Shown here: piece after piece, positions 1-64,000 of the stretch | Layout: every line of letters begins with the position of its first letter | Position numbering within the stretch: position 1 is the stretch's first letter | Origin: Bispira polyomma | Lineage: Eukaryota | DNA: 64,000 nt | Direction of reading: 5' to 3' | NCBI GenBank assembly: GCA_965649765.1 | Contig: OZ287748.1 | Location: forward strand, 86,800,001-86,864,000 | The notes under the pieces: model-generated | Told to the model about the DNA's origin: nothing | The model's database searches: none | What the model saw: the letters and a program-made list of their open reading frames with translations, nothing else | Position numbers and translations under genes: made by a program

Positions 1-320
1 AGACAGTGAGCACATGGTCATCACACATGGTAAGTCTGAATAATTAGCCTTCACATTTCTAGTCAACACACATGGTAAGTCTGAACACTTGACATTGACA
101 TTTCTAGTCATTTACCAGCACTATAAGACAGTGAGCACATGGTCAACACAATGGCAAGTCTGAACCCTGACCTTTCCAGTACTTCACCAGCTCTATCAGT
201 CAGTAAGCACATGGTCAACATACATAGTAAGGATGAACAATTGACCTTAACCTTTCTAGTCTGTCACCAGCAATATGCGACAGTGAGCACATGGTCAGCA
301 CACATAGTAGGTTTGACGAA
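1..320. repeat. diverged minisatellite, ~76-80 bp unit, in dachshund intron
   Basis: Recurring cagtgagcacatggtcaacacacatggtaagtctgaa...tttctagtc...accagc at about 5, 130, 200 and 281. Confidence 0.75.
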
Positions 321-692
321 TAAGCTGTTATATATTAATCTTAGTAGGTTGATCTATTTTAATGAACTACTTCAGTAGATAGTATGACATATACCTTCTA
401 CAAAAATCACTGTTAATTAAATCATTACATTTATCTTATAGTAGATAGAAAAAGAGTAGTCACCTCTCTGATCTAATTTTTAGTTGCAAGTTACAAAATG
501 CTGCTTACATTTAACTTTTTGTCTTTAGTTAAGGAAACCTTAGTTTCTGGTATAGGTTGACTGTACTTAAACCTTGGAGTCAAACAAATGAAATTATTAA
601 ATGCAAATTAAAGTCTATCCATTGGCCACAAAGATAATCTTGTCATAACATTTGTACAAAAAACTATAGCAATGAACTTTGTTTACTTGTAG

Positions 693-887
693 GTGGCGAC
701 ACCCCCCATTTAGAGCCAGCATCTCTACCTGATAATGACACACTGGAAACCAGCTCGCAGCCTGACGACACTTCCGCTATTCCAGGAAGTGGCTCCATGG
801 TGGCTCTTCTCATCAATGTACAGGGCCTGCTGCGCATGGCGATAGAGTCTGCTAAACATAGAGAGCAGAAGTACAATGCTGAAAGAG
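693..887 (+). CDS. dac: dachshund exon (start of DD2)
   Basis: ttgtag|GT acceptor; open frame GDTPHLEP...LLINVQGLLRMA...AER; donor G|gtacct. Confidence 0.85.
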
Positions 888-3800
888 GTACCTATTGTTT
901 GCACATCAAATTAACTGTCAAAAGAGAAGTCAGTGTTGTTTACTCCATTTTATGGGGGGATGCTTCCAGTTTGTATCTTTTTTATTGTTATTATTCAAAG
1001 TGACTTTACATAAAGTTCGAAGCTGTATGCATCTCCAGTAAGGTGGATCTATTTGAGACAATTTCTTCTCTTCCATGACCCAAATGAACCCATTTTCCTC
1101 GATAAATGTGCTCTCATCATTATTTCAAGTTTACCTGCAACTGGAGAAGTGGGTAGTTTTCAATCAACTGTTTACCGTGGTACTTTGATAGTGAATAGGG
1201 CGATCAACACACTCGTCTCTATTTGTTATTGTAAATGCAATTAGGAAATGAATTAGTGAAATCGATGTTTCCGGAGGGGGAGGGGTGGGGTATCTTTAGT
1301 CTGTTTGCCCAAAACTTGGAGTTAGCAAACACCCAAGATGTCATCTGCCCTCTTCAGAGACTCCCGGTGAGCGTTGGGGGCCTTTCCTCATACAAAGCCG
1401 CCAATATTTAACTAAAAAGGAAAAAAAACCCTTGTTGCTTTTTTTGGTAGTAATATAGTGCATACAAACCATTTACCGAATGCATCAATTTCGTCACGGA
1501 AAAAAAATACCCCGGAATCATCTTTGTTTTTGTACTATAAGGTACATTTTAATGGAGATGAGTAATTTGCCTGGGGTGGAAATGGAAAGGGGAGGGGGGG
1601 GGGGGGGTTTGTCTTACTTCCAATAAACCTTGCTCTACCTAATTCTGTATTCCTTAGTAGATAAGTTGTCAAATAATATAAAAAAAGATACAGGGTTTGT
1701 TTGGAAACAATGCTGAACAAGAGAATAAGGTGTAAACAGTAACAGGTTAAGTGCCATTAATTACTTCAGCTAGGGGGGAGAGGGGGTATTTAAAGGGGGG
1801 GGGGAGTGGGGTGTATTGTTACTGCTTTAAATGGTTGAAGGGTCTCCTCTGGTACAACACTACTATAGTGGTGGTGAGAACCAGACCAGTTGCTGGCTTT
1901 GAAATGTAGTTAATAGAAATTTCTCTCTGCCACACACATGGGAATTTCAGCACTTCATCAAATAGAAGAAAATCAAATAAATATTTTTCCTAGAAAACCT
2001 TGTGTAAGAGAATTTGTACATTTTTGTGGCTCACCTCTTCCCCTCCTCCTTCTCCACATTTTCTACCTGGATTTTTTTTTATGTCTTGTTTGTTCAACTT
2101 GAATACATTAGAACCTATGGTACATATGAAACCTAGTAGACAGTGCCAGCAATAAAAGACAAAAAAACCAAATGAAGCCCAGGGTGGTGCAGAGGGAGAA
2201 ACTAGATATTTAATCAACTATCAAAGCACGTGTAACTGTAATTCAACTGTAAGAAAAATCATTAGTAAAAAAGGGGAACGTTACAACTGCAAGACGTTGT
2301 TTGTTTTAGATATTCCAAAACATCATAAGAATTACAGTTGGCAATAATGAAAAAGAGAAAAAAATTTTGAATAGAAAGAAGGTTGTATTTGAACTTGCAG
2401 TAGGTCTATAGTGTCAGTTACAATTAGTAGGCTTTATAACTAGTTCATATAGTTCATTTGGACAAACCCTGCAACAATTTGAGGACAAGTTCGCCAAGAG
2501 TAGTATAAAATAAAGGAAGTGAGTTTCTTAATGTCATGCAATACTATTTTCAAAAGAACAAATAACTTTACTACGTATAAACATGCATTACATGTTTTAT
2601 GAACTAGATACTACAATTATGCGAGAATACAAAGCTAACTTTAAGTATGAGACCTTTTAATCAAATGGAAGACATATCTTCAACTGGGGTCATCTTAAGC
2701 TATGGTTGTTTGTCTGAGGTTCAGTCAACAACATGATGTTGTGTCTTCATTTAGGGCTGTGGTAAGCTGAGTATTGAAGCTTTAGCCTTAGGCTAATTTA
2801 CCCCCAATAAATACGACTTTTCATCTCAATAATTTACACTGATCATTGCTTGGTCTATTTTCCTCACTGTAGTCCCCTAACGTGTAAACATTTTCCCTCA
2901 GTTCTTTGGAATAATGTAGACCGCCATGTAAGTGTATCCATTGCAACTTATGGATTTATCAACAGTGTACATTTGTTAAAATTTGTTCTGATCACAATAA
3001 ATACCGATCACAACATCTATTGACTTTTATTATTGGGCATTGGGCATTTGTAAGAATAAATATAATCTCTCCTATAAATATTAAAAACAACAGTGTTATT
3101 AAGATTAGAGTAAATATTTTCGATAACCTGTACATTTATAGCATTAACATGTTTTTCACTCTCATTTAAACAATTTTTACCAGTCATCTGACTTTCCTAA
3201 TTAAAATTGCAATAAAGCTGAAAATATGAATCTTTTGCTTAAAATTCTACATTATTACTAATATAACGATTTAAAACCATAAGACCATGTAACTAAGACA
3301 ACAAAAATATGTCTATAAAGTTTTTTTTTCTATTGTTTCTTGTTTACAGCTGAGTTAAGACGTGACATGGTACAGGAAAAAGAACGGCGGGAGAAGATGG
3401 AGCGGCACCTAGACGATACTCAGAAAACTATCGGTAAGTGTTTGGAATTTTCAATAACGTATAACTACCTGGGTCTCCTACCCCATGGCCCAGTGGTTAG
3501 CGAGTTAGTCTGGTGATTAAAAAGGCCGCCAGTTTGATTCCTAGTTGAGGGGGTTGGTTTGATGAGCAGAAGGTCCTGTTTCTTCTGACGCTTATGCATC
3601 AAGGTTGATTGGTGGGATAATATCCTTGGGCAAGATGATCAACTTGCAATTACGTGCTGATGACGACCGGGGCTATATGTTGTAGAACGAGAACCTCAGA
3701 GGATGATATATCAATAGAGAAATAGGGTAATAAAAGGATTATCAATAAAAGCATGACTTAACAAATACAGGGCCATATTCTCCCAAACATCTTAAGACCA

Positions 3801-5096
3801 CATCTCAACTGGGTCCAAAGCTCACATCTAGCCAGAGTAAAGATGGGTGAAATCTGACTGCATATTTCAATTAAGTGCGAAAAGCCCCATTATAATGAAT
3901 GGCTACAAGTATTGGTTATACAGGTACAGCTGAACAGATTTAAGTTAGTCTGAGTTGAGCTTTACATATTTGGACAACATATGAGCCTAGGATTCTACAT
4001 TTAAATTATCCTTGTTATATGCACAACCTTCAAAGAGTATACAATCTACATTTTGTGGTACTAATATATAATATAATTTTTTTTTATATATAATTTACAT
4101 GTCCTTGTGTTATTTTACGTAATTTATTTTCCAATCCTTTTTATTGCAGTTATCTTACAAAAGAAACTTAAGCGTGAAAGGAAACTGCTCCGCCGGATGC
4201 AAGACAGCATAGCCACATCCAGTCATATGACACACAGTCACATGAACCAAAGTCACATGACACAAAGTCACATGACTCCAGTATTCCCTAACCCCACACA
4301 GACTCCCATCTCAGCCCAGTGTGAGCGGTCATACAGCAATGGGATAGAGCACAGCCGTCACCCCAGTAGTGAAGTGTACCACAGAAATGAGAGTTTACAG
4401 GAGGAAGACGACAGTGAAGTACCTAGGAGTGTGGCTAGCGGGGAACTAATGAATGGTGGGTTTTGGGTTTGTTGCGCCTTAGAATTTGTTGTACAAAGAT
4501 TAAGTGCCATAAAAGTACGACTAGATTAGATTAGATTAGATTGGTGAGTGTACAGTTGATAATTCATCAACCAGTTGTAAATTTCAGAAGATCTCAGATT
4601 CCACTATATCAAGCTGATACTTTGGAATTAAAATATGATGACCTTCGAATCAAAGGTGGCCTTTGATGTCTATATAATTGGGTAAATTACCAAGGTCAAA
4701 TGTAGCTATGAGCCAATATAGCCATGGAAAAAGGCATATTTAGGTTTTACATTCATTAAGTCATTGAAGGCCAGCTTTATAGTTTTTTTTTAATGTTAAA
4801 ATTTAGTATAAACAAAGTTTAAAACACTTTTTATATTATATACCCCTTTCTAGAAGTGGAGATGTCACTTCATTACTTTTTTTTTATTCTTTGAGATATC
4901 ACATTACCACAAGGTTCTTAAAATTTAAGTACTAACACATATACATGTAGTTTTTTGATGATTTTTGGGAGTAATCTTGAAAACTGTATGTTGCCACCAG
5001 TTTGTACAGATAAGTATTCATTGTATTTGTTTTTAATGTGTAGGTCACTCATCACCTCTTCAAACAAGTTATCCAGATGATGCGGGTGATGATTGA
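693..5096 (+). CDS. dac: Dachshund homolog (Dac/DACH family), 3' part of gene; exons 693-887, 3350-3433, 4150-4455, 5044-5096; 5' exons lie upstream of the window
   Basis: The GT-AG spliced product reads ...GSMVALLINVQGLLRMAIESAKHREQKYNAER|AELRRDMVQEKERREKMERHLDDTQKTI|VILQKKLKRERKLLRRMQD..., matching the Dachshund DD2/Box-C motif (LLTNIQGLLKVA...ELK...QKRLKKEK). All introns are phase 1 and keep the frame; stop TGA 5094-5096. Confidence 0.88.
3350..3433 (+). CDS. dac: dachshund 84-nt exon (DD2 coiled coil)
   Basis: Polypyrimidine tract + tttacag acceptor; (A)ELRRDMVQEKERREKMERHLDDTQKTI; donor G|gtaagt. Confidence 0.9.
3476..3750 (+). mobile_element. tRNA-derived SINE (family A: tRNA head + CORE-like block)
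   Basis: A-box tggcccagtggttag, B-box gtttgattcc, then ggtgggataatatccttgggcaagatg shared with the copies at 26607-26925 and 55370-55600. Confidence 0.65.
3770..3987. mobile_element. degenerate Harbinger-type MITE
   Basis: Imperfect inverted ends gggccatattctcccaaacatcttaag / ctttacatatttggacaacatatgagcc; related ends occur at ~53312 and ~59330. Confidence 0.4.
4150..4455 (+). CDS. dac: dachshund exon (end of DD2 plus low-complexity tail)
   Basis: ttattgcag acceptor; (V)ILQKKLKRERKLLRRMQD...GELMN; donor G|gtgggt at 4456, with an alternative donor gtgagt at 4544. Confidence 0.85.
4459..4541 (+). mobile_element. 5'-truncated L2/CR1 LINE 3' tail with (TAGAT)n end
   Basis: Near-identical to the 3' end of the LINE at 60041-60113 (reverse strand): ttttgggtttgttg...tacaaagattaag(t/c)gc(c/t)ataa(a/c)agtac(g/a)actagattagatt. 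Flanked by the direct repeat TGGTG. Confidence 0.85.
5044..5096 (+). CDS. dac: dachshund terminal coding exon
   Basis: T-rich tract then gtgtag acceptor; (G)HSSPLQTSYPDDAGDD*; phase fits the 4455 donor. Confidence 0.7.
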
Positions 5097-7580
5097 AGCT
5101 GATTCCACTCACAATGAGGCGCTGTGACCCTGTCTACTCTTATAGATCTTGAATATAGGTGTTATATTTAGTAAATCTATTGTGGCGTTACTGTTGTTCC
5201 TGGACAGTGTTGGGAGATGTTGGCTTCTTGGGCATAGAAAGAAAGAAACAGTGACTGAAAGTGTTTCATATTGTAATATACACATAAACTTTAATAAAGG
5301 ATTAAAGTCTGGAAAAATATGTTTTGTGGAGTTTTAAGTATGGCGAATTATTACAGAGATCACCCCAAATGCACATAATCTTCTATATTAAATGTTGCAG
5401 GCTTTTAATTATGCCCAACACTTGTAAAGAGATCCCTCCTATCCAAGGATCTTGTATTGTAGAGAGTGCTCAGTTCTTCTCTATTTCTGTGTTTTATGTC
5501 ATAATTATATCTGAAGCTAAGAGGGGGTGGTTTCCCAAAGCCTCCAGTCCTTAAGAGAACCGGATCAATGACATACTTAAAGTTTCTGTGTAAAGACATT
5601 TCAATAAAGAACCTTTTCAGTATCAAATGACCTAATGCACACAAAAATAAGTTGCAAGAATATGTCAAATAAATTGTAGTATATTCAGTATATCAAACAA
5701 TTCTTGAGATCAATCGCCATATATGAGTATATTTTGTTGCTGTTGGGTTCTAAATGCCAAGAGATATATAATGACATCAATGACAGTACTGTTACCACCA
5801 TCAGTGGCATGCTGATGTATGTCCTCAAAAGGTAGAATATATCAAATACATGATGGCTGTAAATTGTTAAACCCTAAGTTTGTAAACCCTGGGAACCTTA
5901 ACAAGACTAAAAGTCCTTCATTTTGGCAAACATTGGTGGTAAAACAATGAATCTTGTATAGAGAGAGAGAAACTGCCTCTTTAAAACACTGTAGAGAGGA
6001 AGTTTACACTATAGTAAACTGACTGCTCTGGAAGGTTGTTTGTCAGGTAAGCTGTCAATTTGCTGACACCATTGGTGTTTGTGAGAATTGATGTATTACA
6101 TGAATATATAATGCATGGGAACTAGCAGTAAATAAGACTTCTGCAGCAAATATTTGTCATTTGGGATGTGTAAATTCCCCCCCCCCCCAAAAAAAAAAAA
6201 AAAAACAAGAAAAAAAAGTGGACTCACTTTAAGTATTTATGTGTAATTTTTAAAAAACTTGTAGTTATTTATAGAAAGAGAAGCATATATTTGCTACTTT
6301 GCTTCTCTTTCCTTGGTATATAATTAATTTTTTTGTCCTATTAAGGAGAGTAGTGTTTTTCTTTCATTTGACATTAATTTAGTAAAATGACTTGATGACC
6401 CACTTACTCTAACTTTAAGGTAGTCATAGAATATGGATTCTTGAGAAACCCTTGGCTCTTGTCTATAGAACAGCAGTTGTTCTGATCAAATACACTGGAA
6501 GGGTGTAAGTAAATAGAAATATGGGACTAAACACTTGTTTCCTTTGCTTTGGCTGTTATGTCTTGTTGGTTTGGTCTAATTCAAAATTGCTACATTTATT
6601 GACAGAAATAGATGTTGAATAGGTGTTTAAGTTTTTCTCACTGCTAATTAATGAACTCTTCTCTTTTTAGCGACATTGTGTGACAAAGAACAAGTAAAAG
6701 GTGTAAATGAATGAACATTTCTGTGAGGCCTAATAAAAAACCGGATTGATTTACCTAGAAATCATTCTGTTGTGGATGAATTAAATATTTGCCACCGATG
6801 GACCGGTTCCCAAATTTAGGAAACATAATTGAAGAGTCTGTTTATATTTAGAACTATAAAACCATGATGACTGAAATAGATTCTCTTCACAAAAAAAAAT
6901 AGTTTGATGAATGCATATTTCACAGTTAAATATTATCCCAAACCCATCTTTGTGTGTGTAAATTCTTAGCTATATCGGAAAAAAGGCTTCAAGTTGACCT
7001 CATTCTGTTTTAATCTTTCTTATACCAATTTTGAATATAACTTGTGAATAGTAGAATTACTGTGGAATTGGTAGATTCATTGTATCACTATTGTACTATT
7101 TTTTGTCAATACATCCTTTCATCATTAATAAGCTATGGGGAATATTAGCATATTCCACTACTTATTTTTCATTTCTCATTACTGATTATAGTAGCAATAT
7201 ATTATTTATTTTAATGGTATCTGTAATGTGTGGTTTTTCATTCTTACTCAAATCAGCAAAGGGTTTCAAAAAGCTAATCTGATACCTTGAAGCATGGAGC
7301 TGATTGATTTAGTAAGACAAAAATGGCTGTTGTTAAATACTCATGTGTATCATAATGATCTTTGGGATTAGTTTTAGTTCCTATAGTGTGAACTATATAC
7401 TAATAATGTTTTATTAATTTTTTAATTAGAGCTATTATGGTGAAATGATAGCCAATTGTACAATGTGTATTTATTGGCACTATGTGACTTTAGTATTATA
7501 TATAATATGTATACATATTAATGCATCTTATATTTCTATGTGTATATCATGTAAACAATTGTTAACTTTACATTAAGTTA

Positions 7581-7586
7581 AATAAA
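7581..7586 (+). terminator. candidate polyadenylation signal of dachshund (3'UTR ~5097-7605)
   Basis: AATAAA follows an AU-rich region with TGTA motifs and precedes a T-rich tract (tttttttctttgtc). Earlier AATAAA sites exist near 5600-5670. Confidence 0.45.
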
Positions 7587-8324
7587 TCGTTAGTAAACTT
7601 ACCATCCTGATTTTTTTCTTTGTCTTAAACATACCATTAAAATACTTAAACGTACAGTTCTGGTATAATATTTACGAGCTATATTGTGGATATATATAAT
7701 TTATACATGCATTCATAGATTCCTGGTCACAACACAATGTTCACTGATATATAATACTGAGGAATGCCTTTTGGTTTAGCATTAGGATCTACTGCTTTGA
7801 TGAGGTTTGTAGATGAGACGTAAAATCAAACACTTTATTTGAGTTTTAGGTCACTTTCAACATCTTGGGTTATATCATGAACGCCAGATTTAATGCCTAT
7901 GGCAAGTTACATGGTAAATTTTTCCACCTTAATAACAAATGGGATTCCAACCCACATTGTTGAGAGGCCAGTGATTATGAAGCTAATGCTTGGAAAAAAA
8001 CCAATACACAACCGCAGCCTCAAATTTATTATGAAGAAAACCAGTTGACTATATTAATCTATAATTGAACTGTAAAGTACCTGACATACTTTCTAAAATG
8101 ATGAAAGCATTGAAATTCTCCCCCCCTGTTATCACAGTTGATAGTGGAAAATAGAACCCTTCTTACCACAAGGCCACCTTGTCTCTTCCTGCCACATTGA
8201 AAGTACATTTATTTAGCTTTATTGCCCATTGCATCATATTTATATTATTGTTACTATTAAAAATTGGTATTGATATAACAACTATAGATATAACACATGG
8301 TTTATATTACAGGTATTGGTATGG

Positions 8325-8550
8325 ATGGTCTCGAATGGCCAAGTGGTTATAGAGTTGGTCTGGTGATCACAAGATCCCTGGTTCAACTTCTGGTAGTGGC
8401 ACAATCGTTATTGGGGGTTAACATACTTAGACCAAACGTGAACATATACCATTACCAACAGGTGATGACCAATGCTATATGTTGTAGGACTATCCTGTCC
8501 CTGTCTCGGAGTACAAACACATTAGCAAATAAAATATCAATTCAACACTA
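8325..8550 (+). mobile_element. tRNA-derived SINE (family A, decayed)
   Basis: tggccaagtggttatagagttggtctggtgatcacaagatccctggttcaac head; gatgacc...gctatatgttgtag shared with the 3476 copy. Confidence 0.6.
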
Positions 8551-8819
8551 TATAAAAGCTTCAAATATGTAAAAGCAGAAAATAAAAAAACACGTTTATT
8601 GGCAATACTTCTTATTGTCCTCAAAAGTTTGTTTTCACTGATTCTAAGGTTATTAATTTCAGTTGATTATAAGTTCATTTTGGTGGTATAGATTCAAGTG
8701 CAAAGCATCATTACCACAACACACCAATTCACTTGATATCATTTTTATTAATTTGTTCTATAATCGTATACAAAAAGTAATACCTTGTTAGTATGAAGAA
8801 TTGGTTACAACTGTATCTT

Positions 8820-9200
8820 TCAACAGTGCTCTGCTGCCCGCCTTTCCTTTGGTAACCTTAAAAGGGGAAGAACCTTTCTGTTTCCTCTGTTAAACCTACC
8901 AAGAAGGCTTTATCTAAAGCTTTCTCTATTGTTGCCCCTGTGTTTTGGAATAGTTTCCAAGTTAAGAATATAGATCACTCGAAACACTGGTTTTAGGAAA
9001 AAGCCTCAAACATATCCCTTCAAACTCGACTACCCCCCTTACTTCCTCTTTGTATAGCCCCACATCATTCCGTATGACCTTAGCTAGGGGTTAGGACTTC
9101 TCTATTAGTTAACTGATTCTGTGGTTGTTCTTTAAAAGATGCCTCACATCAAGCTTCCTGGGAGAGTTAATCCATTAGGAGGTTTTCCAGTATTATACAG
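8820..9200 (+). mobile_element. old L2/CR1 LINE ORF2 C-terminal remnant
   Basis: Decayed coding for KAFSIVAPVFWNS...FRKSLK...FKL.YP, typical of the L2 ORF2 C-terminus. Confidence 0.55.
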
Positions 9201-12200
9201 ATACCTAGAATAAGGTGTTTTAAAAATTCAATATACAAGACAATACCACTGTAAAAGGAATTATGTACAAATACATTATTCTATTCAAGGGCAGACTGAT
9301 ACCCTGTACGCACAGGACATTTACCATCTGGCTAATTTCTTCATTGCAAAAGTTACTACATGTATTTCTGTTATATTTTACTAGAAGTAAGTCACAAATA
9401 TTACCAGATTTTCATTTCTTCATACAGAATGTTTATATGCTTAAGGCTCATGTTCAACAGTACTTCATTGTTATTTTATTAGGCTTTTATCTAAATTTGT
9501 ATCTAATCTGTGCTATATACTTCTTACAAAATCACTGCAAAATAACAACAACAAATACTACAATAAAAAGGGCATGATCCATGGATGACCACTTTAAATG
9601 GCGGTCCCAGTGGCAGGCTAAAGATCTATTTGGGATGTTTATAAATGGTCATCCCCAAGCCCCTCTCTCTTCATTAAAGGGAATGGCAGTAACTGAAGCA
9701 GGTGACTATTACAGTCAGGAAAGGGTTAATTAGCACTCTGAGGTCCACATGAAGGCAACGGAGTATAAATAGTAATCCTGACAGTATGTATACAAATAGA
9801 TTTTTGATGTATCTTCACATACACGATAATTGTTTTTAGATGATCCACTAGACCTATATGTGACAAATGGTAGCAGCAACTTAAAGCATTGTTAAGCTTA
9901 TGTAAAATATGATAAAATTATTAGTCGTTTTTCACATTATTTAAATGTTAAAAAGATTGTCCAATTTTTTAAGGAACCCCATAATTTTATTAATTTAGTG
10001 ACAGAAACCCACAAAAGCAAATTGTGACATTTGATCATAGCACCTATATGGACGGTCCATAAAAATATGTCCAAAAGTATTGCAGAATGTTGACGATCAT
10101 GGTCATTTTAGCCAAAATTAATTAACTCTGACACAAATGAGTAAAATATAAATAAAAATTGTAGCACTAATAAATATTACATATTGATAAACTTTTATTG
10201 GCCTAAAAACTATAGTGTATTTTAATATGAGGCGGATAATAAAATAACTGAATATCTATGACTTTTTACAAGGGGGTGATCACTTATACATATAATGTTT
10301 GAAAGAGCTTCCAGGACAATATGTTGGTGACACGTGCATCAAAAGCCCAGGTCACATGGACTGGCTACAATCTAGATTTAACTATGATCACTGTGTATAT
10401 ATATCATAACATCCATGTACGGGTATTAACACGAATGTGCATATACCATTGTATTTTTATTGTAATGTTACATTTTCTTGACTCAAGGTGGCACTATAAT
10501 AACATAAATAGATCTCACTTTTATAGAGTGAATATTAGGTTTAGACAAGTTTCAGACAAATTTATGCACAATATTTACAGCCAAGAAGACTATGTTTATA
10601 TAGATAATATTAAGAACTTATTATGTACATCAGGGATACCAAGTGGTTTGAATTGAAGTCGTGAATATTGACCTTAAAGAGTTACCATATATTTTGTGTG
10701 TTCAAGTTAACTGTTTGTAAATGTTTGTCATTATATGTTCTGTACTGTTTCATTTAATTTAATTATTTTATTTTGCTATCTTATTTTTTCATTTTTTTCA
10801 CATAATTTCGTGTGATATACCATATGAATAAATAAATATATATTTTTTGTTTGGTACTTGGTAAAGATAAAATAAATAAATGTTTAAAGTCATTTTCTTT
10901 CCAACCATATTTAGCAATATTACTAGTTTCCATAAAATGCCAATGACCAATAAAGACTTGTGGCATTCTAAAGCATATCTATCTCACTTGCTATGTAGAA
11001 TGCATTGAAGATATGAAAAGGAAATGGATATGTTGAAGCCCAACTTGGGATTTCGTTAATACTAAGATGTGCTACACAGCCAAACATGATATTTTACTTT
11101 TAACCAAATCTTTGGCCTAAATCTAGATTTTAAATGTTTTAAGAAATTTATATAATTCTATAGATTTCTATTAACGTTTTGATAATAAATTCACATGATG
11201 GTAATTTAATGCAAATTGCTTCCTATTTAATCACAGTTCTAAAGTCTATTGTTGAATGTATATTTCCATTCAGTGAACGTTTTTGATTGTTTTTACTGCT
11301 AAAGTTATATCGCTGAGTATTTATTTTTGTAATTCTCTACTCAACCACTGCCTTAATGTGTTCTATGATTTTTATTATTTTGTCATAAATTATTTCAAGA
11401 CACTTTGATATCATGGGAATTGTTCGGATGTTTAAGTTGAGCTCATAGCCCATGTTAAGATTGGTGAAATCTTACAGCTTCTTTTGTCAGTGGCTGAGAA
11501 AACTGGCTGTTTTGAAGTATCTAATAAAACTCAGACACCAAGAAGAGTCATCCACACATAAGACATGGTCCATCCATCATCCTGAAGGCTCTCATCTTCC
11601 ACATGGTTACCTAGGCAAAAGACATCTCCTTAGTAACTAACCACCAATCAGAAAGTTATTGTATTCAAACGGACTGCTCCGAAAACCAACAGAACTGCTA
11701 TGCTACACACTTCTGTTCTGTCACTGTGGAAATAATCCATCATATTTTTCATTGGTTTCCTAGTCTTCTTAAGGCTTTAGTTATATAAGGTCATTAATTT
11801 AGGACTTTAGAATGTATTTTGTAATACCATGCTGCTTTACAAAGTCTATTCCATGTACTCTGCCAATTAATAGTTTGCTTTATAGGGTTAATAATATGCA
11901 GTGTAACATATATGGTATTTTAACACTTTAAAATAAATTTAACAATGCATTATTTTAGTGGGAAGTTTATGCAAGTTTCCTATTTTAGCAAATATTGGCA
12001 AATAAAAGCGGCGGAAGTTAATGAATCAAGAATCGCAGGTATCCTTAAAAAATACTTGAGTAAACTTTGGACGTCCTTGAGACAGTCCATGGTCAACCAT
12101 TGTTACGGCATGATGGACATTCCTTTTTTAGCCGTTCTTTTCCGCCAATATCTGTCAACCAATTTTCTACTGACTCACAAATGACATCCAAGAGTTTACG

Positions 12201-12317
12201 ATGGTTTTAAACTATTCAGCTCAAAGAATATAGTTTTAAGTGTGACAAGCCAATATTATAGAGATATTGCTTTTTAATGTAATTATGTGATTTTATTTTG
12301 TAAACACAAGACATAAG

Positions 12318-12872
12318 GTGAGCCTTGGTAGTGTGGTGTAGTGACCACTTCTGCTGTTGTGGGTTCAAGTCTTGGTCCTGGCTGTTACTAACAGTGAAAT
12401 TTCAGATGACACCATAATAGAAGGTATTTATTATCGACATGAAGTATTTTGTATTGTATTTTGCATTTTTAACATGCCTTTTCGATGTGAGGCATCCTCT
12501 AACGGGAAACAACAAAATTAAATTACAAATCGAGGTCCTCACTCTTGTACTTTGTTCGACAAATAATGGACAGCCTGCTAGCATAATCGACTCATGCTTG
12601 CATGCTCATCCATAATTCCAATAGTACGCAGGTTTGGACTTTATTTCTACAGAAAAACTAAAGTCTTCTCTATTTTGTTTACACACAAGAATGTAACAAG
12701 TCGTCTCCCATCTCTAAGGACCCAGTTTGTATCCGTTACATGCCGATGGCCATGGCTTTACACTGTAGAATCTTGACTAACTAGTATACACTAGTTTCCT
12801 CCAGCTCTAAAAACAACTGCCCATTGTGATATGACCAATTCAATGTGCTGAAAGCAATGCTAAACCCAAATA
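12318..12872 (+). mobile_element. tRNA-derived SINE (family B) split by an insertion at ~12400-12745
   Basis: Head ggtagtgtggtgtag...gggttcaagtc; tail gtgatatgacc...gctgaaagcaatgctaaacccaaa. Confidence 0.5.
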
Positions 12873-14235
12873 GATAACGCCTCATAAAGACTAGTGTTCA
12901 TCTCTGTGTCTCCCCATAAAGAAATGTTGTCATAGGGTTGATTCATGGTCCTCTCATCCCTTTTCCATTGTCTCTTTCTTGTCTAAATATCACCAATTTC
13001 GATCCAATGGAATACAATGTCAATTTCATGCCTGTCTAAAAGTCACAGGGTGAAAAGATTAAATACCTCCCTTTTATTTGACTCTCCTCTGCTGCAGTCC
13101 CTCCCCCCCCCCCCCCTAAAAAAAGTTTTCATCCCAATGATTAATGGTCATTTGGTCAGTACACGGCCATTATTACCCATTGACATCAATTTTCAAACGT
13201 GTACAGAAGGCTAGGACAAATACCCTGGGGGTCAGATTACCATAGTTTCTCATATCAATTAGTTGTCTTTTAACAGTCATTTTCTAGAAGAAGAAAAAAA
13301 CTACCACAGTTTTAAAATGCAACTTTTTTTGACCTTGATTACCATAGTACTTCATATCAATTAGCTGTCTTTGAAAAAAAAATTCTGAAGAGATAAAACA
13401 TTATTACTTTTTTTAAATGCTATACTTTTTACATTGATTACCTAATTATTTTTTAAATAATTATTCAGCATATTTAACTACACTTTTTATTATTTTTAAA
13501 TTAAATTATAATTTTGTTGTAAAAAAACAAAATTGCCTTTAATTTGTTATTCATCATTTTAGTTGCCATGTTAAAGATATGCATGTATATTTTGTGCACT
13601 AATAGTCTGCCTCTGATATCACTTATTATAAGCTCAAGGTCATGCAGTGAGGACATTGCTTAAGACAAGAAGATGACAAGCATCTATTTTATTTTTGGCA
13701 TACAATATAAAATGAGAACATACATTAAGCATGAAAATAATCTACTACACTATTACTTACATTACCACAGCTTAATTATGCTGTGATATTCTTCTAATCT
13801 AAATTTTCTTTCCTTGCACAGTTTCTCCCTCAGAATATGGAACTCAAACTGCCGATAATCATTTATGTAACTCAGAATAAGAGTCCATAGACAAAGCCAG
13901 AGACATAATGGAGAAAGTAATATAGTTCTCAGGCCGATAAGGTAAACTAAAAGTTTGGTCGAATAGAAATGATTTGAGTCGTTACCGAAATCATTTAATG
14001 TAATTTATACTAATATTATACCAAAATTAGCTAAGTGTATAAACTACTATGCATTCAATAACAGGGTGAGTATTACTGATAATATTCCATCATGTGAAAC
14101 AATAGTCACCTAAAAGTTACTACTAAATGTCAGTTAAACTTGAAGTATTTAAAGCAAATAGACAATCATTAGTCTACCTTTTACTTGACACAACACATTC
14201 GTCTAGAAATCTGTATCACTTTGGGTCTCTTAACC

Positions 14236-14335
14236 ATAATCAGTATGACACTTATACCCTGTTTAGACTAATCCGAATTGACACGGATTTCGGATTAAAC
14301 CAGATTCAGCTAAATCTGGGTTTAGTGTCTAGACT
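14236..14335. mobile_element. small Harbinger-like MITE remnant
   Basis: accctgtttagacta ... tagtgtctagact inverted ends with internal aatccg/cggatt inverted motifs. Confidence 0.35.
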
Positions 14336-17221
14336 ACAAAACCCAGATTTTAACTGTTAACCATTGTAAGTAAATGGTTTCAGATCATTTACATACTATA
14401 CTGACATATTAAGGTTTATATTAAACACATTTTAAGAACCTCATATAATTTCACCTTGCTTCATAAAGCCTGTAGTTATTTAAACTCAATTCTAATAATT
14501 TCCCTGTGAAGAACATTTGTTGTTATTTGATAATTAGTTAGACAAAATACAACTCTTCAATAAACACATTAAATGAGAAGCCTAAGATGTGCCTGCTAGT
14601 TTTAATTATTACACTTTTCTCTCTTTGAGGGTTTTTGATGATATTACAAGATGATATTTGACAAAAAACTTTAAAGTAAATAAGGAACACATATTGTTCT
14701 GTTATTAACATATTTTACCAATGTCTTAAAAGATCATCAATCTTCCTGCTTGGGGAATTTGCTATTATTTTAGGCCTTATAGCAATTTTACAAAGCAATA
14801 AAAGACTCCAGGAGTAATAAGTACCCATAAAGTTACTAACAACCTTATCTTTCCTATGGTTTATGGGCGTGTATTATTTCAATAAATGCTTTATGATCCC
14901 TTCAGATTGTATATCTGTGTACTGATAAAACGTTATTTTGGTGTCTGTTACTACCAAACATAAACAATCAGAACAAATTAAAATCTATTAAATAAATAAC
15001 ACAAAGAGTAATAAACAGATAAAGATTAATGTAAATATCGTTTGCATACTTTTTGTCATAATATAATTTTTTAACTCTCACTATTATTGTTAATATTATT
15101 TGTTAATCTTACATAACATTAATAATATAACAGATCTCTTCTGATGGTAACACTTGTTAAATTTAAGATTTTTTTAGTGAACCATTTGTGATGGACATAA
15201 AATTGAAATTGGCAATGTGTTTTTTTTAATTATCTACAGCCTAGAAAAAAATGATACAAGTAAATGTATCTTTTGTGGAGAAGCTAATATGTACATAACT
15301 AAGATTTCCTTCCTTTGTTTATGAGATACCAGATATGTTACCTTTAGAAAACGGTAGGTTTCATTCAACTGCAAATTGAAAGTCTTTCAAGATTGCCAAC
15401 TAGCTTGCTTCCTGTAGAATTAACTCGTTATGGACCACTGAACTTCAGTTGGGCAAATTGATATCGACTAGGAAAACAACTGAAGTAATGTTTATAAATT
15501 GCTGTAAAATCAAGTGTTGACACTTTTGTGTCTCCTTTCAATAAAATAGGATGACTGTGTATCAATTTTTATTGGTAAACCAACCAAAGAAACAATTTCC
15601 CACCAGCAAGGAACAGTTTTACAAGAATCATTTAATGGTAAGATCTGTCATAGCCTTTCAGAAGGCGCAGAGATTAATATATAAAATTAAAAGTCAAATA
15701 CACTATATATGACAGAAAGTGATATCTCTACTAACTAAGTACATTTTCTGTAGAGAACTAACTTGTAGAAAGTTCCTAAATATAAATATGAAATATATCT
15801 TTATTATTTTTTATTTGTTTTAATTATTTTTTTAATAATGAGCCAGCAACAAGGCTATGTGCATTAATTCCATTAGCCCCGGAATAAGCTTTCCCAGGTT
15901 TCACAAAGAAAACGCGGCCAACCTAACTTTTTCCACTCAATAAAATACATCTTTGAGGAGTCGCCTGAAATTGAATATCTTCTGTGATGACATATAGACA
16001 TTTTAAAAAGGTTTCAAAAGGATCATTGAAAATTCTCTCTCGGCTATTCAGGGAGGCAATTATGGCACTTAACAGTGTGTATTGATTTGAGAGTCATTTT
16101 AACAACTGCAAATCTTATAGATCTTACAACAGACACTAACAGATAATGATGCAATGAATAAAGCTAAGACCTGCACGAAAAGAACATACCCACGCTTGTT
16201 TCTTGCAGTTAAAATAATGAGCTCAATGAAGACATTCTATGGGGTTTGTAAATATGTTAGTTTGTGTTGTTCATTCTAAATACCTTATTTACAAATGATA
16301 TCAGTGATAACCCCCCCCCCCCCCCCCAGCCCCATATTTTCTGAAGTTTATAAAACATAAATTACATATGTCTACAACACCATATCGACCAAAACCATTA
16401 GCTCTTTTTGACTTGAGTAACTCAACCTATGAGTTTATCAAAAGCTGTGTAAAATAAAGGTGAAATGCATGTACTGTTGCATTTAATTTCCTTTTTTTTT
16501 TCTTTTTGATGGTGGGGGGGGGGGGGGGGGCATTTCTGATGTAATACTTCTTCGAGATTTATTTTTACATTGTTTTCAGTGGACAGATTTACGAAGCTGT
16601 AGAATACCATCTAGTGATATAATGAACTTAACACAAGCCACAATAACTCAATGGAATGCAAGACTTAGATTGAGTATAGGGTCAGTGATTATTTTCTTGT
16701 GTAGAGAGCTATACCATTTCTGTTTCGTGAAAAAAATCCCATATTAACTAATTTTTGCCAATGCCATTTCTTTTTGTTGGCATCGGGAAAAGAACTTGAA
16801 TAAAAAGCAACAGTGACTTGAATATAATGCAAAATAAGGCTCTATGTATACAACAAGATACCAAAAAAAGGACTGTGGTGCTTGAGAACATTCACTGGTG
16901 GCATCTTTAGCGACAAACAAAATGCTACAACTGATGTTAGATCATCAAATAGATCAAGTACACTCTCTTTAGTAAAACAGCAATCATGCAAAAACAAAAG
17001 TTAGAACCATTAATATGTACACTATAAAAGGGTTGTGGTCCCTGCTAATGCTGTTTCACCATTGCAGCAAGCAATAGCACACGTTTGTTATTTCTTTTGT
17101 TGTTTAATAAGCCATTAAAACAGACAATGACAGGCTGTGTGCCTTTTTTCAAAAAGTTAATTCTGCTTGTCAGCCAAGTGACAATAATCTTCCAACCCTG
17201 GGAAAATAGCTGTGGGAAATT

Positions 17222-17353
17222 ATCATCTTGCTCCTTTTTATTTCAAAATATTCCAATTTTAATTTGTTATACTGTGTTTCAAAATTGATCATCTTGCTCC
17301 TTTTTATTTCAAAATATTCCAATTTTAATTTGTTATACTGTGTTTCAAAATTG
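17222..17353. repeat. perfect 66-bp tandem duplication
   Basis: atcatcttgctcc...tgtttcaaaattg occurs twice. Confidence 0.95.
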
Positions 17354-18946
17354 AAGGTAACTGAAATTTACAGAAATTAATTAACATGTAAATCACTGTA
17401 TAAGAATTGTTACTGGAAGAGTAGTTTTTTGTCAACTGGAAATTAAAGGTACAAATAATCTTAATCAAACCGTGAAAGCTCCTAAAGTGCATTCTTTGAA
17501 TGAATATTTTTTTCCTACCCCTCCTTATCCTACTGTATGGGGGAGTTAAAGAACACAGGGGTTATCTAGTTGATTCAAATAAATCATGAGTATGCATCTA
17601 ATATCGTTCATAGAAAGTCAACAATTGACATTACCAATGATATGCCGCAAATCCCTTTTATCCTGTTTGTTTGCAACTTCCCTCCGCCATTTTCTAGGTA
17701 TTTGCTTTGGATCATATACTGTTTAATCAAACAGGTATACAGTCAATGGGAAAACATTTAAGGAACCTCAGTGTCCCACCAAAAGTCAAAACTAACCTCA
17801 TTTGCTTACTTAAAGAAAACTTTCTTATTTCATCCATGTCATGGATATCTTTGAAGACCATCTCACAAATATACACTAGAAATATTTGTTATACGGAGGC
17901 TTAAATTGATTCCTTCTATATATTTATGTAATATTATAGCCCCATTGCAAACAAAGCTGGGCCTACATTCGTACAAGAGAGAGGTCTATATGTGTATTGA
18001 ATAGAGACAGCCGTCCCAAGTGAAATGTCAGTGCATTGAAATCCCCGCTTAGGAGAAGATCCTATCATACGTTCAACGCTGTCATCTGCTTTCTTACTGT
18101 CAATAAGACGGGGCTCAATCCTTCTTTGTTCATCTCTGACAAAAACACCCACTTTTCTTTTAAAAAGAAGTTTAAATATGTGGAATAAATTGCATTGTAC
18201 TGTTTTAAACGAATATCAGTGGGCAAAGGTTTCTCTTTACACCCCTCTAAGGCCTAAAATTTATTTGAGATGCAGAATGCAAATTTGATGGACGTCTTAT
18301 TTGATTTGTAATATAGTGGGCATCAGCTAAGGTATAACTTTGTGAAATGAGAATATAAAAACTGTCACAAACTGGTAAAGATTTGAAATTATAACAAATG
18401 TATCATCATTCACCTTCTTTCTTGGATGAAGGCTTTGTTAGCTTGCCTCCATCCTTATGATTGAAGATGTTAATACATATACAAGTTAAAGGCTAATGCC
18501 ATTTCCTACAACTGAAGACATAATCACCGTGACGCCATTGATCACATGGAATTGTGAAAAGTTGAGACTATTAGTATAATAAAATTAGAAACTGTTATAT
18601 AACTGTTTAGTTTCACAGTTCTGATACCTCTTTGTGAAGTTACTATGCAACAATTATAACTTTCATACTCTCAAATAGTTCAGGTCTACCATGCTCATGT
18701 AGGTTTCAGGAATGGTTTTAGTTGGTGTTAGTTATAGTGTGTTTTTATCCAAAGGTAGAGCTATCCAGTTTTGGGCTTCAGTTTTCTGCTAGATGTTGAA
18801 AATTTTGCAAGTTGTATTAATCTTACCTTCATTGATACTATGATCTGATATGAAAATTAGTCTTTGTAATCAAAATACTTACATCATTTACATCATTTTT
18901 GACTTAATACAAAATTAACACTCTTTACCTCTAGCTTATGATGCAT

Positions 18947-18977
<31 letters not shown>

Positions 18978-21900
18978 GGGGGGGGCTAGTAGACTTGCTG
19001 GCTGAAGGCAGGTGTTTTGCAGAGCAGAAAGCCTTGACAAGCTTTCCTATTCTGATTAATTTCATCTATTAAATCATCACTACCCATCGTGATATGACAC
19101 AAAAAAGTACTTAAAGTGACGTCACAAGCCCAAACCTATACTTTGGTATACCTGTTTTTCTTTAAAAAAACAGGACACTTTAAATTGGACTCTACTGTTT
19201 TTCTGGTTATACTTTCATACATATAGAGTACATTTAGAAAACCACAGTCTTAAGTTAAAATATAAATAATGAAGCAAAAGAACAGGGGGCATATTTTATT
19301 CTGATTTTCACGGGTTTCTATATATAAAAGGGTGAATCTCGCACCTAGAGGTCATTAGGGACGAACAACAAGAAATGTCCTCCCCAAGTTCGCACAAGCG
19401 CCTATTGTTGAGTGTGAAATGGACACATCCCCTCAGCTGATTGACAGGTCCCGGACATGTCACCACCTTTCATTTGTTAAAACACACAAACCTTAAATAT
19501 GAATGTACAAAGACTCATCAATGGACCTCTCTGTGTACAGATTACAATTACAGATTTCATTTGGTGTGTGTGGATTTAACTAAATTGTGGAAATGTCTCT
19601 ATTATTTCAATTATTATTCCCTCCTATGTATATATATTAAGCAATGTGTCAGTCAGTCACACCTATGAATGAGTTCGACTCTCTTGTGGGGAGCCTGTGT
19701 ATTAGTCAGATAGGATGTTTTTAATGAACATTTTAAACCACAGGGTATTTATGTGCATCTATACTATTGGGTATATGCAAAAAAAATTGATGATATTATG
19801 TGTTAAATACTAGTAGTTACCTTTTTTTCTTCTAAATCTTTTAATTTTTGCTGCTTTAATGATTTTGCATTGCACAAACATTTTTTACTGCTTTTATTGA
19901 TGAAAAAGTTACTAATTTAACTAGTGCTTGATGGTTCATTACACAAACAACAGATATCAGTTTATCAAGAGCTGACAGTAATGGGATTAAGAGGCCATAT
20001 GTTTCCCCCAGTTTGAGTAGAAACTTAAACTTAATGATGAATCCTAAAGGCTTTGCATTAATCTGAGGTTCATCGGGAACTATTTATTGAAACCCAAGTG
20101 TTTAATTTAAAGATCAAATTATTCCTATTCATTTAACCACTCCCATTTAATGTCATTCAAATATATCATCAGGATAAGGATCTTTGTACTAAGTTAAACT
20201 GTCTCAAATCAAAATAAATAAGTTATTATTGCATCTATTTCTAATCACATAGACCTCACACTAATACTTGATATCAAATTTATCTATTAAGAACACAACA
20301 TCCATTTGATACTTAACTGTGTGAATGGCTCTAATAGAATACACTGCTTTGGAAAAAGTAAACATTTAAAAATGAATCATAATAATTATCAACCTACATT
20401 AGTAAATAACATCATCACAATATCCACATTTAAAGTAAAGTAGCACTTTTTTAGGTTTAATTTTTGTTTTGTTTTTAATTGGCTACCACTAAAATTCTTG
20501 AATATTATCATTTAAATATGTGTTTTAGGTTTACAAGTTAATTAACAACTTAATACCAATATAATCAATCAGCATTAGTTTTTATTAAGATCACACTAAA
20601 ATATTATATTTTAGGCATTATCCACCCTACACATACAGTAGGGGAGTGATAGAAATCTTTAGAAATAGGTCCCCACATTTTTTTCAGTTGGAAATGTTCT
20701 ATTTTTTAAACCTTTCAAATTAAAGGCGTCACATTAAACAAATCATTAATTTTCTCATCGGAAACGCACAAGTAACAGAGAACTTAAAAGAAATTGCTCA
20801 ATCCGGAAATCAGGTTCCTTTTCAAGCCAAATCACGTTGATCACTGCAGTGTTTAATCAAGTTGAAATCTGATCTTTTATTATACAGAAAAGTCACATCA
20901 TTTGGGTCCCTAGGTCAACATTTGAATACTGCCACACAGTCCACGAATTAATGCAATTCAAATGTTAGTATTTGTGCGGGACGATTAAGGTAAGCATCAG
21001 TTCAAGCCCTCTGTCACATCTTAAGGGCCAGTTTTTAACATATTAAACATACACTGGGTTATTTAAACATATAAGAAATCCCTTTATACCTTCTCGAGGC
21101 AGAAACTTACGGTTGAAATGTTAATTTATTTATCTCTATAGGTTGCAAATTGGTAGTTATGATACTGTCGTTTGAATTATTGAGCCCTAAACTTAATGAA
21201 GACTATATAATACAATGCTTAATATGACTAAAACTGAATAAATACAAATGCCATGTTAATCTATAAATAAAACCTGACTTTCAGTGCAAACTTAAGATCT
21301 TTTTATTTTCATCTACACAAAAAAAAAACAAAAAAACTAAGGGACTCGTGTGACTTTTAGGGGACTAATAACACATATAAAGGTATAGCTTTTGAACTAT
21401 TGGCTTGCCACTTCATTATTGGGACATAGCCTGTGTAAGATCGACAATATTTAGAGAGACTTCAACCGAGGCAAGATAAATAGATATAATTGGACATTAG
21501 CAGGCCCTTTTGGCCACAGGGGTGAATGGGCCAAACAAACAAGATACCGAATATACACACAAATAAAGTCTAAATAGCAAATATATCATTATCCTGAAAA
21601 TATAACTATATATATAGAAGTTAGATTTAACAGAAACATGTTTTTTTTTTTGTTGTTTTTTTTTTTGTAAATTTTCACATTTTTATTAATGCATTACGTG
21701 ATTTGTGCAAACGTACCTATTATTTTATTATTTTCGTGATTTCCAGAGAGAATTTATATTATTGTAAGTGCCACCTGCACGAATGACAACATATCACATT
21801 GCAAAAATAAAAAGCAGTATAACATTGTTCTATAATAATTTCACATAGTAAATGAGACTTAAAATTAAGCTTGACTTAACATTACAACCAACCCATATGA

Positions 21901-24501
21901 ACTGGGCTTATGAGGCATACTATGATCCATCACTGATGATGTTAAATGGTTTTGTTTAATTTATATACGATATTGATGAATTACATACAATGGTTAGTAT
22001 GGTATATGAACGTCAGATTAACCTTAATCTGTTGTGTGTTTTATAGTGGTAACACATACATTAAAGCAAAAAATTATATGAGCTTTTCTGCCGTCTGTTC
22101 ATTTTATTTCTTAGTTTGTATTCAGTGATTTAAAATATAAAGTAAAACATATCTCTCAAAAGGTCAAACATCCCACAACTTGTGACGTTGTGATACACTG
22201 GGCGCAAAAAAATTATGGACACATACTGTGTATTAAAGTTAACACTGCAAGGGAGAGAGAAAATTTTTTTTTTTATTCAATATTGTTTGTTAATCTATAG
22301 TAAACAAAGTATTCTACCACCCAGAGTATGCTTTCCTCGCCTAATCCTGCTCGTGTTACCAGTGATGTAAATACTTCAAAATGATAGATTTTAATAAATA
22401 TATATATCACAATGTTTATCTCACAGAATATATTTGATCTTATTTAAAAGGGGTGAGGAAATCAGTTTATTTGGTATTAGTTTGTGGACAGCTCACCGCT
22501 TTCACAATTTGGACAAACTCGGCCCCCTTTCTGTGTGTGAAAACTTTGCCCCACTCAAATAAACCCTCAAATATACACATAAAAAAACTCTGCCTAATGT
22601 AAATTCTAATGTATTTTAGGTAACATATATATTGAAAAGTAATTCAGTATTTAAAATATAAAGATTTCAGCCATAAAAAAAAATTTTCGACATTGAGTTA
22701 ACGTTAAAATCAGAGTGTATATAGTCGCCTTGTATTTGAAAAGCATGGATCAATTCAAAAATGTTATTTCATTTGACAAAAAACCAAAAAAAAAAAAAAA
22801 CACTAAAATAAAACCCAGTAACAGTTGACAAATCTGTCTAGGAGGTTGCTCCCTTTTCCCCTATGCCACTTGCCCATTCTTTCTCCTTTTTCTACCTGGT
22901 TTAACTCACAAAATGGCCCTCCTCTACATCAAACAGAGTCCATTAGCTCTAATACTGCTCAAAGTCACTCTCTGAACAAACGCCACACGCGTTTCATTAG
23001 ACGACAAGAAGAGACATATTTAAAAAACTAAAGTCATTGAAACCCGTGCTGTTCTCCGCCCCCGGCTTTGAAACTATTCTTGGTGTCATTTAACATTTCA
23101 CGGCCAAATTATCTTTATTTTCTAAATATCACAACTTCTGTTATCCTTTGCTACTCCCCCTCATCCCTTTCACTCATCCCCATCTCCTCCAAAAAGTAGC
23201 CTTAAAACCACAGATCTCAAATTATGCCAATGAATGGTTTAATCTAGACTGTGATAAAGATAATGAAGATTTTTATATAACAGTTTGGGGCGGTTTTGAA
23301 TACTTCTTTTTTGTCCCCTTTCCTTTTTTGGATGAAAAAAATGTTGCTAGTACAGAGGGTACCATTGTAGCATCAACAAGGGGCCAAGTCCCAGCACTTC
23401 TCTCTAAACAAGAGACCTTGCTGTCAGCGCATATTAATAAAGCACCATGAAAATGATGAGTCTTAATACTGTAATTGGAGATTTAATTTTATTAACAATT
23501 TTCATCTACACAGGTCCCAGCCATTGTACAGAGACACGGTGATTATCAATGGGCAAATGTCATCATATAATAATATCTCTGTTTTCTCCCCGACAAGTAG
23601 TGTTTTATGAGCCCCACAGAATGCTGAAAACCTACACTATTGTGGATTCAAATGGGATGACACAAGAAGGAATAATAGGCTCACATTTATGCAATGGGCA
23701 AAATTCCTTCAGCAAAGACTTGGTTTTGTGGGGGGGCTCTTTGACAGTATCTGACAGTCCCAAACTGTGAGAAGGAGAATCTCTTTAGAAATTAGGAAAT
23801 ATAATGACCTACAGAGGGACTGAATTATCTATAGTTTTTTAAACAGAGATATTCATCCCACAAATTCTTGAAAGTAAACAACTGGTCTAACTCCTTTTAA
23901 CATCCAAACCCCGTGAGAAACCCATCACACAAAAACAGCAAGATACAAGAATCCCATTATTAAATACAGAATCTTCTTCTTGAATTGTTCTAGACCCTGA
24001 AGCGATAAAAATGAAAGGTAACAAAGCTTATTTTATATGTTTTTATTGGTTGGAGATTTTCCTTAAAATATTTATATCAATCTTAATATTTCGAAGTTTA
24101 GTTTATTGTTTGCCTTACACAAAGGTGGTTGTGACTTACTTTAAACACCATTGATTTGTATTATTTTCAGTTTTCTATGTTTGTAATACGTTTGTTTAGT
24201 TTGCCTCCTACAGTTTTTAGATCAGTTGATCTTAATCACAATATGGTTGGGTTTTTTAAAGTTTTTATCAACTGGTGGTACATTATCAAGAATGCTACAA
24301 AGCACATAGATGTGTCTAAAAAAGGATATCATTGTACATAACAATTACCAATAAATACATCCCATGATTTGATGGAATTTATGAATTGTCTATTCCATGC
24401 AATAATCTTAGGATTGTTATTTCAATGATAAAGCCTTTCACCAAGTGTGCATGTAATAACTATTGGCTAAATTTAGTCTAACTTGTAACTTGTCTTTAAT
24501 C

Positions 24502-24581
24502 TAACTTTGAACAACTGCATATTATATTGCGATGGGTACTTTAACTTTGAACAACTGCATATTATATTGCGATGGGTACTT
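24502..24581. repeat. perfect 40-bp tandem duplication
   Basis: taactttgaacaactgcatattatattgcgatgggtactt occurs twice. Confidence 0.95.
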
Positions 24582-24592
24582 TATCGAAAGTA

Positions 24593-24806
24593 CATTGGCG
24601 TTCATAATACTGGTTGGGTCATAATACCGTCCATTGCATTTTTGAAGAACTTATCGATGGAAATTAATATTGAAAACACATACTACTTAATGCCTATGAA
24701 TTAAAGTACAGAATAACTTTAATTTATTTTAAAGAAATTTACGTTTTAGACATTAAAATGTGCGTCGAACAGTTTTGTGACTTGACCGGTATTATGAACG
24801 CCCTTG
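24593..24806. mobile_element. mariner-type MITE with TA target site
   Basis: TIRs ta-cattggcgttcataatactggttgggtca / tgacttgaccggtattatgaacgcccttg-ta. Confidence 0.7.
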
Positions 24807-24851
24807 TAGTGATATTAAAGTACACGCTTATCATTACCAGGCTACCATGAC

Positions 24852-24854
<3 letters not shown>

Positions 24855-24895
<41 letters not shown>
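24855..24895. repeat. (TA)n microsatellite
   Basis: About 20 TA units. Confidence 0.95.
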
Positions 24896-24898
<3 letters not shown>

Positions 24899-25331
24899 GT
24901 GGCTAAGAATCAAATCCTGACTTCAGAAATGAGAGACAAGAGTGTTTCATTACACCAACAAGCCCTGACTTGTGTATGGCAACATATGGCCTGGTGAACA
25001 TATGGAAAAGTTGGTTTGATGATAAAGGGGTCTCTAGTTCAACTCCTTAAATTCCACAGTACAGTGGTCATTGGGAGCTAACATGTGATGTGAACTCACA
25101 ATGGCCACCTAATAATAATGATAATAGAAACATTTATATAGCGCAAAATTGATAATTATCAAGCAAAGGTGGTTACCGTGTGAGCGCCAACCAGGGAGTA
25201 ACTTAAGTAATGTGGTAATGTACAACGGTATATTTTAGGACTATACCTTCTCAGACAAAAACAGGCCTAAAGGATACATTGTCTTCAACTCGGTGGTTTT
25301 AGTGGTCTATGATTTCACCAACAATCTGTGG

Positions 25332-25442
25332 GAAAACAAATATATAGTCATTTTATAGAATTATATATTTGGCCTAAACTAATTTTTTGAAAACAAATAT
25401 ATAGTCATTTTATAGAATTATATATTTGGCCTAAACTAATTT
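25332..25442. repeat. 57-bp tandem duplication
   Basis: gaaaacaaatatatagtcattttatagaattatatatttggcctaaactaatttt occurs twice. Confidence 0.9.
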
Positions 25443-26108
25443 AGTTTCAAAATACTACATTAGATATCATTCACACATAGCTATAGTTAAATAACTTATT
25501 GCAAACTTGCATGTTAGGGTAATAAAAATAAACACAGATATTTTTTTATTATTAAAATTATAATCTGTAAGTTATAGACATATTGTATTGTATTAAAATT
25601 ATACTCAGTAAATTTATCTGCCTTTATCTGGTATATTTAAAGCATTAATTTTAATTTTCTTGACTGTCAAAGTACAGCCAACACCTGTTACTGTCATTCA
25701 TTTAACAGAAGATAGGTCTTAAGGATGACTATTTATCAACATCACCATAGTTATTTAAACTCAGATAGAACCCAATGACAGAAGACTGTCAGCTAATGGA
25801 CTCTTTTTGATGTAGAGGGGAGCGTTTTGTGAGTGGTAATTCATAGTAATTCTGTGTCTGCCTGTACCTGGTAGCCCAGGCTGGAATCAAAACCAGCTCT
25901 TCTGTGATTCTGTACACAGTGCCAGATAAGTCAAATTTCTGGCAGACATATATGGACAAATAACATCATGGAAGTAAGCAAGTTGTTTCAATTGTTATGT
26001 GATGAGGTAATTATGTAAAATTTTATAGATTATTCTTTGTTGGATTAAAAATCAATTTAAGATATTTAATTGTGAAGTTGCTTTAAAAAACCTAGGAGAC
26101 TTGAAGAC

Positions 26109-27432
26109 AATCTAATCTAATTTAATTCTTATAGCTCTTATCTCTGTGCTAGCAGATTCTAAGGTGCAGGCATCATTGAGAACAGTGGCAGTGTGGATGA
26201 AAAAATATTGCATATTTCATAGACTTCCAAGTTGTACAAGGCTAATTTTCAACTATACAAAACATATATAGAGAAAGAAAGCATACTTTAGAAATTGAAA
26301 AAAAAGCATTTATATTTGGATAGATGGGGGCTGAAATAAGTAGGTAATCCAGAATGTAGAAATTTGTATAAAATTGTTGCCGTTTTGAAATCAACACGAT
26401 ATTTTATCGGGAGCCAGTGCAGTGACTTGAGTACAGGAGTAATGTGAGAAAATTTAGAATTTTTGGCCACAATTCGAGCCAGTGAGTGTTGAACATTCTG
26501 AAGGTGTCTGATTTCACTATGAGATAAGGAACGGAACAGAGAGTTGCAGTAATTAAGCCTACTGATGACCAAGGCATTGGCAACAGTGATTGCAGTGGAT
26601 TTGGTGAAAAAAAAAAAAATAGTACATTTGTTATAGCGCATTTATAGAACACAGGGTCCTTTTAAATGTGCTTTCTCATGGGCAGCCACTATGGGCGTCG
26701 AGGTGCTTGAGGATGACCATTTATCAACGTCCCCAAGGATCTTTAATCTGCCACGCGAGATATTACTCAGCGACAGAGGACCGCCATTCTAAGTGGTCAT
26801 CTGAGTCACTAGGAAAACTTGTGTTCACATCTTGCCTAAGGATGCTATCCCACCAAATGAAACTAGCGGCCGGAACTTGAACCAGGGACCTTCTGATCAT
26901 CAGACCAACACCCTAACCAATAGGGTTAATGTTGAATCCACCTGAAATCACGGAGGCCAACAAAACATAATCTACACACGGATGCAACATGGTTGGAGAA
27001 GGAGAATTTGGAGTTCGAGCAACACGCTCAGGTTGCATACTTTGTCAACTGGAAAAAGCCTGTTGCCAAGAATATCAACTGGGAAACAGCTGGACAGTTT
27101 TTTGAGTTGCAACATGAAGCTAAATAAAATAAACTTAGTCTTATCAGGGTTGAGCTTGAGTTTATTTGCTGACATCCAGTGTTGTACATCGACAAGGCAG
27201 TTCTGTAAGGAGGTGAATGCTGTCTGGGCAGAATCAGGTGTAAGGTGGTTTTCAGTTGGGTATCATCAGCAACGAAGTGAAAACTTATGTTTTTGTATGC
27301 AGCAATGATCTTGCTGAGGGGAGTGGTGTACATGGAAAACAATATAGGATCCAGGACTGAACCCTGGGGAACAACAAATTTTAACCATGCAGGGTCGGAT
27401 AGGACGATGCCAATTTTGACCGATTGGAATTT
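26109..27432 (-). mobile_element. decayed L2/CR1 LINE (RT fragment), interrupted by a SINE
   Basis: ORF pieces VPQGSVLDPILFSMYT...ADDTQL, NKLKLNPDKT, SRLNYCNSL, HITPVLKSLHWLPIKYRVDFK; (atcta)n tail remnant at ~26109-26125. Confidence 0.9.
26607..26925 (-). mobile_element. tRNA-derived SINE (family A head + CORE-like + Deu/Nin-like block + L2-like tail), nested in the LINE
   Basis: Reverse strand: tggttagggtgttggtctgatgatcagaaggtccctggttcaagttcc head; ccttaggcaagatg; tail gcgctataacaaatgtactattt resembles the local L2 tail. Confidence 0.8.
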
Positions 27433-28039
27433 TTTACTTCTGTTTTGTACAGATTCAGTGTAAATTATTTTGAAAAAAATCAAGGCCTGAATATAAGTAT
27501 TACAACCAATTCTTCTCAGCTGTATCTTCATGAAAAATTTCTAACCAATACAGAGCGTTCTAAACTGAACTTTCCGGGTCAACATATGCAACTGAGATTT
27601 GTTTTCGAAAAGGACATTCTTGTACCGTACTCATTTCCGGTTATGGTAGTATTGCTTTGGTTGTAAATTTTGAGTACTATAACTCCTGTATTGTGTGTTT
27701 CCTCTGGCTGAAAAGTAAGAACTATAAACCACTACGGGTGATATATTTCTTTTAGGTATGTAGCCCCTGAGTAACACAGTTTTCTTTCATTTTAAGGCGT
27801 TAAATGTGGGCGATAATACAACATAAAAGCGAACGACTGGTTAGCCAGTCAAATTTCGCCACCCAGCCTCACATCATTGTTGACTCATCTACATAGTTTT
27901 GTATGCAAAACAAACCTTCACATATACCACTTGAATTGCTGATGGTTAACAAATAACTATAATTAACTTTTCTGTTGCCACAACAAATATGGCGATAATT
28001 TAAATAAGTCCGAAAAGGCTATTGTAGGCTAGCAGGAAA

Positions 28040-28854
28040 TACATAGAACTTGCAAACACAGAAACTTGCGACCATCAACTTGCACCTGAAACACGCAAAC
28101 ACTAATAAAACTTTTAGTTGGTAAGTTTGTTTTTTTTTAAGTTATCTTCTTATTGGTGACCCATATCACGTTTTTTAATCTTAGTTAGATGTTAAATTAT
28201 TGTCTGTAAACAAACAAATGCTTTCCTAATGTTCGATTTATTAAAGTAAACTAGTATCAGTTTATTTAAAACCTTAATTATGGAATAATAACCTGAAAAA
28301 CAATTGAAACCACAAGTGTTAATTATTTGCTTAATAGGCCGAAAAACGGTCAGCCTTTATGCGTACATGTACTAATGCATGTATGTGTATTGTATATGTG
28401 AGTTGAAATGTTAATAAATTTCATCACTTTTTAATGAAGTTTTATCAAATCTGCGGGACTTGTTGTTAATCAAGTCTGTGGCTGATGTATACGTAAGTAA
28501 GTGATAATGAAGTGATTTTATACAAATTAGGCAATGTGTCATCATAGAGAACACAGAGAAGTACCAATTTCCATATTTAACTATCTCTGACCTTTGACTC
28601 TACAAGAACAGTAAATGTTGTGTTCCATTTTATAAAATGATTAAAAGTTCATTAAATATTACCTTGTATGTATTATAAAATTTAATCGTATATTCCTTTA
28701 TATCTTCTTTAATAAATATCCCTTAATTCCTTTAATGTCTTCTATTTGCACTTATTTCGCATATCAGTGTTCTAATTGTATATCATAAAATAGACATGTT
28801 TTATGTGGGTGCGAGTTGCTGGTCGCGACTTCCTGTGGTTGCGAGTCGCATGTA
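28040..28854. mobile_element. non-autonomous TIR DNA transposon (~815 bp)
   Basis: The left end acttgcaaacacagaaacttgcgaccatcaacttgcacc is the CpG-decayed reverse complement of the right end ggtgcgagttgctggtcgcgacttcctgtggttgcgagt. Confidence 0.7.
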
Positions 28855-30479
28855 AATCGCTAACAGTTATGTCACCCTGAATAATTATGAAGTGTTTAGG
28901 AATTGGATCCCTGAATTCTAACAAGTTAAATGTTATCATTGGGGTCGTCGAACATATCTTACTTGCTTATTGACATAATGAGTGCATGATGGACGATGTA
29001 ACAATATTTTACCCACAACTCTTTAAGGAATTGCTAAACTATTTGATACATGTAAAATATTTATGAAAGCAAATATGTGTACATTTAAGGTAACATTTGA
29101 CTGCATGTTGATCATTTTATAAATGGAACACATCATTGACGGTTATTCCTGAGGATGCGACCGAGAACTCAACACTCGCTGTATGAGCCCATTTTTGCAA
29201 GGAATCGAGTCCATTTTGCCCACTCGACTACTCCCTATTATAACGGATTATCGCTCACGATATATAAAAGATACATAAAATATTAACATTTGCTCATTTC
29301 GGCCTGGTTAAAACAAATAATACTTTAGATTTGGTCAAATAATCTACACGGGTGGTTACGAAGATAAACACTATTGTGCGTATTTCAATTGACAGGGTTA
29401 ATACAGTCTAGGTTAACAAAGAATTAAATATGCATTATATAGACCTAGACCAAGTTCTCTGTCGCCGAAACAGCCATTTTTTTCTGATTTGCGGCTGTTG
29501 GCGACAGAGTTGCTTACTATAGCAAATCATTGTAAATGTGAAATGGCATACTTAGGCATACACTTCATTTGTTTTATATACATGAAGTTTTTACTTCAAT
29601 AAAGCTTATTAGCCGTTCACCATTTTTATTTAGAAAACGTCATGAGATGTATATTTATTTGTCAATTTGTCTATTTCCGGTATTTTGTACACCATTTTAG
29701 TTTTGTAGAATCCATCACGTAACCGTCATATATGTCAAGGACATGTGTAGTGTTGCTTGTTTTACTTACGTGGATTAAATTATTGCTGATTCTAATTAAA
29801 GTTGGTTATAATAATTAAAAATATATCATTGGGGATCGTTTGTATTGAAAAAACTTTTACGGATCTTATTCTGTAAAATTATTTCATTTGAAAAACCCCC
29901 TAGGAATCCCACAGGAAGAGATAATGTGCGCATGCGCCAACAGGTTCTCGCTAGCAAACATGGAGGATAAATTTTCAGAAAGCTTTAATATATCTTGTAT
30001 GAATTAAAATATTGATGATCGGCATTTAATAAAGGTTGTTATACAAAATATAACTAATTATCTTCAGTTGCATAATTTTTTTACTAGCCGATTCCTTATT
30101 TTAGGGTGTCATTTCTTACGTTTTTGTTGCCGTTACACATTTACAATGATTTGCTATAGTAAGGAACTCTGTCCCTAGACGAGCGTACAACAGTAAATAA
30201 AAGCATCGTCGAGGACAGAAAACTCGGTCTATATATAGATCATACGTCTTTGTAGTATTCTGCTGAATATCACTCGAATATATTAAACAGTTTTTAAATA
30301 ATTCTAAAAAGAAACATTTTTTCAAGAAATCCAACTGGTCACAAAGATAAACACTGCAAAGACTAGGCCCATGTTACAGATTTGGAGAGCTGTGATTGGC
30401 TAAGCCTTTGCTACAATAAACAGCACAATAATTTTTCAGGGTTGTAGGGTAATATTTTATTCTGTAAAAAGTCCCAGAA

Positions 30480-31845
30480 CAGTGTGTGAACTTTGTGAAA
30501 AAAGTGTGGTGGCCCTTTGGGCCACCAGATTTTATAGCTTGGTGGCCCGGATTAGAATCAGGTGGCCCAATACTTGAAAATGAAAAATTAAGCTATAAAA
30601 TGTTGTTTTTTTAGAGTACGACTTAAAATTTTTAATGCATAATAAAATATATATTGTGTAATTTCAAAAATAATTTGCTAAAAGATTTATCAGCCCCTTG
30701 GCAAGAGGGGTTGAGTTGACTGTGAAACACTGAATTTAAAATTTAATAATTAAGCAAGCCCAGTTATTTAACCCCAAAGTGAGGGCCACGGGATGGGCCA
30801 AAAATATATTTATTTATTTATATACATTGTATATTTTTTCTGAATGAGGGGGCCAGAGGGGTCGAGGTGACTGTGAAACACTGAATTTGCACTGAATTCG
30901 AAATTTAAAAAATAAGCAAGCCCAATTATTTATCCCTGAAAAGAGGCCACAAGATGGGCCGAAAATATATTTATATTTTTATTTCAAGTAAGGGGGCCAG
31001 AGGGGTCGAGTTGACTGTGAGACACTAAATTTGCACTGAATTAAAATTTAAATCAAAGCAAGCCCAGTTATTTAACCCCAAAGAGAAGGCCACAAGAATC
31101 AAGATGGGCCAAAAATTTATTTATTTATATGTTTATTTTGAATAAGGAGGCCAGATGGGGCGAGTTGACTGTGAAACACTGAATTTGCACTGAATTCGAA
31201 ATTTTAAATTAAAGCAAGCCCAGTTTTTTAACCCCCAAAGAAAGGGCCACAAGATGGGCCGAAAATTCATCAGCCCCTCTTATTTATTTCGAATGAGGGG
31301 GCAAGAGGGGTCGAGTTGACTGTAAAACACTGAATTTGGACTGAATTCGAAATTTAAAATTAAAGCAAGTCCAGTTTTTTAACCCCAAAGAAAGGGCCAC
31401 AGGATGGGGTAAAAAATTCAAAAATTAAAGCACTAGCAAAGACAACGCTAGTCGGTTAGCGGTGAGAGCACTGGGCGATAATAGATGAATTTAGTAAAAT
31501 ATGCGTAAAATTCGCTTTTAATTAGAAAGTATACAGATCACATACAAAACTACTTACAAATATATAAAATCTTCATTTTATTTAACAATAAGAAGAGTTC
31601 TCATCCATATCCTTGCTTTTCAATAAAATTAAAAAGTTTCACGGTAAAGTTTTGTCTGCGCATGCGTGCTGAAGAAAAATGGAACAGTCTGGTACCCAAA
31701 TTATACTGTTAGCGTGTGTAGCAAAAAAAAAGTCGAAGCCCCGGAAACAAGGTGGCCAAGCGGGCCACCGGAATTTGAAAGGAAGTGTCCCTTCCCATAA
31801 AGTGGTGGCACCGGGCCACAGGGCCACCGGGAATTTTGCACACTG
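30480..31845. mobile_element. non-autonomous hAT element with an internal tandem array
   Basis: CAGTGTG...CACACTG termini; perfect 8-bp TSD TCCCAGAA (30472-30479 and 31846-31853); subterminal ggtggccc/gggccacc repeats. Confidence 0.9.
30697..31420. repeat. 5 tandem copies of a ~150-bp unit inside the hAT element
   Basis: gggggccagaggggtcgagttgactgtgaaacactgaatttgcactgaattcgaaa...gcaagcccag...gggccacaagatgggcc at about 30700, 30847, 30991, 31145 and 31297. Confidence 0.9.
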
Positions 31846-32179
31846 TCCCAGAAGGCCTAGTAATCTAGCTTCAGGAATATCTCATTTGAATATCTGTAAC
31901 ACCTATACTCACTGAGATATGAGCATTTAAACAAAAATCTCTACTCTAAAAACACCCATTTTAACAATTTGGGATATACAGTCCAACTTTAACAAATAAT
32001 ATCTTCATAACTTTTTACTTGAATTAAAATTCGTAAGAAGTATAACAAAGTACATAATAAGAGCTTTCTGGTAATACAACAACAAAAAATTTAGGTAAAA
32101 TATTTTTAAAGATACAGCCATTTAACCAATTGCAATTTTCGGGGAAAACATCTTAAAATAAATAACGTTTTGCACGAGT

Positions 32180-32450
32180 ATCGAATCCGCGGTCCTATCG
32201 AATCCACTGTCCATGACGATATTTAAAAATTGTTAATGATATATTATCACAGAAGAAGTGTTACTTTATCAAGATTTCAATTGTAAGTTATGTTTTTAAA
32301 CAAATTCTTCTTATGGCATGCCCGACACAAAGAGGTCAAGGTTCATTACCATTTTAGATTTTGGCTTGAACACATTTCCTGCAGATAAGTAATGTTATGA
32401 ATATTCTACGAACATTGTGTGTGTCATTGATAAAATAATGCATGGTAAGC
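32180..32450 (+). promoter_or_regulatory. candidate TMEM33 promoter / first exon ending ATG|GTAAGC (32444/32445)
   Basis: CpG-enriched non-repeat segment with a good donor; the downstream exon at 33668 has an acceptor that needs an upstream exon. AGGTCA-a-GGTTCA (DR1-like) at 32333-32345. Confidence 0.4.
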
Positions 32451-33688
32451 GCTATGTTAGTGTGTTTTGTGATTTAGTCTGTATTATGGTGTAGTTACGC
32501 CCATCCATATATGCAAACCGCTCATACCGTTTATCTTCGTGACCGTTTATCTTCATGACCACCCGTGTACATTTCATTCCATATTTTTAAATATGTTTTA
32601 AAATATCAGACGTTTTTCACCAAAACATCGCTACGGGAAATGGCCATATCTGTTTCTGTTTTTTCCAATTGGTAAATACTAAACCTCGCGAGTACCTTAT
32701 CTTGTTATGTCAGTGGGATTTACGATTGGCTTACTGATGTTGTTGCCGTTTGGAATATGTTTAGCATCAATAAAGCGCGTTAAAAATGTATAATAAAAAT
32801 AATTATCCCTCACAAGCTTCTCTTCTGAGATAATCTATCGAAGTTTTTGGTGTCTGCTATCTTTACACACATAGAAATTCAGTTATTTGTGTGTCACAGA
32901 AAGTGCTGTGTGCTTCCTTCATAAAATTTTCGGAACCTGATTTCTAACAATTTGCTTACAATTCAGAGACCCGACTTCTACCCAAAAAATTAGGATTGAG
33001 CACCCAAATCTCAAGCACTTGAGAATATTAATAATATTTTTTCATTATTAAAGATTAAATTGTCTATGCTATATCATGGCTAAGATTTTATTTCAAGAAA
33101 GTAGTTGAAAACATTGTCCCTTATATTTTGTATATATTAGAATAGACGCTGATTTGTACAATAAGCTGTAGTTTGGTATTTTTTGCTAGAAAGGGTATCT
33201 TTTGAGAATGTTTGCCCGCCAAATCAAAACCAAGTTACAAACTAAGTTTGTGTTAATGTAAAATCTTTTAAGTTGTACAAACGTTTGTGTTACATATTTA
33301 AACTGTTTGCTTTATCTGAAGAAATTGTTATACAAACTCAAAGACTGCTCTAATTTACACTGACCATCGCAAATGTAAAAAAAAGAAAATGAAATCCATT
33401 ATCTCAAGGCATTATTTGAAAATATATAAAATGTAGACAGTTGTCCTGATAAAATCAGATTCCTAAGGGTTAGTTAAAAGAAAAACTTAAATTTGGTACT
33501 ATCTTAGAATATATGTGTAAACTGTGGTACAACAGCAGTACAAAAAAAAGAATGCTTCATATGTTTTTCAACTGCACATGTCAGTTGGACAAAAATATAT
33601 ATACTCCATGCAAAAAGTCATTACTTACTGTGTAGTAAATTACTAAGTGTATTGTTGTTCTCATCAGGGATACAAGCAGAGAGAAATA

Positions 33689-33808
33689 ATGCCCACTGTT
33701 GAAGATATGGATGGTGCTGGAAGTAGTAGTGGTACCAATGAGCCTAATGAGGGCACATCGTCAGAAGTACCCCCACAACAACCACAGGGGGCTGTGGCAA
33801 AAATAGTT
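33689..33808 (+). CDS. TMEM33: TMEM33 coding exon 1 (exon acceptor at 33668)
   Basis: MPTVEDMDG...GAVAKIV; donor gtaagt at 33809; upstream acceptor tctcatcag. Confidence 0.8.
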
Positions 33809-36800
33809 GTAAGTTCAACCACCATGTGTAAGGGAAAGTTCTATATATCTAATCTAATCAATTTCGTGAAGGCACTTAATCTTCTGATTACAGTTGAACC
33901 CTGTTAAGTCAAACCTCAAGGTACCAGGAATAATACTTCTGCTTAAGCAGGATTTCCACTTAACAAGGTGAATTCAAAAGGAAAAGGCCTTCATGGGACT
34001 TCAAATTTATCTCCACATAACAGGGAAAATGACTTAACAGAGGTCTACTTAAAGGTGTTCGACTGTATTATATATGTTCTGACAGAATTTTGAATTCTAT
34101 CTGCAGATATAATATTTATAGTAAGCTAAATTATCAGGATTTTAATTTCTGTAACAACACGTATATAACTATAACATTGTGGTTATTCAATAGTTCATCA
34201 AATTGTTTTCAATTTATTCCTGGTCGCTAGATGTTCATATCTTTGTGTTAAAAATATCTTGCATTTAACTGGGTTTTTTTTTAAACACTAATTTACTAAA
34301 ACTGCTACAGTTAGGTTTATTCATTTATTTCTGTCATTAGAATATGAATATATTTATAACGATGAATATAAACAGAACAAGAGTTCCTAGCCAATATGGG
34401 CTTATCAGTGATAATTTAACAAATACTTGAAATACAGATTTAGCATGTAAACTATGTCAAGAGATTATAATGACAGTATAAAGAGCCATTTAAGGTGTGA
34501 AACTTTTTTAAAAGCATAAACAAAAATGTCATTAAACAGTCCTTTAAGTATCAATGTAAAATTGTTAAATCTAGGAAAGTAGCTTGTAAAAATTTACATT
34601 CAATTACAAATTTAATTGTAATTAGCTGGATTTCTCTTTCTACGTTTTATTATTTTTATACATTTAAACCTAGTAATAATGGCATAACTTGTTGTATTTA
34701 GAATCACATGAGCAGGAACAAAGTAGAAGCAGCTCTTTGGGCAACTCGACTGTTCACAGTTGGCTGTGTGTTTAATTTCTTCATTCCTATATGGGCGTAA
34801 GTAGTTAATTAGTTATTTATCAGTAAAATAGATCTGTCTTGCTTTTTTGTTTCTAAGATCAAAGATAACTTATAAAAAAGCTGGTTAAAATAAATCTGTA
34901 TAGTACATCAGCACCATTCATAATGTTCTTGTTGGTTAGTATGTATTCTGTTATCTTGTGAGTGTCTGTATTAATAAGCATCAAATACTTGCAAATTTAT
35001 GATTTTTTTTCTCACTTTCAGACTTGATGAAAAAAAATTGATCAGTACATATCATTTATGTTCTAAAGGGGAAAGGACCCAATGTAATTTAATAACAGGT
35101 TTTATTTCCTGGTTTGATAACTTTATTGATTTATCATTACACTTAACCCTGCAATGTAAGGGCACAAGTGCATCAGAAAGATATTATTTATGTCTTAAAG
35201 GGTATAGGACCCAATGTAATTTAATAACAGGTCTTATTTCCTGGTTTGATAACTTTATTCATTTAGCATTACACATAACCATGCAACGTAGGGACACAAG
35301 TGCTCCATTTTATGTTATTTTAGTCTAAGCATTTATATACTGTAGAATGGGTTGTTATCAGATGTGTAGTTGTGTGTTCGCATCTTGCCCAACCAAGTGT
35401 TGTATCCCTGAAAAGTCACTGTGGTTTTAACAAGAGTTAAACCAGGGACCCTCTGTTGACATTGTCAACTGCCTTAGCACTAGGCCCTGTGAGACCACAT
35501 GATTTTATGGGATACATATTACTGTACTACATGTATGTTCTATGTAGATTCGGTATCCAGAGTCTTATCTTTCTAATTATCAGCTAAGGGTTTCAGTGGT
35601 GTAGTGGTTACACACTCCCCTCCAATATTGGCAGTCTGCTTTTGATGAATGATCGGTTGTCAAAAGCAACATGGTACTAAAAATAAATCAAAAGTTACTC
35701 TTACAGAAGTCACTAAAACAAGTGCAAATTGTCATTAAATTGAGAGTTAAGTGGCATAGTAAAACTAACATTAGCCAGCTTGTTATCGCATATGTATACT
35801 AGCTTTAAGGTATAACCTGTAACATACCAGGAATTTTACTATGCTTTTGGGGTATATGGAAACAAAGGCAAAGCCAGATTATTTCCACAATTTCCAAGAG
35901 TGGTAAAAATTCCCCACATTTTTTTTAACCAATCAGAATCAGTGACACAAGCTTGTGATGTTAGAATGGAATATAGTAATCATTATTGTAGTGACCGTGG
36001 TGGTCTTGTGGTTAGAAGCGTTCCCTTCCCAATCACTGGTCTCTATCCAATGTGGGTTCGAATCCCATTCGTTCCTTCATGTGGAAAAGTTTTTCATGTA
36101 CTTTTCATAGGTCGGTGGGTTACACATTGGCTTCAGCACTGGTTTCTTCCACCCTTAAATCTGGCCATCACAATATGACCTAAGCTGTTGAAAGTGATGA
36201 AAACCCAAGTAAATTCAAATGATCATTTGTTGAAAGTGACGTCAAACTATTTCAGCTACCCAGCCAATGCTTACCACAAGGCTCTACTGAGTAATGCTGC
36301 CACCAGTGCACTACGTCTTCACCAGAGACTACCACAGTTCCAGTTCTCACGGGAGTTTCTTGGCAGGATGTTTTTAGAAGACAGTGCTCACTACCTGTTC
36401 TATTGCATTATATTTCTGACTGGATACCCACTCACAAGTATCCTTTTTTACAATCAATTTGAAATAGTTCTATTTTATGTGGATTTGTAACTAGGGTTCT
36501 TAATGTCTTGTATCATTGATACCTAGATGGTTCTTGCTTTTCACGGTCAGTACAGAGTCTTTGGATAAGTTGTGTGCACCATCTATTTATTTTAGTCCTA
36601 ACAAAGATGGCGTATACAAGGACAAAAGCTAAAGTAAAGCAGATTTACATTTGTAATATTTGGAATACTTTGTATTAGATATTGTTGGATTAGTCAATCG
36701 TCACTAATAGTGTTGGACCATCGGTCGTGATAGCCCAATTTATCAACGGTCCAAGCCACAACTTAAAAATTTAACTAGTCAGGATTTTTGGCATATAGCA

Positions 36801-39800
36801 ATTGTATATGACATCCGAGCCACAACTTTTGCCAGTTGGCCTTTTTGGCTTATAACAGTTATATATGACCTGATATTTTAAAAGGTTGCTACTTATAACT
36901 TGAAACAAAATGTGAAAATGAGATCTTGTACTTTAAAATATGTTATAAATGATGAAATTTAAAGTTATGGTTATTATTATATAATGGGTATCTTTAATAT
37001 TGATGCCTTTTTAAGATTAGTCTAGTCCAGTAACACTAATATGGTAATAGTTATTGAATTTTGGGGAAACTATGGAATCACCTCGACCAGTAAATTTCTT
37101 TAACTTTTTACAAGTGGTCTTGATTCCTGTGTTTTTGTTTGCATTGCTTCATGCACAGAGCTATACAAAACAGCTACTAAATGTAAGTATTGGTTCAGCT
37201 CCTGTAGTAAATGTAAATACATGTATGTCACTAACCATTTACAAATCAATGTTGTATATTGAATATATTTTGCATTGGAGTAGTCCCTATACAACAATGT
37301 TAATTCTTTTATTTATGAAATAAATAGCATGTGTTATCATAGTAATAAAGCTGGTTATACTAGTAAATCAACATGTAGACAAGTTTCATTCGGTTAACTT
37401 AGGTTTCTTATAAAATCTGTATTTTTTAAAGTGTTGGACATGTAATTAAAACTTGTGAGCACTCTATGCCATACAATATCTACTTGAGACAACATTGATG
37501 ATGAGGAAATTTAAGTTAAAAACATATAACTGGGTATGACCAGCATTAATCACAGTGTTTAACTCCTTGGTTTGAATGTTAACAGCAGATGCTAAAGGAA
37601 AGTTTTGCAAAGTGATTTGTATCTCTTTAGTTTTGACTGGTATGATATTACAAACCCTAACACTGTGTGAATGTCTTATATTCTGTCTTCAGTTACATCA
37701 ACATCATGTACATCTAAAAAATGGAAATATATTGATCCAGTGATCCCAGTTGTCTATTTGTAGGAATTATAAATAGCTCCCTCATCATTACTAGGTCTCT
37801 TGCTATGAATTATGTACTACATTGTTTTATTATTTATTTGTTTTTCAGTTGATTGGTCCCAATTCAGTGCAATTACTGAGAGGGTTAATGTCGAAACTTG
37901 AAGCTCATCAAGTCAATGTTTTAAGGTTCATTGCTATAAATGAGATCTTTCTGATGCCAGGAACTATCTTCATGATTTTTACGTAAGCTAATTTTGTACA
38001 TATTAAAAGTAACAGCCATTTTAGTTGAAGCAGTTAATCATAAACCAGGTCTGTTGTATTTTGAGAATGTCTGGTTGAAATGTTCCTTCTTTACATCAGA
38101 TATTTAATATAGTTACTTGAATTGTTTCCATGTTTGTAAGCAAAGGTTTTAATAAAAAATAAAGCAAAAACAAACATGTATAAATTTTTAACTGAAGAAT
38201 TCTGCAGTGCTCAGACACTGCAATTGTACTGAAGGAAAGTTTTATTGTGTCCCCTGCTCTTACGGACACATAGGGATTGCTTTGTCCATCGTCTGTGTCG
38301 TCGTCACCCTTTCGTTTCCGGACTCTAACTCCAAAATCCCTTGATGAATTTTATTCAAATGTGCTACACAGATGTATATGGATCTGAGGAGGAACCCTAT
38401 TGTATGGTGACCTTAAACTCCCAAGAGTTAAAATTCTATGATGACTTTAAGGTTACAGTATATTTCAGTTTTTCCAGACTCAAACTCCAAAACTGCTTGA
38501 TGGATTTCATTCATATTTGGTACACAGATGTATATGGACCTTAGGAGGAACCCTGAGGAGCAATTTTCATCAATTTTGTCCACTTCACTAGTACGGTAGA
38601 CTAACTTAACCTTACGAAAACAGATTATTATTTCATGAACAACATTTTTCGGGTCTGGTAAATTTTGAAATGCTTTGAAATAAAATATGTAATATATACT
38701 AGCTCAACCTGGCGAAAATCTGTTTCATTTCCTAAAAATAAAAGTGAAGGTATCACTGGATGCTTGTTTTATACTTTTCTGCGTTCATACAATGTTTTCT
38801 CTCTCCAACTTCCTGAAGAGCAGGGGACATAGTAACATTCATCTCATTTCTTGTGCGTTGACTCCTTGCTTGCGGACATACATGGTACTAGTGACTACAC
38901 TGTAGTGTCGACCAGGTATCAAGGGGTTCATTGTAAACATAGTTGTGAGTATATTCCTGCTCCCTTTCTATTAAAGTAGCCAGTTGAATAATATAATATA
39001 TTTTTTTCCCTGTTTCAGGGGATCAAGCTCACTGTTGATGCCCTTCATGTACTACAGATTCCTGAGCTTGCGATACGCGTCTCAAAGGAATCCTTACTGC
39101 AGGTAATGTTAACTTAAGGTACTCAGTGACCATATATTCACAACCATTCTTAGAATACAATTCTTTGAATTTTCTTAGTCTCGGCCAAATGAAATTATTT
39201 TCACCCATTCAAATTTGCTCCAGAAAAAAAATTTAAAAATAAGAATCTTTGTGCAGACCATCCCTGGACGGCATAGACGGATATCGGGGCCGCGGTGGCC
39301 TAGTGGTTAGCAAGCATTACGCTTCACAATCACTGGTCTCTCACCTCTGGGTGGCGTGACTTCGAATTCCGTCGATGCCAATGTGGAAAAGGTGATAGTT
39401 CCTTCTGTTGAAAAGGATTTAAATCAAAATCTCTCAACTTACAGAAATTAAAATCCCATTGAATGATCAAAAGAAATACACTTGTAATGGTTCATTTGCT
39501 GTATTTTTATTGGCCACCTACCATAGGTCATATGTATGTGGGATGTTATGACACATGATTTTATATTTACTAACAGACCTCCTGAGTTGTATCAGAGCAC
39601 ACAGTCTTTACTCTTATATTAACCTGTCCATATGTCATCGTGCGAGTACAGTGCAAAGAACCTCTATTATCCAAACATATTAGGAGAGTAAGATTTTGTT
39701 TAGCTAATAGAAGGTTCATGAAATAGAATAGGCATTATATTTGAAAACTGCAGGATAATAGAGATTGTACTTGGCTATGGTATCAAGTGGTGTTTTTGCG

Positions 39801-41778
39801 ATCAATATAGCTTTATTTTTTTGCAGTCGGATCGATTGGTATATCAAAATATGAAAGAGAACTTTATGGTAAACTACAGTTGACCTTCGCATTTCCGTAT
39901 GGTTCATACTTTGTAAAGAATATTAAAATATGAGGCAAGTATTACTGTATTTTATGCCTGGATAGGTGAACAATATTGTGTAGATGAGTTTATTGGGTGA
40001 TTATTGTTATTTATATTACTTTGTTTATTTTTGCAAAGTTGATGTATGTTGATAATGATATATGATCCACCAATTTGGATATTGGCAATTCCGAACAGGT
40101 ATAATCAATATTTTTAGTTCTACTGTATTCTCTCACTTAAACTTGTGATAATAGCTTGTGTATCAGTCCATGTCTTTGTAATTTTAGTGTTCTAATATTA
40201 TTCGTGTCAGATATACCTCATGTGAAAAAGATACTCGCAAAAAGGTAAAAAAAAATTCAGAAAAACATTGTGTGATGAGAATGATGATTTAAATGTGCCA
40301 TTTATGGTTCCATGTGATATGAGACACACATAATCATCCCCTCTCTAAAATTGGCTCAATTGAACTTAATTGCTCTGCGAGTATTTTATGAAAGATATTA
40401 ACAGCAAAATAAGGCGTTTTGAGTGAAAATGGAAACTGTGATGTGTCAAGCTTTTGTGTAAGGTGTGACACAAAATCGTGAAGGGAATCAAATTTTAAAA
40501 GCGAAGGAAATTTAGCGTGTGTTAATTATTCCATAGTTAGATCATTTTTTTGGAGGAGACTATATTCGCTGATTGTTTCATGACAATTTCCCTTCATGTT
40601 TCAGATTAATTTTAATAAAGAATTTGCAACCTATTTTTCCTCTGTGTGTTTTATGTTTCTCAACATCAAACGTCTATGCTTGAAATTTAGGAATTTTAGC
40701 CATTACTTAAAATGTACTGATGTTACTGTGTAAATGAAAATTACTATTAGAAATTAGTTTTACCTACTGTCTTGGCCAAATAGAAGTACAGATACATGCA
40801 ATGCTATTTGTTGGTTGTAGATGTTCTGAATGTGATAAAAAGTAAAACAAGGTGGTAAAATGTGACCTTGGACCTCACCAATATGTACATTTTGATTTGT
40901 TCATCCAATTGTTCTCAGTCTTGAACTATTGTACACTGTGGAGTTATTAATTATGTCCATGAATCATTTCCGGCATCCCACATTTAGGTTTCCATTCATC
41001 TAAAGAAATACAAATTTGCTGCGTAGCGTTATCCTGATAGTAACTGCTCGGAATTTCTGTTGACTTTGTCACCTGTCTTGGTTCTTTTGCCATGGCAACA
41101 CATAAATTTGGGGTTTCCATTCATCTAAAGGAAAAGTAATGAAGATAACCTCACCAAATTTGGTGTGTGGTGTGATTTTCATGATAGCAGCCTGCGTGGG
41201 ATTGCTGTTGGGGTTAACCATCCCTCTTGGTTCTGTTGCCATGGCAACAAATCACTTTGGCGTTTCTGTTCATTTAAAGGGAGACTTGAAGATATTCTCA
41301 CTAAATTTTGTGTGTGGTTTTGACATTATATTAGCTTGCTTCAAGATTCCTTTTTGGGGTTTCTCACCGTTTTGGTTCTGTTACCATGGTAACAAATAGA
41401 TTTTGGGTTTCTCTTCAATTTAAATGAAAACTAATTAGGATATCCTCAACAAAGTTGGTGTACAACTTTGTCATTGAAATAGCTTGCTTGGGATCTATAA
41501 TTGTGGATTTCTTAGAATGCAGGTTTAACGTACCTCCAGAAGCTTGTATTGCAAGACCATGTGGTAAAGATTTGCTGTAATACATTCTCTCTCTCTATAT
41601 ATGTACCTTGTATATCTCTCCCCTGTTTAGGCAAGTGTTCTATGAGCTGCGGGTTTCCGTGGAGATGTTAATTGCTCGTCCTCAATGCCCAGCGCCAGTC
41701 AGAAACATGTGTAACCGAGCAATCTCATTCGTCAGTCGCCTCGCACCCCCAGTGGTTGTCAACTCTGCCAGCCAGTAA
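33689..41778 (+). CDS. TMEM33: Transmembrane protein 33 (TMEM33/Pom33 family, ER-shaping reticulon partner), 276 aa; exons 33689-33808, 34702-34796, 36256-36437, 37115-37182, 37849-37982, 39019-39102, 41631-41778
   Basis: The spliced 831-nt ORF contains family motifs ALWATRLFTV, ALLSNAATSALRLHQRLP, LEDSAHYLFY, RFIAINEIFLMP, YYRFLSLRYASQRNPYCR and FVSRLAP. All junctions have AG/GT and consistent phases. Confidence 0.96.
33891..34065. mobile_element. pogo/Tc1-mariner MITE (TA TSD)
   Basis: ta-cagttgaaccctgttaagtc ... cttaaaggtgttcgactg-ta. Confidence 0.7.
34702..34796 (+). CDS. TMEM33: TMEM33 coding exon 2
   Basis: tatttag|NHMSRNKVEAALWATRLFTVGCVFNFFIPIW(A)|gtaagt. Confidence 0.92.
35040..35310. 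repeat. diverged ~128-bp tandem duplication
   Basis: atttatg..ctaaaggg...aggacccaatgtaatttaataacagg...cacaagtgc occurs twice. Confidence 0.85.
35990..36215 (+). mobile_element. tRNA-derived SINE (family B)
   Basis: gaccgtggtggtcttgtggttag...gtgggttcgaatccc...tatgacctaagctgttgaaagtgatgaaaacccaa. Confidence 0.75.
36256..36437 (+). CDS. TMEM33: TMEM33 coding exon 3
   Basis: tttcag|YPANAYHKALLSNAATSALRLHQRLP...GYPLT(M)|gtatcctt. Confidence 0.93.
36438..37114 (+). other. U12-type (minor spliceosome) GT-AG intron in TMEM33
   Basis: The 5' site is GTATCCTTT (36438-36446). The branch sequence TTTCTTTAAC (37095-37104) lies ~10 nt before the AG, and there is no long polypyrimidine tract. Confidence 0.9.
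37115..37182 (+). CDS. TMEM33: TMEM33 coding exon 4
   Basis: tacaag|(M)VLIPVFLFALLHAQSYTKQLLN|gtaagt. Confidence 0.92.
37849..37982 (+). CDS. TMEM33: TMEM33 coding exon 5
   Basis: tttttcag|LIGPNSVQLLRGLMSKLEAHQVNVLRFIAINEIFLMPGTIFMIF(T)|gtaagc. Confidence 0.93.
38240..38854 (+). mobile_element. Helentron-associated non-autonomous element (HINE/DINE-1/pearl-like)
   Basis: T-rich start; subTIR tgtcccctgctc (38248) / gagcaggggaca (38818); gtccatcgtctgt microsatellite-like block; ~140-bp internal tandem repeat; ends ttcttgt. Confidence 0.75.
39019..39102 (+). CDS. TMEM33: TMEM33 coding exon 6
   Basis: tgtttcag|GSSSLLMPFMYYRFLSLRYASQRNPYC(R)|gtaatg. Confidence 0.93.
39287..39420 (+). mobile_element. 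tRNA-derived SINE (family B), 3'-deleted
   Basis: ggggccgcggtggcctagtggttagcaagc...ttcgaattccg; nearly the same head at 55218 and 56458. Confidence 0.75.
40950..41570 (+). mobile_element. second HINE-like element with three ~155-bp internal repeats
   Basis: Repeated tttgg(g)gtttcc/tcatctaaagg...caccaaatttggtgtgtgg...ttggttctgttgccatggcaac units. Confidence 0.6.
41631..41778 (+). CDS. TMEM33: TMEM33 last coding exon
   Basis: ctgtttag|QVFYELRVSVEMLIARPQCPAPVRNMCNRAISFVSRLAPPVVVNSASQ* (TAA 41776-41778). Confidence 0.93.
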
Positions 41779-41990
41779 CCCAACCAGTGTAACGTCAACT
41801 GTGGGTTGGTCTAGATATCCGTAAAAAACCTTTTTCTAATCAGAAAAAATGGTACATCTGGAAGTCCTATTGCACTAATGCTAAACCAACAGTTTCTGTA
41901 GGTTTCATAGGTACTTATAAGCTTTTTTAAGTGAAATACTTTGGATAGGTTCATTACACTAAAAGATTCCATGTATTCTACAGTAAAGTA

Positions 41991-42177
41991 CAGTAGAACC
42001 TCTATTATCCGACCATATTGGGAGAGTGAGAATTTGTTTAGATGATAGAAAGGTCCGCAAAATAAAAAGGGCATATTAACATGAAACAATAGCAAAATAT
42101 AAGTTTGGGAGAGTGGAATTGAGTTCGTAAAATTGAATATTTGGATAACAGAGGATCAGATAATAGAGGTTCTACTG
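41991..42177. mobile_element. best-preserved copy of the CAGTAGAACC MITE, in the TMEM33 3'UTR
   Basis: ta-cagtagaacctctattatc ... gataatagaggttctactg-ta. Confidence 0.92.
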
Positions 42178-44239
42178 TATTCAGGTCTCATTTTAAAGTA
42201 CCAGTAAATCTGTGAGTTATGGAAACACCACCAGGGAAAGTTTCACTTGCTACTGATGTTGGTAATGTAATTACTGTACATAGAAAGCACTAAATATTAA
42301 AGTAATACTGGTTTCTCTCTCGGAAACACCCAGGGGCGAAAATGGTGAAAATTCACACAAGTGGGGGGGTGGGCATTTGCAAGAGCATGGGCGTAAATTA
42401 AATAAAACTCTCCTAGTCGATCTGTGAAGTAGAATATCCAGCAAATCCATACAATTCCTTGTGAAAAACTGCCTCATTTTGTTGTTTTTATCTCCAACTG
42501 TCACTAAATATAAAAACATACTGTGTACCGGAAATTACAGGTGCTCCCAGGTGAAAAAAATGTCACCATTCCCAGTGTAAACAGGAAGCGCACATCGATG
42601 GTTGCTTAGTGACCAAGTTACCTTAAACTGGTATGTTTTGCAAAGTTTTGCATACAAAAACATTGATTTATGATACTTTGTTCATGGTATTTGTTCTTAT
42701 ATGATACGTTCTTTGCAAAAATAATCGGTCGTTTTCCATAATATTTGAAAAGTTAGGGATGGGCGCTTCCATGAATTTGGGTGGTATCGAGAACGGAACC
42801 AGTATATAGAGATTATCTGAACTTATTAAGAGAATAGGAGGTTCAGAAAATTGAAGAGGTCATTTTAGTAAATAACAAAAGGATAATAGAAATTTGGCAG
42901 GAGAAAAGTGTGTTCATAAAAAAAATGAATTATTAGGATAATTTTAGTTTGGGTACTAGTGTTTAAAACTAGAAAATAAGCTGTATAAATAGTAACTAAT
43001 ACAAAACTAAATGACAAAACAGTAAATTTGTAACAGGTATAAATAGTTTTATAGTAAAGACTATTACTTGAGCGTTAGGGACTGTAGTCTTTGCCAGATT
43101 GACTGTTAAATGACTGTATTCTGGACTAAAGCTCCTGGGCTAATACAGTAGAACCTCTATTATCCAAACTTTGTTTCAAACTAAAATACCACTTCTATTT
43201 TTAGACCCTTCTATTAACCAAACCAAATCTTCCTCTCCCAAACATCTTCAGATAATAGAGGTTCTACTGGATATATGTGTCCCAAGTTAGCATTCCAAAA
43301 CAGGGATTGCTCTTATTATGTATAAGTCAAGGTTAAAGTAAGACAATTCTGGCAAATCCTAATTAAGTGAAGTTTCAAGGAATTACTTACACTTAAATAG
43401 GATTTCCACTTTAGGAGAATAACTTTCAGTGGGAAATACAAGAGAACTTCTATTATCCAAACATGTCGAAAGAGCAAGATATCTTCAGAATGATAGAAGG
43501 TTCATAAAACGTAACAGTGGTTTTACTTCATAAGAATATGAAAATGCAAAATTTGGGAGAGACTGAAATCGTTTTCATAAAATTGAATATTTAAACAATA
43601 GATATTCGACTGTATGAGATGTGTAAAGTACAGACAGGAAAATCAACCAGAAAGATTTTCTATATATATTACTACAAAATGGAATAAAACCTGTTGAAGT
43701 TAATGTATACCTTAAATATATTTGATATATATAGTGAGTGGATATAGTTTTACAGTCATGAAGTGTCACTGCCAGACTGTTCAACTTGGTCTGACTTTTT
43801 GAGTCAAGTAATAGCAGCATTATAAACAAATCTGGCACAATTGAAACTCATTCAACAGCTATAATAACTATTTTTCACTTGTTTTAAGCTGGATAAATGT
43901 CTAGGTGTAAATTTAAACCCTTTAAAATTACTGTATGTTTTTTTTTTTTTTGTACTGGGAATGTATGTTATGATATTACTTTCTGGTTATTAATCTTCGG
44001 ATTAAGTTTCAAACTTGATGGTAACTACAAATTGGATACAATTTTATAAATATTGGGAGATCAAAATATAAGCTCGGAATTGTATGATTGATGTTTATTT
44101 TGTTCTTGTCGTATATGTGTGGTTTAATGTGTCACTCAATCAAGTGTAGTCATATTTGTGCACATAGCGATAGCATTTATCAATTAGTTTGATTATTGGC
44201 ATGTGTGTCTTGTTTGTAATTTAACCATAGATGTGTTGG

Positions 44240-44245
44240 AATAAA
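44240..44245 (+). terminator. candidate TMEM33 polyadenylation signal
   Basis: AATAAA followed by a GT/T-rich downstream element (tctgtgtttgtttttgtatttttt). Confidence 0.5.
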
Positions 44246-44979
44246 TTATTTTGATTCTGTGTTTGTTTTTGTATTTTTTCAACATTAAACTTTATTACAT
44301 TGTCAGTTTTTGATGTTAAGATTATTGCAGTAGTTCAGTAGATAAGACATGTTTGAAGTTTAGCACTTGTTTTATATTATGATAGTTTTCAGTGAGTGCT
44401 TGCATGGTAGTACCTTACAGCAAGAAGCATTTGTATTTGAAAAAATTCAAAAGTACTTCTGTTTGTATTTAAATACATTTCAATGTATTTGACCCCATCT
44501 CTTAGTGCAGAAGGTCAAATTCTTGGTTCTGTTGCTTTGTCATATGAAATTAGAAATGAATGTTTAAACCCGATTCATTCATTCACCACTATTAGAGCAA
44601 GATTCCTTTCTACCAAATTTAATTTGGTTGGGTTTTACGTTGCTTTCAACAGCTTAGGTCATATCATGATGGTCAGATTTAATTAGCACTAGGAAGAGTT
44701 AAACTTTTTGCAGTCTAATGCTCTGGCACCATTACTCTACTCTTTAACAAGTACTCTTTTACGATAAAAAAAGGTGGAAATGGCTCACTATTCTTTTATA
44801 TGTATAAAAAAATTAACTCAGTTTACACCATCTGCATGTTAATATCTGCAAAAATGTTGGGATTTAACCAAAAAAACATATCCTCTTTTTACTTGTGTAC
44901 TCTGAAATGCTTATTATTCTATTCTTTAACAAGTACTCTTGTACTTTTTAAAAAGACCTAGTTTAGTAGTGGATGAAAG

Positions 44980-45130
44980 CAGTGCTGAAGCACTGTAAAC
45001 CACAGAACTTCAACCAGTACCTAACTATCTTTCCGACATGAAGGAACAATTGGGATTAGAACCCACATTGGAGAGAGACTAGTGATTGTGAAACAGGCGC
45101 TTCTAACTACTAGACCACCGCTGCCTCTCC
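44980..45130 (-). mobile_element. tRNA-derived SINE (family B)
   Basis: gggattagaacccac...cagg cgcttctaactactagaccaccgctgcc is the reverse complement of the family head. Confidence 0.65.
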
Positions 45131-47887
45131 ACTATACTGAAAAACATTCTTGGATAACATGTTTTGGACAGCTAAGGTGTCGCTGAAAGACATATTGTAA
45201 ATGTTTTTAATGTCTAGGTCATATGTTGTGTTATTACTTGATTAATACATCTACCATATTTTCACCACTGCTTACTTCTACTGCTTTACTTCCATATTCA
45301 CTTTGTTGTTTACTTTGTCCACTTGGAATGTGTTATCTGAGCATTAAGGCTCTGGCGATTAGCGCTAGCATCGATGCATTAATCGAGTGAGACAAGAGAA
45401 ACGATACATCGAGCCGGGCTTTGCTACTTGATCATGTATATAGACTATATATAATATAGTACTTCCTATTGGCAGAATTTTAGTATGCACCGAAAACCAC
45501 ATTGTCGCCTAGGACAAATATAAATAATAAATACCTAAAAATGTAAGTTTATTTTCATTTTACACCTAAATTTGAAGGTCTCCATGAAATCTGTAGCAGA
45601 GTATGGCATAGAAGATGTTTTAAGATGGTCGTCAATAAAGTTCTCAATAAAGTAGGCACATTGTAGTACAAAATAAGAAACAAGAATAATATATACGTTA
45701 AGTGGGAAAAAATGAATGTCACAGAATAGTGGGTAGATTGTTTATCTCTCCAGTCATTGATATAGATGAAAGTTATTTATAGAATATACCTGATGTGGGG
45801 AAAAATTTGGTGGCACAAACTAAAGGAGAAAATTTGTCCTATTGTAGTATATCCATGTTGAGCCACAGGTAGCACCTCTATTATCCAAAGATGTTAGGGG
45901 AGCATTTCATAAAATAGAACGAGGCATGTCAGTATGAAAAAATGGGTACATATAATTATTCAGGAGATTGAAAATAGGTTCGTAAATTTTAATATTTGAA
46001 TAATATAAGTTTAGATAATAGAGGTTTTACTGTATAAACAGCTGTTGAAAGGTAATAAAGGAATGGGTACAATTTGTTAAATACTATTTGTGATGCAAAC
46101 TATATATTGAAGTTGATGTCCTGATCAGTATATGTAGAGTACAACATAAACATAGGCCGCCTTGTCACAGGGACAGTAGTTTTCACTTGCGGGACACCAC
46201 TGACCCGAGTTGTGAAGGTTAGGTTAGCAACTTGACTACAATAAACTGTCTCATTATCATTACATTTTTGGGCCTGGACACTACAAATATAGGATTCATT
46301 GGTCCAATGAGCGATCTGCGGTCCCTTAATATGCAAGAAGTCTATATCACAGCCAGAGAATCAAAACAATACATCTTCTCGCTGATATTGATAAGACAAT
46401 GTACCCACTACTGTAGATCTTCTGTGTAGATAGTTAATCAGTTTTACAGCTTACAAGCTAATGGTGTTTGTGTGTGTGTTTAAGTCTAGAAATATATATA
46501 TATTGTATTACATAGATATTTATATCGATACTACTTTTACATGTTGTTAAAAAATCACAGTATGAAAACTTGTGTATAGAGAGTTCACTAGTACAGTAGA
46601 ACCTTTATTATTCAAACCTGTTGAGAGAGAGAGAGCAAAATTTTGTTCGGATAACCGAAGATTCAGAAAATATGTGAGGCATTTGTATGTAAAACAATAG
46701 AAAAATCTAAATTTGGAAAGAGTGGAAAGGAGTTTATAAAATTGAATATTTAGATATAACAGAAGTTTGGATAACAGAGGTTTTACTGTAAATAGATCTA
46801 GTCAAACTACTTGTAATGATGTCATAGAGTTTGGAAAATATATAGCTTTAAAGTGCAGAGATTAATTTACACGTTGTGTCTTATTACTGAAAGAAACTCA
46901 GACTTACATTGTACTGACTTCCCTATTGCTTTTAGGTAAACACCAGATTGACAGTTGTATAAACTTATTTAGGTGTAAGATTTAAGGGGATTTTTCTTGT
47001 AAAGCTTGTAACACACTTTATCTGTATGTCGTATCATTTTTTGTTTGTAATTTTTTAAGAAGCATAGAAAACATCTGATGTAAAACAAACTTATGTATGA
47101 TCAAATAAATGGTTGTCATAATTCTCTATATTTTATTTATAGCCATTTTTTCACAGTAGAACCTCTGTTATCCAAACATGTAGGCAGATTAAGATTTTGT
47201 TCCGATAATGGAAGTTTCATAGAAGAGAAGAATAGAAAAGGTGTTTTAGTATAAATTAATAGGGCATAACTTAAACTTGGGAGAGTGGAAATGAGTTCAT
47301 AAATTGAATATTTGGATAACAGAAATTTTGAATAATAGAGGTGACACTATACTCATAGTTAATATACAATTTCAATCTCTATTATCCGAACACAATGGGA
47401 GAGCAAGATCTTTTTCGGAAAATAAAAGGTTCTTAAAATATAGAAGAGGCAATTTTGTCTAAAAGTATGGGAAAACTTATATTTGGGAGAGTTAAATTTA
47501 ATCGTAAAATTAAATATTTGGATAATAGAAGTTCATAAAATAGAGCTTCTACTGCATGTAAAAAACATGGAGTCAAGCTGTTTAAGTCAAGCTTTTGACA
47601 CTAATGGACACTATACAAATTGTTTGATAGCCCTGCAGCAGACCCCCTGGCCATGTTAAGCAACACTCTACAGCACTTTCAACAAGCCTAACTTTCACAT
47701 ACAAGAAGCAGAGATACAGAAATCAAATCTCAAACTTATAAAATCGTAGGCCACTAAAATGTGTGCCATTTTTCACACAAATATCCGCGGATTTGAAATT
47801 GCAGCTATCTCAGCCAATCAAAGTCTTTGAAAAAATATTTTCAGCTGATCAAATTGCTTAAGACAAAAATATAAGAGACTAAGAATT

Positions 47888-48050
47888 TGGGTTTATTTGG
47901 GTTTTTCGTCGTTTTGAACAGTTTTGGTCATATTGCGATGACCAGGATTAGTGGTTGGGGAAAACACCAACCTGCAGCAAGTACCTGACAAACTTTCTCA
48001 CATGAAGAAAGAATCTGTTGGATTCGATCCCCAGAGGTGAGATTATGACT
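47888..48050 (-). mobile_element. tRNA-derived SINE (family B), decayed
   Basis: tttgggtttttcgtcgttttgaacagttttggtcatattgcg...ggattcgatccc. Confidence 0.6.
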
Positions 48051-51000
48051 AAGAATCTTTGTAAATACCAGCCCTGGACCTCACTAAACAGTGTATGCAT
48101 AATTCTCATCAGTGTGACAGTGTTACCAGTTGCAAAGATACAGTGATAAATCGTGCAATGTCTCACGTTTAGAAGGTCAACCTGCTCTAGCCAGAAAGTA
48201 CCTAAACCTGAAAGTATATCGAGTAAAGAATCCTAAATTCGCCACCCCTAAAATTTAAGCCAAATGAATAAAAACTGGGCAGAAAAAAACTGGAATTTAG
48301 GTATAATAAGGCAAAATAATACAAAGTAGTCACAAAAAATCTCAATTTTAGCAAATAGTGCCTACAAGTCTATGAAATATTCCTACATTTTTTAGGTGCT
48401 GAATTTCGGCTACAGTGGCAAATTTTAGATACCGAACTCTGCTAATGTGTACATGGTATTGTTAACTTACACAGATCTCACTTTTTAAAACAATATAGAA
48501 CCTCTTTTATTGACAGGCTGCATGCAGGCAGCCAATAGCCACCAGAATTATATAGAATTCTAATTGCTTCAAAGTGTAAATGCAGTAGAACCTCTATTAT
48601 CTGAACATGTTGGGAGACATCATGGTCTGCCTTCAAGTCTAAACTTTATTTACTTGATTAAGAGCATTCGGTTAATTTAACCTAAGATATCTTCTGTACA
48701 TTAGATCTCTTATCACAGAAAGTTCATGATTGGTTCAAATAGTCAAATGTAAATACAGTAGAACCTCTATTATCTGAATATGTTGGAAGAGCAATATTTT
48801 GTTTGGATAACCGAAGGTTCGTAAAATAGCAGGTTCAAAACAGTAGGAAACATAAATTTTAGAGTGTGACCTTGAGTTGGTCACTTAAATATTCGGGTGA
48901 TACAAGTTTTAATCTCAGATGTTCTACTGCACAATATACATTGATTTCTATATTTAATGGGAAAACCCTAGACATGATGCCATACCCATTGTAGTTGCAG
49001 CTTTCAGCTTGGACCTCGAATATATGCAGTCAAAATTTAGATCTATATAATTATGGTAGACAAAATACATGGAGACAGTCACAGTTTGAGATAAATCTGA
49101 GTTTGTGAGGGGTGTACGTGTGTAACATCATGGCCTGCCTGCAATTCTAACCTTGGATTAATGATAGTAATTTACCCTAAGGCATATTCTGTACCTTACA
49201 TCTCTGTAATTAGTCCTCACTTGAAGTTTATGATTGGTTCAAATAGTTATGGAGGGTGTCAAATGTACAAAGCCTTCCTATGATCATCTCAATTTTAAGT
49301 TGGAATAATGACCTTGACCTAGTAATTGTATGTGTTTTACCTCGTCTGTATCGCTTCATAACAAGTAAAATTTTTATTTCTGGAAATAATTGTGATTCTT
49401 ACACAGTAGAACCTCTATTAATTTTAACTTCTATTATCTAAATACTTGAGTTTCAAACTTTTTAGAGTTTCAAACTTTTCACAGAAACTTTCACTCTCCT
49501 GAATTAACATTTTTGTGGTTGTTTTGTGCCTCTGTTTGATGAATCTTCTTTTATCAAAACAAAATCTTGCTCTCCCAAGATGTTTAGTTAATAGAGGTTC
49601 TACTGTATTAGTAGTTTCAAAAAAAGTTTTTTTCTTTGTTATCTGAACTTTTGTTATTTGAATATTTAACGTTACATCGTTTATCTGAATGGTAAACTTT
49701 ATAAACTTTCCATTCAGCCAAATTTGAATTTCCTATTATTTTATGCAAAACCTTCTTTAATCTTATCAAAAAGCTTGCTATTTTTATTTATTCAGATAAT
49801 AGAGGTTCTAATCTGGATGGTTTTGCAATTTGTTTTTCCTCGTATCATTCCCATTTTGCCAGTTTTACAAAAACAGCAAGTGCTTTCTGAGCTACAACAT
49901 TACCAGAAGGAAACAAAAATTGAGTAAAATTAGTTTAAAAAAAAAAGTCAACAATTTTGGAAAAAATTTCTGTATCGTGTAAAGATTAATATTTCTCATA
50001 TTTGGATTACATATGAGCAAATACATCATCCACGCCCAAGTAAAATATGCATGATTACTTGAAAAGTTTTTTTTGTTTTGTATTACATAAACGAAACACA
50101 TCAAATGAAAAACAGTAGTTTTTGCACACAATTTATTCCGTAAAGTAGCCACAAATGAATTGTGCTGGCCACGGTGTCTTTTCATTTGCTGGAAGATTTT
50201 TTGGTGTACAGCACCAACTGGCGTAGAGAGTTTTAGGAGAAATACCATAAAAATATTATCTCAAACTTTCAAATAAATTAGCTTGGCCCTCCTCAAAGGT
50301 ATGTTACTAAGTTCATATTTTAAAGTATTTTTAACACTGTAATGTTATCAGAAATAATCAAAATATCTGAAATTGAGTTTGAGTTGAAACCTTAATCTGA
50401 GTTTGACAGTGCAATATGATGCATCTGTAGTACTTAATAAAGCAATTTTACCCGTTATCAATCAGTGTTATTTCTCTAAATTACAGAACTGTGACATACG
50501 AATGCGGTTGAGAGTGACCCCTAGTGGCCTTGATTTGGATTACTAGATTTTTTATTGTCTTTTTATGTTTGTTTGCTGTAGAGGAAATAAACCAAATAGT
50601 TAAAGATGATACTTAATGTCACAACCGAAACAAACTGAATTTAGATTTATTTTGGCAAATAAGCCACAATAATATAAAAAATAAATAGGAATTAAAACAA
50701 ACTTTTAAAAAAATATATAATAAGGTAAACTTTATATCACTTTTCCACATGTCCAGTGAGCTACTGCCTAGCTGTCCAAACTTATACTGTGAAGATAAAA
50801 AAAAATATTTATTGCCCAATCATAATCAGTTTAACCCTGTATTGCCCCTTTGAAAGTATTGCTCAGCCCGAGAAAACCGTGTAGTACCTGGGTAGTTATT
50901 TTTTCAACCCTGTCCAGTGAGCAACTGTTCATACCCCTTTCTGCACTATAAATTACCAGTCTTCAGCAAATCTACTACCAGTCTATGTCCACATACATGT

Positions 51001-53311
51001 TGTGACTGATGTGGGACGTGAGGGTGTTCCTACTGCTCCAGCGAGGCCACCTTTATATCAAGCTGGATTTATAAGACATTACGTCTTTGTTCTCTCAGAA
51101 TTTCATACAAAATTTGAATTTTCACGCTTTTACTAATACATACATACTTTGAACAAATTAACGTGAAAGAAAACCTGTCAAATATTATATTGGATGACAG
51201 TTTAAACCCTTTTTCATCCCCAAAATATAGACAGTTAAGTGGTTTATTTTCTGACAAGAATTTTTATCAATATTGTGTGAAATATTATGTAAAAACAAAA
51301 TCAAATAAATACTCCACACAATAGAGTTAAGGAATCATCACGATCTATTTTGTAATATCAAAATCCATATAATGATGTTTAATAGTAAAAAATAAAATCT
51401 GTCTTTTTCATTATACTTAAGATTATGTTTACAGCTTACAATTGGATATGTGTACAGTAGAACCCCTATTATCTGAACATGTTGGAAGAGGAAAATTTTG
51501 TTTGGATAATTGAATGTTCATAAAATAAAAGAGGCATTCTATTAGCAAACAGGAAAACGTAAATGTAGTGAAGTCATTGCATGTTCATAAAATTGAATAT
51601 TCAGAAAATATAAGTTTGGATAATAGAGGTTCTAGTGTTATTTAAACCAGAAGAGAATTGCTGTGTAGATAGGGCCGCATTTTAGGGTTTGTTAGACACG
51701 TGTATTCTTCCAATACAACAGCTGTTCACAAAAGAAAATCAGGACATCATCCCGTCATATGTGGCTAAGTTAGTTACAATAGTCAGCTGTTGGTTTTATA
51801 TTGGAAATGTATCAATAATGTTAATGAATTCCAGAAATGAGGCCACATATATTCTTACAATTTTTAACTTTGAAAAAACAACAAATATTCTGTTATGATA
51901 GATGACACATTGTTAAGTAAAGTGTACTTAATATAGACAGGTTATCAAGTAAACTGTTCTTAAAAGTCAAATGAGTGCTTTTACTTAGAATTTGGCTAGG
52001 CTGGAAATAACATATAACGGTATGTTATAGTTCATCACAATAATAATAGTTCATCACAATGAAGACTTAAAGTGTCCTGTTTAAGTATAAAGTTATATCT
52101 TAAATATTATAAATAAGTAAAACAGAGATTTAGTTTACCACATATCATGTAGTCGGAAATGCTTTATCAAACTGATAATGCTAAACATTTTCTTTTTGTC
52201 ATTATTTCAAACTTTGCATAAATTTCAAAAATACATTAAAAAGGGACTGTGAAAGAACTAATTAATGTTCTTTCTTCAAATAATTGTAGTGAATTATATT
52301 CTCAAACTTAACTTAGATTGCTGGAAAGATACCTACAGTGAAGGTTACTGGGCCTGTACATCAATTACCATTTGTCCAAATATCAGTATCCTCTGATTTG
52401 TCTTTTAACAAGATCGTTGCTTCATGTTTCAAGTTTAAGCAATCCATGGTAAAACTGTTGACTTAATCTACAATAATATTCACACACAAAAGTGCTGTTT
52501 TCTCTTAGTTGTAATGTCTATCATGTTGACACGAATAACATTCTTCATGTTACATACAACTTTATACTTTAATATATTTCTAATAACTTCTTATGGATAC
52601 TATTTGTGAATTACTATCAATTTGAAACATAACCTTATTTTTTTGGTCCTAAAAGTACACGGTTTTGTAACTGGGCCTTTTTCTTCAGTGATCTGTTTAG
52701 AAACAATATATTTACTTCAGCTTATTCTGCCATTTGATACCACTTAAATAGAACAAATGAACTTATGAGCTGCCATTGTTTTTGTAGCCAGGAGCATGAT
52801 CTTGCACTATAAATGCCTTAAATTTGCTGTTAATGAACCAGGAAAAAATTCTCTGCAACAGTCAGTTGAAATAATTGGGAATAGTATATACAATGTAGCC
52901 AAATCACAGTGAAATATGGGATTGTATTCAATAACACCAGCTCTGGGGTCAAAGCTATTGATGTGTAAACCGGCAAATCAAATCTATCATTACAAGAGCA
53001 CTACTTCTTGGATGTCCTTACATGTCCCTATAAACTCATTGACACACAGACAATTACAGTATTACCCTCAATAGCTGAACACTCTGAGAATACAAACCCT
53101 TCAACATTGGATTTTTGATTTTTAACGAGCTTTAGTGATGAGAGGCATCTTCTGAAGCACAACAAGAAGAATCAGTTAACCAATAGAGACTAAGAGAAGT
53201 CCAAAAAACATAGCCAAGGTGGTAAGGAAGGATGTGGGATGTACAGGGAGGTAACTAAAAGGGGGTTAGGTGAATTAAAGAGATGGGTTTTAAGCCATAA
53301 GTTATGGCTTT

Positions 53312-53600
53312 GGGCCCGTATTCACGAAGGGACTTAGCCAAATTTTAGGCTTAAATCTAGCACAAAAATATACTGATTTAGGCCTAAGACTTGGTCTTTT
53401 AAAAAACACAGACGCAGTATGAAATACACTAACATTCATATGGTCAGTATATTGTCCATCAAATCAGACACCCCTCAGTTTGGCCGGGTCGATTGCTTCC
53501 AACCAATTCATCAAGGCCATACATATTTTCAAAGGTAGCGGCCACCCCTTTCAGAATGAAAACAACATCAGTCTGAACCTGATAATTACAATATGTAACT
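53312..53600 (-). mobile_element. possible Harbinger remnant (TIR plus decayed DDE fragment)
   Basis: gggcccgtattcacgaa TIR-like start. The reverse strand gives KGVAATFENMYGLDELVG/AID with one frameshift, resembling the Harbinger 'F...GfPnviGAID' motif. Confidence 0.3.
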
Positions 53601-55217
53601 ATTTTTTCCCATTACATGTATTTTAAATCAGGTAATTCAAAACAGGCTGAACAGTAAATAAATTTTATGGCTTTTCATTAAATATAAGGCCATTGACTTA
53701 CTGGCATGTCAAAGCTTTGTTTAAAAAGTCTTCAGTTGTCATTGGTGTTGTGAGCATTATACAATAAATTTGCAGAATATTTGGTCACATAACCTGCACC
53801 CACATTGCCATTCATATATAGCTCAATATGCAGATGATATAGTGTTGTTGTCTATATGAACATATTAAATGTTTTAATTAAATAGTAATTCCACTAACAC
53901 TTCATACTCAGAGATGATACCTATAACAGAGACCTTCTACACAAGCTCTTCATTTCCCCCACACGGATAAATCACACAAAGCTCGTGTCTCTACTCAGAA
54001 TGTTTTAATTTGAGCAGAGTGACAACTGCATTTGTCCTTCATTATTTCCACTTTAACACAAATCTGGGTTTATGTCTTCTTTGTACTACTGTGTTTTTCT
54101 CCTTCCCAATGGTGCACTAATCCCATCCTCACTGCTTTATTACACAAGATGCCACCCTTTGCTCCACATTAAGAGAAATGGACTCCCCTCCCCCCCCCCC
54201 TTAACTGTAGCACAGTTTCACTAGATCCACTTTAACTGGCCTCAAAGCTTGCAGAAATGCCAGTATGAACTTGTAAGACTAACTGTATTGTATCATCACA
54301 ACACATTGTATATAACCAGGCAGTTATATTCCTTTATAATACCACTTTATTTTTGATTCTTGATTTAAACAAGGGTAAAATTAATAATAATAACAACAAA
54401 TCTAGCAGTACAGCAGTAGCTCTTAAATTGAGCAGATACTGTTTCTATGGGGTGAAGCAGCAAGCCAGTCTACTTCCAATCTCCTCTTAGTATGAAAAGA
54501 CAGACTTCTCTAGAATGGCACTGTGTAAGTGATTTGTCTGACAGGAAGAGAAATGATAACGAGGCAGTTCCTCTTCCTGTGGAGAAAATGGCGGGGCTTT
54601 TGGCGACAAATCCGTTCTGAGGCTAGATACAAATGTTGGGCGTAAAGGTGAGAGATAAATCAGCGGGAATGTGGATTTGAAATGTCATCCCGCTTCGTGG
54701 CGTGGAATTGGCATCAGTAGATTGTCATCAGACTGGCACTATTTGTGCCCGGGGGCAGACCCCGCACACTTTATTACTCCACATAGAGATATCAATTTCT
54801 TTTCTTATTGCAGCCTCTTCATCAGCTCTCCTCGGCCGGAGAATTGATCCCAATAATCACAAGGGCTTTACTACATTTCATTTGAGGGGAGGAGAGGAGC
54901 TTGATAGAATTTATGCGTGTGAAGGCATCTGCGGAATAGATATGGTCATGGGTAAGTTATTACAGGCAAATCTCTTCCCCCTCCCCTGGTCCTGTCTCTC
55001 TCTGGCTCACAAATAAAAAACACTTGTCAGCCAGCAATCAGCCCCCTTACTGATTTACTTCTAAACACTTTTTAAATCTTTTTTCCAACAACACTAGCCC
55101 TCTGTAGGCCTAGGTTTAGTAAAGCCTAATACTTATGTATGTACATGTACATTGTATATACAGTTGTCATTATAAAGACAGTTGTCTGTTAATGTTTTGT
55201 ACTTTAAGATGCTTCTG

Positions 55218-57160
55218 GGGCCACAGTGGCCTAGTGGTTATAAGCGTCTTCTTCACAATTACTGGTCTCTCACCAGTGCAGGTTTGAATCCTGTTCATTA
55301 CTTCATGTAGGAAAATTTACAGTGCTTCAGCACTGGTTTTTTTCACCATTGAATCTGGTTGTCGCTAATTTCTAAGGTGCTTCAAGAAGGGATAGTCCTA
55401 TGTACAACATGGCATTGGTCGTCACGAGTAGACAGTGGTGTGTTCCTTGTGGTCCAAGGATGCTATCCCCCCCAAAAAAAAACAAAAAAAAAAAACATTA
55501 ATAATAATAATAAATAAATAAATACAATTATGTCCTTTCCATGAATCAAATCAGGGACCTTTTGATGACTAGACTAACTTCCTAACCTCTAGCCTAAGGG
55601 AGAGCAGAAAATATATGCATTATCTACATCAAAATGTTTATTGTCTAAATAGGTCTCATTCAATACATACATGTCTGACTGCGGAGTGCCAATAGAACTG
55701 TTTTAACAAATTTGAGCCTGTGCAATGTTACTGCAGAGCAGCCTTACTTGCAGATTTCATATCTGAGTTTTATTGCTTTCTCTTGAAAGATGAAACTCTG
55801 GATTGGATAGCTTTAACAGTTTTAACAGAATTCCTTTTATTCTCAGATTATTATTAATGACAATAGTTAAAACTGGCATTTTGTGTACAGACTTCTTCAG
55901 AATACAGGTTTAACCAAAATCTCAGTTATCAAATTCCACATCAGTAGACTGCAAACGTCTGCCAAGTACCAAAAACTGATGTTTTTTGTGTGACAGAACA
56001 TTTGTAATCATGAAATACACAAAAAGGTTCATTTGTGATAATAGTATATAAATCTACAACTATGTACTTTTAGCTACCTATTCAACATAAGACATACATA
56101 TGTACATGATTAAACAAAAACTAGGTTCAGTCAAGTTTAGTTTTAATTTAGTTTGAGTTTAACGTGGATTTTTCAACACATTTTGTGTCATATCACGAAG
56201 GGCAGTTCACTAGTGGAGGGAATCATAGCAGGGCAGACGTTAATGTGTTCTACTCTTCAAGCCACCAGACTTTAGCAAGTTTTACTGCCAACTTTTTCAC
56301 ATAATTGCCAGTGCCAAGATTGGAACACACGACAGCAGAGTTTAGAGGCGAGTGTGTCACCACAACACCACTGAGCTCCCATGCCCAGTTAAGACAAGTC
56401 TGAGGATTGTTATAGTGAACATACTTGATAGCTATCATATTAAAACCAGGATTTCAGATCCGAGGTGGCCTAGTGGTTAGCAAGCATTGCGCTTCACAAT
56501 CACTGTCTCTCACCTCTGGGCGGCATGAGTTCGAATCCCATTGATGCCTATGCCAAAGGGCAGTGATTTACAGAGCAGAAAACCTTGACCAACTACCCTG
56601 CTCGAATTTTCTCCACCAACGAACTACCCATCATGATTTGACACAAGACTGGACTAATCAAGTACCTGACAAACATTCTACATGAAGGAACAAGCCGGAT
56701 TCGAACACACATAGGTTAGACGCCAGTGATTCTGAAGCTGACGATTTTAACCACTAGGTCATCACGGCGCCAATTTATTGATGGCAAAGCCAGTCAAATA
56801 TATGAATCTATACTTCTAAAAACATGTGTCCTGTATGTATCTATATATTTCTTCATTAATGGATCCTGATCTTGTTATATTTATATCTACCACATGTACT
56901 TCAAAGTTTAAGTGTGGAATAAATATATGATATAGTTTCATTTAGTTTGGGTTTAGCATCGCTTTTAACAAGTCCTCTGTTATATCATAACAGACAGTTC
57001 ACTGGTGAAGGAAGTTGAAGTTTTCTGTTCGGCAACCCACAGGCCTTCAGCACATTTACTGCCAACTTTCCCACACACTTGTGTCAGCGCAGAAATTCGA
57101 ACGCACAACTGCAGATACGGGAGTCGAGTGTGTTGCCACTACACCACCAAAACCCCCGGT
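55218..57160. mobile_element. SINE cluster: family B at 55218-55370 (+), 56140-56385 (-), 56458-56650 (+), 56660-56770 (-), 56940-57160 (-); family A at 55370-55600 (-)
   Basis: Repeated heads (gtggcctagtggtta...ttcgaatcc) and tails (tttgggtttaacg/tgtcatatcacg). Confidence 0.75.
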
Positions 57161-57208
57161 ATGTTACAGTGATCTTCAACATACAGTGACCAACATTAAT
57201 CTTCTAAC

Positions 57209-58037
57209 AGGGTTTACAGACCGCTGACTACACGACACGTCACGTCACTACAAAAAAAATTGAAATAAGATAATATATAAAGCTTATATACACTGTTCCC
57301 TACACGACACCACATCAATTACCCTTATGGCCTGGTCACACCTACACATGCTAACGTCCCTCAACGTAGCAAAGCAATATAAACTGAAAATGTGGTAGCT
57401 TCTTGTCAAAGTCATCAAGGGGGAGTCGATTGGGACGTTTTTGTGACGTTTCGTGACAATATTGGTACTTATACACACGGAGAGGGAGTAAAAAACGGAC
57501 CCTTTACTGGTAGGATACCATTACCTACTACTACGACCCTTTACTGGTAGGATACCACTACCTACTACTACGAAGAGCTACTGTACTGACACTTACTGGT
57601 GCATTCTGCTACCTAGTGAAACCTTCCACGGCGAATACAATGAGTTGAGACAATATCACTACTTACTGGGACTTCCTCGCTACTTACTGGTACGTCTATG
57701 CTACTTTCGGAAACGTTCCAGGACGAACAGAGAAACAGGGTGAAACGGGAGCTGTAACACGATTGTTTAAAACAACTTAAACAGACGAAACGGAGATGTT
57801 TCCAGAACGTTACCATCCGATAATCAATGTAACGGAACAAACGCACCAGGGATCCTCACTTTCTACTACATTTTAACACGTTTCCAAAATTAATACGTGA
57901 CACAAACATAGCTCTAGAACATGTAGGTGTGACCAGGACATTAGAGAAATCGCTAAGGGTGGATTATGTAGTGTTGCATCCTGTTTCTTCCCCTGTAGTG
58001 TAGTGATGTGTAGTGTAGTCGACAGTCTGTAAAGCCT
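57209..58037. mobile_element. Harbinger-type MITE (outer element)
   Basis: agggtttacagaccgctgactacacgacac / gtgtagtgtagtcgacagtctgtaaagcct inverted ends. Confidence 0.7.
57328..57940. mobile_element. Harbinger-type element nested in the outer MITE
   Basis: tta|tggcctggtcacacctaca ... tgtaggtgtgaccaggaca|tta: TIRs plus TTA TSD; internal 37-bp duplication 57498-57571. Confidence 0.8.
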
Positions 58038-59809
58038 TTACAGTAGCATGTTTTGGATTTTAGTTTTTTTTTTGGAAGGATTAAAACCTTTGCAGCAGAC
58101 AGCAAGAACTCCATCTCCAACAATTGATGAGGAGTTTGATTACTGGTTTCAGCTTTCCCCCCAGCCATTTTATTTTTTCCCCTCTCTCAACTTGATCACT
58201 TGTCGGTCTGTCAATAATGCTGACAAGTATTAGAGTTGGGGATGGCCCACTGCAATCATTGGTTATGATAGCCAGTTGATTTGTTTTACCACAAGTGATC
58301 GTATCAGCTGACAAAGCTATCTACATGTAACTGATCTTGTACTCAGTTGTCAGATCGTTGTGGCTCGAGGAAACTTGCCACAAGAGAAATAGTCATACTT
58401 AAACTGAAGAATACTTTAACTATGTAAATGGTTAAAGATTAAGGCTAAGGATCACATTAAAAATGAAATTTTACATATCATTATCATTTAATGATTTAAT
58501 TATTACTGGCTTAAGAGAAAATATATATTAAAATACATGTAGTAGAACGTACAAAATGTTAGTCTTTGACGATTTCAGTGTTGATACTGGTTTGGAATTT
58601 ATAGTTATAGCGTATCAAGAGCAATAAACTTTGTTAATATAGAACTTCAAATAATACAAAAAAGATTACAGTTTAATTGGCGGTTTTAAGAAAATTACCT
58701 AAAGAAATGAAATCAGGACTGTTACTTTTGTTATGACAATATCAATTTGTGATAAAAATCTATGTCTGCTGCAAAGACAACCACAGGTTATTGTAACTTG
58801 GACTTTTGGCAATATAACTTGAATTTTCAAAAATGATACACAATATCTAAGATGCTTCCAATGGTAGAAATAATGAATAAAACTGAGACAGTTTAAGGCC
58901 TCCTCACAGCTCAAATTAAAATTATATATTTTCGTATACTAGATATGGTTGGGGTGAAAATATTAAACAAAGCTGTTAACGAAACTCCTTAACTTTGATC
59001 AGCTGACTAGGAATTTTAGACAAACCATATTTAAATTACAAATTTTAAAAGTGCAAGTTTGTTTTGACGCGATTTTAGGACCCAAGACACATATTCTCTA
59101 AAGAAACTCCAGCTAAAACTTAGACTCCATTTAAATAAAGGGCTATGTATGGAAGTCTTTGTATATGGAAAAAACCTATACTTGTGACCATTCATTTTAA
59201 TAGAGGTTGATTCAGTGCTGAATTCAAATATGCAGTTAGACTTTACTCAACACCCCCACTCCAGTCAGAGATATAAGGGTTCAGATTTGAGCTTCAGTCT
59301 GAGTTGAGCTTGAGATTTGTCGGGAATTTGACCACTAGCCTCTGACGTCTGAGGACAGTGGGATCGAATGTGGCTGGTTTCTACACGTGGGAAAGTTAGT
59401 TGTAAGTAAACAGATCAAGGTAATTGCAGCAGGTCTGTTGATTTCTAATACAAATAGTAATGGCAATGACACTTTAAAATACATTCGTGAATGCTTATAT
59501 AATTTGATTGAATATTGCAAGAACTGAAATGTATTTGTGCTTTTGTGAAATGAGTACCAGTGTAATATTTATGATCTACTCTACACGACAGATGTCAATA
59601 TCAGTGTTTTTGTATTAAGGGGGGGGGGGAATTATGTTATACCAAATTAATAATTAATGACATTGTTTATTGGTGGCCTTTATAATTAGGGGCTCTCTTT
59701 CGCTTACGGCATAATTTCAAATTCTACCATATTGAGCTTTCCTCCAGTACAAATAGAGTGTTCCTGGCGCTTTGGTGGTGTACCGGTAAGGCAGTAACAC
59801 ACGCGCCTT

Positions 59810-59960
59810 CCACCTCTAAAGTCGTAGGTACAAATCTGTACCATGGCAAGAATTTGATAAAGTTGGCAGTGGAATTCCTGACAAACCTTGGCCAACTACC
59901 TTGCTTTGGTTTCCTCCACCAGTGAACTGTCAGTTGTGACACGACACAAGACGTATTCAA
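59810..59960 (+). mobile_element. tRNA-derived SINE (family B) body/tail
   Basis: aaaccttggccaactacc...ggtttcctccaccagtgaactgtc...gacacaagacgtattcaaagtg. Confidence 0.55.
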
Positions 59961-60040
59961 AGTGAGGTTGCTTTCTTTTCCTGAGCAATTATGGTGACAG
60001 ATCCTTCTTTTCAGTGAATATTTTTAAAATTATGAGCAGA

Positions 60041-61985
60041 TCCAATCTAATCTAATCTATCTAATCTAGTTGTACTGTTATAGCGCTTAATCTTTGTACA
60101 ACAAACCCAAAACATTAATCAAAAATCAAAAATAGTAGACGGATGGAAGTCGTAACCAGGAAGACCACCAGAAATGGTTGCGACGGCTAAGGTGGAAAAG
60201 CCTGTTAAGAAAGATAGGCCTTCAGCTTACTCCTGAAAGAGGAGAAAGTTTGAGCCAGGTGAACATGATCAGGTAGGCTGTTCCAAATGAGGGGGCCATC
60301 ATGTGCTAGGCACTGATTAAACTGAACTTTAGATTTGAGGATGCGAGGGTCCAAAGTGGGAATGTTAAGGTATAATTTATCAGGGTTACTGTGCCTTGTT
60401 CTGACTGAGAATATATATTTGGATAGATGGGGGCTGAAATAAGTTGGTAATCCAAACAGAATAAACTCAGTCTTCTCAGGGTTCAGCTTGAGTTTATTTG
60501 CTGCCATCCAGTGTTGTACATCAACAAGACAATTCTGTAAGGAAGTGAAAGCTGCCTGGGCAGAGTCCGGTGCAAGGTGGATGTACAGTTGGGTATCATC
60601 AGCATAGAAGTGAAAGTTTATGTTTTTGTATGCAGCAATAATCTTGCTAAGTGGAGTGGTGTACATGGAAAACAAAATAGGACCCAGGACTGAACCTTGG
60701 GGAACACCAAATTTTAACCATGTTGGGTCGGATAAGATATTGCCAATTTTGACCGATTGGAATCTATCAGACAAATATGCCGTGAACCACTTAAGTGCCA
60801 TACCGCTGATACCGAACCAAGACCATAGGCACTCAAGAAGAACTTTGTGATCAATAGTATCAAAGACTGCTGACAGATCCAGCATTACTAAGGCAGTATG
60901 CATACCTTTGGATAAAGATGTATGAAGATAATTTTTGATGCATAGGACTGCAGTCTCTGTAGAATGACCACTTTTGTACGCTGACTGATACTTATTGGAT
61001 AGATTGCTGACGTCAAGATGCTGTTTGATCTGTAAGGCAACCACGCGTTCTACCAACTTAGAGATATAGTAAAAGCCTGGAACAGGACGGTAATTTTCAA
61101 GACAGCCTTTGGAAGAGAAGGTTTTTTTATTAAAGGAGTGACAATGGCCTTTTTAAAATCATTCGGAAAGACGCCATTTACCAACGAGAGGTTGATAAGT
61201 TTTGTGATTGAGGGCAATAAAATGTCAATACATTCCTTAACAAGGAATGTGGGCATCTGACCTAATAGGCAGGATTTTACGGGTGATGCCAGTATAATTT
61301 TCCTGACTTCATCAACAGTTACTGTGGAGAAACAGTTAAAGACGGTTGGTGGAGTTGTAGATAAAGGGGCATTTGGGGCAGCTAATTCTGGTAATTTTAT
61401 CAGTAAAAAAAGTACTAAAAATGTTTGCCAGTGATTTGCTATTGCTAATTTCGGGTAGTATAGTCTGTTTTTTACGGTGGAGGATGCTGTTAAATTTCTG
61501 CCAAAGTTTCTTAGGGTCACCCTCGCTTTGTGAGATGATGTTGGCATAGTAGGCATGTTTGGAGTCATTTATAGTGTTGTTGCACCAGGTGATGCATTGG
61601 TGTAGTCTTGATCTATTTCTGGTGCCATGTTCGTTCAGCTTGTCGGCGCAGCATCTTCATTTCACGATATGTACTGGTGATTCACTCTGGAGCAGGCTTC
61701 TTCAATGTCTTTGATTTACATGGCACATGGCATTCTATAAGAGACTGCAGGTCAGTGCAGTACTATGTGTATAGGTCAGCAACATTATCAGCAGGAGACT
61801 TGACGAAGGCCGTATCTGCCAACTCTCGTCTAAGGTCAGACATATTGATTTTTTGAAATTGCCGAAAAGTGATTTGTGTGACATCAAAAGATGGCGGGGA
61901 GGGAGCATCAATTTGGCAGGATATTAAAAAATGATCACTGATGCAACCAATGTTTTTTTATGCTTCTGATACTATTGAGAGGATG
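60041..61985 (-). mobile_element. 5'-truncated L2/CR1-clade LINE (APE C-terminus + RT), frameshifted and internally deleted
   Basis: ISDHFL endonuclease motif at ~61925-61945; KAIVTPLIKKP, QSAYKSGHSTETA, LDLSAVFDTIDH, GVPQGSVLGP, YADDTQLY; 3' end (TAGAT)n. Confidence 0.95.
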
Positions 61986-63454
61986 ATTGTTTATTAGTGT
62001 CCTTTCAGTCACTACGGAAAAAAAATGAACTACAGGTGGGTTCGGATAATCAAGATTCTACTTTTGTATGTATGTATCATGGGTGTGAAATTTTTAGTGA
62101 TGGAGAAACTTCAGTTGCTAGAACTACACTGGTAATAATTTGGCTGGTCAAGCAGTATACGTTGCATATTTATGTAAATTTATTTCAACATTGTATTTTT
62201 TTCATGTATTGAACAATAAATGCAAATAATTTAAATAATAATTTAAATGATATTATAAACCTGGGTGGTTGTTTTACTGACTACCAGATTCATACAGAGT
62301 TTTTAACCGGACACCTTGGTTGGGTGACATTTCAAAGTGGTGTTTAAATCAATTACATCTGATATAACAAATGTAAAGAGGTCACTAGCTCTAATCATTG
62401 GCAAACAACAGACAATAAATATTAGATATTTGAAATCCAACTAGCTTTACTGCAATAAAATATTCAACCAAAAAGGAGAGATTTGGGTTTTATTTCATAA
62501 ATTGTACTTCTTGGTCTATAAAGCTGTCAGCTGGCCTCTTGAAGAGATATCAGCACACGTATAAATGATTAAATAGTCAATATCTCTCTTATCTCTCACC
62601 CTCTGATAGACTACACCCCTCTGACTTAATAAAAGACTGAACTTGTAGTGGGTAAAGTACAAGCTTTGGAACAGTTATTTGACAAACTCAAATTTTACAG
62701 GAAATTTTCCTTTATTTTAAAACAATATTTTACTTGGGTAAAATGGTGTCATAAAGTCCTCATACACACCAGAAAGTCTACTAGTTTAGATACTGTTGTT
62801 GATTTTTTTATACTTCCAGGTTAATAATACAGTAACTTGACACAACATAACATAGATAATTCAACCCCAAAAATAAATTTACTACTTATAATAACAAATA
62901 TGCATACTCTTATTTGCGTCTTATCTGCTTATAAATTATAATCTCATTTAAAGCTGAATAAAATTTATATAATATACACATCATTTTATCAGGTTTTTTG
63001 TTTCTTAATTTTATAAGAATAAGTAGTCATTTAAGTTTTATGTATTATTTTGTTTTCACCAGTTAAGTTTACCAGCACTACTAGTAACTTTACACACATA
63101 TATACACACATACTTCTCCATTTTTTATTGCCAATCCCCTCAATAATTTCAAGTAGTTTATAATGTCGTATATTTGTGGTAATCTTAGGACTGTCACATT
63201 TGGACATGAGGTTCAGGAGACAATGCTGACAAATCTATAGTTATTATTACACAGGCCCACTCTTAAAGGAGCGGGGGTCATGATAGGGATATCTCTCAAC
63301 CAGCTATATATATATATTACTATATATATTACATTGTATTAAATTATAGATATATGTGTGGATCTCTCGAGTTGTTTATTGCACAGAAAATGTGTACACT
63401 CACAACTTTAAACTGTAAACAGGTATATGTGTACCAACATGGTTAATTAAGATA

Positions 63455-63690
63455 ATTGCAAGGTGCAGTGGTAACACACTGGTCTCTCGCCTCTTCAGTC
63501 ATATGGGTTCGAATCTCAAGTTCTTCACCCAAGTGTGTAAGTGTGAAAGTTGACAGTAAACTGGTTGAGGGTTGGTGGTTTGCAGAGCAGAAAACCTTCA
63601 CTATCAACTATATGGTTTCCTTCACCAGTGAACTGCCTATCGTGATATGACACAAGATGTGTTGAAAGCAATGTTAGACCCAAACTTACC
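63455..63690 (+). mobile_element. tRNA-derived SINE (family B)
   Basis: ggtgcagtggtaacac...gggttcgaatctc...cgtgatatgacacaagatgtgttgaaagcaatgttagacccaaac. Confidence 0.75.
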
Positions 63691-64000
63691 TAAATATGGG
63701 GTATGTATATATAATACCCAAGTTACCCCCATATCTAAAGGAAGAGACTTAGGGTAAGTTGATGATGACTCCTAAGGTTCTTCAGCCTGCCAATGAAGAT
63801 AAGAGCAAATGCGATCTACGGAATCCCCAGAGTAGCCACAATAGGCAAGTAGGCTACAGTGGAAAATGGAATAAATCTGTTGCTAGACAAAATATAAGCG
63901 AACAGAATGAAAATCTGACTTACTGACCAATGCTATGGATGCTTATCTTTGTTGAAAAAAGCCCTCAAAAATCATCATAAATATAATCCTACATTTCTTC

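What the first reader, a model, noticed from the sequence alone, without database searches (positions are those of the whole stretch)
4454..4549. LINE tail inserted exactly at a dachshund 5' splice site, duplicating the donor and offering an alternative C-terminus
Seen: an ~83-bp L2/CR1 3' end (4459-4541, same family as the LINE at 60041) is flanked by the direct repeat TGGTG (4454-4458 and 4542-4546), which spans the exon/intron boundary. Removing the insert restores AATG|GTGAGTGTAC, a consensus donor. The insertion left a proximal donor G|GTGGGT (4456) built from the duplicated bases plus the first LINE bases, which keeps the ancestral ending (...MNGHSSPLQTSYPDDAGDD*). The original, closer-to-consensus G|GTGAGT now sits at 4544. 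Inference: using the distal donor would exonise 88 nt and end the protein ...MNGGFWVCCALEFVVQRLSAIKVRLD* (TAG 4527-4529). That stop is only 14 nt before the last junction, so it should escape NMD under the 50-55 nt rule. This may be a recent or polymorphic exonisation in a developmental regulator.
Basis: partly seen in the sequence, partly recalled or inferred. Interest (0 to 1): 0.8.

Follow-up and report, generated by a model that had tools for sequence, protein, structure and literature searches.

The report
LINE fragment duplicates dachshund splice donor
A short piece of a young jumping gene landed exactly on the last splice signal of a marine invertebrate's (probably an annelid worm's) dachshund gene and left two usable copies of that signal; the event is real but of a known kind, and no RNA was available to show whether it changes the protein's end.

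Summary
An 82-nt 5'-truncated 3' end of a young LINE (L2-like; at least 4,240 exact tail matches in the 1.035-Gb genome) plus one extra G sits between two TGGTG copies (4454-4458, 4542-4546) spanning the last coding donor of dachshund. Two other animals carry the empty site (ATG|GTGAGT, ATG|GTAAGA), and one has the orthologous last exon, so the ancestral donor and ending are confirmed. The family makes 4-8-nt target-site duplications and shows no preference for donors (39 tails next to a donor motif, 47-48 for controls): a chance hit that survived. Which donor is used is untested; no RNA run was offered. The downstream donor pairs better with U1 (-11.1 vs -8.4 kcal/mol), but the spacer looks silencer-like, and the upstream donor is a rare rescue (3.6% of truncation points do as well). 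My odds: upstream dominant 0.5, both used 0.33, downstream dominant 0.17. Three DNA runs (at most two samples, perhaps the assembly's own) show no empty allele, so polymorphism is unsupported. Known kind (canine Merle, introners). The scan had not noted this site; it noted donor duplications elsewhere in this genome.

The parts
693..887 (+). dachshund coding exon, start of the C-terminal coiled-coil (DD2) region
   Evidence: 89% amino-acid identity to ortholog L072; boundaries
3350..3433 (+). dachshund coding exon, DD2 region
   Evidence: 27/27 residues identical in L072
4150..4455 (+). penultimate coding exon (306 nt, phase 1-1), ends ...ELMN-G
   Evidence: 77% and 66% identity to L072 and L073; single copy in the genome
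4454..4458 (+). 5' copy of the target-site duplication TGGTG, spanning the exon/intron boundary
4456..4461 (+). upstream (intron-distal) donor ATG|GTGGGT, rebuilt from the duplicated GTG, one extra G and the first two LINE bases; keeps the ancestral ending
   Evidence: U1 pairing -8.4 kcal/mol in fixed register; position equals the donor of both orthologs
4459..4459 (+). extra G (family consensus C); puts G at +5 and T at +6 of the upstream donor
   Evidence: without it -4.4, with C -4.8 kcal/mol
4460..4541 (+). 82-nt 3' end of a 5'-truncated L2-like LINE, sense to the gene; differs from consensus at 4505 and 4508
4522..4542 (+). (TAGAT)4 tail of the element, directly before the downstream donor
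4527..4529 (+). in-frame TAG ending the 23-residue LINE-derived tail if the insert is exonised or the intron is retained
4542..4546 (+). 3' copy of the target-site duplication TGGTG
4544..4549 (+). downstream (intron-proximal) donor TTG|GTGAGT, the original intronic half
   Evidence: U1 pairing -11.1 kcal/mol, equal to the reconstructed empty site; GTGAGT in L072
5044..5096 (+). last coding exon, 16 residues plus TGA
   Evidence: acceptor, frame and stop conserved in L072, 8 of 16 residues identical
60041..61656 (-). longer, more diverged copy of the same LINE family, with reverse transcriptase remains
   Evidence: RVT_1 E 3.5e-31; 88.6-94% to copy L041; left end, right end approximate

Best explanation
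A young L2-like LINE inserted by chance, by target-primed reverse transcription, at the last coding donor of dachshund. Reverse transcription stopped after 82 nt; repair duplicated TGGTG and added one G. SHOWN: the insertion, its duplication, the ancestral donor and ending, two donor-like sites 88 nt apart. INFERRED: the allele survived because the 5' junction rebuilt a workable donor (G|GTGGGT) at the original position; most transcripts use it, the LINE piece leaves with the intron, and the protein is unchanged. The U-rich, GGG- and UAG-containing spacer helps the upstream donor and dampens the downstream one; exonised transcripts are a minority.
For: Empty site and last exon in orthologs. 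Short duplications are the family's habit. No donor targeting. Only 3.6% of 1,515 possible truncation points of an intact copy rebuild a donor this good, as expected of a survivor. The upstream donor pairs with U1 about as well as the natural donor of L073 (-8.0) and better than one other donor of this gene (-5.7). Spacer holds 5 TAG, 2 GGG, 3 TTTG; silencers and intronic elements between competing donors suppress the intron-proximal one in human reporters (PMC1877881; PMC5585400). No empty allele in the DNA runs fits a tolerated allele.
Against: The downstream donor is stronger (-11.1 vs -8.4) and intron-proximal, which from my own knowledge of duplicated-donor experiments tends to win. Silencer evidence is from human cells and motif counts only. 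The survivor argument weakens if the 16-residue ancestral tail is dispensable (50% conserved; DD2 is intact either way). The two samples may be one animal and the source of the assembly. No RNA seen.
Confidence: 0.5

Rival explanations
1. Both donors are used at appreciable levels, giving two Dachshund isoforms with intact DD1 and DD2: the ancestral acidic 16-residue tail and a LINE-derived hydrophobic 23-residue tail.
For: Two donors with at least 6 Watson-Crick pairs to U1, the two best GT sites in 4160-5030; stop 14 nt before the junction; U1 5' end is standard in this genome. Mirror case at an acceptor: Merle (PMC7349775).
Against: No RNA evidence. The new tail is hydrophobic (mean hydropathy +0.93 vs -1.44); from my own knowledge such tails from non-coding translation are often degraded, so an mRNA isoform need not give a protein.
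Confidence: 0.33
2. The stronger, intron-proximal donor at 4544 dominates; the species (or this genotype) has in effect swapped the Dachshund C-terminal tail for LINE-derived sequence and the old last exon is now 3' UTR.
For: Downstream donor equals the ancestral one in U1 pairing; the ancestral tail is the least conserved coding part tested.
Against: Does not explain why the 5' junction rebuilt a good donor (3.6% event); silencer-like spacer; a 394-nt exon ending in AT-rich repeat sequence.
Confidence: 0.15
3. Assembly artefact, or a chance 5-nt repeat at a site that never was a donor.
For: A 5-nt match alone occurs in about 13% of mismatched pairs under a loose search.
Against: Contigs of three runs cross both junctions with no other letters; orthologs show the donor at this position.
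Confidence: 0.02

Closest known systems
Canine Merle (SINEC_Cf at the PMEL intron 10/exon 11 boundary; PMC7349775)
   Same: Non-LTR retroposon inserted at an exon/intron boundary, with a target-site duplication there, leaving two competing splice sites, one of which exonises element sequence; a simple-repeat tail lies next to a splice site.
   Different: Merle is at an acceptor, antisense, 15-bp duplication, with proven splicing change, polymorphism and phenotype. Here: donor, sense, 5-bp duplication, LINE 3' end, stop in the exonised part, nothing shown at RNA level.
Introners that recruit a splice site from the target-site duplication (PMC9860276)
   Same: A splice site is made wholly or partly from duplicated target bases, so the element can be removed from the mRNA.
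   Different: Introners are mostly DNA transposon-like, create new introns in exons and do it family-wide. This insert only lengthens an existing intron by 88 nt, and its family shows no donor bias.
L2-clade LINEs (UnaL2, zebrafish CR1-2_DR/ZfL2, SalL2; PMC2653535)
   Same: Reverse transcriptase ORF ending about 135 nt before a short tandem-repeat tail, variable 5' truncation, short duplications, hairpin before the tail.
   Different: Tail unit TAGAT; clade not tested by phylogeny; endonuclease and ORF1 not seen.
Exonisation of transposed elements through alternative 5' splice sites (Alu, MIR, L2)
   Same: An exon is extended into element sequence by a downstream donor.
   Different: The donor is not a cryptic site of the element but the gene's own displaced donor.

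Membership tests
Dachshund (DACH) gene | N-terminal DD1/Dachbox-N (Ski_Sno_DHD) domain of dachshund type in the same gene | tested here: met
   PF02437 at C1:86785566-86785886, + strand, 14 kb before the window; named hits are dachshund proteins; separate ski/sno- and skor-like loci exist elsewhere. Linkage to the window's exons is by position, strand and synteny with L072, not by RNA.
Dachshund (DACH) gene | C-terminal DD2 coiled-coil region | tested here: inconclusive
   Exons 693-887, 3350-3433 and the start of 4150-4455 are highly conserved and look like DD2 from my own knowledge, but Pfam gives no hit.
Non-LTR retrotransposon (LINE) insertion | 3' end shared with reverse-transcriptase-coding copies; variable 5' truncation; repeat tail | tested here: met
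   97% to L041, which has an open 460-residue RVT_1 frame; truncations from 116 nt to over 1.5 kb.
Non-LTR retrotransposon (LINE) insertion | Target-site duplication and an empty ancestral site | tested here: met
L2 clade | Reverse transcriptase groups with L2 rather than CR1 in a phylogeny | not testable with these tools
   No labelled reference set; ORF2 C-terminal motifs look L2-like from memory only.
L2 clade | 3' stem-loop followed by a short tandem repeat | tested here: inconclusive
   A hairpin is predicted before the tail but is no better than shuffles (z 0.36 and -0.01); the repeat tail is present.
L2 clade | APE endonuclease upstream of the reverse transcriptase | not tested
   Full-length copies could not be fetched.
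Transposon exonisation | Element sequence present in spliced mRNA | not testable with these tools
   No RNA run offered.
Introner | Family-wide creation or targeting of splice sites | tested here: not met
   Tail followed by GTRAGT 39 times, controls 48 and 47; donor before short copies 3 vs 3.
Polymorphic insertion | Empty allele in the same species | tested here: inconclusive
   None seen in three DNA runs of at most two samples; contigs cannot prove absence and 7 joints were not shown.

The most novel reading that the evidence does not exclude
The downstream donor is used enough to give this species a stable Dachshund isoform ending in LINE-derived residues, and the number of TAGAT units before that donor, which may vary by slippage, tunes the isoform ratio, a donor-side counterpart of Merle in a developmental regulator.
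Probability: 0.12. Interest if true: 0.6.

Novelty: new member of a known kind. Interest (0 to 1): 0.3.

Why it matters
It is a clean natural experiment: one exon, two donors 88 nt apart, the weaker upstream, the ancestral state known from relatives. One RT-PCR would show how a lophotrochozoan spliceosome weighs donor strength, position and a silencer-like spacer. If exonisation is real, it is an early step in giving a conserved transcription cofactor a new tail. If not, it shows how a LINE can hit a splice site of a developmental gene and do no harm. It opens no new mechanism.

Tried and rejected
Donor targeting by the family: rejected. The apparent run of GG after tails was selection by my query; the unbiased set has GG in 2 of 30. 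Short retroposon (SINE) with a fixed 5' end: rejected, the relatives run on upstream into a reverse transcriptase frame. A further coding exon downstream: the conserved blocks at 6040-7616 have frameshifting gaps and no open frames. RNA structure hiding one donor: no stable signal (z -0.01). RNA runs: none offered. Naming the species: failed; relatives come from unnamed environmental assemblies. Four papers on donor choice that I tried by id were not held. Spliced models were searched exon by exon by reference; the joined search was left out. The big protein search was not used.

Full report
Observation. The sequence is as described. TGGTG stands at 4454-4458 and 4542-4546, with 83 nt between; taking out the insert and one copy gives AATG|GTGAGTGTAC. 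The exon runs 4150-4455 (306 nt; one search counted from 4151 and is one short). Joined to the acceptor at 5043/5044 it ends MNG plus a 16-residue acidic tail; read on to 4543 it ends MNG plus 23 LINE-derived residues, with TAG at 4527-4529, 14 nt before the junction.

The gene. A Ski_Sno_DHD exon of dachshund type lies 14 kb before the window on the same strand. Its closest named relatives are annelid (Ridgeia, Lamellibrachia, Capitella) and mollusc proteins, and the named full hits are dachshund. The genome has 1.035 Gb; every match fell on 14 large contigs. So the host is a lophotrochozoan, probably a marine annelid (inference); I could not name it.

Ancestral state. A search with the exon alone found two relatives. 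In L072 (77% identity) the exon ends ATG|GTGAGT, exactly the predicted empty site; in L073 it ends ATG|GTAAGA. L072 also has the last exon with the same acceptor, phase and stop (8 of 16 residues identical) and a similar start of the 3' UTR, and no trace of the LINE in 20 kb. These are other species, not alleles.

The element. The insert is the extreme 3' end of a high-copy family: at least 4,240 exact matches to a 29-nt tail pattern. Copies extend upstream by 116 nt to more than 1.5 kb, and L041 and L068 keep an open 460-residue frame with RVT_1. Long copies are 96.5% alike at the median, and the insert differs from the consensus at 2 of 82 places: a young insertion, which I cannot date in years. 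The match begins at 4460; 4459 is a G where the family has C or T. The copy at 60041 belongs to the family but is more diverged and lacks 17 nt. L2 membership rests on remembered ORF2 motifs and the repeat tail (compare PMC2653535); it was not tested by a tree. Short duplications that overlap the tail by 1-4 nt are typical: 13 of 27 resolved copies have 5 nt or more, against 13% of mismatched pairs.

Targeted or chance? Genome-wide, the tail is followed within 5 nt by GTRAGT 39 times, by a permuted motif 48 times and by the antisense motif 47 times. Donor motifs shortly before very short copies: 3 sense, 3 antisense; in 300-nt flanks of 27 copies 5 sense, 7 antisense upstream. There is no donor bias; this also gives no support, for this family, to the scan's note s1-585883 on L2 tails behind donors, though that note's family and distances are unknown to me. 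With thousands of insertions and on the order of 100,000 donors (my estimate), a few hits on donors are expected.

Which donor? The genome's U1 5' end is standard. In fixed register the upstream donor pairs at -8.4 kcal/mol, the downstream one at -11.1, the same as the reconstructed empty site; natural donors of this gene and its orthologs span -5.7 to -11.2. This is a crude score, not a splice model trained on this animal. In the usual terms 4544 is the intron-proximal donor; strength and position both favour it (position: own knowledge). Against that, the spacer is U-rich and has two GGG right behind the upstream donor and five TAG, mostly in the tail next to the downstream donor. In human reporters silencers and intronic elements between competing donors suppress the intron-proximal site, and hnRNP A1 favours the distal one (PMC1877881; PMC5585400). 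And the upstream donor owes +5 G and +6 T to the extra base: without it the score is -4.4, with the consensus C -4.8, and only 3.6% of truncation points of an intact copy would do as well. That looks like a survivor's junction, which suggests the upstream donor matters. I give upstream-dominant 0.5, both 0.33, downstream-dominant 0.15-0.17.

Consequences if exonised. DD1 and the coiled-coil region stay whole; a weakly conserved acidic tail (hydropathy -1.44) is replaced by a hydrophobic one (+0.93; best 12-residue window 2.0). Such tails often destabilise proteins (own knowledge). Escape from NMD is plausible, since the stop is 14 nt from the junction and the 3' UTR grows by only 67 nt, but neither the 50-55-nt rule in this animal nor the absence of a later intron was tested. 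AATAAA/ATTAAA signals follow from about 5290.

Polymorphism and RNA. Three runs hold the region, none on record as RNA, from one study and at most two samples, possibly the assembly's source. In each, one contig crosses the 5' junction (3605-4486) and one the 3' junction (4518-5800) with no other letters, and no empty-site joint is listed; 7 joints were not shown and contigs drop rare variants. So no empty allele was seen, which is not proof of fixation.

Comparison and verdict. It works like Merle, where a SINE with a 15-bp duplication at an intron/exon boundary leaves competing acceptors (PMC7349775), and like introners that take a splice site from their duplication (PMC9860276). It is not an introner (no family-wide bias) and not yet an exonisation (no RNA). 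I found no paper on a donor-side LINE case in my few searches, which is weak evidence of absence. The same gene has another exon end and donor amplified in tandem at window 1-320, single in L072, so extra donors seem to be tolerated here. A real, tidy, single-locus event of a known kind: interest 0.3.

Noticed in passing
window 1-320: The 3' end of another dachshund exon and its donor are repeated about five times in tandem (GT sites near 30, 75, 227; degenerate ones near 155 and 308); L072 has a single copy. Same pattern as scan notes s1-621228 and s1-585860.
   Followed up: partly
window 1795-2319, 6040-6160, 6468-6815, 7316-7616: Non-coding blocks 72-78% identical to the ortholog locus L072, with frameshifting gaps; candidate enhancers or 3' UTR elements of dachshund.
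   Followed up: partly
window 3482-3684: Another high-copy interspersed repeat, SINE-like, begins about 50 nt behind the donor at 3433.
   Followed up: no
window 33647-36487: Next gene is TMEM33/Pom33 (PF03661, E 4e-24 for 36179-36487).
   Followed up: partly
G000:C1:22583115-22786648 and beyond: Tandem array of about 200 U1 snRNA 5' ends spaced about 1.4-3.8 kb apart.
   Followed up: no
L032 and L033 (G000:C3:78.95 and 79.00 Mb); L034, L036 (C2): Two neighbouring ski/sno-like genes and two skor-like genes besides one dachshund; names from memory of the motifs.
   Followed up: no
window 26305-27430, minus strand: A further, older fragment of the same LINE family, 87-90% to L041.
   Followed up: no
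L041:1-1380 and L068: Copies with an uninterrupted reverse transcriptase frame over the 1.4 kb seen; the family may be recently active.
   Followed up: partly
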